In this document: positions 1-64,000 of the stretch, one piece after another | Numbering within the stretch: position 1 is the first letter of the stretch | Layout: every line of letters starts with the position of its first letter | NCBI GenBank assembly: GCA_965206645.1 | Contig: CBDBKE010000002.1 | Location: forward strand, 128,001-192,000 | DNA length: 64,000 bases | Source of the DNA: Terriglobia bacterium | Lineage (GTDB): Bacteria > Acidobacteriota > Terriglobia > JAJPHL01 > JAPKYU01 | Direction: 5' to 3' | Notes under the pieces: generated by a model | Told to the model about the DNA's origin: nothing | What the model saw: the letters and a program-made list of their open reading frames with translations, nothing else | The model's database searches: none | Translations under genes and position numbers: made by a program

Positions 1-1
1 C

Positions 2-2707
2 GCGAGCGGTTTCACCAATCCAAAGGCCCCGAAGCGGCGCTGGAACGAGTTTGGATTTAGTGCGGGCGGCCCTGTCATCAAGGATCGGCTCTTCAGCTTT
101 GTCAATGTCAACTGGTTCCGACGCAGTGATGAGGGAGGGAGCGACTTTCTTTCGGTGCCGACTGCCGCCGTCAAGAGCGGCGATCTTTCTTCGCTGCTGG
201 GTGCTGAGGTCGCGCCTGGCCTCCGGGCGAACCAGCTCTTTGATCCGGCAACCACCCGCGACGACGGGCTAGGCGGGTTCACGCGCGACCCGTTCCCGGG
301 AAACATCATCCCATCGGACCGGATCAGTCAAGTATCGAAGAACATCAACGGCTTTCTCGCCGCTCCGACAAGCGCCGGCGACTTCAATAATTATCTGTCT
401 ACAAGCGCGCCGAAGGCTAAGAACCTCAAATGGACCACGCGAACAGATTTCCGGATTACTGATCGGCAGAATTTCTTCATCATGATCAACTACCATCCCA
501 ACCCCAGGTTATCCCTGCATGCCCTCCCCTTCCCGCACGGCCAGACGACGCGGGGGGGTCTCAACGAGGGCCACTTCCGCGCTGCCTGGGACATCATGAT
601 CACGCCGACGGTGACCAATCGTTTTTCGGGCGGCTACAATCGGCAGTTTGAATCGTACCAGGTCCGGGGCCATGGCGATGGGTGGGCCGACAGGCTGGGG
701 TTCCCGACCCGGGGCCCACAGAGTCAGGCGCCCTTCACCGGCATCCATGACGGCGCGTTCCCCGACATTAGATTCAGCTCCTATACTCAGATTAGCGGCT
801 CGGGGGGTTCGATCGATACGCTGACCAAGTTCTTTCAGGACCTGTTCGTTTTTAACGACACCCTGACTGTGATTCGCGGCAAGCACAACATGAAGATCGG
901 TATGGACTACCGCAACAACCAGACGGATCAGTTTTCGGCTCCCACCAACGGCCGCTTCCAGTTCGCGCGGACCGAGACTGCGCATCCTGCGTTCCCGGGC
1001 CAAACGGGCTTTGATTTCGGGAGCTACCTGTTAGGCGACGTGGACAATGCTGGGCTGCTTGACCCGTCATTTACCAACGACCTGTCGCAAGCCCGGAGTT
1101 CAATTCTCGGACTGTTTTTCCAGGATGACATCAAGATCACCCCCACCCTCACTATGAACCTGGGTTTGAGATGGGATGCGTTCTTCCCGATGACGGAGAG
1201 GAATGATAACTGGTCGATCCTGGATCTCAACCTGCCCAATCCCGGCGCCGGCGGACGGCCTGGTGCGCTGATCTTTGCTGGTGATGGCGCGGGCCGCACC
1301 GGATCGAGTCGTATTCTCGGCGCGGACCAGGTGGAATACACCAACTTTGCTCCGCGCCTCGGCCTGGCCTGGAGGGTTGCGCCGAACACGGTAGTGCGTG
1401 TCGGATACGGGCTCAACTACTTTGGCACTCTGATCGACCAGGCTGGGAACATGCGGCGCTCGGGGTTAGGCTTTGAGGCCTCGCCCAGTCTCATATCGCC
1501 CGATAACGGCCTCACGGCGGCCTTCAACTGGGGTGCTGTGGGGTTTCCAAACTATTTACGGCCTCCGCTTATCGATCCGGCCTTCGCCAATGGCAGCCGC
1601 GCCTGGGAGTTCCACGAGACCCACCGTAAGCCCTACAGGCAGGAATGGACCTTCAATATTCAGCATCAGTTGCCCGGCAACTGGCTCATTGACCTCGCCT
1701 ATGTGGCCAACAAGGGAACCCGGCTGAACAGCGGGATGTTTGCTCAAAACCAGCTCAATCCGAGCTTCCTCGGGCTGGGTCCCCTGCTCGGCCGGAACTT
1801 TGCAGACGACGCTCCTCTTCTGGCGGCGGAGGGCTTCTCGCCTCCCTACGCAGGATTCACGGGCACCCTGGGCCAGTCCTTGCGGCCCTACCCACAGTAC
1901 AACATTGTCGGGACCGTTGGGGATATCGGAGGGGACAATTTTGACGCGGTCGGCATCGGAAACTCAACCTTCCACTCGTTCCAGGCGAAGGTCGAGAGAC
2001 GGCTCACGCGGGGTCTATACCTGCTGAGTTCGTTCCGCTGGCAAAAGCACATAACCGACTCGGATTCGAATTGGGGCGCGTTCTTTTCGCCATCGGCGCG
2101 GGACCACTATAACCGGCAACTGGAAAAGGCGCTTTCGCCTTCCGATCTTACGGCGCGATTTGTCGCAGGGTTCATGTATGAATTGCCGTTCGGTCCCGGA
2201 AAGCTGCTAGGCGGCGGGACGACCGGGGCGACGGCCAAGATACTAGGCGGCTGGCAGATCACCGGGATTATCAACTACCAGTCGGGAAATCCGCTCTCGG
2301 TGCTCGCGCCCAACACCGTGGGCCTGTTTACTCGCCGCGCCCTTCCCAACGTGGTGCCGGGAGCGAATCCGGTGGCAGGGTCCACCAGCGATTTCGAAAT
2401 CGGAGTCACCTCATACCTCAACCGAAGTGCTTTTGACCTTCCCGCGCCGAATACCTTCGGCGACGCGCCTTCGATCCTGAGCAACGGTAGGCATTTCTCG
2501 TTCTACAACGAGAACATCGGGCTGATCAAGCGAACCAATATCACGGAAAGCGTGAATATCGAATGGCGGCTTGAGTTCTTCAACGTCCTCAACCGGGTGC
2601 GGTTCGGCGGTCCGGCCGTCAATGTGGCCAATCCTAACTTTGGCCTAGTTGGCGGCTTGGGACTGCAACCTCGCGTTGGACAGATGGGGCTGAAGATCAA
2701 CTTCTAA
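2..2707 (+). CDS. TonB-dependent outer-membrane receptor (Oar/Acidobacteria type), 5'-truncated by window edge
   Basis: Frame is open from base 2 (NEFGFSAGGPVIKDRLF). It has the motifs FFQDDIKITPTLTMNLGLRWD, NFAPRLGLAW and EFFNVLN, and a C-terminal beta-signal Phe (LKINF). Confidence 0.93.
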   Translation, partial: ASGFTNPKAPKRRWNEFGFSAGGPVIKDRLFSFVNVNWFRRSDEGGSDFLSVPTAAVKSGDLSSLLGAEVAPGLRANQLFDPATTRDDGLGGFTRDPFPGNIIPSDRISQVSKNINGFLAAPTSAGDFNNYLSTSAPKAKNLKWTTRTDFRITDRQNFFIMINYHPNPRLSLHALPFPHGQTTRGGLNEGHFRAAWDIMITPTVTNRFSGGYNRQFESYQVRGHGDGWADRLGFPTRGPQSQAPFTGIHDGAFPDIRFSSYTQISGSGGSIDTLTKFFQDLFVFNDTLTVIRGKHNMKIGMDYRNNQTDQFSAPTNGRFQFARTETAHPAFPGQTGFDFGSYLLGDVDNAGLLDPSFTNDLSQARSSILGLFFQDDIKITPTLTMNLGLRWDAFFPMTERNDNWSILDLNLPNPGAGGRPGALIFAGDGAGRTGSSRILGADQVEYTNFAPRLGLAWRVAPNTVVRVGYGLNYFGTLIDQAGNMRRSGLGFEASPSLISPDNGLTAAFNWGAVGFPNYLRPPLIDPAFANGSRAWEFHETHRKPYRQEWTFNIQHQLPGNWLIDLAYVANKGTRLNSGMFAQNQLNPSFLGLGPLLGRNFADDAPLLAAEGFSPPYAGFTGTLGQSLRPYPQYNIVGTVGDIGGDNFDAVGIGNSTFHSFQAKVERRLTRGLYLLSSFRWQKHITDSDSNWGAFFSPSARDHYNRQLEKALSPSDLTARFVAGFMYELPFGPGKLLGGGTTGATAKILGGWQITGIINYQSGNPLSVLAPNTVGLFTRRALPNVVPGANPVAGSTSDFEIGVTSYLNRSAFDLPAPNTFGDAPSILSNGRHFSFYNENIGLIKRTNITESVNIEWRLEFFNVLNRVRFGGPAVNVANPNFGLVGGLGLQPRVGQMGLKINF

Positions 2708-2727
2708 GCTCCTATCCACACACAAGG

Positions 2728-2766
2728 TCCGCCTCCAGACGCAAGTCTGGAGGCGGATTTGCTTTT
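2728..2766 (+). terminator. Rho-independent terminator after the TonB receptor gene
   Basis: 13-bp perfect stem TCCGCCTCCAGAC-gcaa-GTCTGGAGGCGGA followed by TTTGCTTTT. Confidence 0.85.
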
Positions 2767-3178
2767 GGGGCGGGAGATCCTTCCCCGTTCTCCCCATAAC
2801 CAACCGAATGCAAGTTGCTTACATAGAATGACTTGCGCGCATTCAGGCAGGCCGCACTCCGTTCGCTGTTCCCACGTCTCGGGTCTCCCGCCGAGAATAG
2901 GTGTTTCGGGTGAGGCGCGGTGTTCCTATCACTCCCAGGGAAAACCCCAAGCTCTATAAACCAAGAGCACTTGACAACCGGGTGGCCTGGGACCGAGTAT
3001 CGCTTCAACACAATCCCTGCCAAAGGAGCTTCTCATACAACAGATAAAATCGTTCGGCATCCTGCAGACGGCGAAGGTTTCAGGTGTTATGTACCTGATT
3101 TTCTCAGCCGTATTCGCGATTCCATTCGCCGTGATTGGTGCCCTGGGGGTGACCTGCCGGCTTTCTTCGGACCACCGA

Positions 3179-4108
3179 TTACTGGAGAACAGCGCCAGTC
3201 GGCATGGTTAAGTCGCTCTCGTGTTCTTCTTGGTCAGCGTGAGCCGGCATCGCCGGCGAGCGCCCACCGTCATCCGAGCCAGCACGGAGCTGCGCTTTGA
3301 ACTCGGCTGGCGTCAGATAGCCAAGGCTCGAGTGCGGTCGCACGTCGTTGTAGTGCCGTCGCCATTGCTCGATCCCCACCTTCGCGTCCACGCGGTTCCG
3401 AAACCACTGCAGGCTCAGATACTCGTCGCGGAACTTCCCGTTGAACGATTCGTCGGTCGCATTCTGCCACGGCTTGCCCGGCTCGATGAGCGCGGTTTCG
3501 ATCTGCGCCTGGAGCAGCCACCGGAGAATCGCACCCGCGACAAACTCGGGGCCGTTGTCGGACCGGAGGTAACGTGGGGCTCCGTGGACGCTCACGAGCT
3601 GCGTGAGCACCTCGATAACGCGCCCGGACCGAATGCCGCCGGCCACGTCGATCGCGAGTGACTCGCGGGTCCATTCGTCGACGACGGTGAGGCACTTGAG
3701 CGTCTGCCCATTCGCGCAGGTGTCGAACACGAAGTCGTACGCCCAGACGTGATTGACCGCAGTGGCGGGCACCGGGCGGGGCCGGCTCAGGGCGACCCGG
3801 CGCCGCGGCCGCCGCCGAGGCACCTGCAACCCCGCCTGGCGCCAGAGGCGATGGGTCCGGTCCGTGCTCATCGTGTGCCCTTCGCGTTTTAGGAAAATCC
3901 GAATCCGGCGATAGCCGTACCGCGGATACTGCGCCGCCAGACGACGCATCGCGGCCAGCGCCGGGGCATCCCGGTCGACCAGCCGCGACTGGTAGCCCAG
4001 CGTGGACCGTGCGACGGAGAGCAAGGCGCACGCGCGGCGACCCGACAGACCGCGTGCACGTGCATACGCGACCTGCGGCCGGCGCACGCGTGCGCCTACC
4101 ATTTTTTT
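3179..4108 (-). CDS. IS3 transposase OrfB (rve/DDE), joined to OrfA by a -1 frameshift
   Basis: YGYRRI, WAYDF, SDNGPEF, PWQN and ESFN motifs; A7 slippery run at 4102-4108. Confidence 0.92.
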   Translation of the reverse strand, partial: KKMVGARVRRPQVAYARARGLSGRRACALLSVARSTLGYQSRLVDRDAPALAAMRRLAAQYPRYGYRRIRIFLKREGHTMSTDRTHRLWRQAGLQVPRRRPRRRVALSRPRPVPATAVNHVWAYDFVFDTCANGQTLKCLTVVDEWTRESLAIDVAGGIRSGRVIEVLTQLVSVHGAPRYLRSDNGPEFVAGAILRWLLQAQIETALIEPGKPWQNATDESFNGKFRDEYLSLQWFRNRVDAKVGIEQWRRHYNDVRPHSSLGYLTPAEFKAQLRAGSDDGGRSPAMPAHADQEEHESDLTMPTGAVLQ

Positions 4109-4359
4109 CGGGTGATCTCCTTGAGCACGTCGATCTCCAGATCTCGATCGGCCACCATCTTTTTCAGCCGGCCGTTCTCCTGCTCGAGCTGCCGCAGCCG
4201 CTTCACATCGGCGGGCTCCAACGTGCCGAAGTGTTTCCGCCAGGCGTAGAGCGTCTGGGCGCTGACGCCGTTCTTTTTGGCCACCTCCGGAACGGGCCGC
4301 TGATCGGCCTCGCGGAGGATCGTCACCATCTGCTCTTCGGTAAACCGGGTCTTCTTCAT
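4096..4359 (-). CDS. IS3 transposase OrfA (HTH)
   Basis: MKKTRFTEEQMVTILREA...LYAWRK...RLRQLEQENGRLKK, a typical OrfA. Confidence 0.93.
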   Translation of the reverse strand: MKKTRFTEEQMVTILREADQRPVPEVAKKNGVSAQTLYAWRKHFGTLEPADVKRLRQLEQENGRLKKMVADRDLEIDVLKEITRKKW

Positions 4360-4713
4360 GGCTCCCTCGTTTCTCCGAGGGCGCCATTCTCTCAGGCTTC
4401 AGCTGGTCCGGAAATCGCCAGGCAGGTCAGGGGCAGTACTGTCAGGGAAGCCCGAGGGTCTACTTATGCTGTTATTGATTTTCCTTCCTCTTCTCTACGC
4501 GGTTATGGGTGCCGTTTTTGCGGCGTTAGGCTGTTTGGTTTACAACTTGGTTGCTGCGAAGATAGGTGGGGTCGAAGTCGAGCTGCAATAGCTCCTCATT
4601 TGCGTTTTCACATTTCAAAGCTTGTTCATGCTGTCCAAACTCATCCTCGGGATCCGGAAAATCGCCAAATTGGTTGGCCGAATTGGCTGATTGTAGCTCC
4701 AATGTCTCACCCG

Positions 4714-5598
4714 TTATTGCACGTCCTCCATCAGCCGCCGTAAATAAGTGACATTATGCTGCACGGCAGTGCGAGGATCGTCCTCCCCTTGGTACTCGAT
4801 CATCAAGTGCCCAGCGTACCGCATGCGATTCAGTTCAGCCAAGATCGGACGGAGCTCCACCTCTCCACCATCAAGAACAGTGTCGATGTAGCGCTGGCCG
4901 CTGTCGGAATCCTTGTACCGCTCTGCCTGCTCGCCAGGGGCGAGAGCCCGGTTGTTCCTGAGGTGAACATGTGCCAAGTAAGGGCCCACTTCAAGAAGCG
5001 CATCCTGCGGGTTCTCGTCAACGAACGTGGTCGCAGCGATATCGTAGATGAGTCGGAATGCAGGAGAATCGACTTGCGCGCAGATCTCACGGCACTGAGA
5101 ACCTCGGCCCATCAGGGGACGACCCCAATCGTCGTCCAGGTTTTCGATGGCGAGCATCACGCCCAGCGACTTGGCATGGCTAGCGCATTCACGAAGCCCC
5201 TCGACCAGCCAGCTACGTTGTTCCTGCAGCGGGACGTTTTCCTTGACCGAACCCGGTATGATCATCGCAAGCGAAGCACCCAGTTCCGCGGTCCGATCCA
5301 GTAGGGAAAAAGCAGTGCCGAGCGCAGCCTTACGGTCCCTCGACGGCAGGACCAGATCAACCAGGAAGATATAGCAGATGATAGGTAAACCAGAGTCGGC
5401 GGCGAGGGCCTTTACATACGTAGGCGAGCAGTTCTCCCAGTAAAAGTGCGTGAGGTCGAGACCATCTACGCCTAAAGTTCCATAGAACCGAACGATCTCT
5501 TCGGGGGTGAGGCAGCCTGCCCTGGCTCTCGGTTCCTGAAAACACTCTTTGAAAGCCCAATCCGCGTTGTAATCCGTCACCGAAATACGGTTACGCAT
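4714..5598 (-). CDS. Sugar phosphate isomerase/epimerase (AP endonuclease 2 TIM barrel)
   Basis: LAIEN, YDIA, HVHLRN and IEY metal-binding pattern. Confidence 0.85.
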   Translation of the reverse strand: MRNRISVTDYNADWAFKECFQEPRARAGCLTPEEIVRFYGTLGVDGLDLTHFYWENCSPTYVKALAADSGLPIICYIFLVDLVLPSRDRKAALGTAFSLLDRTAELGASLAMIIPGSVKENVPLQEQRSWLVEGLRECASHAKSLGVMLAIENLDDDWGRPLMGRGSQCREICAQVDSPAFRLIYDIAATTFVDENPQDALLEVGPYLAHVHLRNNRALAPGEQAERYKDSDSGQRYIDTVLDGGEVELRPILAELNRMRYAGHLMIEYQGEDDPRTAVQHNVTYLRRLMEDVQ

Positions 5599-5614
5599 GG
5601 CGCCGCGAACTGGT

Positions 5615-7060
5615 TTAGCTCAGAATCTCGCGGATCACGCGGCCGTGCACATCCGTGAGGCTGACATCGCGGCCGCCGAAACGGTAGATGAGTCGCTCGT
5701 GATCAAGACCGAGTAAGTGAAGGATGGTGGCATGCGCGTCCTGGACGGCCGTGATTTTCTCGACCGCGTGCATCCCGGTCTCATCAGTGGCGCCATGGAT
5801 GACGCCTCCCTTGACGCCGCCACCTGCCATCCAGATTGTGAAGCCGGTCTCGTGGTGGTCGCGGCCATGGCCGTTGCCAGTATGAGGAGTGCGCCCGAAC
5901 TCGGTTGCCCAGACGACCAGCGTCTCCTGCAGCATGCCTCTCGCCTTCAGATCCTTCAGCAGTGCCGCCACGCTCTGATCGGTCATGAGAGCATTGCCCT
6001 CATGCCCTTTCTTCAGTTCACTGTGCTGATCCCACGTCCCGTTGTTACCGCCATAAGCTTCAGGGCAGGTGATTTCCACAAAGCGGACGCCGGCTTCGAT
6101 GAGCCTGCGGGCCCGAAGGCACTGCAACCCGTAGAATCGCTTATTCTTGTCTGAAGCGTCGAGTCCGTAGAGGCGCCTGGTCGCCTCGCTCTCTTTGTCG
6201 AGGTTCAGAACATCGGGAACGAGCGACTGCATCCGGTAGGCCAGCTCGTAATTTCGGATGGCGGAATCGATGGCGTCATCGGAGCCGATGGAAGCAAGGA
6301 ACTGGCGATCCTGCTGGCGCACGGCATCCAGCTTGGTCCGTTGCACCTTGGGTTCCTTGTCAGCCGGCTCCAGGTTTTCGACCGGTGTGCCCTCGGCCTG
6401 CATGGGCATCGCCTGGTACGAAGCAGGCAAGAAGCCATTGGAGAAGTTCTCGAGTCCTCCAGGGGGAACCGCGCCCCCGTGCAGCAAAACGTAGCCGGGG
6501 AGGTTCTCGTTCTCGCTTCCCAACGCATAGCTGACCCAAGAGCCAAGGCTTGGATACCCACCTACAGTGCGCCCGGTGTGCATGAGCAGATTGCCACGAG
6601 GATGGAGGGGGAAGCCCGAGACCATGGAGCGGATGATGGCGAGATCATCGACGCAGGTGGCAAGGTGGGGAAACAAATCGCTGACGGGGATCCCGGCCTG
6701 GCCATACTGACTGAATTTCCAGGGGCTCTTCATCCACTTGCGATCCGTCTCCCTCTTGGCTCCAGGCTGGAAGACGCCGTCGAACAGCTTCCCGTCCAGT
6801 TCCGCCAGCTTCGGCTTGGGATCGAACGTGTCGACATGCGAGACCGCGCCAGGCATGTACAAGAAGACGATGTTTTTGGCCTTGGGCGCGAAGTGTGGCC
6901 CCTTGTGATTGGCGAGACCCGCATAGGTCTCGTCAGCCATCAGGGCCGACAGCGCCAGCATGCCGAATCCGTTCGAGGCGACTTTCAGGGCGTCCCTGCG
7001 CGTGAGTGGAGTTCGGAGGCATCCGGGGCACCCGCTATGGTTGTTCTTCTTCTTAGCCAT
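5615..7060 (-). CDS. DUF1501 sulfatase-like protein with Tat signal
   Basis: TRRDALK Tat motif; SHVDTFDPKP, PSLGSWVSY, WDQH, TEFGRTP and GRDHH motifs. Confidence 0.92.
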   Translation of the reverse strand: MAKKKNNHSGCPGCLRTPLTRRDALKVASNGFGMLALSALMADETYAGLANHKGPHFAPKAKNIVFLYMPGAVSHVDTFDPKPKLAELDGKLFDGVFQPGAKRETDRKWMKSPWKFSQYGQAGIPVSDLFPHLATCVDDLAIIRSMVSGFPLHPRGNLLMHTGRTVGGYPSLGSWVSYALGSENENLPGYVLLHGGAVPPGGLENFSNGFLPASYQAMPMQAEGTPVENLEPADKEPKVQRTKLDAVRQQDRQFLASIGSDDAIDSAIRNYELAYRMQSLVPDVLNLDKESEATRRLYGLDASDKNKRFYGLQCLRARRLIEAGVRFVEITCPEAYGGNNGTWDQHSELKKGHEGNALMTDQSVAALLKDLKARGMLQETLVVWATEFGRTPHTGNGHGRDHHETGFTIWMAGGGVKGGVIHGATDETGMHAVEKITAVQDAHATILHLLGLDHERLIYRFGGRDVSLTDVHGRVIREILS

Positions 7061-7077
7061 TGCGGCTCCTGCCTTAT

Positions 7078-10000
7078 CTACCGAGTATACAGGAATTCCT
7101 TCAAGTTAAATACTGTATGAGCCACGTCCTTCCAGACGTCCCGGTTCTCAAGCACCTTATCTTCCTCCACTTTACGTTGGCTTGCCAGCTCTTTGGCCAG
7201 CTCACGAAATCTCTCGGCTTCAGCAGCGTCCGGAAGTCGGCATAACGCGGTGCGAAACATTGCCTCGATGCGTCCTTCGATGGATGCGGTCTGGACCAGG
7301 AGGCGGTCCGCCCAGACACCCGCCTGGTCGACCACGAAGGGATCGTTCATCAGCGCAAGGGCCTGTGGTGGGACGTTGGTCACGTCGCGGGTCCCTCGCG
7401 TTACCGTGGGATTGGGAAAGTCGAAAATTTCAAGGAAACGCGCGCCCTCGTGGCGGGTCACTTTCAAGTAAATGCTGCGCCGGCCATTGCCATCGAGAGG
7501 ACCCTGGTGGAGTTTGCGGTAGTCTTTGGGCTGCTCGCGGTGGGGGTGAGTGCTCGGCCCATAGAGGGTGCGGTCGAGGCGACTTGAAACGGTGAGGATG
7601 GCGTCCCGGATGGATTCTGCTTCGAGGCGGCGTACCGGGTAGCGGGACAGCAGCCGGTTTAACGGATCCGCGACCATTGCTTCTGGAGAGTACCGGCTCG
7701 ATTGCCGAAAGCTCTTGGAAAGCACGAGGAAGCGGATCAGCTTCTTGACGGACCAGCCGTCGCGGACGAAGCGCACCGCCAAATCATCGAGCAGTTCGGG
7801 GTGCGATGGAGGCTCACCGTAAGTGCCGAAGTTGTCTGCTGTCGTTACGATCCCGCGCCCGAAGAGATGCTGCCAGATGCGGTTGACCAAGACGCGCGCC
7901 GTCAGAGGATTGTCAGGGCTGGCGATGAGTTCGGCCAGTTCACGCCGGCCGCTGCCAAACACCTTAAACCCGCCATTGGAGTTGCTGATGAGCTGAAGAA
8001 AGCCGCGCGCCACAGGCTTCCCAGGATGGCTGGCATCGCCACCGGGCAATACCGGAAAGTCGTACCCGGCGCCGAGGTCCGCCATGCCATGAAAGACGCG
8101 CGGCGGCGCAATGCGGGACTCGACGGCGCGGTACTCATCGATCAGAGTGCGGATCTGCGGGCTGAGGCCTTTCGAATTGGTAAGGAGTCGGTTTTGCAGC
8201 AGCCAGTTGATCCACTGGGCATCCTCGTCAGAGGCTTGGCCCTCGACCCATGCCGACAGCGCCTGGCGCGCGACGGCAGCGTAGCGCTGGGCGAGCGCGG
8301 CGAGGTCTGCCGGAGCCTCGCTCGCGAAGAACTGCTTCATATGGGTGAGTTCGTCCTTCGGCGTCTCGTCGACCTCATGCAGGACGGCGCCGGTGATGCC
8401 GAAGTAGGAGAACGGCGAGGCCACTTGCTCCGCCGAGGCCTTTAAGCGCTTGGGACGATCCGGGATGCGTGGGTTGTCCGGCTTGGTGACGAGCTCGATG
8501 TAGAAAGGTAGGGCTTTCTGCTCGTTGCGATTCGCGATCTTAACCCAACCTAGAGAATCCTGGTCCAGAACTTCGTAGGCCTCGCTGAGCATGCAATTGT
8601 CGAGGATGGTGCGGCGTGCGCCGAGCTTGCCACCTACGACCCGAATGCTCACGAACTTTTTGTCTTTGGGAACGAAGGGTGAGCGGAGAGCACCATTCAG
8701 ACGCTCCGAGAGCGCGTGCGTATAGACGCCGGCGGGGAAGACGCCGGTGACCGCTTTCGGCCCGCTGCTGGCCACGGCGAATTCGCCGCTCGGCGACAGA
8801 CCATCGGTCAACACGTTTCCATCAGCGTGCCAGCCTCCAAATCCACCGAGCCCGCCTCCAAATCCACCGAGATGGAAATCGCCGAAAGGCTGGAAGCTCT
8901 CGCGATTGAAAGAGGCGCGCGCGCGGCCCTCTTCAACGTAGCGAGCGGCCAGCTTCTGCCACTCGGCGAAGGGGTTGTCGGCCGTTGACTGCGCCACCTG
9001 AATCCAGGGATAGAGGGGGTCTTCCATCCCTGGCTTGGGTTTTTCAAGCAGACTTAGCCAGGCCTGAATCCTGTCCAGCGACAGCTCGCTGAGGTCCTCC
9101 ACTTCCGGGGGAAGGCCCTTCCATGCCCTGTGGGCGGCCAGCAGGTAGCGGGGCACCATTTCGGTTTCGAGGATCCACCGCCGGGCCAGCTCGGCGCGAA
9201 TGCTCGGCTTCATCTCCCGCAACCGCTGCTTGAGGGCGGTATGGACTTCGGGCAGGTCGGCCGTTCGCGTCACCAGACGCGAGCTGGTCAGCACTCCGTA
9301 AAGCGCATAGTAGTCGGTGGTGGGGATTGGGTCGAGCTTATGGTCATGGCAGCGCGCGCACGCGATGGTGAGTCCCTGGAACGCCTTGCCCAAAGTGTCG
9401 ATCTGATTGTCGACGACGTCCGTTCGGACCTCCCGGAAGGCCGTGCAGTCATCGTGGCCTTGCTCGCCAAGACGGAAGAAAGCCGTGCCGATCTCTGATT
9501 CGTTGATCCCTTCTTCTCGGTTGACACGCGGATTTTCGAGCAGGTCACCGGCGAAATGCTCACGGATGAACTGGTCGTAAGGGAGATCCTGGTTGAATGC
9601 CCGAATCAGGTAGTCGCGGTAAATCCATGCGCCGTGCAGTTCGTAGTTCCAGTCGTTGCCAAGGGTTTCGGCGAACCGCATTACATCCATCCAGTGACGG
9701 GCCCAGTGTTCGCCGAAATGAGGCGACGCCAGCAGGCGGTCGACCAGCCTCTGGTAGGCACCGGGAGACTGGTCGCGCTCGAACAGATCGACCTCTAGGG
9801 GAGAAGGAGGGAGCCCTGTTAAAACGAAACTCAAGCGCCGGATGAGCGTCCTCCGGTCGGCCGGTGGGGAAGGTTTTAGCCCTGCCTTTTCTAGTGCCGC
9901 CAGGATGAAGCGGTCTGCCGAATGGTCGGACCAATCGGACCAAGAGGTGTCCTTGACGAGCGGCGGCTTCGGTTCGCGCACCGGCTGAAAGGCCCAGTGC

Positions 10001-10497
10001 TCGTTTGCGATCTGTTCATAGAAACCGGGATCGCCAGGTCCCAACGTGCCTTTAGCCACTTCCTCAGGCCAGGGAGCGCCCAGGTTGATCCATTTCTCGA
10101 TGGCTGCAATCTCTTCGTCCGTGAGCTTGCTGCCGCCCATCGGCATCTTGAGGCCCTCGTGGCGAATGGCCTTTACCAGCAAGCTGTCCGCGGCACGGCC
10201 GGCGACAATCGCGGGGCCCTTATTTCCACCCTTCAAAATGTGGTCGCGGGAATCGAGCCGGAGTGACGAAAACTGCTGTGAGTCTCCGTGGCATGAGAAG
10301 CAGTGCTTCGCAAGGACAGGGCGAACCTGCTTCTCAAATAACTCGCCGGACTGGGTGTCGGGCTTCCTATCTTCGGCCCCCGCGACGGGGGTGTTACGAG
10401 CGACGAGGGGAAACAGAAGGAGCGCCAGCGCGGCCGTGATCCACGAAGAACTACGGACCTTGGAGCGAAGGGGTGCGCGTCTCCAAAACAGCAACAT
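7078..10497 (-). CDS. Planctomycete cytochrome c + PSD1 (DUF1549/DUF1553) protein
   Basis: CFSCH and CARCHDHKLDPI haem motifs; HWAFQP, GEHWARHWMD, NPLTARVLVNRIWQH and PSHPELLD motifs. Confidence 0.93.
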   Translation of the reverse strand: MLLFWRRAPLRSKVRSSSWITAALALLLFPLVARNTPVAGAEDRKPDTQSGELFEKQVRPVLAKHCFSCHGDSQQFSSLRLDSRDHILKGGNKGPAIVAGRAADSLLVKAIRHEGLKMPMGGSKLTDEEIAAIEKWINLGAPWPEEVAKGTLGPGDPGFYEQIANEHWAFQPVREPKPPLVKDTSWSDWSDHSADRFILAALEKAGLKPSPPADRRTLIRRLSFVLTGLPPSPLEVDLFERDQSPGAYQRLVDRLLASPHFGEHWARHWMDVMRFAETLGNDWNYELHGAWIYRDYLIRAFNQDLPYDQFIREHFAGDLLENPRVNREEGINESEIGTAFFRLGEQGHDDCTAFREVRTDVVDNQIDTLGKAFQGLTIACARCHDHKLDPIPTTDYYALYGVLTSSRLVTRTADLPEVHTALKQRLREMKPSIRAELARRWILETEMVPRYLLAAHRAWKGLPPEVEDLSELSLDRIQAWLSLLEKPKPGMEDPLYPWIQVAQSTADNPFAEWQKLAARYVEEGRARASFNRESFQPFGDFHLGGFGGGLGGFGGWHADGNVLTDGLSPSGEFAVASSGPKAVTGVFPAGVYTHALSERLNGALRSPFVPKDKKFVSIRVVGGKLGARRTILDNCMLSEAYEVLDQDSLGWVKIANRNEQKALPFYIELVTKPDNPRIPDRPKRLKASAEQVASPFSYFGITGAVLHEVDETPKDELTHMKQFFASEAPADLAALAQRYAAVARQALSAWVEGQASDEDAQWINWLLQNRLLTNSKGLSPQIRTLIDEYRAVESRIAPPRVFHGMADLGAGYDFPVLPGGDASHPGKPVARGFLQLISNSNGGFKVFGSGRRELAELIASPDNPLTARVLVNRIWQHLFGRGIVTTADNFGTYGEPPSHPELLDDLAVRFVRDGWSVKKLIRFLVLSKSFRQSSRYSPEAMVADPLNRLLSRYPVRRLEAESIRDAILTVSSRLDRTLYGPSTHPHREQPKDYRKLHQGPLDGNGRRSIYLKVTRHEGARFLEIFDFPNPTVTRGTRDVTNVPPQALALMNDPFVVDQAGVWADRLLVQTASIEGRIEAMFRTALCRLPDAAEAERFRELAKELASQRKVEEDKVLENRDVWKDVAHTVFNLKEFLYTR

Positions 10498-10620
10498 ACT
10501 GACTGTCCATCATATCACCCGACGATAGCAGCCTCAACCAAGCGGGAATCGAAATCAGGTTCATCCCCAATTAGCGTACGGGCGAGGCTCATCAGCAAAG
10601 CGCTGAACCGTTACGGACAT

Positions 10621-11733
10621 TCACCGTTTTTTGCGCTTCTTCCAAGCCCGGCCGATCGCATCCGCAGCCAGAATCCCATCTGTCACCATGTCAGGACTGA
10701 CGTCGAATGGTTCATTGTGGATCGTTTCTCCTTTTGCCGTAGCGCGGGCTGCGACCTGTTCGAGCATGTCCAGTGGCACGTCCCTCAGTCCAACCTCCGC
10801 CAGGGTGATGGGTAGACTGACACTAGTAGAGAAACTGAGCACTTCTTCTATCAGCTTTTGAGGCTTGCCTTCCATGACCAGCTGCACCAGGGTTCCGAAA
10901 GCAACTTTTTCGCCGTGGAAAAAAGGGTGGGTTGCAAGAGCTACTGTCAACCCATTGTGGATGGCGTGCGCCGCTGCCAGGCCCGACGACTCAAAGCCCA
11001 ACCCTGAAAGCAAAGTGTTGGCTTCAACCAATCGTTCAAGAGCCGGAGTGACGGCTTGGGTTTCGACAGCAAGCTTGGCATCCGTGCCGTCGTTTAGTAA
11101 AGTGCGATAGCAAAGTTCGGCTAGAGCCAGAGCGCTCTGAGTCGATCCACCACCCCGCATGTTCTTGACAGATCCCTCTACGCAGGTCCTGGCCTCAAAC
11201 ATCGTTGCCAGGGCATCACCCATTCCAGCTACGAGGAGCCGGACCGGACTTCGCGCAATCACCGCGGTATCGACTAGAACCAAATCGGGATTCCTACGAT
11301 AGAAGCGATACTGGTGAAAGACTCCCTCTTCGCTGTAAATCACAGACAATGCACTGCAGGGAGCGTCACTCGAGGCAATCGTGGGGCAGTTGACCACCGG
11401 CAAGCCTAAGTCGGCAGCCGCGGCTCGGCCGGTATCGAGTGCTTTTCCTCCTCCAGCAGCAATGATGACGCGTCCATTCATTCTTCTTGCCGAATCCTTA
11501 ACTCGCTCGATTTCGGCAAGAGAGCATTCTCCCCCGAACTGGTGTATCTCAAAGGGGATACCTGCATCGCCCAAGGTCTTGCGCCACGTCTCCAACAGCA
11601 TTCTGACGGCCGTTTTGCCGGCTAAGATCAGGGCTGGACCATCGAGACCAAGAGCACCCATTTCCTGACCAAGCACCTGCGTAGCGTTCTTTCCCTGCGT
11701 GTAACGACTAGGGCACGAAAACACGGATAACAT
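10621..11733 (-). CDS. gldA: Glycerol dehydrogenase
   Basis: PSRYTQG, GGGKALD, PTIASSDAPCSALSVIY, GFESSGLAAAHAIHNG and HGEKVAFG motifs. Confidence 0.93.
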   Translation of the reverse strand: MLSVFSCPSRYTQGKNATQVLGQEMGALGLDGPALILAGKTAVRMLLETWRKTLGDAGIPFEIHQFGGECSLAEIERVKDSARRMNGRVIIAAGGGKALDTGRAAAADLGLPVVNCPTIASSDAPCSALSVIYSEEGVFHQYRFYRRNPDLVLVDTAVIARSPVRLLVAGMGDALATMFEARTCVEGSVKNMRGGGSTQSALALAELCYRTLLNDGTDAKLAVETQAVTPALERLVEANTLLSGLGFESSGLAAAHAIHNGLTVALATHPFFHGEKVAFGTLVQLVMEGKPQKLIEEVLSFSTSVSLPITLAEVGLRDVPLDMLEQVAARATAKGETIHNEPFDVSPDMVTDGILAADAIGRAWKKRKKR

Positions 11734-11816
11734 GAATCCTCCTCACGACAGCTACTGAGAATGTCTGGCCGAGCATCCCGCATAGATCGCACCTCGTCAG
11801 AATCGTATAACAACTC

Positions 11817-13889
11817 TTGGAAGACCTATCTTGTATAATCCATCTGCAGAAGATGCCAAGGGAACAATTGGTCGGCCGTGTAAAAACCGCAGTTGGCTAC
11901 CGGCTTGGGTTGACAGCCAGTCTAGCCGCACAAGATAGGCGTCAACCTTGGTGTTGCTTGCAATGGTGGTGCTTACGATGTGGAGTACTTGTGTGGTGGA
12001 TTTTCTTGGTGGTTGGAGGAGGTCTGCCCGCCTTTGCATCTGGGACTTCGCTGTCTAGTTCTGGGGCCCAGATTTATCGTGACCACTGCGCACGCTGTCA
12101 TGGAAGGAATGGCGAGGGAAGCGGCTCTGTATCGGGCCTAAGAGATACGACCCTCTCACGCACTGACGTGATCTCGGTGGTGAGCGACGGAATCCCCGAG
12201 ACAACGATGCTCGGCTGGAAGGGTCGGCTCAGCGATCTGGAAATTAAAAGCGTGGTCGATTTCATGTTCTTGATCATCCGCACTTCACGAGCGGAGACAG
12301 ATGAAGCGGCGGATTGGACCCATCACCATCGCAGCTTGTCGGCCCATCGCTATGTGCCACTCGATCAGATAAATCGTGAAAATATCCAAAAGCTTCGCGT
12401 AGCGTGGGCTTTCTCGCTTGGTGTGCAAGGAGGTCTGGAAGGGACGCCGGCGATCGAAGACGGTTTCATGTATGTCACCTCTGGCTGGGGGGAAGTCTTC
12501 AAACTGGACCTTCGAAACGAGGGCAGGCTCGTGTGGCGGTTTGATCCCAAGGTTCCCCGGGACGTGGTGCGCGTAGTCTGCTGCGGTATTAACAACCGTG
12601 GAGTGGCTATCGCAGGGGAAACAATTATCGAGAACACGCTCGACGGTCGGACGATCGCGATCGACAAGCAAACGGGAAAGAAGGTGTGGGAGACACGTCT
12701 CGCCCGTCCGGAAAAGGGGGAATCCTCTACGGCGGCTCCCTTAGTCGCCAAAGGAAAGGTTTTCACCGGCGTTGCCGGGGGCGAGTATGGGATCCGCGGC
12801 TGGATTGCGGCCCTCGACCTAAAAACCGGCGATCTAGTGTGGAAAATTTACACGATCCCGGGTCCGGGAGAAGCCGGGCACGAAACCTGGGCCGGAGACT
12901 CATGGAAGACAGGGGGAGGGCCAACCTGGATTACCGGATCCTACGATCGCGAGCTTGAGACTCTTTACTGGGGCGTGGGAAACCCAGGTCCGGACTGGGA
13001 TCCCTCCTATCGGGCAGGCGACAACCTCTACACGAGCTCGGTTTTGGCCCTTAACCCTGAGACCGGAAAGATCAAGTGGCACTACCAGTACACACCGGCA
13101 GACGCCTGGGACTATGACGGCAATAACGAGAGCATCTTGCTGGACGTTGAGATCCGCGGCCAAAAACGCCGCGCCCTGATTCACGCCGACCGAAACGGAT
13201 TCTTCTACGCCCTCGATCGAACCACCGGGCAGTTTATCTACGCCGTCCAGTTCGTAGACAAGCTCACCTGGACCTCGGGCCTGGATCCTAGGACGGGTCG
13301 ACCCCTCGACCGGAATCTAAAAACGGTGCCAAGCAAGGATAACCCGAGAGCGTCCACCTGCCCCGGGAATATGGGCGGGAAGAACTGGCCTCCAATGTCC
13401 TATAGTCCGAATGAAAGGCTCGCTTTCATCCCCGTCATCGAAAGCTGTAACGTGCTTGTTCATAAGCCGCAGGACTACAAGCCTGCTGAGCTCTTTGTGG
13501 GCGGAGGACTGGACAACACGCAAAACGAGATCACCGGGAGTCTGACGGCATTCGATGTAGCGAGGGGTGAAATTCGGTGGAAGACGCGCACTTCATCTCC
13601 GCTTCTCGGAGGCACGCTTGCCACTGCGGGAGGGCTCGTTTTTACAGGCGATCCTAGTGGGCGTTTCTCAGCCTATGACAGCTCCACAGGCGACGAACTC
13701 TGGCACTTTCAGACGGGAACCGGCATCAACGCCCCACCTGTCAGCTTCGCCGTGGATGGGCGACAGCAGGTCGCAATCTTGGCGGGCACGGGAGGCGCCT
13801 GGCCTCTCTGGTTCATGGACTCAACACCGTGGCTCCGCGACGTCCGGCCGGGTGCCATGCTCTACGTCTTCGATCTGGAGGGTGAGTGA
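11817..13889 (+). CDS. PQQ-dependent alcohol dehydrogenase (PedH/ExaF/XoxF-like) with N-terminal cytochrome c; true start probably downstream of 11817
   Basis: Signal-like segment ending PAFA; CARCH at 12087-12101; vicinal CC (VVCCGINNRG); GGEYGIRG; GNPGP; WDYDGNNE at 13107-13130; CPGNMGGKNW. Confidence 0.9.
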   Translation: MEDLSCIIHLQKMPREQLVGRVKTAVGYRLGLTASLAAQDRRQPWCCLQWWCLRCGVLVWWIFLVVGGGLPAFASGTSLSSSGAQIYRDHCARCHGRNGEGSGSVSGLRDTTLSRTDVISVVSDGIPETTMLGWKGRLSDLEIKSVVDFMFLIIRTSRAETDEAADWTHHHRSLSAHRYVPLDQINRENIQKLRVAWAFSLGVQGGLEGTPAIEDGFMYVTSGWGEVFKLDLRNEGRLVWRFDPKVPRDVVRVVCCGINNRGVAIAGETIIENTLDGRTIAIDKQTGKKVWETRLARPEKGESSTAAPLVAKGKVFTGVAGGEYGIRGWIAALDLKTGDLVWKIYTIPGPGEAGHETWAGDSWKTGGGPTWITGSYDRELETLYWGVGNPGPDWDPSYRAGDNLYTSSVLALNPETGKIKWHYQYTPADAWDYDGNNESILLDVEIRGQKRRALIHADRNGFFYALDRTTGQFIYAVQFVDKLTWTSGLDPRTGRPLDRNLKTVPSKDNPRASTCPGNMGGKNWPPMSYSPNERLAFIPVIESCNVLVHKPQDYKPAELFVGGGLDNTQNEITGSLTAFDVARGEIRWKTRTSSPLLGGTLATAGGLVFTGDPSGRFSAYDSSTGDELWHFQTGTGINAPPVSFAVDGRQQVAILAGTGGAWPLWFMDSTPWLRDVRPGAMLYVFDLEGE

Positions 13890-14499
13890 ACCAAGCGGTC
13901 TCACACCCATTCTGGAAAGTGTGAGTCGAGACCTCGACACGCAAGCCGGCGTAGAGGAACAACACGGCAAGATCGAAGCTCTGTTCTCCGAGCTCAAGCG
14001 GCGCTCAGGCCCGCGGCGGCGCCTTTTCGTTGTCACCCAAATACCTCCCAATAGTAGCTGCCCAGGATGAGATAGCGCTCCCGATTGGTGGTGGTATCCG
14101 ACAGGTCGAAGTGATACAGCTGGCGGCCGATGCCCCGAATCTGTGTGGGCTAACACAACAGGGTTACGGCACAATCTACGTCCCACTTTTTCCTCTTGCT
14201 CGTCCGAATTTAGGCTTTCGCCAATGGGGCGGGTCTTGCTCCTAAATAGGAAGTCAGGCCCGACAGAGGATTGAAAAGTTGAAAACCTCTGCGAGTAGGG
14301 GGACGTGCGCTTGGTTGCCTACCAGCCTAAACGGCTTCACCATGTGCGTGTACCTCGATCCAAAGGATGGTGGCATTGTAGGGAACCGATAGTAGGGCCT
14401 CAATAGATCGGAAGCTACATTTTTGACGCAGTACGAAATTCCTACCGGAGACCGTGGGACTAGTACTGTCGCCAAGCGGATGTGGAGCGAGTCCGAGTC

Positions 14500-14742
14500 C
14501 ATGTTTCCACTGAAGCCGCCCGCCACATGGTTCCCGGAAGCCTGCCAGCAGGCGAACGTTCTCAACTTCACCTGGCACTGCTTTCGTCACACCTTTGCCA
14601 ACGGGCTTGTCATGGCGGGAGTCGATCTGCGGACCGTGCAGGAACTGAGGGCCACAAGAGCATCTTGACCACGATGCGGTATGCACACCTAACCCCTGGC
14701 CATCAGGTCGCAGCCGTTGAGCTTCTGGGCGGCCCCAACTGA
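14500..14742 (+). pseudogene. Tyrosine integrase C-terminal remnant (frameshifted)
   Basis: FTWHCFRHTFANGLVMAGVDLRTVQEL in one frame continues as GHKSILTTMRYAHL in the next (H-x-x-R, H and Y catalytic residues). Confidence 0.85.
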
Positions 14743-14819
14743 CACCCTTGCTGACACCAGGGCTTTTGAGTTTACTGGTGATGAATTGGCTGTTGCGGTG
14801 TAAACAGTTTGTAGTGAAG

Positions 14820-14905
14820 TGCCCGGGGCGGGAGTCGAACCCGCACGGCCCTTTGGGGCCAAGGGATTTTAAGTCCCTTGCGTCTGCCAGTTCCGCCACC
14901 CAGGC
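14820..14905 (-). tRNA. tRNA-Leu(UAA), CCA not encoded
   Basis: GCCTGGGTGGCGGAACTGGCAGACGC-AAGGGAC-TTAAAA-TCCCTT with a long variable arm, GTTCGACTC T-loop and acceptor stem GCCTGGG/CCCGGGC. Confidence 0.97.
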
Positions 14906-14923
14906 GTGTTGAACACAATGAAG

Positions 14924-15300
14924 TTAGCTGACATGGCGTTCGGATTCGCCTTCGGGTGTGGGGAATTTTGTGGGGACTAGTTGCACTTTTGTACCTTCTG
15001 GCAGTCTTCTAACAGCCTTTTCGTTCATAGATTCCAGCCGCTCGAAGACCCGCTCCAGGGATTCGGGCGAAGGGTGCACGTACCGCTGGGAAACGGTCAC
15101 GCTGGAATGTCCCATCAGTCGCTTAATCTCAAAAGCGTCAGCCCCAGCCTCGCCCATGCGAGTTCCGAAGGTGTGCCTGAGAGAGTGTACCACGAAGTCT
15201 TTGCCCAGCTTCAAGACCCCCCGAGTCCGGGCATGCTGATCGTCTAACGTAAAGTTCGCGAGTGGGCGTAGCCATCTTCGCTAGTGAATACCCAAGGTGT
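14924..15300 (-). pseudogene. Second tyrosine integrase C-terminal remnant
   Basis: HSLRHTFGTRMGEAGADAFEIKRLMGHSSVTVSQRYVH; an upstream PWVF patch lies in another frame; the N-terminal domains are absent. Confidence 0.85.
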
Positions 15301-15395
15301 TGCCCGCCCACATTCTAGCCGATGAGACGGCTCGCAAATCGCTTCCGCAAAGAAGCCCTGACTCTTTCCAAACTGAACCACGCGCCACTCCCATT

Positions 15396-16451
15396 TTAAA
15401 CTTCAGCCTGAACCGTGACTCCAACTGAGTTAGCCGTCTCGACGAGCCGCTCCCACACGTCGTCTAGGATCGGAATTCCATCGCGCTGGCGCGTCGCACG
15501 GGCTGTAGACTCCATGTCGCCCGGCACGAGCACCGCCTTGAAGCCAGGAGCGGGGGGAATGGCCCGGACCCGCTCTTGCATCTGCTCCGCGCGAGTTGTG
15601 TAGCCCTCCAGGGGCTGAAACAGGTCAGCTCGAATCGCCACCAGGGTTCCTCCCTGGTGCCGCATGACGGGACCGCCGCGCTCTGTTTCGGCATAGTCAT
15701 CCGAACCGGTAAGAATGCGGCCGAAAAACTCGGCTGCCATCATGAGCCCGTAACCCTTGTGCGAGCCGAAGGGCAGGTGTGCTCCACCATCGAAGAATGC
15801 GGCCGTGTCCGTGGTAGGATTGCCATCCTTGTCGACGATCGAGTTCGGCGGAAGTTCCTGCCCTCGGCTCCTCGCCAACTCGATCTTGCTGCCGGCAATC
15901 GCGGTTGTAGCGTAGTCGAACATCATGGGCGAGTCCTTCCCCGCCGGAAAGCCGATCGAGACAGGGTTCGTGGAAAGGACCGCAGACCGGCCTCCGTAGG
16001 GAACTGCCACCGGCGTTCCTACGCCGTATCCCCCCGCCCAGACCATCCCGATCAACTGCCGCTCGACCGCCATGTCCACGTAGTACCCGAGCCTGCCGAT
16101 GTGCGTGGTTTCGACAATAGCCGTCACGGCCACTCCGTGTTCCTCCGCCTTGTTGATCGCCACTTCCATGGCATCCCGAGCCGTGACGTGGCCGAACCCC
16201 CAGTTGCCTCGAAGCAGCGCGCTAGTAGGACCCTCTTGAACGACCTCCGGATCGGCAGTCGGTGCGAGCACTCCGTCGTTGATCATCTTCACGTATCGGC
16301 CGAGATGATGAATCCCGTGTGTGTCAACGCCGGCCAGGTTTGCCGCCACCAGATGATCGGCAACGCCGCTCGCGTTGCGTTGACTGGCTCCCGCGGCGAG
16401 CAGGATCCGGTTGACGAGTGCTCGTAAGTCTTCGGCTGTCTTGATTACCAT
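15396..16451 (-). CDS. Ldh_2 family (malate/L-lactate/L-sulfolactate-type) oxidoreductase
   Basis: GVDTHG, HIGRLGYY, STNP, DYATT, HKGYGL and VLVPG motifs. Confidence 0.9.
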   Translation of the reverse strand: MVIKTAEDLRALVNRILLAAGASQRNASGVADHLVAANLAGVDTHGIHHLGRYVKMINDGVLAPTADPEVVQEGPTSALLRGNWGFGHVTARDAMEVAINKAEEHGVAVTAIVETTHIGRLGYYVDMAVERQLIGMVWAGGYGVGTPVAVPYGGRSAVLSTNPVSIGFPAGKDSPMMFDYATTAIAGSKIELARSRGQELPPNSIVDKDGNPTTDTAAFFDGGAHLPFGSHKGYGLMMAAEFFGRILTGSDDYAETERGGPVMRHQGGTLVAIRADLFQPLEGYTTRAEQMQERVRAIPPAPGFKAVLVPGDMESTARATRQRDGIPILDDVWERLVETANSVGVTVQAEV

Positions 16452-16702
16452 CTATGTTGCCCTTCCTAAGTTGTGCTCTTGAAATAGTTCCGATCCTAGC
16501 GCTACCTGCGTCAATCTTTTGGGCTCGTCCGAGGCGACGACACGGCTGAAGCTGTGAGAAAATGCGGCTGTCCCGACGTCCTGAGGCGCTTCAATCAATT
16601 CACTTGGCAGCGGTTCACTCATTCCTGCGGTGCTCCAATGTGTCCGTTCGACCCCGTTGATGAAGAGGACGCGCTGGCTGCACCCCGCGCGGCACGCTCC
16701 AA

Positions 16703-16765
16703 CTACTCCGCGATCCGGCCACCGTCGATGACGATATCTGTTCCGGTGATGAATCCCGCTTCTTC
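16703..16765 (-). pseudogene. C-terminal relic of an SDR oxidoreductase
   Basis: EEAGFITGTDIVIDGGRIAE* is the classic SDR C-terminus; the rest of the gene is absent. Confidence 0.55.
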
Positions 16766-17088
16766 TCTACATAGGTTCGGCCCTATAAATCCGCAGCGCA
16801 ACCCCGCCTGAGCACGCCACGTGCCACCTATTTTCGGCTCTGAGCGAGATTACTACTTGATAACTGCGACATACCAGCCAAGATGGCGTGACGATAGCTG
16901 TGCGATAAATAAAGGCCGCCAAGCCCCCACACCCTCCAAGCTGGAACATAGGTAAACACTCGCCCGTTAGTGGGAACCTATCCGGCAAAGGTAACCGATA
17001 ACCTGTCATCGCTTGACCTGAACCGCGCAGTCCATTGACTTACCCAGAACAAGCCTACTACACTGTGCTTCACTTGAGGAGGACACGA

Positions 17089-17184
17089 GTGTACGAGGAA
17101 ATTCGTGTTCCAATTTGGCTTATCATAGTCATTGGCATCGCCATTTTCGTGGCGTTCACTAGCCGCCGTGCGCCCCGGCTGTAA
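17089..17184 (+). CDS. 31-aa single-TM small protein (not in ORF track)
   Basis: MYEEIRVPIWLIIVIGIAIFVAFTSRRAPRL; GAGGAGG SD 6 nt before the GTG; upstream TTGACT-N18-TACACT (17035-17064). Confidence 0.6.
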   Translation: MYEEIRVPIWLIIVIGIAIFVAFTSRRAPRL

Positions 17185-17357
17185 GTCGAGAAGCCATCAA
17201 GCCATCAACAGCGGTCACAGAATCCGACGCCCATTAATTGGGGGACCCTGCCTAGAGGGAGAGTCAGACTTATGCAATCTTGCATATCTTCGACCTTCCC
17301 CTAGGACTACTCGACCGGGAGGGTGAGGCCCGAACATGGCCGTTTCTTGACGTCGCA

Positions 17358-17456
17358 GCCTAACGGCAGGCTTCAGCGGCCGTGGGGGGCTGAGAAGATA
17401 CCCGCCTGGCACCTCCTCCTCGCACCCCCACCGTCCGCTGCAAGCCCGTGTTAGGC
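17358..17456 (-). mobile_element. Integron attC site (99 bp)
   Basis: Minus strand: R'' GCCTAAC, 5 bp, L'' CTTGCAGC ... L' GCTGAAG, 6 bp, R' GTTAGGC. There is an extra base in L'' and an extra A just inside; the site lies 34 bp after the stop of the cassette gene. Confidence 0.85.
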
Positions 17457-17489
17457 TCGTCTACACGACGCGCTGCCATAGCAGTTTAG

Positions 17490-18251
17490 CTACGGCTGAG
17501 GCCCAATCGGGTGGGTTTTCAGGAGTTCCTTCGCTACTTGGGTTGCCTTGGGAGCACATGCGGGATGTCCCCAACCACCTGCACTCACGCCGTTCGTAAT
17601 GTCATTCACAATATTATCGTCTTTCGTCGGGCTCACTCCCGCAGGAACGTTGTCCAAGTTGAGTGTATGGCGGACCTTCCACGAGATGTTATGGTCTGCG
17701 CAGGAGCTATCACCACTGACGCCAACCGCTCCCACCAGTTTGCCATCGTGATCATACAAGGGCAAACCACCGCCAAACACATTCACTCCTCCAATCTTCT
17801 GACCGACCATAGGGTCCTTTGCCGTGCCAATGGCGTCAGAAGGGCCGCCATAGGCCACGTCCGTAGCCACGGGATTGCTCAACTGGAGCCCAAACAAACT
17901 CCCTCCTGGCTGCACCGCTGAAAAGAGATTTGCCGTTGATAACGCCAGTCCCGGAAGACTGAACGCATTGGCCGTGTTGGCTTTTTGTGCCGAGATGACC
18001 CGGCTCCCCGGCCATTGATCGCCTCGCGCTTTCCCGGAAAAAACGACGGCCCGCACCACACCATCCCGGTCGACGATAGTGGCCCACATATGGAGACCAA
18101 AGCCTCCGTTCTCCTCTGCAACCACCGTTTTCAGGGCGGCCTGGAGTTTCGCGTGGGTTGGTAAGTGACTGGCTGCAGGTAAAAACATGGCAGTCAATAC
18201 AACGGTTGCCACAGCAGCACTGAGGATTCCTTTCTGGTCTTTCATGCTCAC
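17490..18251 (-). CDS. Secreted haem-binding protein (GlcG/HbpS, DUF336), gene-cassette ORF
   Basis: Signal peptide; ATIVDRDG, ISAQKANTA, FGGGLPL and GAVGVSG motifs; AAGGAGG SD. Confidence 0.88.
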   Translation of the reverse strand: MSMKDQKGILSAAVATVVLTAMFLPAASHLPTHAKLQAALKTVVAEENGGFGLHMWATIVDRDGVVRAVVFSGKARGDQWPGSRVISAQKANTANAFSLPGLALSTANLFSAVQPGGSLFGLQLSNPVATDVAYGGPSDAIGTAKDPMVGQKIGGVNVFGGGLPLYDHDGKLVGAVGVSGDSSCADHNISWKVRHTLNLDNVPAGVSPTKDDNIVNDITNGVSAGGWGHPACAPKATQVAKELLKTHPIGPQP

Positions 18252-18281
18252 AACCTCCTTGTTGACGATGCCAGCTTCGGA

Positions 18282-18300
18282 GCCTAACTCTTGTTTAGGC
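18282..18300 (-). other. attI-like simple site
   Basis: GCCTAAA-CAAGA-GTTAGGC has the same layout as attI1 (CCCTAAA-ACAAA-GTTRRRY). Its TTAGGC is the exact complement of the attC R'' GCCTAA. Confidence 0.7.
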
Positions 18301-18349
18301 TGACCTGGATAAAACCGGCCGGTCGGCCTAGCACTAGAGAGGTGCGCGG

Positions 18350-18379
18350 AGTGTAGGTCCTGCTGGCGTGGATTGTCAA
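18350..18379 (-). promoter_or_regulatory. Pc-like sigma70 promoter facing attI and the cassette
   Basis: TTGACA (18379-18374), N18, TACACT (18355-18350). Confidence 0.65.
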
Positions 18380-18432
18380 CAGCGCGCCAGCACTTGGTGG
18401 CTGGTTGGACCCCACAAGTGCGGCAGACGGCA

Positions 18433-18447
18433 GTTCAGCTAGTGTTT
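18433..18447 (+). promoter_or_regulatory. Putative LexA box (GTTC-N7-GTTC type, one mismatch)
   Basis: GTTC-agctagt-GTTT, at the position where an intI promoter would lie. Confidence 0.35.
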
Positions 18448-18499
18448 ACCTTGATGATTTCTCGGTTGTGCGCACCGGGCGGGGACAAACTCTCGGGAG

Positions 18500-19696
18500 C
18501 TAGCTATTCGGCGGGCTTGCTCCCACGGGCACCTCGACCATGTTGCTCGGCACACCGATGTTGATGATTTCCAGGTCGTGACTAACGGGCGGGATCGCAC
18601 CCTCGGGGGGCTGGCCAGTCGGCGGGGTTATTCCCACGGGTCCCTCGACGTTCACCTGGTACAGCCCCACGAATCCCGGGGCCAGGCCGGAGCAGACCAC
18701 CTCAGCGGGAATGCCGCCGATGTTTACCAACGGCGGGCTAACGGTTCGCGCCAATGGCTCCGTGCCGGGGGCAACATTGCCGGATGGCACTTCCGGCAGG
18801 ACCGGCCCCAATCCCGTGCAAAAGATCAGCAGGAACTCGCCCGGCTGTGCCGGGTTGCTCTCGGTGACGGGCTGGAAATCTGCCGCGTGCAGGATCGCCC
18901 CGGCGCCGGTGCCCTGCTGGTTCTGCGTAAAAATCCCCGGCGATACGGCCGCAATCGCGACCGGCTGCGCCGTGCTGGTTTCACCGCCCCGTGTCACCTG
19001 CACCGTGACCACGCCCGCTCCGGATACCAGCTCAAACGGCACCTGCGCATTGATCTGCGTGCCAGAGACGAAAAATAGCGCGGCCGGTATGCCGTTGAAG
19101 GTCACACTGGTTTCTCCCAGCATGGTGGGTAGAGGCACCTCCGACGCTACCTGAGTATCGCTGGCCAGCTCCGTCCCAAAGATGGTCACGATCGCGCCCG
19201 GAGCGATAAAGGATTTGGGCTCCGTCGCCGCCCGGAAGCTGGCGCCGTTGACCACCGAGTCGGGCGGCAGGATCGGAGGCGTCGGCGGCTCGCTCAATGT
19301 GACCGCGACCGAAATAAAAAACGTCTCGCCGCTGTCGCTAGTGCCGATGACGCGTGCCTCACTGACCCCAGGCCCCGGCAAGGCCCCGTAATTAATTGTC
19401 ACGGTGAAAGACGCCCGACCCGGCTCAAACGTCGCCGAGGGCGGAACACTGAGCCAGCCTGTTCCGTTCATGAAATCCACCGAGAGAGTAAAGAGGACGC
19501 TTCCATGTCTTTCGCAGACCTGAATTGTCTCGTTTACCATCACAACATGCTGTGAAGGCGGAACTCCCATGGAGGCGGAAATACCCAGGACCCGTGGAGA
19601 CATGCAACCGCTAATGTCTTGTCCGAACGCGGGTCTCGCAAAGATCAATGCCAGACAGCAGACCGCAAAAAATACCAACCGCCGAATGGACATCAT
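18500..19696 (-). CDS. Secreted TIGR03437-type (Acidobacteria C-terminal domain) protein
   Basis: VVNGASF, IAPGAIVTIFG, FVSGTQINAQVP, SPGIFT and GLAPGFVGLYQVN motifs; N-terminal signal and BACON-like WLSV segment. Confidence 0.88.
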   Translation of the reverse strand: MMSIRRLVFFAVCCLALIFARPAFGQDISGCMSPRVLGISASMGVPPSQHVVMVNETIQVCERHGSVLFTLSVDFMNGTGWLSVPPSATFEPGRASFTVTINYGALPGPGVSEARVIGTSDSGETFFISVAVTLSEPPTPPILPPDSVVNGASFRAATEPKSFIAPGAIVTIFGTELASDTQVASEVPLPTMLGETSVTFNGIPAALFFVSGTQINAQVPFELVSGAGVVTVQVTRGGETSTAQPVAIAAVSPGIFTQNQQGTGAGAILHAADFQPVTESNPAQPGEFLLIFCTGLGPVLPEVPSGNVAPGTEPLARTVSPPLVNIGGIPAEVVCSGLAPGFVGLYQVNVEGPVGITPPTGQPPEGAIPPVSHDLEIINIGVPSNMVEVPVGASPPNS

Positions 19697-20560
19697 GTTC
19701 TCCGCCTGAGTCCCAACACGTTTCCCAGCACCTCGTTCGCTTGCCTTCCGCAGCCGGGAGAGCGTGCTTGCCTTCCGCCATGGGGCCGGCTACATGGGAT
19801 TCCCGATCGCACGCATTCTAGCAGAATGGCACAATCTGGAGGCCAGGATAGGGGGCTTCGGCGCGGCCGCTCTGAAACGAAAGAACTTGCGGCGGATTTG
19901 ACAGATTAGTCCCCACTAGTCGGTTAGCGTTTACTTATCGGAGGGACTCCCGAAACCCCAAGTGTCAGGACCCGTACGAACCGACCCGACTACGCGATAG
20001 ACACTCACAAGGGCTACGCCACCAGGGGAGGAGCCAGACAGGCCCACCTGTAGCTCGCTGACTCTGACGGTGCGGCATGTAGCCTCAAGAGGGTGCGGGT
20101 ACGGGAGTATTGGTCGTCGACAGTAAGAAAGGAAATTGGGCCAAGTCCGTCTTCACTGCCAAACACCCAAAGAGAGTTTGGGCGACCTTTCGAGCCTGCG
20201 GCATAGAGCCCGTATCTTGGAAGTCAGGTTCAGATTGTGTCGGGCGTGTTTCAACTTGCCGGTTTCAGCGTGCAGCCGCACATGTGGGTGGCCGTAAGGG
20301 GCACGATGTGCAAGCTCCACGGTAAGGGAGATCCACGTCAGTGGATGCCGCACCAGGGCGAACTGTTCCTACCTGCTTCCTGTTCCGGCTCGCCAAGCCC
20401 AGCAGCTCTGGCAATGGCTCGGCCTCGCTACAGTGATCTGAGCTTGAGTCGAGAAGGCAACTGCCGTATGCTTCTGGGCGCCGGGAAGCTCAAATCGGAA
20501 ATTCCAACTTTCGCTTGCCAGCCACCTTGAAGGCCACCGTGAAGGAGAGATAGCTGTCTG

Positions 20561-21889
20561 ATGGTTTCGAAGGGCGCGCTGTTTCGACGGGTCTGGGACT
20601 CCATCGCCGACCGTGGGCTTGAGTTGCGACGAAGATGGAGAGCGACCGGCGCCGCGTCGCTTGAATCGCTATGCCGCGAGTTACTCTTCGAACGCGGCGA
20701 GGCCTCCGGGATCGCCTTGGGGCGGGAAGTCGCCGAGCGCTACCGCCGCTTGGCGCCTTCCGCGCGAGAGGCTTTCTTTCTGGCCCTTTTGGAACCGGAC
20801 TTTCTCCCTGATCGGCAGTCTGTCCTGGCGGCGGCCGAGAAGTATCGATCCAAGCCGAATGCCGAAACGCTGGCCGAGCTGTTCGGCGCGGTTGAGCCGC
20901 CTCGTCAGGAGCTGTTCCGTCGCGTCAATCTGACACCCGGCGGAACCCAGGCGCTGGTACGGATGCGGGAAGATCTACTGCGTTTTCTGCCGGCCCGGCC
21001 GGAGCTCAAACCGGTGGATATGGATCTGCACCATCTGCTGGCTTCATGGTTCAACCCCGGGTTCCTGCGCTTGGAGCGCGTCGACTGGCACACACCGGCA
21101 AGCATCTTGGAGAAGCTGATCGAGCATGAGGCGGTTCACGAGATTCACGGCTGGGATGATCTGCGGCGGCGGCTCGCCAAGGACCGGCGGTGCTTCGCCT
21201 TCTTTCATCCAGCGCTTGCGGACGAGCCTCTGATTTTCGTCGAGGTCGCCTTGACCCGTGGACTCGCTTCTTCAATTCCGCCCTTGCTGGCCTGTGACAG
21301 TGAACCGCTGGATCTGCGGCGAGCGGATACAGCGGTTTTCTATTCCATCAGCAATTGTCTCGACGGGTTGCGTGGTATCTCGTTCGGAAATTTCCTCATC
21401 AAGCACGTCATCGCCGAGTTGCAGGCGGAAGATCTCAAATTGCGATCGTTTGCAACGCTGTCGCCCTTGCCTGGTTTCCGAACATGGTTGAATGGTTTGT
21501 CGGTCGATCGCAAGGCGGAACTGGCCGGAGGCGGCGATCTCTCCGTTTTGAACGCCGTGGAAGACACCGACTGGCACGAGAACCGCGACGCGTGCGATCG
21601 GGTTGGGCCATTGCTTTCACGGTTCTGCGCCCACTATCTCCTTAGCGAGCGCGAGGAGGGCCGTGCGGTCGACCCGGTCGCTTCATTCCACTTGGGCAAC
21701 GGGGCATCGGTGGAACAGATCAACTGGCTTGCGGATACATCCGAGAAGGGCCTGGCGCAATCCTTCGGCTTCATGGTGAACTACGCGTACCGGCCCTTCC
21801 GGATCGAGCGGAATCACGAGGCCTATGTGAAACGAAGCCGGATCGCAGCTTCTGCGAAGGTGAAAGCAATGCTCCGTGAGCGATCCTAG
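20561..21889 (+). CDS. Malonyl-CoA decarboxylase
   Basis: SWFNPGFL, HEAVHEI, DRRCFAFFHP, FYSISNC, GISFGNFLIK and FHLGNGA motifs. Confidence 0.93.
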   Translation: MVSKGALFRRVWDSIADRGLELRRRWRATGAASLESLCRELLFERGEASGIALGREVAERYRRLAPSAREAFFLALLEPDFLPDRQSVLAAAEKYRSKPNAETLAELFGAVEPPRQELFRRVNLTPGGTQALVRMREDLLRFLPARPELKPVDMDLHHLLASWFNPGFLRLERVDWHTPASILEKLIEHEAVHEIHGWDDLRRRLAKDRRCFAFFHPALADEPLIFVEVALTRGLASSIPPLLACDSEPLDLRRADTAVFYSISNCLDGLRGISFGNFLIKHVIAELQAEDLKLRSFATLSPLPGFRTWLNGLSVDRKAELAGGGDLSVLNAVEDTDWHENRDACDRVGPLLSRFCAHYLLSEREEGRAVDPVASFHLGNGASVEQINWLADTSEKGLAQSFGFMVNYAYRPFRIERNHEAYVKRSRIAASAKVKAMLRERS

Positions 21890-22033
21890 GAGCAAAATCC
21901 TGAATCCGTTGGCGGCTGGAGCTTCTATCGCAATCTTGGCTTGCACCAAGCGGGTGTGACGCATAATTCTTGGCGGCCAGCATGGAAGCCGAATGGAAGC
22001 CGACAATTTCCGTTATTGCGGAGGGTAGAGTAG

Positions 22034-23548
22034 ATGAAAAGATACACCGTTCTAAGTTGGATCGTCGTTGTCGTTCTGCTGACATTCGGTCTGCAGACCC
22101 CCGCCAGAGGTGAGGTGGTTGCGCTCAATGGAGGGCTGGGGCGGTCGCTGGAAGAGGTTGTCCTTTTCCCCTACGACAATTACAGCATTCCACTGATTTA
22201 CGGGTTGGAACTGGGCCTGATTCCAGGCAAAAAGCACAAGGAAAACCCCATCATTCGCATGGGCAAACCCGGTGAGCCCGACTCCAAAGCGGTGGCCTAC
22301 TATGGAACGGTGATAAAGATCGGAGACCAACTCCGGATGTGGTACATCGGAGCCCCCGAAGTGTACGACACTAGGGCTGGAGGCTGGCCCGGATGGGGCC
22401 TAGGGCGGGTTTGTTATGCAGTCAGTAAAGACGGCATCCACTGGGAGAAACCAGCGCTGGGCCTGGTCGAGTTTGAGGGGAGCAAACAAAACAACCTCGT
22501 CGATCTCGACATCGACCGGTTGAGAGCTTCCCTAGTCCTGTACGAACCCGATGATCCTGATCCGAACCGCCGCTTCAAGATGGTTTTCGAGAGCGATAGG
22601 TACGGGGCGAAATTCGGAGTTGCCTATAGCCCGGACGGCTTGAAGTGGAAACAATCTCCCAAAAACCCGGTTGGGCCGGTATTCGAAATGGCCGGAATGG
22701 TCAAGCTGAACGGCGCCTACTACGTCAACGGACAGGGATTAGGATATCCCAAGCGCATCTTGGTGACCCACATCTCTTACGATTTCGAAAACTGGACGCA
22801 GTCGGGGGTGGTGGGTTTCCGCAGGGACAACCTCCCCCCGCGCCTGCCGGTCTTTTTCTCGCGTGCCGGAGAACAGGTTCACCTGGGAGCCTCACTCTGG
22901 GACCGGGGTAATGTCCTGCTGGGATTCTACGGACAGTGGCACGGAGCGGACAGCAACGATCGTCGCTACATCAGTATGGACATCGGTCTAGTCCTCACTC
23001 AGGACGGTTTGCACTTCCGTGAACCGATTCCGGACTTCCGGATCATCTCGGCCGCCGAGGAGCCCGACGGGGCCCACCCCTCGCTGATCCAGGGACAGGG
23101 ATTTGAAAACCTCGGGGATCAAACTCTGGTCTGGTATGGGGGCTGGATGAGCGGTGAAGTCCGCGTGGCAACTTGGGAGCGAGATCGGCTAGGGTATTTC
23201 GAACCCGTCCGGCGCCGGAAAAGTGAAGGCCCCTTCGAAGCCTCGCACTTTGTTACTTGTCCGATACGGCTGGAGGATGCAGGAGGAAAGGTTTACGTCA
23301 ATGCCGATGGCCTTTCGGAAGACAGCTATCTGAAAGTGGAACTCCTGGACGAGCAATTGCGAGGCGTGGCGGGCTATTCGGGGACGGATAGCGCGCTGGT
23401 CAAGCAAAGCGGGCTTCGCGAGCCGGTGCAGTGGGGTAACAAAAAGAGCCTGCAAAAGTTTCCTCACGCGCTTCGTATCCGATTTACCTATGGGGGACTT
23501 CGGCCCGAGGACGCTCGGGTTTACGCCGTCTACGTAACCCAGAAGTAG
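22034..23548 (+). CDS. Secreted protein, likely five-bladed beta-propeller glycoside-hydrolase-like
   Basis: Signal peptide; repeated Asp-box-like YAVSKDGIHW, AYSPDGLKW and SYDFENW. Confidence 0.6.
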   Translation: MKRYTVLSWIVVVVLLTFGLQTPARGEVVALNGGLGRSLEEVVLFPYDNYSIPLIYGLELGLIPGKKHKENPIIRMGKPGEPDSKAVAYYGTVIKIGDQLRMWYIGAPEVYDTRAGGWPGWGLGRVCYAVSKDGIHWEKPALGLVEFEGSKQNNLVDLDIDRLRASLVLYEPDDPDPNRRFKMVFESDRYGAKFGVAYSPDGLKWKQSPKNPVGPVFEMAGMVKLNGAYYVNGQGLGYPKRILVTHISYDFENWTQSGVVGFRRDNLPPRLPVFFSRAGEQVHLGASLWDRGNVLLGFYGQWHGADSNDRRYISMDIGLVLTQDGLHFREPIPDFRIISAAEEPDGAHPSLIQGQGFENLGDQTLVWYGGWMSGEVRVATWERDRLGYFEPVRRRKSEGPFEASHFVTCPIRLEDAGGKVYVNADGLSEDSYLKVELLDEQLRGVAGYSGTDSALVKQSGLREPVQWGNKKSLQKFPHALRIRFTYGGLRPEDARVYAVYVTQK

Positions 23549-23719
23549 CAGCTGAGACTTCTGCGCGTGGCGCGGGGCACGCAAGCAGGGAGACTCAGTC
23601 CAGTTGAGCTTCTATTGAAGGCCCCGAGACTTCGCGCATTCAAGTTCAATTGGGTTCTCCGTCTCTCCAGGTCTAGGGAAACGATGCTGGTTACTGCTTT
23701 TCTCTCGCGCCTGTAAGCA

Positions 23720-24502
23720 TCAGCTCCCGGCCCCGACCACGGCTTGGTCAAAGTCGATCAGGGAGCCGGTCATCATTCCCGAATCGTCGCTGAGCAACAG
23801 CGCAACCAGTTTGACCGGATCGCTCGGGCGCAAAAGGCGCCCGAACGGAGACTTGGCTTCGGCCAGCTCCAACCAGTTGTCGGGCCGTCCCGAAGCCTTC
23901 TGTACCACATCCTCGTTTGGCGTACTCATCCAGCCGATGTTCAGACCGTTGACCCGGATTCGATCAAACAGAAGAGTATTGGCAACGTTCTTGGTCAAAG
24001 TGGCAAGCGCCCCCTTGGATGCACAGTACGGGGTGAGATAGGGTTCCCCACCGTAGCATGCCATACTGATTATATTGACGATGCTACCGGGTATCTTCTC
24101 CCGTTTCATGATACGCACCGCTTCCTGCATCAAGATAAACGGCGCCCGTGCATTCACTGCAAACTGATGGTCCCAAAGGGCCACTGAGCTGTCCTCTAAA
24201 GTGCCCCGCCTGGTATCGCCTGCAACGTTGACCAGTCCATCTACCCGGCCGAAACGGGCATCACACGCTCGCACCACCTCACGACAATCGGCCTCTTTTG
24301 AGAGGTCGGCGGGCACGTACAGGGTGGGACACCCTGCCGCCTCTAGGGCGCCGGAAACCCTTTGCCCGTTGGCGCGATTGCGTCCACAGATCACTATACC
24401 GGCAGCACCCTGCTCGACGAGATAGCGGGCAATGGCCTCACCCAAACCCTGGGTACCTCCGGTAACAATGATGATCTTTCCATTGAGTTGGGCTGTTGAC
24501 AA
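23720..24502 (-). CDS. SDR family oxidoreductase
   Basis: TGGTQGLG Rossmann motif, NVAG, YCASK (YxxxK). Confidence 0.92.
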   Translation of the reverse strand: MSTAQLNGKIIIVTGGTQGLGEAIARYLVEQGAAGIVICGRNRANGQRVSGALEAAGCPTLYVPADLSKEADCREVVRACDARFGRVDGLVNVAGDTRRGTLEDSSVALWDHQFAVNARAPFILMQEAVRIMKREKIPGSIVNIISMACYGGEPYLTPYCASKGALATLTKNVANTLLFDRIRVNGLNIGWMSTPNEDVVQKASGRPDNWLELAEAKSPFGRLLRPSDPVKLVALLLSDDSGMMTGSLIDFDQAVVGAGS

Positions 24503-24641
24503 TGTTTCTCCTTTGGTTCTTGAGTCCCGGGAACATACTCTTGTTCACCCGCGCTCTATGGCAGCAGCAGGCTCCCGGAACCCGGAATTTCCGATTTGAG
24601 GCCCCCTTCACCCAAAAGCATACGCCAGCCACGCCGGCGGC

Positions 24642-25067
24642 CTAAGAGGTGAAGTGCGGGCCGGGATCCTTGCCTTCCAGGTAGGCCTTCATACGATGTA
24701 TGAGTTCACCCCAGGTACTGTTGCACAAGGCGAAATAACCTGTTGTTGAACGCCAGTTGGCGTGGACGAAGTTGAGGATGGTAGTTCCCTCCTTCTGCGA
24801 GATTTCCCAGCTCAGGCGGGTCCCTTTCCACTCGTCGGGATCTCCCAGGCATTCCCAAACAACACGTTTCCCGGGTGTCAGCTCAACGATGCGCATGCGA
24901 AACAGAGTACTCCGATTGTTAAAGCCGAATTCGGCAGTGCTGCCGACCCGGGGCTCGGCTGCCAGGTCGACCGTCCACCAATTGCGCAGGCCTTCCGCCG
25001 TAGTGATGGCCTCGTAGACCTTCTCAGGCGGTGCATTGATCCAAATTTCGTGGTGTAGGTCCGGCAT
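24642..25067 (-). CDS. SRPBCC/AHSA1 domain protein
   Basis: INAPPEKVYEAITTAEGLRNWW; C-terminal W...KAYLE. Confidence 0.88.
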   Translation of the reverse strand: MPDLHHEIWINAPPEKVYEAITTAEGLRNWWTVDLAAEPRVGSTAEFGFNNRSTLFRMRIVELTPGKRVVWECLGDPDEWKGTRLSWEISQKEGTTILNFVHANWRSTTGYFALCNSTWGELIHRMKAYLEGKDPGPHFTS

Positions 25068-25153
25068 CGGAATCTCCTTTCGCAGATGCTTCGATCGCGA
25101 AAACTAATAACGTCCCGACGGTCTTATTCAGCCGAGCCTTATTCAGTCGAGCC

Positions 25154-26011
25154 TTATTCAGCCGATCTGGGCTTTGCGACAGCCCGGTGCACGGCCAGGA
25201 GTTTTTCCAGCAGCGGCTTGAGTTGGGACAAGGGCAGTTGCGTGGCCGGATCGGAAAGCGCAGCCTCCGGGTTGTCGTGGACCTCCATAAACAGGCCGTC
25301 GGCACCGGCGGCCACTCCCGCGGCGGCCAGCGGCTCGACAAACTCGCGCTGGCCGCCGCGGGAGTGGCCCCCGCCGCCGGGAAGCTGCAGCGAGTGGGTC
25401 GCGTCAAACACAACGGGATAGCCGAAGCCACGCAGGATGGCGAACGAACGCATGTCGACGACCAGATTGTTGTAGCCGAAGCAGGTGCCGCGCTCGGTGA
25501 CCAGGATGTTTTCATTGCCCGTGCTGGCAACCTTTTCGATGGCCCGCTCCATCTCCCCGGGTGAGAGGAACTGGCCCTTCTTGATGTTTACGGCGCGCCC
25601 AGAGCGGCCAGCGGCGAGCAAAAGATCGGTCTGCCGGCAGAGGAAGGCTGGGATTTGCAGCACATCAGCGACTTCAGCGGCGGCCGGCACCTGCCCTGGC
25701 TCGTGCACGTCGGTAAGAATGGGCACTTTTACCCTGCGCTTGATGTTCTCCAGGGCCCTGAGCCCTTCGCGCAGACCCGGACCGCGATAGGAGCCCAGGG
25801 AGGTCCGGTTGGCCTTGTCGTAGCTGCTCTTAAAAATGTACGGCAGCTTTAGCTCAGCGCACACGGCAGCGATCCGCTCAGCCAGGGAACTGGCATGAGC
25901 CTCCGACTCGATCACGCATGGGCCGGCAATGAGGAACGGCCCACGGTTGCCTCCCACACGCAGCGGACCGACGCTGACTTCTCGAAGGGTCATGTTCAAG
26001 CTCGAAAGCAT
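25154..26011 (-). CDS. kdsA: KDO 8-phosphate synthase
   Basis: IAGPCVIES, KSSYDKANRTS, QIPAFLCRQTDL, KKGQFL, TERG and DATHS motifs. Confidence 0.97.
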   Translation of the reverse strand: MLSSLNMTLREVSVGPLRVGGNRGPFLIAGPCVIESEAHASSLAERIAAVCAELKLPYIFKSSYDKANRTSLGSYRGPGLREGLRALENIKRRVKVPILTDVHEPGQVPAAAEVADVLQIPAFLCRQTDLLLAAGRSGRAVNIKKGQFLSPGEMERAIEKVASTGNENILVTERGTCFGYNNLVVDMRSFAILRGFGYPVVFDATHSLQLPGGGGHSRGGQREFVEPLAAAGVAAGADGLFMEVHDNPEAALSDPATQLPLSQLKPLLEKLLAVHRAVAKPRSAE

Positions 26012-26195
26012 AGGCTACTACAGCCGAAGCGCTGGACTCGAACGATATCCTTCCTTGCGTTCCAAACGCAAAAAGCGGCCTTCCATTCCACCGGCAAGAA
26101 CCGGCCCGGGCGTTTCAGCGCCAAAAGTCGCCACGGGATGTCACCGGAGCCCGCCGGTGATGCTATTCTGGCCTACCGACCGAGAGGTGGTCCCG

Positions 26196-26414
26196 ATGGA
26201 GCCCGCAAAGCTAAAGTCAGCAAGGCCAGAGTCAGAGGAGGCTATCCGGCGGTTGCGCGACGACTTAGGGGCAGTCCGATCCTGCGCCCTTCTCATGGCT
26301 CACGCCCCGGCCGCAGATGTCCGCAGCCGCTACCTAAGGACTCTCAACAAGCGAATTGCTTCGATGGACGAGCGATTGGCACGGCTGGCGCGGAGGACCC
26401 AGTTGGTCAGTTAG
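26196..26414 (+). CDS. Small helical hypothetical protein (72 aa)
   Basis: ATG with GAGAGG SD and an extended -10 TGcTATTCT at 26161-26169; amphipathic helices. Confidence 0.5.
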   Translation: MEPAKLKSARPESEEAIRRLRDDLGAVRSCALLMAHAPAADVRSRYLRTLNKRIASMDERLARLARRTQLVS

Positions 26415-26565
26415 AGGTGAGCGGCTCAGCCGCTGATGCACCTTACGTTGGTGCGACTTACGACGCCTTGACCGTAAGGGGAACGGTCGCCTCAGGGGCT
26501 CTTTCGCATCCGGTGTTGGCCGCCAGGACGCTACGTCGCGTGCCCTGGAGAAGGAAGGGGAAACG

Positions 26566-27651
26566 ATGCGGTGGTCATGGAAGTTAGGTGCAATCGCTGG
26601 CATCGGCATCTACGTGCACGCCACCTTTCTGCTGCTGCTGGCTTGGGTGGCGTTGATTCACTATCAGCAAGGCCGGAGTCTGGCCGCCGCGGCCAGTGGG
26701 TTGGTGTTCATCCTCACGCTGTTTGCCATCGTGGTCCTGCATGAGTTGGGGCATGCGCTGACCGCCCGGCGCTTTGGCATTGGAACGCGTGACATCACCC
26801 TGCTGCCCATCGGCGGAGTCGCACGGTTGGAGCGGATGCCCGAAGAGCCAGGGCAGGAGCTGCTGGTCGCGCTCGCAGGTCCCGCGGTCAACGTGGCGCT
26901 GGCCGCCGTGTTGTTTGTGATTCTCGTGAGCGTCGGCGGGTCGCCGGCGCTGCCGCCGATGACTGCGCTGGGCGGCTCATGGCTCGCCCGGCTGATGTGG
27001 GTCAACGTGGTGCTGGCGGTCTTTAACCTGCTACCCGCCTTCCCGATGGACGGCGGGCGAGTGCTGCGAGCCTTGCTGGCGATGAAGATGGACTACGTGC
27101 AGGCGACTCAGATCGCCGCCAACGTCGGGCAGGCCATGGCCTTGTTGTTTGGCTTCCTGGGCCTGTTCTTCAACCCGTTTCTGGTTTTCATTGCGCTGTT
27201 TGTCTGGATAGGTGCCGTTCAGGAATCGTCGATGGTGCAGATGCGGTCCGCCCTGGGTGGGATCCCCGTCAGCCAAGCTATGATCACCGACTTTCGCGCG
27301 CTCTCTCCTGATGATCCTTTATCGCGGGCTGTGGACCACGTCCTGGCGGGCTTTCAACAGGACTTTCCGGTGTTGGAAAGCGGGCAGCTGGTAGGGGTTC
27401 TGACTCGGGCCGATATGTTGAAGGGGCTGACGCAGCATGGACCTCATGCCTTAGTGGGTGATGTCATGCAGCGGCAGTTTGAGACCGCCGGACCTTTTGA
27501 GATGCTGGAGTCCGCCTTTGCACGCCTGCAAACCTGCGGCTGTCGTTCCCTGCCCGTCCTCCGAGGCGGCAGACTGGTGGGCGTCGTGACGATGGACAAC
27601 GTCAGCGAGTTGCTGATGGTTCAGGCGGCGCTTCGCAGCGGGCGACCCTGA
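26566..27651 (+). CDS. Site-2 protease (M50) with CBS domains
   Basis: [17 protein letters not shown] and a C-terminal CBS pair. Confidence 0.95.
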
Positions 27652-27658
27652 AGCCCTC

Positions 27659-27718
27659 TAGCGGCAGGCTTTTTAGCCTGCCGCCACCAGCGCTGATGTC
27701 CCAAAAGGGGGACGCTAC
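27659..27718. repeat. GTAG-type REP-like paired hairpins between convergent genes
   Basis: TAGCGGCAGGC-TTTTA-GCCTGCCGC ... GACGCTAC, related to the element at 35050-35105. Confidence 0.55.
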
Positions 27719-27724
27719 TTCACC

Positions 27725-28561
27725 TTACTTCACAGGGAGCGGTTGGGTGAGTGTGAAGTCCAGGCGGGATTCGGAGGGAATCTGGACCCGCTGGCCGCGG
27801 GTGGCAGCCTGCACCGCTGCGCCGGCGCCAGCGCCGGCAGTGGCCCCGATGGCCGCGCCTTTGCCGCCGCCGGCGATGGCGCCAATGATGGCGCCCAGCG
27901 CCGCCGTGCCTCCGACGACTTTGGCGGTCCGCTTACCGCGGGACCCACTGGCCACCTCGGCATAGCTGCTGGCCACGGCGTATTTAATCCCGCCGATGGT
28001 AATGTCGAAAAGCTTCAGCGCCACTTCATCCCGACCGGCAAACTTCCCCGATTGTTCGACGCGAACCACCTGCACGGTCACATCCGCGCCCCGCTCGACC
28101 ACGATCTTCTCGTCTACCACCAGCGGGTCGTCCAGGCTGGCCAGGAATTTTTCTCCTGCCCGCGTCACGTCGGAGTCAATGGAATCAATCATCTGGACGG
28201 TAACGACGGTGCCGACTGGCACCGAAACCGCTGTGCGCCAGCTTGGAGCTGCGGAAGCCGAGGGTCGGCGGGGTTGGGTCGGCCCGGAGGGCCGAAGCAC
28301 GACAGAGGAGCGCCGGCGGTCGGCGGGCCGCCCGGCGGTCGGCGCGGGAGCCTCTCCGAAAACGATGCTCCTGATTTCAGTGATGGAATAGACCTTCAGG
28401 ACGCCGTCTTTTCCCATGAACCGGACCTGGCGAGGGCTACCGTCCACAAAATCGCCTTCGATCGTGCGCCCGTCGCGGAGTCGCAGCGTGTCGGCGCGTA
28501 CCGCCGATACCGCAAGAACCAGCAGTGCCACAGACCAAAAACTGAATCGCACTTTCATCAC
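27725..28561 (-). CDS. Secreted hypothetical protein with TrbI-like beta domain and glycine zipper
   Basis: Signal peptide; [17 protein letters not shown]; [23 protein letters not shown]. Confidence 0.75.
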
Positions 28562-28796
28562 AGCATCTCTCCTCTCCGGTGCCCAGCTTCAATTCTACCA
28601 TGTACGGTCAGGAATCGCGCCGATACGGGATACACGAGCAGGTGCGTGCTTGACCTCGATTCAGGTAATCGTTTCAGGAAATGGGTGAAGACAACGGGAA
28701 TGGCCGCGCCATCGGTCTCGGATGATTGAGCTCAGTGATTAAATAGGGAATAGCCACTCGATCGTTAAAAAAGCGCTTTCACTCGTCCAGCACGTC

Positions 28797-30503
28797 TTAT
28801 TGTGCTAGACGAGTGAAGTATTCCTTAGCCTTCCGGATTTCCTCCAGCAAGGCTGCGCGATTATTGAGGAGGAGGTCCAGTTCAACAATGTTTCCAATAT
28901 ATTCTCTGTCCAAACTCTCAATCTGATCCTCCGCCAACCGGGATTCGAAATCTTCCAGCCGGGCCAGCCAGGTACGAGCCGAAGCCTTAACCCGGGGTTG
29001 GGCCGAGAGAGGTGCACCTTTCAAGGTTAAATAAACCGGAGCCGAGTGAGCCTCCGACGTATGGCGCCTAGTGCCCTGGATATGGTTGCGCATGGGATCT
29101 ATCTCGCCCAGCTTGTTTCCATAAGCTCGAATAGCTAGCCAGGAGGACTCTCGAACATCGTGTTCAAACTGGAACCGGATCTCGGCCGCCCCCACTTTTC
29201 TCGGGAAGCTTCGCAACAACTGCCCATTTTCAATGACCTCAAGATGTTCCACGTCATCCCAGGTCGGATCAAAGCGCACCCGGCCTTCCAGCTGCACCGA
29301 GCCGCGCTGGCTCAGCTTCACTTCTTCCCCCATTCCCTTGCCATTGACTCGAAACTCAAGGATTGGCCCAGTGGTCACAAAGGTGTGGCCCTTGCGGACC
29401 CCCTCCAACCAATTCTTGTAGGTGAAAGGACCTTCCACTTTCGTATAGAATCGCTCGCGCCCAGGTATATTTGCTCTTGCGCACGGATAGTCCGTCCCGG
29501 CCGTCGGTGTCATGCGAAAACCCGCATTCAGAACGTCATACCAAAAATTGTAAATTCCCCGATTCCACTGCAACACTTCAATAAAGCTCACCAGGCCATG
29601 AGGCAGATCGATGCCGAGGCCGAAATTACCACCCACTTCATCGCCGCCGAAGTGAGCATAACCGCTGAGTGCTCCCTGACGCCGCGCCTCTTCAAAGAAC
29701 AATCGGTAAATCAGGTAATTCTTGGGAAAATGGATAGGCGAGCTCGCTCCCAGGATAATCGTGTGACCTCGAAAATCGGTGCGTGGATTTTCCTGGCCTG
29801 TGGCCAGGATGTAATTCCCCTCCTGATAGATGCTGTCGGGCCCATGGGCATACTGAGGAGTGCGGTTGAAACGTATGGAGAGTCCCATCTGCAGGAGATT
29901 CCCTACGTGCAGGTCTTCCGCTTGCATCATCTTGGAAATAAATGGGTCTAGTTCCTTTACGGGTCGGGCGATGTGGATGTGGTCGTCGGCACTGTACCAG
30001 CCCTGCTCTGGCATGTTGATCCAGCGCGACATATTCACCGTCAGCTGTGTGATCTTCCCTGGCCGGACGTCAATCTTCCGTGCCTGGATCTTGTATTCAA
30101 CACCCTTAAAGACTTTGAGCTTATAGGTCCCGGGCGCCAAGGAAATCACTGACTTCCCGACGCTGTAAAATTGGGTGGTCCCAGTGTAAGGGTTGTGGAC
30201 TTTTTTCTTTAACAGGGCCACCGCTCGTTCCAATGTCCATCCCGAGAGGTCTTCCTGGGGCGCATTACCGTAGTACAGTTCGCAGTCACCATCGACGGGT
30301 AAAGCGTCTCTGGCCACGTAGGCTTCGCCCTGCTTGTCGAGCAGTTCGACTCGGGCAGGAGTGGGTTGCCCGGAGTCAGCATCCAAGACGGTCAGGTGAA
30401 GTGACCCAGGTCTCGGATTCGGTTGTGCGAAGGCGGCGGGCGTACTCCAGATGACTAAGCCCACCATGATCTGAACCAGCGCGACAATGAATGCTGCTCT
30501 CAT
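28797..30503 (-). CDS. CehA/McbA-family (PHP-like) metallohydrolase, secreted
   Basis: WYSADDHIH, GQENPR, GYAH, WYDVLNAG, GTDY and GHTFVTTGP motifs. Confidence 0.8.
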   Translation of the reverse strand: MRAAFIVALVQIMVGLVIWSTPAAFAQPNPRPGSLHLTVLDADSGQPTPARVELLDKQGEAYVARDALPVDGDCELYYGNAPQEDLSGWTLERAVALLKKKVHNPYTGTTQFYSVGKSVISLAPGTYKLKVFKGVEYKIQARKIDVRPGKITQLTVNMSRWINMPEQGWYSADDHIHIARPVKELDPFISKMMQAEDLHVGNLLQMGLSIRFNRTPQYAHGPDSIYQEGNYILATGQENPRTDFRGHTIILGASSPIHFPKNYLIYRLFFEEARRQGALSGYAHFGGDEVGGNFGLGIDLPHGLVSFIEVLQWNRGIYNFWYDVLNAGFRMTPTAGTDYPCARANIPGRERFYTKVEGPFTYKNWLEGVRKGHTFVTTGPILEFRVNGKGMGEEVKLSQRGSVQLEGRVRFDPTWDDVEHLEVIENGQLLRSFPRKVGAAEIRFQFEHDVRESSWLAIRAYGNKLGEIDPMRNHIQGTRRHTSEAHSAPVYLTLKGAPLSAQPRVKASARTWLARLEDFESRLAEDQIESLDREYIGNIVELDLLLNNRAALLEEIRKAKEYFTRLAQ

Positions 30504-30575
30504 GCTGCAACTCCTCTCTTTCCTGACCTTGACAAACCGGCCAACCCTGACAAACCGGCGGAAGGAAGGTCCCGG

Positions 30576-30794
30576 CTATGTACTCGTCGCCTGAAGTGTA
30601 AAAATGGTCTCGCCGTAGGCCCGGCTCATCTGCCCGACAATGCGCCAAGTGAGACCATTGAGGTGGTAAGTCCCGCTATAGGAGTCATGCGCGGACGTGC
30701 CGTGCAGGCCGCGGAGCTGGTTCTGGGTCAGTTCCCGCGTGTCCCCGACTTTCCAGCTCTTCAGGACGTTCAAGCCGCCAAACGGGTTCGACAT
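30576..30794 (-). CDS. Small hypothetical protein (72 aa)
   Basis: Globular-looking ORF co-oriented between the peroxidase and hydrolase genes. Confidence 0.55.
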   Translation of the reverse strand: MSNPFGGLNVLKSWKVGDTRELTQNQLRGLHGTSAHDSYSGTYHLNGLTWRIVGQMSRAYGETIFTLQATST

Positions 30795-30923
30795 GGCAGC
30801 CGAGTTTACCACACGAAGCCGTAGCGGCCGGTCTGTAGCGGCCGGACAGTCTGTAGCGGACAGTCTGTAGCGGACAGTCTCGTGCCGGGCTTGCTGCCAG
30901 CCTTGGCGGCTGGGGGCGCAGCA

Positions 30924-31871
30924 CTACAGCGACTTGAGGAAGGCCAGCAGGTCGGCTTTCTCTTGTTGCGTCAGATTTAACCGGCGAACGGCGGCATCCA
31001 ACTGGGGATTCGGCTCGCCGCCCCCGGCGTAGAACTCGATCACCTTCTCCAGAGTTGGGATGCTGCCGTCGTGCATGTAAGGGGGGCGGCGGGAAACCTC
31101 GTGCAAGGTAGAGGTCTTGAAGGCGCCGCCGCCGCGGCCCCGGTCGAAGACCGGCTGGCGGGCGGCGATTCCGGTGTTGTGGAACTGCTCGTCGGTAAAG
31201 TTCGGTTCCCAGTGGCAAGAGATGCAGCGCGCCTTGCCACGGAACAATCCAAAGCCGCGCTGGGCGGCCGGAGAGAGCGCTGTAGCGTCGCCATCCAGAA
31301 AGCGGTCAAGCGCGCTGGGGCCGGAGAGCAGCGAGCGCAGGAATGCGGCTAAGGCGTGGGCTACGTCGGCTGCATTTGCTTCCCGTCCGAACACGCGCAG
31401 GAACTCACCTGGGTATTCCGGATGGCGGCGGAGGCGGCGCTCCATCTCGTCCAGGCTCAGTCCCATCTCCTCGGGGTGCTGGATCGGCAGCAGGGCCAGC
31501 TCTTCCAGCGAAGCCACCCGGCCGTCCCAGAAGTACAAATCGCCGTAGGCGCGGTTCAGCAGGGTGGGCGGCCGACGCGTCGTCGAGACGCCGCCGATGC
31601 CGCGTCCGAAACGTTCCCGCACCGTGAAGCTGTAGTCGGGCCGGTGACAGTTAGCACAGGCCACGGTGCTGTCGGCAGACAGAAGACTGTCGGCAAACAG
31701 GCGCTCTCCCAGGGCTATCTTTTCCGGCGTCAGGGGATTATCGGGCAGTACGGGTACTGGCTGGAAGCCGACGGGCGGACGCAGCGGCCATCCGGGGTCC
31801 GGCGCGGCACCAGCCGCGCCGAACGCAAGCAACGCGAGCAGGATGCGGAGCAGCACTTCTCCCCCTCCCAA
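30924..31871 (-). CDS. Di-haem cytochrome c peroxidase (bCCP/MauG superfamily)
   Basis: CANCH, FWDGR, CISCH, FHNTG, FKT and PYMHDG motifs. Confidence 0.92.
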   Translation of the reverse strand: MGGGEVLLRILLALLAFGAAGAAPDPGWPLRPPVGFQPVPVLPDNPLTPEKIALGERLFADSLLSADSTVACANCHRPDYSFTVRERFGRGIGGVSTTRRPPTLLNRAYGDLYFWDGRVASLEELALLPIQHPEEMGLSLDEMERRLRRHPEYPGEFLRVFGREANAADVAHALAAFLRSLLSGPSALDRFLDGDATALSPAAQRGFGLFRGKARCISCHWEPNFTDEQFHNTGIAARQPVFDRGRGGGAFKTSTLHEVSRRPPYMHDGSIPTLEKVIEFYAGGGEPNPQLDAAVRRLNLTQQEKADLLAFLKSL

Positions 31872-32083
31872 GAACCGGCCGGTGACTCCGACCTTTCCGC
31901 TATCGAGCTCTTAAGTTTACAAGACCAGGGGGAGAAGACAACCCTGCAACAAACCTCAGTAGGGTCAATTTGACCCATTGCCCCAACCGCTGGCTCGGCT
32001 AAGCCCGATTGCCGGTCACTAGAGCGCTGGCCCGGAAACCCGGGCGGTGTGCCGGTTTTACCCAGGCGGCCTTGACGTCCGCA

Positions 32084-32112
32084 TTGACGGTGGTGTTGCG
32101 CCACTGTAGAAT
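32084..32112 (+). promoter_or_regulatory. sigma70 promoter
   Basis: TTGACG-N17-TAGAAT upstream of the ATG at 32159. Confidence 0.65.
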
Positions 32113-32158
32113 CGGGCGATTTCTCTTTCACTGGCCTGGCAGCAATTGGGGGCTTCGC

Positions 32159-33078
32159 ATGGCAAACGCAGATCTGCAGGTCCACACCGGCCAAGTCCCG
32201 CGCCCCATTTCCCGCGCTGGCGTTCGCGTCCGTGAGGACACAGTCTACGCCGACCACCGCGGCCGGGAACGGAAGGGCGTACGCAAGCGCGCCGACAAGG
32301 CCCTGGACAAACTACAAGAAACGCTGGCCAAGGTATTGGAGCCGGACGAAGCCATCCTGCATGTGGCCCGCTGCCAGGCGCCGGCCGGAATCCTGGAGCA
32401 GTTTGCCTTCGGGTGGTACATCTACTACGTCACTGCGACGGTTCTAGTGTTCACCAACCGGCGTCTGTTGCACTTCCCGGTTCGCCGCGACGGCAGTTGG
32501 AAGAAGAGCCTTCGTAGCCTTCGCTGGGGGGACCTGTCGGAGGCGAAGGTCCACGGCTTGTTCGGGCCCAGACTCCGGCTGAAGTATCAAGACGGCAAGG
32601 TCGAAACCTACTGGGGCCTGCGCCGCGGCGATGCCAAAACAATCAAAGTCTTGCTCCCGGTTCTGCTCTCTGCCAGCTGGGGGAGACCAGCCCGGCGCAG
32701 GCCATGTCTTCCCTCTGCCCGGAGTGCTTCGCCGGCCTCAGCCCCGGAGCCTACCAGTGCAGCCGCTGCAGCCTTACCTTTAAGGATGAGAAGACCATGA
32801 TCCGGCGCTCGCTGCTGATCCCCGGCGGTGGCTACTTTTACACTGGGCACTGGTTTCTGGGCGTCGGGGACTTCGTTGCTGAAGCTATCTTGCTTTTTTT
32901 GGTGGTGATCTCGGTGCTGCTGGCGTTCGGGTTCCTGGCCGAGCCAGGTGAACCACAGGTCACCGCCGGCGTTGCTCTGTTCGAAGTCGCCTTCTTCGGC
33001 GGGATTCTCGGCGTGGAGAAGCTATTCACGATCTACCATTGCCGACGCTTCATCCGCAACTTCATTCCCACCCGGTGA
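32159..33078 (+). CDS. Hypothetical membrane protein (bPH-like domain, zinc ribbon, 2 TM) split by a 1-bp frameshift
   Basis: Adding one G to the G5 run at 32679-32683 joins ORFs 32159-32800 and 32704-33078 (SWGETSPAQAMSSLCPEC). Confidence 0.65.
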
Positions 33079-33270
33079 GGCGCCTCACAAGTTCCGATGC
33101 CTCCTGGCCACGCTCCTCTCAATCCCCCGAGTTCCACCGAACGCTCCCATGGGCGGTGGGGGCCCAGTGGTACTCACCACCAGAGGCATCGCATCCAACA
33201 CCGTCACCATCGCCTAGGAGTAGCCTGCCCGACTGAAGTCGCGACACGTGACTTTATCCAAGCGATGCCG

Positions 33271-33300
33271 TTGACCATTTTGCGGCCGCTGTGCTAGCCT
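33271..33300 (+). promoter_or_regulatory. Putative atp operon promoter
   Basis: TTGACC-N18-(TG)TAGCCT. Confidence 0.5.
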
Positions 33301-33366
33301 TCTTTTTTTTTCAGTGGGTTCGGTGACGCCGCTTGTGTCGCACCCATAAGGGACCGCCGAGAGGCA

Positions 33367-33825
33367 ATGGAAAAGGTCGTTGAGGCCCTGGCTCTCTTAT
33401 TGCGCAACGCAGTGCCGACCTTCGTGTTGGTGCTGCTGCTTTACATATTTCTCAAGAAAGTGTTCTTCAACCCACTGGAACAGATCCTGCACCAGCGTCA
33501 CCAGGCGACGGAAGGCGCGATGCAGGCTGCCCGAGAGCGTCTGGAGTTGGCCGACCGCAAGAGCGCCGAGTACCAGCAGGCTCTGAGGGAAGCTCGCGCG
33601 GAAATGTACCGCGCTCTGGAACGGGAGCGCCAGCAAAGCGTGGAGGAATGCGCCCAGCAAGTGCGCCGCGCCCGGACACAGGCGGATGAGCAGGTGCGGA
33701 TGGCGCGCAAGGAACTGCGCACCGAGGTCGAGAGGGCCAAGGCGTTGCTGGCCGAGGAGAGCGGCGGAATGGCAGATTCCATCACCGAGGCGGTCTTGAG
33801 AGCCAAAGCGGAGACGGCCCGTTGA
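33367..33825 (+). CDS. ATP synthase F0 subunit b'
   Basis: N-terminal TM, FFNPL and a long coiled coil; first gene of the atp operon. Confidence 0.88.
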   Translation: MEKVVEALALLLRNAVPTFVLVLLLYIFLKKVFFNPLEQILHQRHQATEGAMQAARERLELADRKSAEYQQALREARAEMYRALERERQQSVEECAQQVRRARTQADEQVRMARKELRTEVERAKALLAEESGGMADSITEAVLRAKAETAR

Positions 33826-34355
33826 TGACCTTGCCTCCTCCCTCACTCTTGCTCCTTCTCTTCGCGGCGGAGTCCGGCCCAATCCAGGGCATTTTGAAGT
33901 GGATCAATTTCCTGGTTTTCTTCGGCCTGCTTGGCTATCTGCTGCGTCAGCCGATCAAAGAATTTTTCGCCGGCCGTACTCGGGCGATCCAGGAAGGCCT
34001 GGAAAGTGGTCGCCGCGCACGCGAGGAGGCAGCACAGCGCCTTCACGAAATCGAAGGCCGCCTGGAGCGCCTGGAAGCGGAGATGGCCGAACTGCGAGCG
34101 ACTGCCGACAGCGAGGCTGAGACCGAGAGGGCGCGCCTGCGCAAAGCCGCCGGTGCCGAAACCGAAAGGATTTTCGCGTCAGCCGAACAGGAAATGCGTG
34201 CCCTGGCCAAGTCTGCCAGAGGAGAGCTGAAGAGCTACGTTGCCGGATTGGCAGCGGAACTGGCGGAGCAACGGATTCGGGGCCACCTGACGCCAGAGCG
34301 GCAGGTGGCGCTATTGCGGGAGTACGCAGGAAGCCTGCGCGGAAAACAAGTCTAG
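33822..34355 (+). CDS. atpF: ATP synthase F0 subunit b
   Basis: KWINFLVF TM, R...I coiled coil, operon position. Confidence 0.9.
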   Translation: MMTLPPPSLLLLLFAAESGPIQGILKWINFLVFFGLLGYLLRQPIKEFFAGRTRAIQEGLESGRRAREEAAQRLHEIEGRLERLEAEMAELRATADSEAETERARLRKAAGAETERIFASAEQEMRALAKSARGELKSYVAGLAAELAEQRIRGHLTPERQVALLREYAGSLRGKQV

Positions 34356-34464
34356 CAGGGGGCTGAAGAACTGTCTTCCATGTCATTCCGAGCGAAGCGA
34401 GGAATCTGCTTTTCGACCGCCATGCCTTGCCTGACACGCAGGCGGGGTTTTCAGCACGCCGTTG
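34352..34464. repeat. MITE/REP-like insertion between atpF and atpH
   Basis: Imperfect terminal repeats CTAGCAGGGGGCTGAAGAAC / GGTTTTCAGCACGCCGTTGG enclosing TGTCATTCCGAGCGAAGCGAGGAATCT. Confidence 0.55.
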
Positions 34465-34507
34465 GAGCAACGATGCCTCTTGAGCAACGACAAGGAGAAA
34501 TGATTTC

Positions 34508-35049
34508 ATGGCCGCTGTAGCCGCCCGATATGCGCGAGCTCTGGCCGACGTGCTGGCGCGCCCCGATGCCCCGGCTGCATCCGAAGGTGTGGTTGCCGGG
34601 CTGCGCGAGTTCCTCGGGCTTCTGGAAACCAGCGAGGAGCTGCGCGCGGTGCTGGCCAACCCGGCGGTGCCGGCCGCCCGCAAGAGCGCCTTGATCGAGC
34701 GTTTGGCGGCGCCGCTCAAGCTTTCCCGCACCAGCCGCAATTTCCTGCTGGTGCTGCTGGATCATCGTCGGATGAATCTGCTGGGCGAGGTCCTGGGCAA
34801 GCTGGAAACGTTGCTGGACGAGCGGCGGGGCATCGTGCGAGCCGAGGTCACGACTGCCGGCGAGCTGGCGGCGGACGAACGCCAGTTGCTCGAGGACGCC
34901 CTGGGGGGTTTGACCGGCAAGCAGGTCCGGATGCGATGCTCAATCGATCCGGAGCTGCTGGGCGGCGCCGTGACCCGCATCGGCAGCACTATCTACGACG
35001 GCTCGCTCCGCGAGCAATTGAGGCAGGTTCGCCAACGCTTGAGTTCTGA

Positions 35050-35053
<4 letters not shown>
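34508..35053 (+). CDS. atpH: ATP synthase F1 subunit delta
   Basis: VAARYARAL; IDPELLGG; IYDGS. Confidence 0.95.
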
Positions 35054-36661
<1,608 letters not shown>

Positions 36662-36687
36662 CCCATGCCCTCGCTGCCTGTTAATTC

Positions 36688-37605
36688 ATGCCCTCGCTAA
36701 TCGATATCCGGCGGCGCCTGCGGAGCGTGCGCAACACGCAGCAGATCACCAAGGCCATGAAGATGGTTGCGGCGGCCAAGCTGCGCCGAGCCCAAGAGCG
36801 TGTGTTCAGCGCCCGGCCCTATGCCGCGCTGATGCGGCAGACGTTGGCGAACGTGGTGGCACGGCTGGAGGCCAGCCAGCAGCTCGGCGAAGAGGACGCC
36901 ACTGCTCACCCGCTGCTGGCCCGGCGTCCGGAGCGCCGGGTGCTGCTGCTGGTGCTCTCCGGCGACAAGGGATTGGCCGGGGCTTTCAACACCAACGTCG
37001 TCAAGGCCGCGCAGGCGTTTCTGGAGGAACGCGCTGCCCAGGAGCGGCAGGTCGGCCTGATCCCCGTCGGGCGCAAGGGACGGGATTTTTTCCGCCGCCG
37101 GCGCGACCTGGAAGCCGAGTACGTTAATATCTTCGCCCGGGTGGATTACGCTCACGCACAGGAGATCGCCGGGGAGGTGAGCCGGCGCTATTCCGACCAG
37201 CGGTACGACGCCATTTATCTCCTCTACAACGAATTCAAGAGCGTGCTTTCACAGCGCCTGGTGGTGGAACGCCTGCTGCCGCTGGACCCGATTCCGCCCA
37301 GCCCGGGCGAAGCGCCAGGGGACTACGGCCAGGTAGACTACGGCCAAGTGGACTACATCTATGAGCAGCGGCCTGAGGAAATCTACCGCCAGCTGCTGCC
37401 CCGCTATGTGGAGGTGCAGGTGTTCCGGTCGCTGCTGGAGTCGGCGGCCGCCGAGCATGCCGCTCGCATGACCGCCATGGACGCGGCCACCACCAACGCC
37501 GCCGAGATGATCGAGCGGATCACGCTTAACATGAACCGCATTCGCCAGGCCTTCATCACCAAGGAAATCATCGAGGTGGTTTCCGGAGCCGCAGCCTTAG
37601 GATAG
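36688..37605 (+). CDS. atpG: ATP synthase F1 subunit gamma
   Basis: ITKAMKMVAAAK; EHAARMTAM; RQAFITKEIIE. Confidence 0.98.
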   Translation: MPSLIDIRRRLRSVRNTQQITKAMKMVAAAKLRRAQERVFSARPYAALMRQTLANVVARLEASQQLGEEDATAHPLLARRPERRVLLLVLSGDKGLAGAFNTNVVKAAQAFLEERAAQERQVGLIPVGRKGRDFFRRRRDLEAEYVNIFARVDYAHAQEIAGEVSRRYSDQRYDAIYLLYNEFKSVLSQRLVVERLLPLDPIPPSPGEAPGDYGQVDYGQVDYIYEQRPEEIYRQLLPRYVEVQVFRSLLESAAAEHAARMTAMDAATTNAAEMIERITLNMNRIRQAFITKEIIEVVSGAAALG

Positions 37606-39060
<1,455 letters not shown>

Positions 39061-39064
39061 GGCT

Positions 39065-39478
39065 ATGGCTGAAACATTTCGATTGGAAATCACCACCCCG
39101 GAACGGATGGTGGCGCGCGAGGACGTGGAAGAGGCGCAAATTCCCGCCCGCAATGGCTACCTGGGCGTGCTGCCGGGACACGCGCCACTTCTGTCCCAGT
39201 TGAGGCCTGGGGAAATCAGCTATCGGCAAGGCAGCCGGACCCAGCGCCTGGTAGTGGGGCGAGGCTTGGTGGAAGTCCTGCCGGAGCACACGAAGGTGCT
39301 CGTCGACACGGCCGAGAAGGCGGAAGAGATTGACGTGTCGCGGGCGAGGGCGTCGCAAGAGCGAGCCGAGAAGCGTCTTGGCCATCCCGACCCGGAGACC
39401 GACGCAAAGCGGGCCATGGTGGCGCTGCAACGGGCGCTCGTGCGCTTACAGGTCGCCGGCAAAGCAGCCAAACTTTAG
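39065..39478 (+). CDS. atpC: ATP synthase F1 subunit epsilon
   Basis: LEITTPE; GVLPGHAP; EEID...RA. Confidence 0.96.
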   Translation: MAETFRLEITTPERMVAREDVEEAQIPARNGYLGVLPGHAPLLSQLRPGEISYRQGSRTQRLVVGRGLVEVLPEHTKVLVDTAEKAEEIDVSRARASQERAEKRLGHPDPETDAKRAMVALQRALVRLQVAGKAAKL

Positions 39479-39593
39479 CATCTCGCCGGACTTAGCAACT
39501 CGGAGACAGATCGCCACTCCCCACAGGGCCGCAAGTTGACCCGCAAGTTTGACCAATGCTACCCGCGTCCCTGCTTACTTTGTCCACCGTCGG

Positions 39594-41165
39594 TCAGTCA
39601 GTCTTTTCTGCCTCATCTATTTCGTAGCCCAGGTATTGCAACACCTGGCGGGCAACGGCGCGGTCGTCGAAGGGCAACGCCCGCTCGCCGATGATCTGGT
39701 AGGTCTCGTGGCCCTTCCCGGCGAGCAGCACGATATCGCCGGGTCGCGCCTCGCGCAGGGCCAGCTCGATGGCTTGGGCGCGGTCGGGCTCGATTATCTG
39801 TCGTGTGTGTCGCGCGCCGGTCTGTTCGAGGCCCACCAGCGCATCGTCGATGATGGCGCGCGGCTCCTCCGAGCGTGGGTTGTCGCTGGTGAGCACCACC
39901 AGGTCGCTGAGAGAGCCGGCCACTCGCCCCATCAGGGGGCGCTTGGTGCGGTCACGGTCGCCGCCGCAGCCGAACACAGTGATGACGCGGCCACTCCGGT
40001 TAATCAACTGGCGGGCCGTGGTCAGCAGATTGCGCAGGGCGTCGTCGGTGTGGGCGTAGTCCACCAACACCAGAAAAGGCTGGCCAGCTTGCACCTGCTC
40101 GAAGCGCCCCGGCACAGCTTGCAGGTCCGCCAGCCCGCGTTCCACTTGTTCGACGCCGAATCCTAGCGCCAGTGCCGCGGCGGCTGCGGCCAGCAGGTTG
40201 TAGACGTTGGGCCGCTCCAGCAAAGGCGATCGGCTCTCCAGCTTTCCCCACGGACTGTCCATGAGTAAGCGGCCGGAATTTGGCCCGGGGCCTGCGCCGT
40301 GCGGGCGCACTTGCGCGTTGGCACCCAGGCCGTAGGTAAGGACGTTTGCGCTGCCACAGCTGCGCAGCTCTGCTGTCCGGAGATCGTCAGCGTTCAAGAT
40401 AGCCCACTCGGGCGGCCGAGCCCCCCAGCCGGTGAACAGCTTCCGTTTCTCGGCGAAGTAAGCTTCCAGGGTACCGTGGAAATCCAGATGGTCACGGCTC
40501 AGGTTGGTGAACACTGCGGCCCGGAAGGGGCAGCCATAGACACGGTCCAGGGCGAGGGCGTGCGAGGAGACCTCCAGCGCGGCGTGCGTTGCGCCTAGCG
40601 CCTGAAGTTCGGCCAGGTAGGCTTGCAAGTTCAGCGATTCCGGCGTGGTGTTGGGTGCTGGCAGGCGACGTCCGGCGAGCCGGTATTCGATGGTGCTGAA
40701 CAGCCCGGACTTCTTGCCCGCCGCAGCAAAGATGGCGTCCAGCAGGAAACAGGTGGTGGTCTTCCCGTTGGTCCCGGTGACTCCCACCAACTCCAGCGCG
40801 TGCGCCGGGTGGCCGTAGAAGTTAGCCGCCGCTGTGGCCAGAGCCTTGCGCGCGTCTGTCACCTGCGCCCAGGCGCGCCCTGGGGAGGGCGGCGTGCGGA
40901 CTCCGAGATGCGGAGCATCCGTGTCGGATGCGCCGGATGCGATGTCTATAGAACGCGGAGACGCCTCGCTGACCACGGCGATTGCCCCGCCCTCCAGGGC
41001 CTGCGAGACGAACTGATTCCCGTCAGTCTTCTCTCCCCGAACGGCCGCAAACACCTGGCCCGGCTGGATGCGGCGGGAATCATAGTGCAGGCCGGTGACC
41101 GAAATCGCCGCATTCCCGAAAATCTCGACCGGCTCGATCCCGCGCAGAAGTTCCCGGAGCTTCAT
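39594..41165 (-). CDS. murE: UDP-MurNAc-L-Ala-D-Glu:meso-DAP ligase
   Basis: GTNGKTT, NTTPES, EVSSH, DYAHT, the DNPR DAP-specificity motif, and AGKGHE. Confidence 0.97.
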   Translation of the reverse strand: MKLRELLRGIEPVEIFGNAAISVTGLHYDSRRIQPGQVFAAVRGEKTDGNQFVSQALEGGAIAVVSEASPRSIDIASGASDTDAPHLGVRTPPSPGRAWAQVTDARKALATAAANFYGHPAHALELVGVTGTNGKTTTCFLLDAIFAAAGKKSGLFSTIEYRLAGRRLPAPNTTPESLNLQAYLAELQALGATHAALEVSSHALALDRVYGCPFRAAVFTNLSRDHLDFHGTLEAYFAEKRKLFTGWGARPPEWAILNADDLRTAELRSCGSANVLTYGLGANAQVRPHGAGPGPNSGRLLMDSPWGKLESRSPLLERPNVYNLLAAAAAALALGFGVEQVERGLADLQAVPGRFEQVQAGQPFLVLVDYAHTDDALRNLLTTARQLINRSGRVITVFGCGGDRDRTKRPLMGRVAGSLSDLVVLTSDNPRSEEPRAIIDDALVGLEQTGARHTRQIIEPDRAQAIELALREARPGDIVLLAGKGHETYQIIGERALPFDDRAVARQVLQYLGYEIDEAEKTD

Positions 41166-41252
41166 CGGTTGGTGAACTGATTATAGAGCTTTCACCTGAC
41201 TGGCCCACCTGACTGGCCTACCCGACTGGCAAAGACGGTCGCGAAAAGGCGG

Positions 41253-43316
41253 CTAGGGGGAGAAGCGCACGGTGACCTTGGTGTCGGAGGCCAGGGGGCT
41301 ACCGGGAGGAGGCACCTGCTGGCGGGCAACCCCCGTTCCTCGCAGCTCCACCGCCAGTCCCAGCGAGAGCGCCTGTTCGGCCACGTCGCGTACCGACTTG
41401 CCCAAGAACTCCGGCGCCACCTGTAACTGCTCCAGGTCGAGCACAACGGTTGAGCTGGCTTTCGAGGCCTTCCGGACGCCGGAAGCCGAGGCGCGAGAGG
41501 CCTTGGCCAAGTCGAGTTGGGGCGCAAAGTCGATCACCTGGGCGGCATCCACCTCCGGCTGCTCTGCTTCCGGGAGGATAGGCAGATCGCGCGGCACGCC
41601 CAGGTAGGACAACACCTGTTCGGCAATGCGCTGGAACACCGGTGCAGCCACTTCGCCGCCGTGATAGTTTCCGCGCGGGGAGTCCAGGATGACCACCATG
41701 CTGATCGCCGGCTCATTCACCGGAGCGAAGCCGACAAAGGAGGCCACGTAATCGGTCCGCGAGTAGGAGCCGGTGGCCGGGTCGGTTTTCTGTGCCGTCC
41801 CCGTCTTGCCGCCGGCTGACCAGCCGTTCAGTTGCGCCTTCCTGCCGGTGCCTACCAACACCACCTGCCGCATCATCTGCTTCACCTCCAGCGCTGTCTC
41901 GGGACTTAGCACCCGCCTGCCTTTTGGCTCCGGCGTGCCGGCGCGCAAGCCGGCGAACATCAGTGCCGCCTGCCGCCTGGGCGAGTGACGGAAGTGCTTC
42001 TGGACAATCCTGGGCTCATGGAGGATGCCGTCGTTCGCGACCGCGGAGATGGCGGTGATCAACTGCATGGCGGTGACACCCACTTCCTGGCCCATGGAGA
42101 TGGCGCCGATGGAGATCTTTGACCAGCGGTCTGGGGGCCGCAGCAGGCCCCGGGCCTCGCCGGGCAAGCCTGCCCCGGTCGGGGCGCCGAATCCGAATTT
42201 CCGGATGTAGCGGTACATGCGGTCGTTCCCCAGCCGCAGCCCCAATTTGATCGCCCCCACATCGCTGGAGTAAGCCAGGATGCGAGTGACCGTGAGGGGA
42301 CCAAATGGTTTGTGGTCACGGATCGTATGCCCGGCAATTTCGATGGACCCCATCTGGCAGTCAATGACTTCGCCGGGCCGGGTGAGCCGCTCCTCGAGCG
42401 CCGCGGCAATGGTCACCACCTTGAAGGTGGAGCCGGGCTCGTAGGCCGCCGCCACCGCCAGGTTTATCCAGGCTTTCCGGGGCGCCTGAGCGTACGCGTT
42501 CGGGTTGAAGGTGGGCCGATTGGCCAGCGCTAGAATCTGGCCGTTGCTGGGATCGAGCAGCACTACGGTGCCTGCGCGCGCCCGCGTCGTGGCCATTGCT
42601 GCCGACAATTCACGCTCGACAATGTACTGGATCTTCTCGTCGAGGGTGAGAACTACGTTCTGGCCGACCTCGGGCGGCCGCTCCGTGCGGCCATACCAGC
42701 GGCGGCGGGCGTCGGTCTGGATGAGCAGATTGCCAGCACGTCCACGGACCGTCTTGTCCAGCTTGAACTCGAGGCCCGCCAACCCGACTTCATCCACACC
42801 CACATAGCCTAGCACGTGGGCTGCCAACTCACGCTTAGGGTAAAACCGCTTGTTCTCTTTTTGAAAGTAGATGCCCTCCAGGTTGAGGGCGCGCACCCGT
42901 TCCGCCTCCAGCCGATCCACTTTCCGCTTCACCCAACAGAAGTTGCGGCTGGACTTCATGCGCGCCAGCAAGTCACCTTCGTTCAACCCGAGCACGCCCG
43001 CTAGTAACGCGGCGACGTTTTTCGGTGCGGGGATCTCCGACGGGACCGCGAAGACCGAGTCTACCGAAACACTCCTGGCCAGCTCGTGAAAATTGCGGTC
43101 GTAGATGACGCCCCGCTTCGGACTGACCTCAATAGTGCGTTGCTGCTGCCGCTGCGCTTTGCTCAGGAACTCGGTGTGACGAACAACCTGGAGCTGCACC
43201 AAGCGAACGGCTTCAGCCGCCATCCAAAGGACGAAGATAGCAATGAGCACCGGGTAGCGGACGGAGGCAGAGGGAGCGCTTTCGGAAGCGCCCCGGCGGT
43301 CGGCTACCGGAAGCAT
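41253..43316 (-). CDS. ftsI: Class B PBP (FtsI/PBP3) with PASTA domain
   Basis: RGVIYDRN; STFK, SSD and KTG motifs; dcw context. Confidence 0.93.
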   Translation of the reverse strand: MLPVADRRGASESAPSASVRYPVLIAIFVLWMAAEAVRLVQLQVVRHTEFLSKAQRQQQRTIEVSPKRGVIYDRNFHELARSVSVDSVFAVPSEIPAPKNVAALLAGVLGLNEGDLLARMKSSRNFCWVKRKVDRLEAERVRALNLEGIYFQKENKRFYPKRELAAHVLGYVGVDEVGLAGLEFKLDKTVRGRAGNLLIQTDARRRWYGRTERPPEVGQNVVLTLDEKIQYIVERELSAAMATTRARAGTVVLLDPSNGQILALANRPTFNPNAYAQAPRKAWINLAVAAAYEPGSTFKVVTIAAALEERLTRPGEVIDCQMGSIEIAGHTIRDHKPFGPLTVTRILAYSSDVGAIKLGLRLGNDRMYRYIRKFGFGAPTGAGLPGEARGLLRPPDRWSKISIGAISMGQEVGVTAMQLITAISAVANDGILHEPRIVQKHFRHSPRRQAALMFAGLRAGTPEPKGRRVLSPETALEVKQMMRQVVLVGTGRKAQLNGWSAGGKTGTAQKTDPATGSYSRTDYVASFVGFAPVNEPAISMVVILDSPRGNYHGGEVAAPVFQRIAEQVLSYLGVPRDLPILPEAEQPEVDAAQVIDFAPQLDLAKASRASASGVRKASKASSTVVLDLEQLQVAPEFLGKSVRDVAEQALSLGLAVELRGTGVARQQVPPPGSPLASDTKVTVRFSP

Positions 43317-43325
43317 GGGCTTCGC

Positions 43326-43841
43326 TTAGGGAACAACGGCCGGAAGCGCGGCCCCGACCGACTGGGCTCCGACGGACTGGGAAAGAGGCGGGGGATGCAC
43401 GGCGGCGAACACCGCTCCGTCCGAGCCGTCCGGCAGTGGCTCCAGAGGCCGCATCTGGCTGGGCGTCGGCGTGGCGAAACCGAGCTGCGCGCGGGCAATA
43501 GCATCCACCCGCTCCGGGTTCCGGAGCGACGATTCTTCCAGGTGCAGTTGCCGGTTGGCTTCCAGCAGTTGCTCGCGCTGCCCCTTCAGCTCCTCCAGGC
43601 GGTAGCCGCTCCGGATGATCGCGAATCGCTGGTAGGCGGAGGCCAGGATGGCGGCCGACAGCAGCAGGCTGACCAGCACCAGGCGGTGCTGCGCGCGCCG
43701 CTCCCGCGGATCGGCCACCTTGACCAGCCGTGAGTTGTCAATCTTCTGTGGGAGGGAGAAAGCGTCAGCTCGAACGACGCATTGCGGAAGACGCCGCCCG
43801 GTCGGGGGGGGTAGGTTCGGGAACCGAAATGCATCTGCCAT
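43326..43841 (-). CDS. ftsL: Cell division protein FtsL
   Basis: Single TM plus coiled coil ending PERVDAIARAQLG, between rsmH and ftsI. Confidence 0.85.
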   Translation of the reverse strand: MADAFRFPNLPPPTGRRLPQCVVRADAFSLPQKIDNSRLVKVADPRERRAQHRLVLVSLLLSAAILASAYQRFAIIRSGYRLEELKGQREQLLEANRQLHLEESSLRNPERVDAIARAQLGFATPTPSQMRPLEPLPDGSDGAVFAAVHPPPLSQSVGAQSVGAALPAVVP

Positions 43842-43847
43842 GGAGCC

Positions 43848-44819
43848 TTAACCTTTCTTCAGGTTTGCCGAGTTTGTGCGGCCGCCGGCGGCCGAGATTT
43901 CCGCTGCGCGGAGCTTGGCGCTGCGCGCCCTGGGGTTGGCTTGAACCTCCGAGGGCGACGGCACCACCACGTGCCGGGTCAAGATGCGCGCGAATCCCTC
44001 AGCCTGCCACTGCCGATACGATTGCTTTACGATTCGGTCTTCCAAAGAATGAAAGCTGATGACGACGATTCTGGCACCCGGCCGAAAGGTGCGGGAAGAA
44101 GGTAAGGAAGCCAGCATGGCCTCGAGCTCGCCCAGTTCATTGTTCACGAAGATGCGCAGAGCCTGAAACGTGCGCGTAGCCGGATGGAGCCCTCGACGAC
44201 GCGATGGCCCGGACGCGGCCTGAACAATTTCTGCCAACTGCTTGGTGCTCCGCAGCGGCCGCGCCCGGACAATCGCTCTGGCGATTTTCCTCGACCTCCT
44301 TTCTTCTCCGAATTTGTAAATCAAATCGGCCAGCTCGCGCTCGCCGGTTCGATTTACGACTTCTGCGGCGGTTCGGGGCTGAGCTGGATCCATGCGCATG
44401 TCGAGCGGCCCCTCCGTCGCAAAACTGAAGCCCCGCTGGGGATTGTCCAACTGCATCCGGGAGAGGCCGAGGTCGGCCAGCAGGCCATCGGCCGGCGCGG
44501 CACCCTGTTGCCGCGTGGTCTCAACCAGATCTTCGAAGTGGGCTTGCACCAGCTTCACCTTGTTCCCCAACTCTGTGTTCCCCAACTCTGTGTTCCCCAA
44601 TTCGGCGTTCCCGAATTCGGCCAGCCTCTGCCGCGCCAGCTCAAGAGCTTGTGGATCGCGATCCAGCGCCAGCAGCCGGCCGGTGGTCAATCTCCGGGCG
44701 ATCTCGGCGCTGTGCCCTCCAGCCCCCACCGTGCAGTCCACGTAGGTTCCTTCGGGCCGGATGGCCAAGTACTCCAGCGCCTCGCGCAACAGCACCGGAA
44801 CGTGCCCGGACAGGGCCAA
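43848..44819 (-). CDS. rsmH: 16S rRNA m4C1402 methyltransferase
   Basis: HVPVLLRE, DCTVGAGGHS, PLDMRMD, FQALRIFVN and SFHSLEDR motifs. Confidence 0.98.
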   Translation of the reverse strand: MALSGHVPVLLREALEYLAIRPEGTYVDCTVGAGGHSAEIARRLTTGRLLALDRDPQALELARQRLAEFGNAELGNTELGNTELGNKVKLVQAHFEDLVETTRQQGAAPADGLLADLGLSRMQLDNPQRGFSFATEGPLDMRMDPAQPRTAAEVVNRTGERELADLIYKFGEERRSRKIARAIVRARPLRSTKQLAEIVQAASGPSRRRGLHPATRTFQALRIFVNNELGELEAMLASLPSSRTFRPGARIVVISFHSLEDRIVKQSYRQWQAEGFARILTRHVVVPSPSEVQANPRARSAKLRAAEISAAGGRTNSANLKKG

Positions 44820-44822
44820 TCC

Positions 44823-45266
44823 TTAAATCCCCAACTGCTCCAGCAGCCCCTCGTCCTCAGACGTAATCGGGTTCTGCTCGATCCTCTCCTTCACGAAGCG
44901 CTCGCGATTCCACACTTCCAGGAAGGCCAGGTTGCCGAGCACCGCCACATCGCCTTTCATCTCGGCCTCTTCCCGCAAAACAGCGGGAATCAGCACTCGG
45001 CCCTGCTTGTCCATTTCTACCAGTTGGCCAAAGTAGTTGGTCCGGTCCAGGAACTTGCGGCGCGTGCGGTTGAACGAAGAAGCCGCCTGGAGTTTCTCTT
45101 CCAGCTTGTTCCACTCTTCCAGGGGATAAATGCGAACGTACTGACCGTCCAGGCTGGTGATATAAAAATGTTTTCCGTAGTTCTCTTCCAGGTCGTCTTT
45201 GAAGGGGGCGGGAACCTTCAGCCGCCCTTTCTCGTCTACTCGCGCCGGGTAGTTGCCTCGAAGCAT
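44823..45266 (-). CDS. mraZ: dcw transcriptional regulator MraZ
   Basis: Two DxxGR motifs (DEKGR, DKQGR); upstream of rsmH. Confidence 0.96.
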   Translation of the reverse strand: MLRGNYPARVDEKGRLKVPAPFKDDLEENYGKHFYITSLDGQYVRIYPLEEWNKLEEKLQAASSFNRTRRKFLDRTNYFGQLVEMDKQGRVLIPAVLREEAEMKGDVAVLGNLAFLEVWNRERFVKERIEQNPITSEDEGLLEQLGI

Positions 45267-45329
45267 CGGTCACGCCCGTTTCAAAACTGCCTGGTACCGT
45301 CAGCCAATGCGGTCCGTCAGGCCACAGCT

Positions 45330-45512
45330 TCACTCGTCGAAGCACTGCTCGGACTCCCTCTCGCCTTCCAAGAGCCGGTCCAATTCCACGGTAGCCACGT
45401 TGTAGTCATCTGCGTCCCAAACGATGCGCCCGTGCGCTCGCATGTTCTGGTTGGCTGCGTCGGTGGCCGCAGCCCATGCCATCTCCTGCCGCAGCTCGCT
45501 CACTGGTGTCAT
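45330..45512 (-). CDS. 60-aa hypothetical protein in the mraZ leader
   Basis: MTPVSELRQEMAWAAATDAANQNMRAHGRIVWDADDYNVATVELDRLL...; GAGGGAAG SD; co-oriented with mraZ. Confidence 0.55.
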   Translation of the reverse strand: MTPVSELRQEMAWAAATDAANQNMRAHGRIVWDADDYNVATVELDRLLEGERESEQCFDE

Positions 45513-45638
45513 TTTGCTTCCCTCAGCCGCGCTTCCCTCAGCCACTCTGGCCGTGCATCCTCCGAGCCGACGATAAGCTTGACCCTGACCCGGATGTCCC
45601 ACTTACAGGAGAGTTCGGGGCCAGCCCGTTCATGCCCC

Positions 45639-45692
45639 TCCACTTATCACCACTTTCGCCCACTTTTTACCCTTTCCACCCACAACTGTCAA
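45639..45692 (-). promoter_or_regulatory. dcw promoter with MraZ-binding direct repeats
   Basis: TTGACA-N17-TAAAAA overlapped by GTGG(G) repeats at 10-bp period (starting 45683, 45663, 45653, 45643). Confidence 0.8.
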
Positions 45693-45809
45693 GGGAAATT
45701 TTGGCCTCCCCGTAACCCAGGCCGTGGAGATAGCCCGGCTACGACTGGTTGAGGAATCTAGGGGTTGGCTGTCTATATGTGGTATGGAACGGGGTGGTAC
45801 ACGGCCATC

Positions 45810-46358
45810 CTACCCTGTCAAGACACTAGCACGCCCAAGTTGAAGTTCAGCTAGGTCGATCCAATCGCCCGCATTGTTCTGGCGTACGAAGGTCAGCGTC
45901 CTTGCCGGATGGCAGCGGGGCCCGGCATAGGCGGCAAATCCGCTGGAAACCTGGGCGAACACATCCAGGATGCGTTGCTCGCTCAGATCCTGGGCGATGG
46001 TGATGTGTGGGACGAACTCGAGCGGCTCCGGGCAGGCTAGGTATCCACGGTTCAAAGTCTGGTGCAAGCGGCGCAATTGGTCGGCCCCCTGCCTGAGCCC
46101 CAGGTAGACAACGCTATGAACGGGGAGGAAGGTCTGTACGCTGCCGACCTCCAGCTCGAAAGGTTCCCACCCGACGCACTGCGCGCGTGCCTCTTCCGCA
46201 GCCGCCTCCTCGGAAATGACCAGCGGGCGAGGCGGAAGTACCGTCACGTGGGCACCCTTGCCTGCGTATTCGGGGTTGAGCTGCTCCCGGAGGCGGTTCA
46301 CAAATTGGGCCAGAGGACCATGCAGGTAGACGACAATGGCGTAGGTTTGCTCCTGCAT
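45810..46358 (-). CDS. 2H phosphoesterase (2'-5' RNA ligase family)
   Basis: Two HxT motifs (HVTV, HITI); an upstream TTGACA...TATTGT suggests its own promoter. Confidence 0.85.
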   Translation of the reverse strand: MQEQTYAIVVYLHGPLAQFVNRLREQLNPEYAGKGAHVTVLPPRPLVISEEAAAEEARAQCVGWEPFELEVGSVQTFLPVHSVVYLGLRQGADQLRRLHQTLNRGYLACPEPLEFVPHITIAQDLSEQRILDVFAQVSSGFAAYAGPRCHPARTLTFVRQNNAGDWIDLAELQLGRASVLTG

Positions 46359-46463
46359 TCGATCTAGAAACACAATACGGGCAGAACGTTAAAAATGTCA
46401 ACGCAGCCCTTGCCCCACCGGGCGCGGATAACCAAGCGAGTCACTGTCCCGGAGCCGACAACT

Positions 46464-47867
46464 TCACTCCGGCCGGAGCGTGCGGAGGTCGATGCTGAGC
46501 TGCCTGCATTTCTTGTGAAAGTGGCTGCGCTCCAAGCCCAAGGTGCGAGCGGTCGGCGCGATCTGGTAGCCGTGCTGTTCCAGCGCCTCCAGCACCACCT
46601 GCCGCTCAACCTCTTCCATGGTTTCTTTCAAGGGGCGGCCGCGGAAGCCAAATTGGCCGGAGTCGCGACTGGAGGCTCGACCGGAGGCACCGGGCGCTGT
46701 GCCTAGCAACTCATCCACCAGCGGGCCAGCGATTTCGCCCCCGCGTGCCAGAATCAACGCCCGTTCCACCACGTTCCGCAGTTCCCGCACATTGCCCGGC
46801 CAGCCGTAGCGGACCAGCCGCTCTAGGGCCTCAGGCGCGATGCGCGCCTCCTTCCAGTTGTTCCTCAGGGCGATCTCGCGGGCGAAGTGCTCGGCCAGCA
46901 GCGGTATGTCCTCCAGACGTTCGCGCAACGGCGGCACAGCGATGGGGAAGACGTAGATGCGGTGGAGGAGGTCTTCGCGGAACTGGCCGGCGGCGATCAG
47001 GCGGCGCAAATCCTTGTTGGTGGCAGTCACCACTCGGACGTCGGCGGAAATCATCCGATGGGAACCGATGCGTTCGAACTGGCGCTCCTGCAGCACGCGC
47101 AGCAGCTTGGCCTGCATCGGCGCAGGCATGTCGCCGATCTCGTCCAGGAACAGTGTTCCCCCGTTGGCCGCCTCGAACTTGCCGATGTGTCGGCTGACGG
47201 CCCCGGTGAAGGAACCCTTCTCGTGGCCGAACAACTCACTCTCGATGAGTTCGGCCGGCACGGCGGCGCAGTTGAGCTGGACGAAGGTGCCGTCGCGGCG
47301 CGGGCTGGTGCGGTGGATGGCGCGAGCCACCAGCTCCTTCCCTACCCCGGTTTCGCCCAGAATGCAGACGGTTGAGTCGGTGGGCGCCACCAGCTCCACC
47401 TGGGAGGCGACTTGCTGCATCGCTCGGCTGCGAAACAGCAGCTCGCCGCCGCCCATCTGGCCTCCCACCTGGCGGCGGAGTTCGACGTTCTCTTCTTCCA
47501 GGCGGCGCAGGCGCACCGCGTTCTCCACTGTCACCAGCAGCTTTTGCGCCGAGACCGGCTTTTCCAGGAAATCAATGGCGCCGGAGCGCGTGGCGCTGAC
47601 GGCAATCTCAATGTTGGCCTGGCCGGAGATCATCACGACCGGCAGGTCCGGGCGCTCGCGGCGGATCGCTTCCAGCAGTTCCAGCCCGCTGGTCCCGGGC
47701 ATCACCACGTCGGAAACCACAGCATCCACGCTGTTCTCGCGCAGTCGCTGAAGCGCCGTTCCAGCCGATTCGGCGACCACCGCTTCCAACCCCTCCATGC
47801 GAAACGCCCGCGCCAGCTGCGCCAGCGTGTTGGGGTCGTCATCCACGATCAGGATTTTCAATTTCAT
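46464..47867 (-). CDS. Sigma54-dependent response regulator (NtrC/NtrX family)
   Basis: REC domain (DDD, DVVMP, EKP); Walker A GETGVGKE; ESELFGHEKGSFTGA; WPGNVREL; Fis HTH. Confidence 0.96.
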   Translation of the reverse strand: MKLKILIVDDDPNTLAQLARAFRMEGLEAVVAESAGTALQRLRENSVDAVVSDVVMPGTSGLELLEAIRRERPDLPVVMISGQANIEIAVSATRSGAIDFLEKPVSAQKLLVTVENAVRLRRLEEENVELRRQVGGQMGGGELLFRSRAMQQVASQVELVAPTDSTVCILGETGVGKELVARAIHRTSPRRDGTFVQLNCAAVPAELIESELFGHEKGSFTGAVSRHIGKFEAANGGTLFLDEIGDMPAPMQAKLLRVLQERQFERIGSHRMISADVRVVTATNKDLRRLIAAGQFREDLLHRIYVFPIAVPPLRERLEDIPLLAEHFAREIALRNNWKEARIAPEALERLVRYGWPGNVRELRNVVERALILARGGEIAGPLVDELLGTAPGASGRASSRDSGQFGFRGRPLKETMEEVERQVVLEALEQHGYQIAPTARTLGLERSHFHKKCRQLSIDLRTLRPE

Positions 47868-49699
47868 GATGAGGAGAGCTCGATGCGGAAGCGAGTCCCT
47901 TTCTGGGGGGCGCTTTCCACCGTGATGCGGCCGCCGTGGTCGGCTACTATCGACTGCACGATGGCCAATCCCAGTCCTGTGCCGTGCTGCTTGGTGGTGT
48001 AATAGGGACTAAAGACGCGCTGCTGCTCGTCTTCGTTAAGTCCCCGGCCGGTGTCGGCGACTTCCACGACGGCGCGGCCGTTGTGGGTGAAGACACACAG
48101 TTCTAGACGGCCGCCGCCGGGCATAGCGTCCAGTGCGTTCAATACCAGGTTTCCCAGGGCCTGGCTCACCAGGTAGGGATCGGCGTGGGCCACTACGGGT
48201 TCCTGGGCCAGCTGCAAATCCAGCGCGATGCTCTCCTGACGGATGCGCGCTTCGTACAGGCGCGCCGTCTTTTCAAGCAGGCCCCTCAAGTCAGTCTGCT
48301 CCGGCTCCGGCCGCGGCATCCGGGCAAAATCATTGAAGCGCGCCACAATCTGTTTTAGCTCCTCGAGTTCGGCCAGAAGCGTGGTCGTTCCTTCCTCAAA
48401 GACTTCGTTGAAGTTGGCCGGATCGGTCTGGCAGGCACGGCGCAGGTTCTCAATCGAGAGCTGGAGCGGGAACAACGGGTTCTTCAGCTCGTGGGCCAGG
48501 CGGCGGGCCAGCTCGCGCCAAGCGGCCACTCGCTCGGCTTGCATCAGACGCTCACGATGTTCTCGCAGGCTGGAGGCCATCTGGTTGAACGCGCCTGAGA
48601 GACGGGCCATCTCATCATCTCCGCGCAGCCGGATGCGGTACTCCAGATTGCCGCCAGCCACCTCCCGGGAGGCACGTACCAGATCGGCGACCGGGGCGGT
48701 GATTCTGTGGGCCAGCACCACCGTCAGCACCATGGCAGCCAGCAACCCTAACGCCCCGGCCACCACGGCCGCCCAATACAGCGAGCGGATCACCTGGACC
48801 CGTTCGGCCCCCGATACGGTGACCACCAGGGCGCCCAGCGTGGTTCCGGCAACGTCGCGAATCGGTGTGCCTGCGACGCTGGAGGGCGCAGTCACGCCTT
48901 CCGCGCGCACCAGTTCGCCCCGGTACTCCGCGCCAGAAAGGACCACGCGTTCTGCGACGAGGCGTAGGGCTTCCCCGACGCCGGGCCCTCGTCGGCTCTG
49001 CTGCTCGCCGGCAGCTTCCCGCTGGAACGCCGTGGGCGCGGGCCGCCGGCCGGCCGCCCCGGACATGGGCACCAGTTGCCCCTGCTCGGCCAGGCGGAAC
49101 AGAACCACATGTTCCAAGCCTGCCTGGCTGAGTTCGCTGACGAAGGACTCGTCCAGAGGGTACCCACCTATCAGGTACAGCTGACGCGCCCCGAGGCCGA
49201 GCTCGCGCACCACCTCGACTGCCAGCACCTGCCCCGAGGGCAACTCCTCCAGGCGCACAAAGGGGGTCTTGCGCGAGACCAGTCGCGCCAAGCCTGGTTC
49301 TCGGTAGCCGGCGCGCGCCTGCCACTGGGCCGAAGAGAGGATTGTTCCGTCCTCTGCGATCAGTTGCAGCAGGTCCAGCTCGTGAGCGCGTGCCAGCGTG
49401 GATGCTTCCGTCAGGAAAACGCCTGGAGCGGGGGTTCCCTGCGGCGACTGGTTCAGTGCGATCGCCATCCGGGTGGCGGCTTCGCTTTCCGAGGCCGCAG
49501 TCACACGCCGGCCCGCCAGCTCGCCGCGGCGCTGGATGCTCGCCTGCGCCTGCCCCAGTACCCCTTCGATTCGTTCCCGGTCGCTGCGAAGGAAGGAAGC
49601 CCCCACCAGCCGCGTGGCCACGAATGCCACGACCGCCACCGCCACCACGGTGGTGACGCCAAACGCCAACAGCAACTTCCAGCGGAAACTCAAGCGCAT
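47864..49699 (-). CDS. Membrane sensor histidine kinase with HAMP domain (NtrY-like)
   Basis: Two TMs flanking a periplasmic domain; H-box AHELKNPL; N, G1, F and G2 boxes; ATGA overlap with the regulator. Confidence 0.95.
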   Translation of the reverse strand: MRLSFRWKLLLAFGVTTVVAVAVVAFVATRLVGASFLRSDRERIEGVLGQAQASIQRRGELAGRRVTAASESEAATRMAIALNQSPQGTPAPGVFLTEASTLARAHELDLLQLIAEDGTILSSAQWQARAGYREPGLARLVSRKTPFVRLEELPSGQVLAVEVVRELGLGARQLYLIGGYPLDESFVSELSQAGLEHVVLFRLAEQGQLVPMSGAAGRRPAPTAFQREAAGEQQSRRGPGVGEALRLVAERVVLSGAEYRGELVRAEGVTAPSSVAGTPIRDVAGTTLGALVVTVSGAERVQVIRSLYWAAVVAGALGLLAAMVLTVVLAHRITAPVADLVRASREVAGGNLEYRIRLRGDDEMARLSGAFNQMASSLREHRERLMQAERVAAWRELARRLAHELKNPLFPLQLSIENLRRACQTDPANFNEVFEEGTTTLLAELEELKQIVARFNDFARMPRPEPEQTDLRGLLEKTARLYEARIRQESIALDLQLAQEPVVAHADPYLVSQALGNLVLNALDAMPGGGRLELCVFTHNGRAVVEVADTGRGLNEDEQQRVFSPYYTTKQHGTGLGLAIVQSIVADHGGRITVESAPQKGTRFRIELSSS

Positions 49700-49784
49700 G
49701 GTTGGCGCTCATCCAGGGATCGCGCGGACGACGGGAATCCGCTAGGAGATCTTCGGCTTCCCGATGGCATAAGGCCGACGCGGG

Positions 49785-51305
49785 TTATCGCTTCCAAGCA
49801 TTGGCCAAGTCCAGCATACCACTTTCCCTCAGGCGCACCTGTTCCAGGCCGGACTGGAAACTGTACTGGTCGCGGCAATGAAGCAGCGGGATCAGGCGCA
49901 GATCCTCCAGCGCCGCTCTCTCCAGCCGGTACTGGAGCTCAATCGAGCGGCCTGGCTGGAACAGTTCCACCGGAACCCGCTCCGGGGTGTGGCGAGACAG
50001 CAGGTCGGCCAGAGCGGCCGCAGGGTGTTCTACACGCAGGGACACCGATTCCAGGAACAGGTCATAGCGGCCCGCTTGCCGGGCCTGTCTGAAGCCGGCG
50101 CCAGGGAGGCCCTGCGGGCGCAACTCCATCCCCACGCCGCGCAAGTCCAATGCGAGCCGCGAAGCAGCCAGTTCTGCTACCGGATCGGCCGCGTCATAGA
50201 TCAACCGAAGCGGTCCCCGAGGCAGCGCACCGGCGGGCTGTGGTAGAGGCCGGGCCGGCGCAGCCTTTCGCCAAGCTCCGAACCCAAGCAGAAAATCGTA
50301 GCCGCTCACCCAACCCGGCAAGAATGCCTTTGCCGCACGGGCCCGCCCCGGCGGCAGCAGGCCGGCGAGCGCTTCCCGGTCCAATACGGCCAGCAGCGCC
50401 TGGCGGGCAGCGAGCCCGCCCTGCCCGCCTCCGCGCAAGAACGCCGTGGTAGGGGAAAAGCCCAGCAGCAGCAGGTTGGAAGGAGGCGTAGCGCGCACCT
50501 GGCCTGGGGCACGAGCTTCCGTGGGCACTGCTACAAGCACGTCCACGCGCTTCAGTTCGAAATCGACCCGCTGCCGCCGCGGGTCGGTTCCGAATCTTGC
50601 TTCAATTGCGTCCAGGAAGGGCCGGCCCTGCCGGTACTCGTCGAATGCTTCCAGTCGAGCACGAGTTCCCAGCGACCAGGAGGCCAGCTTCCAGGGGCCG
50701 GTACCGGCTCCGTCAGACTCGGCGCTGGCCAGAGCCGGATCGGCCAGCAGCTTCGGCAGCGCCGCTATGGGCTTAGCCAGGTTGCAGGTCAGGCGGTTCG
50801 GGGAAGGCGATGCGCACCTGAATCGCGCGCGGCGCAGGTAAGCTGCGCTAGCCGTCTGCGCCCGGGCCACTGCCCGTTCCAGGGAGGCCTGCACCGATGC
50901 CGCATTCAGAGGCGCTCCATTGTGGAACCGGATGCCGGGACGCAATTGAAAGACCCAGCGCTTGCCCCCCAATTCTGCATGCCAACGAGCGGCCAGCCCC
51001 GGCGCGGCAGCCATGGCTCTGCCCTCCCGATCATCCCCCTCCCGATCATCCCCTTCCCGATCATCCAACACCACCAGGGTCTCGTAGAGGGTGCGGGCGA
51101 GGAGGCGTTCGGGCAGCGTGGTAGCTGCCGTAGGGTCGTAAGTCTCCGCGGTTTGGTAAAAAACCAGCCGGAGGGTGCCGCCGTAGCGCGGTCGAGCGGC
51201 GCCGGACAACTGCAGCACCTCGCTGAAAATGCAGGCGCAAATCAACAAGGCTTGCCGAGCACGAATCCGGCGCTTGCCCTGTGGCCGCAGCTTCACGGCG
51301 AGCAC
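49785..51305 (-). CDS. Family 5 (Opp/Dpp-type) solute-binding protein, no adjacent permease
   Basis: RPRYGGTLR, LYETLV, PGLA, FQLRPGIRFHNG, GTGPW and GRPFLDAI motifs. Confidence 0.85.
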   Translation of the reverse strand: MLAVKLRPQGKRRIRARQALLICACIFSEVLQLSGAARPRYGGTLRLVFYQTAETYDPTAATTLPERLLARTLYETLVVLDDREGDDREGDDREGRAMAAAPGLAARWHAELGGKRWVFQLRPGIRFHNGAPLNAASVQASLERAVARAQTASAAYLRRARFRCASPSPNRLTCNLAKPIAALPKLLADPALASAESDGAGTGPWKLASWSLGTRARLEAFDEYRQGRPFLDAIEARFGTDPRRQRVDFELKRVDVLVAVPTEARAPGQVRATPPSNLLLLGFSPTTAFLRGGGQGGLAARQALLAVLDREALAGLLPPGRARAAKAFLPGWVSGYDFLLGFGAWRKAAPARPLPQPAGALPRGPLRLIYDAADPVAELAASRLALDLRGVGMELRPQGLPGAGFRQARQAGRYDLFLESVSLRVEHPAAALADLLSRHTPERVPVELFQPGRSIELQYRLERAALEDLRLIPLLHCRDQYSFQSGLEQVRLRESGMLDLANAWKR

Positions 51306-52551
51306 CTCAGTTCGATTTCTTCGATGCGGGTGGCCTGGTTGGCTTGAGCCGCGACGTCGCTTTGAACCACGGCGCTGCTTTGAACCACGGCGTTGGTTTG
51401 AACAACAGCGTTGCTTTGAATGACGGCAAGGATGCGCCGCGCTTTGCCGACAGGAGCGAGAGTCTTCAGACGACGGACGGCGCCTTCCATCGCCAGGCTA
51501 GTGAAGGGCAGCAGACGGTCATTCTCTACACGAAGGACACTGATGCGGTCGCGGACCGGATGCGGCTCGGGGCCGGCCGCCATCACGACGGTCCCCGTGC
51601 AGGGCAGGGCCGCCGAGGCGACATCGCCTCCGAAAGGGCCGGAAGCGATGCTGATCGGCCGCAAGCTGGCGTCGGTCAGCACCAGACGTCCGGTACCGTC
51701 CAACAGGACCCAGCGCGCGCGGAGCGGGCTGCGCACCGGGGCCAAACCGTACAGCTTCGCCACCGGACCGCCGTAAAGGAAGTTCCTGCCGGCAGCGAGC
51801 CGGAACTGGAGGGAGACAGCACGCCATGGATGTGACATCCGTAGTGGGGCCGAAGCTTCCAAGCTCCTGAGAGTGTAGCCCTCAATGGTCCGGGGAGGCG
51901 CCGGCGCCAGCGTCTCGGCGGCGGAATACAACTCCAACCGGCGCGGGCTGTCGTGCGCCAGCAACCGTACCAGCGGGTCGCGCAAGCGCTCGGCTCCCGT
52001 GTCGAGCCTGACCTCTGCTTTTACTGGGGCTTTGACCGGCGGACCGGCGGCGTTCAAGTCGAAGACAACCAGGCGGTCCGGGTGCAGGACAAAGAGGTTT
52101 CCCTCCCGATCGGCCTCCAGGTCCAGCACCGGAAGCTCGGTGGTCAGTAGCGTCCGGGTGCGGATAACCATCGGAGGGCCTTCCGGTTGAATCGGTTCGG
52201 GCGCCGAGCCGGGCGAAAACTCGGCAAACAGCCCGCTACCTCCTTACCTTTACGCAGGATTCGTACCGTAGCCAGTGGCCGGCCACGGCGCAGGCTCAGG
52301 TAGGCAAACACCTGATGGCTGAATTTCCCCGCGGCCATCAGCTCAAATCCTTCAAGCAGGAGCGCTTCTTGCAAGGCGCTGCCGAGTTGGCCGGCAGCGC
52401 CGACCCCTCCAGCGTCCTCCACCTGCAACAGAACGCGACTGTGCGGACCCGGCGCCTGGCTCTGAGCCAGGGCCTGCGCCACCCTTCGAGCAAAGGCGTC
52501 GACTTCCGTCTGGGGCAGGCTTAGTGCCAGAAGCAAAACAAGCGGGAGCAT
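51293..52551 (-). CDS. Secreted hypothetical protein, split by a 1-bp frameshift
   Basis: Adding one G near 52232 joins signal-peptide ORF 52144-52551 to 51293-52171 (EVAGLFAEFSPGSAPEPIQPEGPPMVIR). Confidence 0.65.
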
Positions 52552-52613
52552 GCGCCGATATTACCCTAGTGTTGTGTCCCGGAAAAATGTTGCATATGTT
52601 TGTGTGCTTGTGG

Positions 52614-52683
52614 GACCGCTTGCTGACGCGCGCGGCTCTGTATCTTCAACGCGCTTCCGAGCCACGAGCGTGAGCGAGTGGTC
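52614..52683. repeat. REP-like inverted repeat pair
   Basis: GACCGCTTGCTGACGCGCGCGGCTC ... GAGCCACGAGCGTGAGCGAGTGGTC (imperfect 25-bp arms). Confidence 0.7.
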
Positions 52684-52885
52684 ATACGGACGCGAAGCCC
52701 TGACTCGCGGACAGGTGCGATTGAGAAATTTCACAGATTGCTGTCCGGATGCTCCCGCGGAACCCCGGAGCGCATGATCCGGAGCAGGAGCTTCAGGAGG
52801 AAGTAGTCGGCGGCCAGTGCCATCTGGAAACCCACCACGGCCGCCAAGGAGACGTACAGCGTGTCTGCGAAGCCCAGTTCCATGG

Positions 52886-53521
52886 CTAGCTCCCCCCGAC
52901 CAGATCGCCAGTGCCGGTGTCGGTGCCGTCTGGGCGATACGAGTCGCGCAAGGTGGCGGCGTCAGCCGTCACCGACTCAGCCAGGATTTCCACCTGGTCG
53001 CCAACTTCCAGGTGGGCAAACAGGTCTTCGGCCTCGCGGTTGAGCATGCGAATGCAGCCGCGGGAGGCCGCGTGCCCGATGGAGTCGGGGTCGTTGGTTC
53101 CGTGGATGCCGTACCCTTTCCTGTCCAAGCCCATCCAGCGCGTCCCTACTGGATTCTTCTTGCCCGGCGGGATCACTTGCTTGTTCGGTCCGTACCAGGT
53201 GGGGTTCTTGACCTTGGTAGAAACTTGAAAGGTGCCGAGTGGGGTCGGTGTCGAGGGCTTGCCCACGGCGATGGGGTAGCTCTTCACCCATTCGCCGTTC
53301 TCGAATAGTTCCAGAGTCCTGGCACGGACATTGATCACCAGCCGGCGCTCGCTCTGATGTTCCTGTTCCGGGACGGCGGCAGAGTTTTGAGCGCTGGCGG
53401 GCTCCATTGCTGTCAAAGGGGCTGCCAAATGGGCTGCCAGAAGCGCTATGGCGATCGCCAACGCGGCCCTCGCCAGGGCTGTTTGCTTGATTGGCTTGCT
53501 TCCAGAGGGCATCATGCCCAA
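52886..53521 (-). CDS. L,D-transpeptidase (YkuD family), secreted
   Basis: YPIAVG, TPLG, NPTW and the catalytic HGT...SRGCIRM motif. Confidence 0.94.
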   Translation of the reverse strand: MGMMPSGSKPIKQTALARAALAIAIALLAAHLAAPLTAMEPASAQNSAAVPEQEHQSERRLVINVRARTLELFENGEWVKSYPIAVGKPSTPTPLGTFQVSTKVKNPTWYGPNKQVIPPGKKNPVGTRWMGLDRKGYGIHGTNDPDSIGHAASRGCIRMLNREAEDLFAHLEVGDQVEILAESVTADAATLRDSYRPDGTDTGTGDLVGGS

Positions 53522-53528
53522 GATGAGG

Positions 53529-53546
53529 GCAGGCCTAGGACCAAAA
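53529..53546 (-). promoter_or_regulatory. Possible sigma54 -24/-12 promoter for the L,D-transpeptidase
   Basis: TTTTGG-tcctaggcct-GC (GG-N10-GC), with an IHF-like CAAtgagTTA just upstream and a GTCA-gaat-TGAC palindrome near 53618-53629. Confidence 0.4.
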
Positions 53547-53668
53547 GCTAACTCATTGCTGGGAAATAACTTGTAGAGAGTTAGGGCAATCCAGGGCGTG
53601 GTGCGGCGAACACTCGCGTCAGAATTGACACGGCCCCGGCGATCCCAGGCGGAAGGATTTTAAGGCGA

Positions 53669-54829
53669 TCAGAAGGCGCGGCCTTCCGCTGTCTGGCGAT
53701 AAATTTCCAGAACGCGTCCGACCGAGCGCTCCCAGGAGAATTTCTTCACCTGCTCCAGGCCACGCTGTCGAAGCAGCTCGCGGGCGTCCACGTCCAGCAG
53801 AACGCGCTTCACCCCGCGAGCGATGTCAAAGACGTTGTCAGGGTTTACCATCACCGCCGCGTTCCCCACCACCTCCGGCAGGGAGGAGACATTGGAGACC
53901 ACCACCGGCGTGCCCTGCGCCATCGCCTCCAGCGGCGGGAGGCCGAATCCTTCGTGCAGCGAGGGGAAGACAAACACCTCGGCTGAGGAATAGAACACTC
54001 GCAGCACGTCCACCGGCACGAAGCCCAGGAAGCGCACATCCTGTTGGATGCGGGTCTTGACCACCGTGCTGCGCAGGTGAGGGTGCTTGCCCAGTTCATC
54101 GCCGATCAGGATCAGCTTCAGGCCGCCGTAGACAGGGTGCGCCCGCAACTCTCCCTTCAGTACGGCAAAAGCCTCGATGAGACGGACCAGGTTTTTCTGT
54201 GCCTTAACGTTACCGGCGTAAAGGACGAATGGATAGTTGACCCCGTAGCGCTCCAGCGCCAACTTTTTTTCTTCGTGACGAGTAGGAACGCTGAAACGCT
54301 CGTCAATAGCGTTATGCACGACCTCAACTTTTCTTGGAGGGATCCGGCAAAGTTCGGTCAGGTCCAGGTGGGTGGCGCGGGAAACGGTGATGATGCGGGC
54401 CGCGCCGCGCAGTCCGTGCCGCACGAAATAGAGGCGCAGGCTGTTGCGGAATCCGTTGTCGGCGGGAAACAGGAAATCGGCCAGGTCGTGAACAGTGACT
54501 ACATAGCGGCAGGGCACCAGCAGAGGGATGCGCATGTGGGGGATATGCAGCACATCCACGAGCCGCTCCCGCAGCAGGAATCGGAACCGGAAGTGGTTCC
54601 CGGGTGATTCATCACTCTGGGTGTAGTCCACGGACTCAAAATTGGACGGCAGAGCGTCCAGCTCTTCTATCTGTTCCGGCGACCCGATCAGCAGATAATG
54701 GTTCTCTGTGTCCTTGTGGAATAAGGTGCGCACCAAGTTACGGATGTAGGTGCCGACGCCGAAGTCGGCCAGGCGTCGCACGTCGATGGCGATGTTCTTC
54801 GGGCGATGTTCATCGGCGATGTTCATCAA
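53669..54829 (-). CDS. Glycosyltransferase family 4
   Basis: IAIDVR, GVGTY, VTVHDL, KN and [19 protein letters not shown] motifs. Confidence 0.94.
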
Positions 54830-54909
54830 ACAACGTCCAAGGCCCTAAGGGTCCAAAGTCGCAAGTCCCAGTCGTTAGGGCTGAGCGACCTTGGGCTCAC
54901 ACCGCGGAC

Positions 54910-56181
54910 TCACACCGCGACGGGACGCAGTTTCCACGCATATAGGGGAAACGCCTCGCACAGCTCGCGCACCTGCTGATGGACCCGCTCGATCCGGTTC
55001 TCGTCGGTGTGGTGGCGCAGCACCTCGCTAATCCAGCGGCCGATCTGGCGCATCTGGTCCTCTTGCATTCCTCGTGTGGTCACTGCGGGCGTGCCCAGCC
55101 GGATCCCGCTGGGGTTGAAGGGAGAATTGGTCTCGAAGGGAATGGTGTTGCGGTTCACGGTGATGCCGGCTCGGTGCAACACCTGTTCGGCCGGTTTCCC
55201 GAGCAGGCCTTCGCGGAACACATCCACCAGCATCAGGTGGGTATCGGTGCCGCCGGAGATCACGCGGAGTCCTTCGTCGGCCAGCGCGGCGGCCAGGGCG
55301 CGCGCGTTGGCCGCGATCTGGGCCTGGTACTGTTTGAACTCAGGCTGCATGGCGTCCTGGAAGCACACGGCCTTGGCCGCAATCATGTGCACCAGCGGCC
55401 CGCCCTGCATGCCGGGAAACACCATTTTGTCAATTGCGGGACCGTATTGGGCACGGGCCAGGATAAAGCCGGAGCGTGGACCCCGAAGGGTCTTGTGGGC
55501 GGTCGAGGTGACGATGTCGGCGTGCGTCACGGGATTGGGGTGCAAGCCGCCGGCCACCAGTCCGGCAAAGTGAGCCATGTCGACCAGCAGTAGAGCGCCT
55601 ACCCGGTCGCAAATCTGGCGCAGGCGCGCAAAGTCAATGATGCGCGAGTAGGCGCTGCCCCCGGCGATCAGCATCTTCGGGCGGTGCTCCTCGGCCAGGC
55701 ACTCCAGTTCGTCGTAGTCAATGGTTTCCGTTTCGCGCGACACTCCATAGGGAATGACCTTGTAGTAGCGGCCGGAAAAGTTTACCGGGCTGCCGTGGGT
55801 CAGGTGACCGCCGTGGGAAAGATTCATCCCGAAGATAGTGTCGCCGGGTTGGAGCACGGCAGCATAGGCGGCCATGTTGGCCTGGCTGCCGGCATGCGGT
55901 TGCACGTTGGCGTGCTCGGCGCCGAACAGGCGCCGCGCGCGTTCGATGGCCAGCGCCTCGACCTCATCGGCCCACTCGCAGCCGCCGTAATAGCGCTTTC
56001 CCGGATAGCCCTCCGCGTACTTATTGGTGAACACCGAGCCCATGGCCTCCAGCACAGCTTCGGAGACGAAGTTCTCGCTGGGGATCAGTTCCAGTTGTTC
56101 CTGCTGCCGGCGTGTCTCATTCTGGATGGCCTCGTACACCCGGGGGTCAACCTCGCGCAGTGGGCGGGCAAAATCCTTCAT
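54910..56181 (-). CDS. glyA: Serine hydroxymethyltransferase
   Basis: [27 protein letters not shown] and [10 protein letters not shown] motifs; real start is MKDF at 56181. Confidence 0.98.
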
Positions 56182-56299
56182 CCCCGATTCCTTTCTAACT
56201 CGGTGATCTTCTTGAGGCGCCTCTGGTGACGCCCGCCAGCGAAGCCTGTTTCCAGCCAGGCGCGAAGCGTCTCCAGCCGGCGCCCACCGCGATCTCCAT
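56178..56299 (-). pseudogene. rpiB: rpiB with a large internal deletion
   Basis: N-terminal MEIAVGA is joined out of frame to C-terminal [25 protein letters not shown]; the stop overlaps the glyA start (ATGA). Confidence 0.8.
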
Positions 56300-56380
56300 G
56301 CGGTGATTGTACTATAGGGGCCATTGGCCGCGCGCGTTTCCCAAACAGGAACCCGGAGGGCGCGCACACGCAAAAACCTC

Positions 56381-56556
56381 TAGACAGAGTTTCCCGGGCC
56401 TGCGTATAATCCAAAAGATGACGCTCCGAGGCCAACTTTGCGGGTCTCGATTTAGCCGCTCCTACTGGCGTGTCTGCCAGGTGTGCAGCTGAGTGCGTCT
56501 TAGGAGTTTGGCATCATCTCGGCGGCCCACCGGCAACGGTGGGCCGCGATGTTTTT
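56381..56556 (+). promoter_or_regulatory. Promoter, leader peptide and transcription attenuator for aroF
   Basis: TAGACA-N18-TATAAT; uORF 56418-56492 MTLRGQLCGSRFSRSYWRVCQVCS; terminator stem 56522-56547 with T5; alternative pairing of 56475-56493 with 56518-56535. Confidence 0.75.
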
Positions 56557-56600
56557 AGCCTGCCAACGCTCAGACCGACCGCCCGAAGGGAGAACCGATC

Positions 56601-57650
56601 ATGATTATCTCAATGAGGCGAGGCGCCCCACGGGAAGAGATTGACCACGTCTGCGAGCGCATCCGGCAGTTCGGTTACAAGGTCCATTCCATCAAAGGAA
56701 AGGAGAGGGTGGTGATCGGAGCGGTCGGCAGTGGCGACCTCACCCGCGCGATCGAGCAACTGGAAGCGACCCCGGGAGTGGAGCGCGTGGTGCCCATCAG
56801 CCAGCCTTTCAAGCTGGTCAGCCGCGAGTTCCAGCGGGAGAAGACCACGATCCCCATTAATGGCCTGGAGATTGGCGGAATCGACTTCACGCTGATGGCC
56901 GGACCGTGCTCGGTGGAGAGCGAAGAGCAACTCTTGAGCACAGCCCGGGCGGTGCGCCAGGCCGGGGCACGAATCCTGCGCGGAGGCGCGTTCAAGCCCC
57001 GCACTTCCCCCTACGACTTCCAAGGGATGGAGCGCGAGGGGCTGGAGCTGCTGCGCAAAGCCAAGCAGGCCACCGGGCTGGCCATTATCACCGAGGTGAT
57101 GACCGACTCCGACGTGGACCTGGTGGCCGAATATGCCGACATCCTCCAGGTGGGCGCGCGCAACGTGCAAAACTTCGCGCTGCTCAAGGCGCTGGGCCAA
57201 CTGCAGAAGCCGGTGATGCTCAAGCGCGGCCTCAGCTCCACGCTGAAGGAGCTGCTGCTGTCGGCCGAATACATCGTCAGCAAAGGCAACGCCAAGGTCA
57301 TCCTATGCGAGCGTGGCGTGCGGACCTTTGAGACCTATACTCGCAACACCCTGGACCTGTCAGCGGTGCCGGCCCTGCAGGAACTCTCTCACCTGCCCGT
57401 CATCGTGGACCCCAGCCATGGCACCGGAAAACGCTCCCTAATCGCACCTATGGCTCGGGCGGCGGTAGCCTGCGGCGCCGATGGGCTGATGCTCGAGGTG
57501 CATCCTCGACCGGAAGACGCCTTCAGCGATGGCCCGCAGTCACTAACCTTGGAAATGTTCCAGCAGTTGATGGCCAGCCTCGAGCCTTACCTGGACCTGT
57601 GGAGAACAGAACGCGCCCAGCAGCGGCGGCCTGCCGCCGTTTCTGCGTAA
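56601..57650 (+). CDS. aroF: DAHP synthase class I-beta with N-terminal ACT-like regulatory domain
   Basis: [37 protein letters not shown] and EVHP motifs. Confidence 0.96.
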
Positions 57651-57880
57651 CGATCTCATTCCGCGGGCCTCTGTGGGCACCTGGCCACCGGCTAGCCCAC
57701 AGCTCCTCACGCCGCTCAGGTACGGCCAATCTGGGTGGCGTCGCGCTCTTGCCCAGCCCGGCCCTCCGCTGACCCGTGGTGCCGGTGAGTGATGGTGAAG
57801 GTTATGGGGCAGTTGCGGTAACCGACCTCGAATTGTTTAGAATTGGGCGCTAGGCGAGCAAACCGGAGAAAGCTGCTCTA

Positions 57881-59250
57881 ATGGAGATTGCCATCATCGG
57901 CGCGGGGTATGTGGGATCGGTCACCGGGGTGGGGCTGTCCGAGATTGGTCATCGAGTCACGCTGGTGGACCACGATGCGGCCAAGATTGCCGAGCTTCGC
58001 CAGGGCCGCCTGCCGATTTACGAACCGGGCCTGGAAGAACTGGTGGCGCGCAATGCGGGCGCCGGGCGCCTCCACTTCTCGACAGAAATTCCGCCAGCAC
58101 TCAACCAGGCCTCGATCGTGTTCATCGCCGTGGGCACGCCTGCCCGCCAGGACGGCGAGGCCGACCTGACCGCCATCGAGGCGGTCTGCCGCGACATCGG
58201 GCGGTGTCTGACGAGCTACCGAGTGATCGTGGAGAAGAGCACCGTGCCGGTGAACACCTGTGAAAACATTCGTTCTCGCCGCGTCATCAACCTCAATCAC
58301 CACGGCGGCGACTACGACCTGGTGTCCAATCCGGAATTCCTTCGCGAGGGCTGCGGCCTGAACGATTTCTTCCGCCCGGATCGCATTGTGGTGGGGGCCG
58401 ATTCCGAGCAGGCGCGCCAACTGATGGCTGAACTCTATCGGCCGTTAACTTCCGGAGACTATTACCGCGCCGCCGGAATCAGGGACACTTCCCCACCGCC
58501 GTTGCTGCTCACCGATATCAAAAGCGCGGAATTGATCAAACACGCTTCCAACGCGTTTCTGGCAATGAAGATTTCCTTCATCAATGCCATCAGCATCCTG
58601 ACAGAGCAATCCGGAGCGGACATTGCGGATGTGGCGCACGGCATTGGACTGGATGCCCGCATTGGTGCCACCTTTCTCCAAAACCCGGCCTGGGTTATGG
58701 CGGCTCCTGCTTCCCCAAAGACCTGAAGGCCTTCTACCAGATCGCCGAGCAGCTTGGCTACGACTTCCGCCTCCTGCGCGAGGTGGAGGGCATCAATGAA
58801 GACCAGAAGGCGCGCTTCCTACGCAAGATCCGGGGGGCGATATGGAACCTCAGGGACAAGACCGTCACCGTGCTCGGCCTGGCTTTCAAACCCGACACGG
58901 ATGACATTCGCCAAGCGCCAGCCCTTGAGATCATCCGGGAACTTTTGCGGGAGGGTGCTTCGGTGCGCGCTTACGATCCCTGCGCCATGAAAAACGCGCA
59001 GCGCGTGCTACCCCAGGTGGTTTACTGCCAAGATGCTTACGCCACGCTCAAGGAATCCGACTGCCTGGTCCTGTGCACGGAATGGGACGAGTTCCGCCAG
59101 CTTGACCTGGCCCGGGTACGGAAGCTGATGCGCTACCCGATCGTGGTGGACGGCCGCAACGCCTTCGATCCGGCCACCATACGCGGGCACGGCTTCCACT
59201 ACAGTTCCATCGGGCGATCCGCACTAAGCTCCGAGTCGGGCTCCGAGTAG
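57881..59250 (+). CDS. ugd: UDP-glucose 6-dehydrogenase, split by a frameshift at about 58680
   Basis: GAGYVG, KSTVP and SNPEFLREG motifs; the catalytic PGLGYGGSCFPKD is read in the next frame; GLAFKPDTDD and DGRN follow. Confidence 0.9.
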
Positions 59251-59314
59251 GCCAGCTCCACTTGGCGGCGATTCGACCCTCGCTCTTAACCCCACAAGGT
59301 TGGCAAGGAAACCG

Positions 59315-59707
59315 TTAGTCCTCCGGCAGCTTTTCTTCCTCCCGCAGCGGGGGCTCCCGTAGTTCATGGCCTTCTTCCATCAGTTTCACGGCCGGCGATG
59401 GTGTTCCTAGGCGACTGAGAATTTCAACGACTTCCGTCATACGCCGTTCCAGGGCAGCCACCCGGAGTTTCAAATCCCCCAGTTCCAGCATCTGTATCGA
59501 TGTCTTCGGTTGCCGAACCTTGGCTTCGAGCTCTTCAATCCGCCGCAAGACATGCGGCCTGGGTTCCTCGGGCGGCGTGCCGTAGAGGACTTGGTCGATC
59601 CAGCTTTTCGATACGCCAAGCTGCGACGCCAGCTCGCTCCAGGTCATTTGCAGGGCACTCTTTAGCATCTTCAGGCGCTTGACGAGTTCGCGGGAGTGTT
59701 CCTGCAT
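59315..59707 (-). CDS. XRE-family HTH regulator (phage-repressor-like)
   Basis: LQMTWSELASQLGVSKSWIDQV HTH plus a C-terminal coiled coil. Confidence 0.75.
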   Translation of the reverse strand: MQEHSRELVKRLKMLKSALQMTWSELASQLGVSKSWIDQVLYGTPPEEPRPHVLRRIEELEAKVRQPKTSIQMLELGDLKLRVAALERRMTEVVEILSRLGTPSPAVKLMEEGHELREPPLREEEKLPED

Positions 59708-59981
59708 AAAGCCTTCTTATACACTAATGATTAATGTAAATACGCACATTATAAGCCTTACGGCATATTCTGAAAAGCTTACTATGCGTCAAGAAAACGC
59801 CTTGGCGGCTGTCAGCATTCCCAAGGTGCCAAAAACCCAAAGGACCAACCCGCAGGGTAGCGCAGGTCGGTACCGAGGTGCAAGGCCGGGACAGAAGGCT
59901 GGAGCGGCAAGGCCGGAGTGGGGGGCCCAAGTGGAGGGTGACGATCGGCACACTCAAGCATGACCGGATGAAGGTGAGACA

Positions 59982-60152
59982 ATGACGGCAGAGGAAATTC
60001 GCACGGAATGGAAGCGAGTCGCCGCGGCGGCTGAGACCGTGGGTGTCCCGCCAACCAATATAGAGCTGCTGAAACTGGGCGCGCTGATGGAAACTGCGGC
60101 CCAACTGGCGGACCTGAACCAGCGATTGGAACATCGCGACGATCGTGGCTGA
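59982..60152 (+). CDS. 56-aa hypothetical protein (not in ORF track)
   Basis: MTAEEIRTEWKRVAAAAETVGVPPTNIELLKLGALMETAAQLADLNQRLEHRDDRG; GAAGGTGA SD-like sequence. Confidence 0.5.
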   Translation: MTAEEIRTEWKRVAAAAETVGVPPTNIELLKLGALMETAAQLADLNQRLEHRDDRG

Positions 60153-60224
60153 GCCCTTGGAACCAACCTGCATTCGCACCGCTCTTGAGAATGCCTTGCC
60201 GTACCGCTGACGCGTTGGGCTACC

Positions 60225-60674
60225 ATGGAAGTGATGATGTTCTGTGTGAGCTTGACGCTCCTATTGGCGCTGGCTGCATCCGGAGCCGGCGGTATCCCCT
60301 TCAAGCCTGCCACGGCAGAGGCGCGCGCCTCCCTCGCAAAAAAGGTGCGCAAGGTACGCCGCGCGCCCCCAAGCATCACCTTGGACAGACGTGGAGACCG
60401 TGTGGTCATCGTGGCCGCTCTCGGCGAAAAACCCACAGGCGGCTACGCGATCGAGATCACGCAAGTGAACTTGCACGGCTCTACCCTTACGGTCGAGGCC
60501 GGGGTCACTGTTCCCCCGAAGGACGCTATGGTGACCCAGGCGCTGACGTATCCGTTCGATGCGGTATGGATCCCAGCGGATCGCCTGGAGAACCTGCCCA
60601 AGCCGCTCACCGCGCGCCTGTCCGATGAGCAAGGGAAGGTCCTGGCGAAGGGTGGTCTGGGACAACCGCGCTAA
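60225..60674 (+). CDS. PrcB C-terminal domain protein, secreted
   Basis: ALGEKPTGGYAIEIT and PPKDAMVTQALTYP motifs. Confidence 0.88.
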   Translation: MEVMMFCVSLTLLLALAASGAGGIPFKPATAEARASLAKKVRKVRRAPPSITLDRRGDRVVIVAALGEKPTGGYAIEITQVNLHGSTLTVEAGVTVPPKDAMVTQALTYPFDAVWIPADRLENLPKPLTARLSDEQGKVLAKGGLGQPR

Positions 60675-60727
60675 GTTGATGGGCGCGGAGCGCTGTGCTA
60701 GTCTGAGAGATACTGATAGTTCCCTGC

Positions 60728-60804
60728 GGTGAGCGTAGCTCAATCGGTAGAGCACCGGACTGTGGCTCCGGACGTTACGGGTTCGATCCCCGTCGCTCAC
60801 CCCA
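60728..60804 (+). tRNA. tRNA-His(GUG) with G-1 and encoded CCA
   Basis: 8-bp acceptor GGTGAGCG/CGCTCACC; CCGGA-CTGTGGC-TCCGG anticodon arm; GTTCGAT T-loop. Confidence 0.97.
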
Positions 60805-60887
60805 CCCCCGACTGGCAGCGCACCTTCTTGCTACAGATGAAAACAGCGCTTGACCCGGGCCTTCTGCCGCGCTAAAGGTGCGCCGAA

Positions 60888-63291
60888 ATGCCGCGCCGTC
60901 CCAAGGACATCCTACTGCCCGCATTGTTGTTCGTCGGCAACCTGACTCTGCTGGGGCCTTACCTGGTTGCCGAATTTTCCCTGCGCGGCTGGAGTGCTGA
61001 ATACACCTCGATCGGGCTGGCCCGCCTTTTCCAGCAGCAGCACTTTACCTGGAATCCGCTGTGGTACGGCGGCATTCCCTTCCACTACGCCGGCCCGCCC
61101 CTGCTGCCCGGCAGCGTGGCCCTGCTGGCCTGGCTGATCCCGGGCTTGTCGGTGGCGCGCGCTTACCACCTGGTGAGCGGGCTGGCTTACGCGCTGGCTC
61201 CGGTGACGCTGTATTTTCTCGCGCGGTATCTGCTGGGGAGCCGGCTTTGGGCCGCCGTTGCCGCGCTCGCTTACAGCATGCTGCCTTCTGCGATTTACCT
61301 GCTCCCCGATCCGGCCGGGCTGGCCCTCCGCTACGGGAGGGCCCCGTGGCCGTTCGTGACGCTGCTGGAATACGGTGAGGCAGGGCACCTGGCGGTTGCG
61401 GCCCTGCTGCCGTTGGTGCTGATAGCTGCCTGGCGCGCGCTGGAAGACTTTCGGTTCTTCAACTATTCCGTCGCTTCGTTTGCCGCCGCACTGCTGCCGC
61501 TGACGAGTCAGTCGGGCACTTTGGCGCTGACGATGGGGTTGGGGGCGGTGCTGGTGGCGCACGCAAGGCCGCATCGTCGGCATGGGCCGCACCCCGGACT
61601 ACCGGACCGCCATCAAGCGCACGCTGGCCATCTGGGTGACGGCCCACACCCTGGGCGCCTTCTGGCTGACCGCGGGCTCTTTTGCAACCCGAGCCAGCAT
61701 GGCCTACGTCGAGCACCTGGCCGAGCGGGTGCTGCTGAGCGAGATGAGCCTGTTCGCCGTTGGGGCCGTAGCCGCAGCCGGCGTGTTGCTGAGTCTGGCG
61801 ATGTGGTCGCGCACCCCGCCCATTGTCGCCTTCCTGCTCGCCTGGATTGCTCTGACCGGAGCTTCCGGCCTGGTGTTCTTGCAGGCCGGAAACGATTCCT
61901 TCTCCAAGCCGTGGCGCTCGGGCGTGGAATTCCACATGGCGCTGGCGCTGGCCTTGGGACTGGTGCTGTCACTGCTGCCGAAGCCGCTGCGGCTGACGCT
62001 GCTGGCCGCACCCATCATCATTGCCATGCTGGGAGCGTCGCATCTGTTTCTGCGGACCGCCTGGGGCCACCAGTTTGCGGCTGACCCGCGCGCCACCCTC
62101 TTCTACCAGCTCACCGATTGGTTGGCCCGCCAGCCACCCGGGCGGGTCTTCGTTTCGGGCGAACCTGCAGGCACGCTGAACGTGTTCACGGATATTCCGC
62201 AGGTGAGCGGTGGCAGCCCACAAGGCGCAGCCAATCCGCTGATCCTAGCGGCGCAGCGCGAAGCTGCCCTGGGTTCCTGCGACTCACGGCAGAAGGCGCG
62301 CCGCCTGGCGCAACTGTGGCCGCGCGCCCTCGGCTGCCGCCGCGTGCTGGTGCACTCAGCGGCGTCTCACGAGTACTACCATCACTACGTCTTTCCTGAG
62401 CGCTTTGCTGGACTGCCGCAACTGTTGAACAACGGGCGAGGCGACAAAATCTACGCCGTGCCCGGCGCCGGGCCAGCCGCAGTGGTGGTGAGCCTGGCGG
62501 CGCTGCGGCGGTTGCCCGCGCTGCGCTCCACTGACGACAGAAAAGCACTGGCCGCCTACGTGGCCTGGGCCCAAGGCAAGCGCCGGGCCCGGCTTGAGTG
62601 GACCAGGCACGACCGAGCGCGGGTGTCGGAAAATCTGGGCCGGGGCGAGGCGATCCTGGTCAAGACCAACTATGATTCAGGCTGGCTTGCTCGTGGCGGT
62701 CAGTTTCGGCTCACGGCCGACCCCATCGGCTTTCTGTTGCTCGAGCCCCGGCGTAGCGGAGCCCAGTCCTTTGAACTGCGCTACCGCGGCTCCTGGGACC
62801 TGTGGTTGGGCCGGGGTCTGGCCGCTGTCACCGCGCTGGTACTGCTGCTGGGCGGCGTGTCCCCGCTGCGGTTCGCGCTGGGGCTGGCGGTGGTGTGGCT
62901 GGCTTCGTTCGGGGTGTGGACCTGGAAGGAATCGCGGCACGGGCTGGGCAATCGCATCGCCGTTGCCCGGGAGGCCTTCGGACACCTGCAGCCGCCGCCG
63001 ATTTCCCCTGGCGGAATCGTGAACGCCGAGTCCTACCAGCCTCCGCCGCTCGCGCCCGGGCGCCCAGTGGCCATCTTCGGCCGCAATCTGGGCAATCCAC
63101 AGGACCGCCTCCGCATTCTGGTGGATGGGCGCGAAGCGGGCGTGCTGGATCGCTCCAGCCGCCGGGTGAGGATCGAACTACCTCCGATGGCTGGAGCACG
63201 GCGGGTGGAGATCGCCGCCGAAGTCAACGGCTGCCGGGGCAATGCCTTCCTGGTGGACGTTCGCGGCGGTGCCGCATCCGCGGGGCGCTGA
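60888..63291 (+). CDS. Multi-TM GT-C-like (YfhO/PTPS-related) membrane protein with C-terminal IPT/TIGR03437-like domain; 1-bp frameshift at about 61567
   Basis: WNPLWYGGIPF...PPL and NYDSGW motifs; C-terminal GIVNAESY..PLAPG..VAIFGRNLG; removing one A joins ORFs 60888 and 61582. Confidence 0.7.
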
Positions 63292-63336
63292 ACCTTGCCG
63301 AATGTAAGGCCGGCCGAATGTAAGGCAGGCCGTCCC

Positions 63337-64000
63337 CTACTCAGTCCCGAACACCAATACTCCCCGTGCCACCTTTCCTGATTCCATGTCATCAAAGGCT
63401 CGGGCCAAATCATCCAGCGGATAACGCTCAGTGATGAGCTCGTCAAGCTGAAGTTTTCCGGCGCGGTACAGCTCAAGAAGCATCGGGAGATCCAGCCGAG
63501 GTCGAATTGAGCCGGCAAATGAACCAAGCAGCCTCTTGTTTTGGTAGATCAAGGCTGCGGGCGAAATCGGAACCTCGACCTCGAGAATCGGCACGTCGGC
63601 CCTGGCAGAATGCAATCCCACAATGGTTGTCGTGCCTCCGGGTCGAGTGAGCGCCAGCGCCTGAGGTATTGTCGCCGCAGAACCTACGCTGTCGAAGATA
63701 TACTCTGGTCCGCCGTCGGTCAGGTCACGAAGGGCTTCTTCCAAATTCGACGTCTTCGGGTTCACGACGTGCGTTGCACCGAGGCGTTTGGCGAAGATCA
63801 GCTTACGGTCGATCACATCAATGGCCACGATTGGATTGCAGCCCGCTAATCTACAGCCCTGAACCGCACTAAGCCCTACGCCACCGCAGCCGATGACGGC
63901 AGCTGGCGTTCCCGCCTTTGCCTGCGCGGTGTTGATCACCGCACCAACCCCGGTTGCCACGGCGCAGCCGGTAATGGCTGCCACCTCGAACGGGACATCC
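63337..64000 (-). CDS. Zn-dependent alcohol dehydrogenase (MDR), 5'-truncated by window edge
   Basis: GCAVATGVGAV, GCGGVG, LDELIT and RGVLVF motifs. Confidence 0.92.
   Translation of the reverse strand, partial: DVPFEVAAITGCAVATGVGAVINTAQAKAGTPAAVIGCGGVGLSAVQGCRLAGCNPIVAIDVIDRKLIFAKRLGATHVVNPKTSNLEEALRDLTDGGPEYIFDSVGSAATIPQALALTRPGGTTTIVGLHSARADVPILEVEVPISPAALIYQNKRLLGSFAGSIRPRLDLPMLLELYRAGKLQLDELITERYPLDDLARAFDDMESGKVARGVLVFGTE

Follow-up and report, generated by a model that had tools for sequence, protein, structure and literature searches.

A stranded gene cassette at a dispersed attI-like element in a Terriglobia genome without a detectable integron integrase

A single integron gene cassette, carrying a gene for an HbpS/GlcG-like protein and its own attC site, was found in a Terriglobia genome in which no integron integrase was detected. 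In our reading, to which we assign a probability of about 70%, it is a real cassette stranded without its integrase and joined to a conserved, multi-copy element of about 110 nt that acts as an attI-type recipient. The features concerned lie within a window (the whole stretch of 64,000 nt that was analysed) for which an original prediction had proposed, in this order on the minus strand, a promoter-like site, the sequence GCCTAAA-N5-GTTAGGC, the ORF and attC; every one of them was found in its place (Table 1).

Table 1. Features of the cassette locus, numbered from the first letter of the window
Feature	Position	Strand	Remarks
Gene cassette	17364..18287	minus	924 bp; first bases TT (upstream G|TTAGGC), last base G (attC R' box)
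HbpS-like / GlcG / DUF336 ORF	17490..18251	minus	251-253 aa; start at 18251 or 18245
attC site	17358..17456	minus	99 nt; GCCTAAC...GTTAGGC; begins 33 nt past the ORF stop codon
attC core boxes	R'' GCCTAAC 17456-17450; R' GTTAGGC 17364-17358	minus	7/7 complementary
attI-like simple site GCCTAAA-CAAGA-GTTAGGC, GCCTAAACAAGAGTTAGGC	18282..18300	minus	3' end of the element
Dispersed element of ~110 nt, one copy	18282..18390	minus	nhmmer 52.4 bits, E 1.3e-13; model R2 53.3 bits
Sigma-70-like promoter TTGACA-N18-TACACT	18350..18379	minus	10/12 consensus positions; candidate Pc
GTTC-N7-GTTT (proposed LexA box)	18433..18447	plus	judged a chance match
TIG / TIGR03437 (Soli_cterm) protein gene	18500..19696	minus	TIGR03437 1.1e-60, PF01833; co-oriented upstream neighbour

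The attC site

An attC core was defined as an R'' box of the form RYYYAAC and an R' box of the form GTTRRRY, mutually complementary and 50-150 nt apart, and its fold as an imperfect hairpin whose central spacer is unpaired and whose extrahelical bases, on the bottom-strand 3' arm, set the orientation. Positions 17358-17456 contain such a pair of boxes and fold in this manner: the coding strand has extra G, A, G and T bases in its 5' arm, which corresponds to the bottom-strand 3' arm, and this bulge side, judged against ORF direction, agrees with seven of the eight real arrays checked, L047 being the exception. The L boxes are GCAGCGGAC and CCGCTGA, with the L-box motif common to the attC sites of real arrays in the phylum. 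Folded as single-stranded DNA, the site reaches -35.2 kcal/mol (z = -5.0), which none of 200 shuffles equalled, and its energy per base is the second best of the 124 strand candidates of a whole-genome scan.

The canonical attC of the original prediction is likewise borne out by a covariance model (R1), which was built from 41 attC sites of eight arrays adjoining real integrase genes in the same phylum, with positions 17358-17456 excluded. R1 assigned the site 56.4 bits on the strand of the ORF (E 3.6e-12 for the window, 2.5e-10 for the genome) as against 22.9 bits on the opposite strand, and when the window was searched with the filters off, the next-best match reached only 16.7 bits (E 0.049). 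The genome-wide R1 search is incomplete, since 150 of 7769 candidates were scored; three other matches in the genome (C4:1926648, C4:1926996 and C2:412090) were rejected because of their unconvincing cassette context. A two-cassette CALIN is present elsewhere in the genome, and attC sites without integrase number from 2 to 11 in each of the related genomes.

The cassette and its gene

The boundaries and the length of the cassette agree with those proposed originally. Upstream of the gene, the 7-mer GTTAGGC corresponds in all letters to the attC R'' box GCCTAAC in reverse complement, and the six bases with which the cassette opens, TTAGGC, of the form TTRRRY, pair with GCCTAA of its own R''. 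This relation, taken in the original prediction as the signature of a cassette inserted by IntI, holds not only here but also statistically over about 15 independent cassettes found at the element described below.

The ATG at 18245 is the likely start codon of the HbpS-like ORF, with AAGGAGG 8 nt before it. The deduced protein, a putative haem-binding one, matches PF03928 with 52.5 bits (6.6e-14; Pfam gathering score 25). Its N-terminus is hydrophobic and, judged by eye, resembles a signal peptide; the closest solved chain is that of EfgA (6bws, 6.8e-9), and a search of NCBIfam gave no family match. The best relatives share 81-62% identity with the protein and are spread across many phyla. The model detected attC at two of 80 homologue loci, leaving 78 without, and a regex-plus-fold scan of the homologue loci gave no attC directly after the gene. 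A homologue in a cyanobacterial MAG has an attC 33 nt past its stop codon, and HbpS-like cargo, called unusual in the original prediction, is thus not unique.

The cassette gene has its own ribosome-binding site and would be read from any promoter in or above the element, the candidate being TTGACA-N18-TACACT. Promoter matches of this grade (10/12) are found twice in 3.4 kb, where 1.1 would be expected; the site is kept in the sister species (G001), and its -10 part is not kept in the other copies of the element. Metatranscriptome contigs from two studies, whose libraries may include DNA, contain the ORF and its leader and break off within the element's repeated core. No joint skipping the cassette was seen in public reads.

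The locus was inherited vertically between this genome and G001. In the latter neither GTT core is intact (they read GTGAGGC and TTTAGGC), a 9-nt insertion is present in the loop and the attC score is down to 31.2 bits; the sites therefore show no sign of being under selection, and the locus is probably a fossil. No cassette-free allele of this locus was found; positions 17009-17204, which are conserved and were considered as an unoccupied copy of it, proved to correspond to a small ORF of the opposite strand that is present in multiple copies, and a search for an empty allele at another element copy returned repeats only.

Vertical inheritance, together with the 78 homologue loci devoid of attC, would suit the view that the gene is a normal chromosomal one and that the hairpin behind it is an ordinary terminator or REP-like palindrome, similar to attC by chance. 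This view is hardly credible in the face of the genome-wide E value, the strand-specific score, the L-box words of real attC sites and the boundary signature; moreover, no T-run follows the hairpin, the terminator scan does not list it and it belongs to no repeat family.

The dispersed element in front of the cassette

The sequence that precedes the cassette is one copy of an element of which 10-11 are present in the genome (11 by nhmmer, the copy at this locus being the second best of the 11 matches). The 3' half of this copy (18339-18282) is well conserved, while the 5' half is diverged but retains the GTT(G)ACA box with the same 43-nt spacing; its end is the G|TT at which the cassette starts. 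In the aligned copies an inverted L/R simple site and further direct boxes upstream of it, as in an attI, can be seen. The simple site itself scored 11.5 bits with R1 (E about 1) and is not an attC. Model R2 detected the element in several families of the class (39 of 151 genomes), and in four public runs its core had a read depth 8-28 times that of the flanks.

Neither the region nor six full-length copies matched any Rfam entry. The possibility of a folded element with two helix-restoring changes was dismissed, as 67 of 500 and 242 of 500 shuffles were as good; no covariation in favour of a fold was seen in the element, which is what a double-stranded site should show. The TGCGAC after the attC also follows one copy of the element in another genome, a similarity that was dropped as chance because the letters past GTTAGGC have no consensus across copies.

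About half of all the element copies examined are without attC, and the element therefore also exists "empty" before ordinary-looking genes. Such copies precede diverse genes of like orientation by 6-100 nt; upstream, the copies adjoin unrelated housekeeping genes in either orientation. At the genome level the element does not track IntI, which scores above the cut-off in just two of the 39 genomes concerned. The element may be primarily regulatory, and all these observations favour a leader or promoter which happens to contain a very good IntI target (inverted CCTAAA/TTAGG plus GTT) and did not evolve as a recombination site, with cassettes landing there as at an attG hot spot; insertion at attG near resident promoters is documented (10.1101/2022.09.11.507474). 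We nevertheless consider such an origin rather unlikely. As far as that work describes it, attG needs GWT only and differs from att sites, whereas here a unit of 110 nt with the geometry of attI1 was used at one base in about 17 cases. Furthermore, no -10/-35 pair is conserved across the copies, one copy occupies the place expected of an attI, after an intI remnant (see below), and the genes behind the "empty" copies are accessory in kind (a restriction-modification methylase, Schlafen/AlbA_2, a DUF4258 toxin, a radical SAM enzyme).

Absence of an integrase

In accordance with the original prediction, integron parts are present here without an integrase. The best match of the genome to TIGR02249 reached 86.9 bits (cut-off 265) and is located elsewhere, and none of the four genomes of the genus has an integrase match at E <= 1e-30; within the phylum, IntI scores over the cut-off in 123 of 401 genomes, a count that includes the unpublished G205 and G106. 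The assembly comprises 4 contigs and is 97.9% complete, and an integrase gene could lie in a gap. Since a lone attC with its coding sequence is found in the absence of an integrase, and no other att site or integrase is nearby, the locus is a SALIN, a known kind of locus that is ordinary when taken alone. In a complete integron, intI (TIGR02249) lies beside the array; the neighbour here is the TIGR03437 protein, a member of a many-copy paralogue family and not an integrase.

The original prediction had seen in this arrangement a single chromosomal integron with a lost head, in which the 3' end of the TIGR03437 gene replaced an intI divergently placed behind Pc and a LexA box was left behind. 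The order of the promoter-like site, simple site, cassette and attC is indeed the right one, and decaying intI fragments occur in relatives from the same family. Such a history is very unlikely all the same, because the supposed platform is one of 10-11 dispersed copies beside unrelated housekeeping genes. No remnant of intI was found in 18390-19696 or nearby; the sole tyrosine-recombinase fragments, at 14423-15214 beside a tRNA-Leu, are situated past the cassette's 3' side, and they were rejected as such a remnant because they match XerC as well as IntI and lie on the wrong side. Several integrons of the phylum have intI co-oriented with the array, so that a divergent intI behind Pc is not the local rule. 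The Acidobacterium LexA box has the consensus GTTC-N7-GTTC. The relaxed pattern has an expectation of 3.3 in the window and an actual count of five, which 25 of 100 shuffles attained; one half-site of GTTC-N7-GTTT is GATC in G001, and the proposed box was consequently discarded as a match at chance frequency. At the same locus in G001, just the last ~590 bases of the TIGR03437 gene are left.

Recurrent insertion at one base of the element

Downstream of about 16 further copies of the element, and in the same strand, there is a cassette with an attC. Among 30 loci scanned over +-1.5 kb, a same-strand attC was found downstream in 10 and upstream in one, and no opposite-strand attC was seen besides the mirror of the locus's own site; a downstream same-strand attC was also present at four of six further loci and at two of 19 for which 5 kb downstream was available. 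In the present genome attC occurs at one of the 10 copies scanned (four over +-1.5 kb, including the locus itself, and six with 5 kb downstream), the eleventh, L212, being left out. Altogether, the element is occupied at one exact base in at least 10 genomes from at least four families, mostly without intI.

As in an attI, the junction of element and cassette falls at the G|TT of the element's R box. When the four variable letters after GTT were compared with the R'' of the respective cassette in reverse complement, 49 of 60 positions matched over 15 cassettes (permutation mean 37.1, sd 2.6; 49 or more in 4 of 20000), as against 32 of 60 for the same letters and the cassette's own 3' R' box.

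A cognate intI, which would adjoin a classical attI, is not found beside this locus. No element was seen beside an intact IntI at 35 integron loci and in a set of 21 loci, the sole match, L016, being next to the intI fragment of G005. In contig C698 of that genome the element starts 45 nt past the stop codon of a C-terminal fragment of intI, and an attC follows downstream.

The element is read here as a dispersed attI-like landing pad and a putative target of IntI. An integron integrase would once have put a circular cassette, consisting of the gene for a secreted HbpS/GlcG-like protein and its own attC, into the G|TT of this chromosomal element; the enzyme may have acted in trans or have been lost later, which would leave the single cassette stranded. 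The reception of different cassettes at one base many times would make the element a distributed landing pad and not the stump of one integron. It is tempting, if somewhat short of probable, to go further and to regard the element as a portable multi-copy attI, a "distributed integron" with many docking sites, perhaps equipped with a promoter, into which an IntI, present for a short time or acting in trans, would load single cassettes. If true, this would explain the attC cassettes gathered in families lacking intI, and the "empty" copies would be equivalents of In0 without integrase.

Comparison with known systems

Cassettes without integrase are usually explained either as integron wrecks or as loose insertions at GWT, whereas a conserved recipient element is involved here; the interest of the locus resides in the recipient site, not in the SALIN itself. 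SALINs and insertion near resident promoters have been described (10.1101/2022.09.11.507474), and the present locus resembles them in having one ORF and one attC, no integrase or second attC nearby, and a position just downstream of a promoter-like site. It differs in that attG, as presented in that work, is an unconserved GWT unlike att sites, while the recipient here is a conserved multi-copy unit of about 110 nt, used at one base in many genomes. The CALIN and In0 classes of IntegronFinder (Cury et al. 2016, PMC4889954) similarly comprise integron parts in an incomplete set; the part of their description considered here contains no category for an attI-type site without integrase, single or repeated. 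In the ΔattI-type gene cassettes of mobile integrons (PMC12901181), attI-derived sequence also travels away from its integrase, but what that account describes are partial attI sequences as cassette ends in clinical class 1 arrays and not a dispersed chromosomal element heading single cassettes.

Should IntI recognise the element, it would represent a new layout, with many attI sites and no resident integrase, as well as a simple annotation marker for cassette capture. Compared with attI1 of class 1 integrons (CCCTAAA-ACAAA-GTTAACC in an E. coli plasmid record), the element is not beside intI, exists in many copies, has its upstream GTTA boxes ~46 nt apart instead of ~15, and shares no homology past the simple site, and its binding by IntI is putative. 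On the other hand, the attI1 likeness noted in the original prediction proved genuine: attI1 has CCTAAA at the same offset from GTT (-11 to -6), the same 5-nt spacer, the same G|TT crossover and further GTTA-type boxes upstream in direct orientation, and the simple sites of real integrons in the phylum have the same geometry as that of the element.

Locus layout and authenticity of the attC site

The layout of the locus is summarised in the table below. All coordinates of the original prediction, including those of the 924-bp cassette (17364-18287), proved to be correct.

Features of the cassette locus (window coordinates)
Feature	Position	Strand	Basis or remark
TIG/TIGR03437 gene, 3' end	stop codon ends 18500	minus	domain matches
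Promoter-like TTGACA-N18-TACACT	18379-18350	minus	sequence
Simple site GCCTAAACAAGAGTTAGGC	18300-18282	minus	sequence
ORF preceded by AAGGAGG	ends 17490	minus	PF03928
attC GCCTAAC...GTTAGGC	17456-17358	minus	33 nt beyond ORF end

The cassette ORF matched PF03928 (HbpS-like, 6.6e-14), an NCBIfam search of it matched no family, and the nearest solved chain by sequence was that of EfgA (6bws, 6.8e-9). The promoter-like site agrees well with the consensus and is kept in the sister species, G001. The ORF with its leader was found in metatranscriptome contigs of two studies, although presence there is not proof of transcription.

The attC site is real, as had been claimed. Folded as single-stranded DNA, the 99-nt site reached -35.2 kcal/mol (z = -5.0) and ranked second by energy per base among 124 strand candidates in a genome-wide (4.4-Mb) regex-plus-fold scan. 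For an independent test, integron integrases were located in relatives, 25 surrounding regions were fetched, and the cassette arrays found there provided 41 sites of 8 arrays for an alignment and a covariance model. This model scored the site at 56.4 bits (E 3.6e-12, window search with filters off) and its opposite strand at 22.9 bits, with no score above 16.7 bits in the rest of the 64-kb window; the genome-wide E-value was 2.5e-10, in a search that scored 150 of 7769 first-look candidates. The site also contains GCAGCGGAC and CCGCTGA, words recurring in the L boxes of real arrays. Checked against ORF direction, seven of the eight arrays (all but L047) carry their single-base bulges on the coding strand's 5' arm; here the ORF strand likewise has them on its 5' arm, and thus the orientation of the site fits the gene.

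No intact gene is present in the 900 bases that separate the attC from the Ldh_2 gene. An indel polymorphism lies just downstream of the attC, 46 bp at 17267-17312 being missing from G001 and from one public-run contig (joint 17266->17313). The stretch 17009-17204, with a 49-aa hydrophobic ORF (17035-17184, plus strand) and its own TTGACT-N18-TACACT promoter-like site, is 86-87% conserved at other places of G001 and of G003 (same genus), and is therefore a small multi-copy gene or element just 3' of the cassette. Further on, a 32-aa ORF (16703-16801, minus strand) ending in ...GFITGTDIVIDGGRIAE resembles the C-terminal remnant of a short-chain dehydrogenase.

Integrase and integrase-less attC sites

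The genome was found to have no integron integrase: the best TIGR02249 match, on another contig, reached 86.9 bits against a cut-off of 265, and a search of all four genomes of the genus gave nothing at E <= 1e-30. Scores above the cut-off were obtained for 6 of 61 relatives and 123 of 401 genomes of the phylum (unpublished G205 and G106 included). The suggested LexA box occurs at chance-level frequency and is not kept in G001, and no sign was found that intI formerly stood in place of the TIGR03437 gene. This gene, of which only the last ~590 bases remain at the G001 locus, is a member of a large paralogue family, whose many members would point to an acidobacterium. The original observation stands, its interpretation only in part.

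Two tyrosine-recombinase fragments (14423-15214) adjoin tRNA-Leu (14819-14905). They are C-terminal pieces whose IntI score is no better than that for XerC, and their place is beyond the 3' side of the cassette. The tRNA-Leu(taa) gene is flanked by these fragments on opposite strands, and the flanks of the spot stand ~23-28 kb further apart in G001, so that it resembles a worn site of genomic-island integration.

At least one other integrase-less cassette pair is present in the genome (C4:2093096-2093771; L061 1501-2176, minus strand), with two attC matches (35.5 and 28.7 bits) separated by 0.6 kb. One of them follows by 17 nt the end of a 145-aa protein whose family matches are all faint and below cut-off (FosA-like, E 0.0065); between the two is encoded a 103-aa protein that by eye resembles an HTH protein. 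Genomes of the same family have 2-11 attC matches each. The locus is a SALIN (single attC site lacking integrase), a known kind, by the definition of Loot et al. (10.1101/2022.09.11.507474), and is probably a fossil.

History of the locus and its cargo

The locus is shared with G001 (93% identity), where the upstream GTTAGGC is changed to GTGAGGC, the R' box to TTTAGGC, and 9 nt are inserted in the loop; the attC score there is down to 31.2 bits. Hence, the cassette was inserted before the two species separated, and its sites are decaying. The locus is absent from G003.

The best relatives of the encoded protein are spread over many phyla, Ca. Thiomargarita being first at 81%, followed by Ca. 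Thiosymbion, Thermodesulfobacteriota, Brocadia, Scalindua, cyanobacteria and a Nitrosopumilus MAG; such scatter fits a travelling gene. An attC was detected at 2 of 80 homologue loci, one of them in a cyanobacterial MAG (L088), where it follows the stop codon by 33 nt on the strand of the gene. HbpS-like cargo, described as unusual, is therefore rare, yet not unique.

A dispersed element in front of the cassette

A DNA search with the locus returned many short matches in relatives, all to window 18334-18277, and their alignment defined an element of ~110 nt, GAAGTCGTTACA ... GTTTCGTGTTAGGCCGACCGGGACCGGTTTTATCCAGGTCAGCCTAAACAAGAGTTAGGC. This genome has 11 copies (nhmmer), the one in front of the cassette being second best at 52.4 bits, and a sequence-only model found 1-11 copies in each of 39 of the 151 genomes of the class. 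The copy at the cassette has a diverged 5' half, but its TTGACA occupies precisely the position of GTTACA in other copies, 43 nt before TAGGCC (counted by eye); in the alignment, the -10 of its promoter-like site is not common to other copies. In public metagenome and metatranscriptome contigs the depth of a 34-nt core was 8-28 times that of its flanks, and many different sequences were joined to the core at 18282-18285. On their upstream side the copies have unrelated genes that point either way (MalQ, MnmG, PriA, EF-G, an aminotransferase and others). The genes on the downstream side share the orientation of the element and are mostly of accessory type, including RibD_C, cupin, SnoaL, zf_Tbcl, a DUF4258 toxin, an Eco57I-type methylase, Schlafen/AlbA_2, a radical SAM enzyme, a NucS-like protein and KatG. 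Other short repeats, 80-110 nt long and numerous in G001, G002 and G003, lie at L172 1198-1390 (contig C2 of this genome), directly upstream of another copy of the element.

This dispersal first seemed to refute the designation of the site as attI, but the opposite reading emerged when the attC model was run over the loci of the element. A same-strand attC was found downstream of the element in 10 of 30 loci (±1.5 kb) and upstream in one; on the opposite strand none was found in these 30 loci except the mirror image of the site studied here. Further high-scoring copies from other genomes had a downstream attC in four of six cases (L188 is weak, and the downstream sequence of L189 is 296 nt), and copies re-examined with 5 kb downstream in 2 of 19, namely behind a 476-aa radical SAM gene (L194) and at 3.5 kb (L201). 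No attC was detected at the nine other copies of this genome that were scanned (three over ±1.5 kb, six with 5 kb downstream; L212 lay outside the scan).

The decisive evidence comes from the junctions. The terminal 7-mer of the element varies by copy (GTTAGGC, GTTAGCC, TTTATAT, GTTAGCG and others) and in each case equals or approximates the reverse complement of the R'' box of the following attC. The four variable junction letters match it at 49 of 60 positions, a value lowered by two of the 15 rows being slightly out of register, against a mean of 37.1 (sd 2.6) for permuted pairings, of which 4 in 20000 were as high; against the R' box at the 3' end of the same cassette only 32 of 60 match. 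IntI-mediated insertion at G|TT leaves just such a footprint, as textbooks describe it. The boundary signature proposed for the single cassette is thus right, and it generalises.

Is the element an attI?

In favour of attI, the crossover point of the element is that expected, and more GTTA boxes stand upstream in direct orientation. Its geometry, too, is shared with attI1 of an E. coli plasmid, CCCTAAA-ACAAA-G|TTAACC, and with simple sites that precede the first cassette in this phylum's integrons. No covariation for a fold was found among the copies, which agrees with recognition as double-stranded DNA. One copy occupies the expected place of attI: in G005:C698 (L016) it begins 45 nt past the stop of an intI C-terminal fragment and is followed by a DUF4258 toxin-antitoxin cassette and an attC (39.4 bits), with a second intI fragment and more attCs further on. 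In the same locus a 123-bp direct repeat (275-395 and 1365-1486) with TTGACT-N17-TATAAA precedes each of the two intI fragments, which differ from one another; it seems that the same sequence cut either integrase gene at its 5' side.

Nevertheless, in 35 and 21 integron loci no element was found beside an intact intI, only 2 of the 39 element genomes (G461 and G495) have IntI above the cut-off, and about half of the copies are empty. We favour an attI-like landing pad, by roughly two to one, over a regulatory leader that would be a hot attG site; the two are not fully exclusive. SALINs, CALINs and attG sites are already described (Loot et al., Cury et al., IntegronFinder 2), and searches of the literature available, including that on integrons in Acidobacteria, found no description of a dispersed integrase-less attI. 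The recipient element is the interesting part of the locus and merits experiment.

Integrons of this phylum occur in two layouts, with intI co-oriented with the array, which follows its 3' end, or classically divergent (L039, L049, L058, L182 and L183 against L046, L179 and L186).
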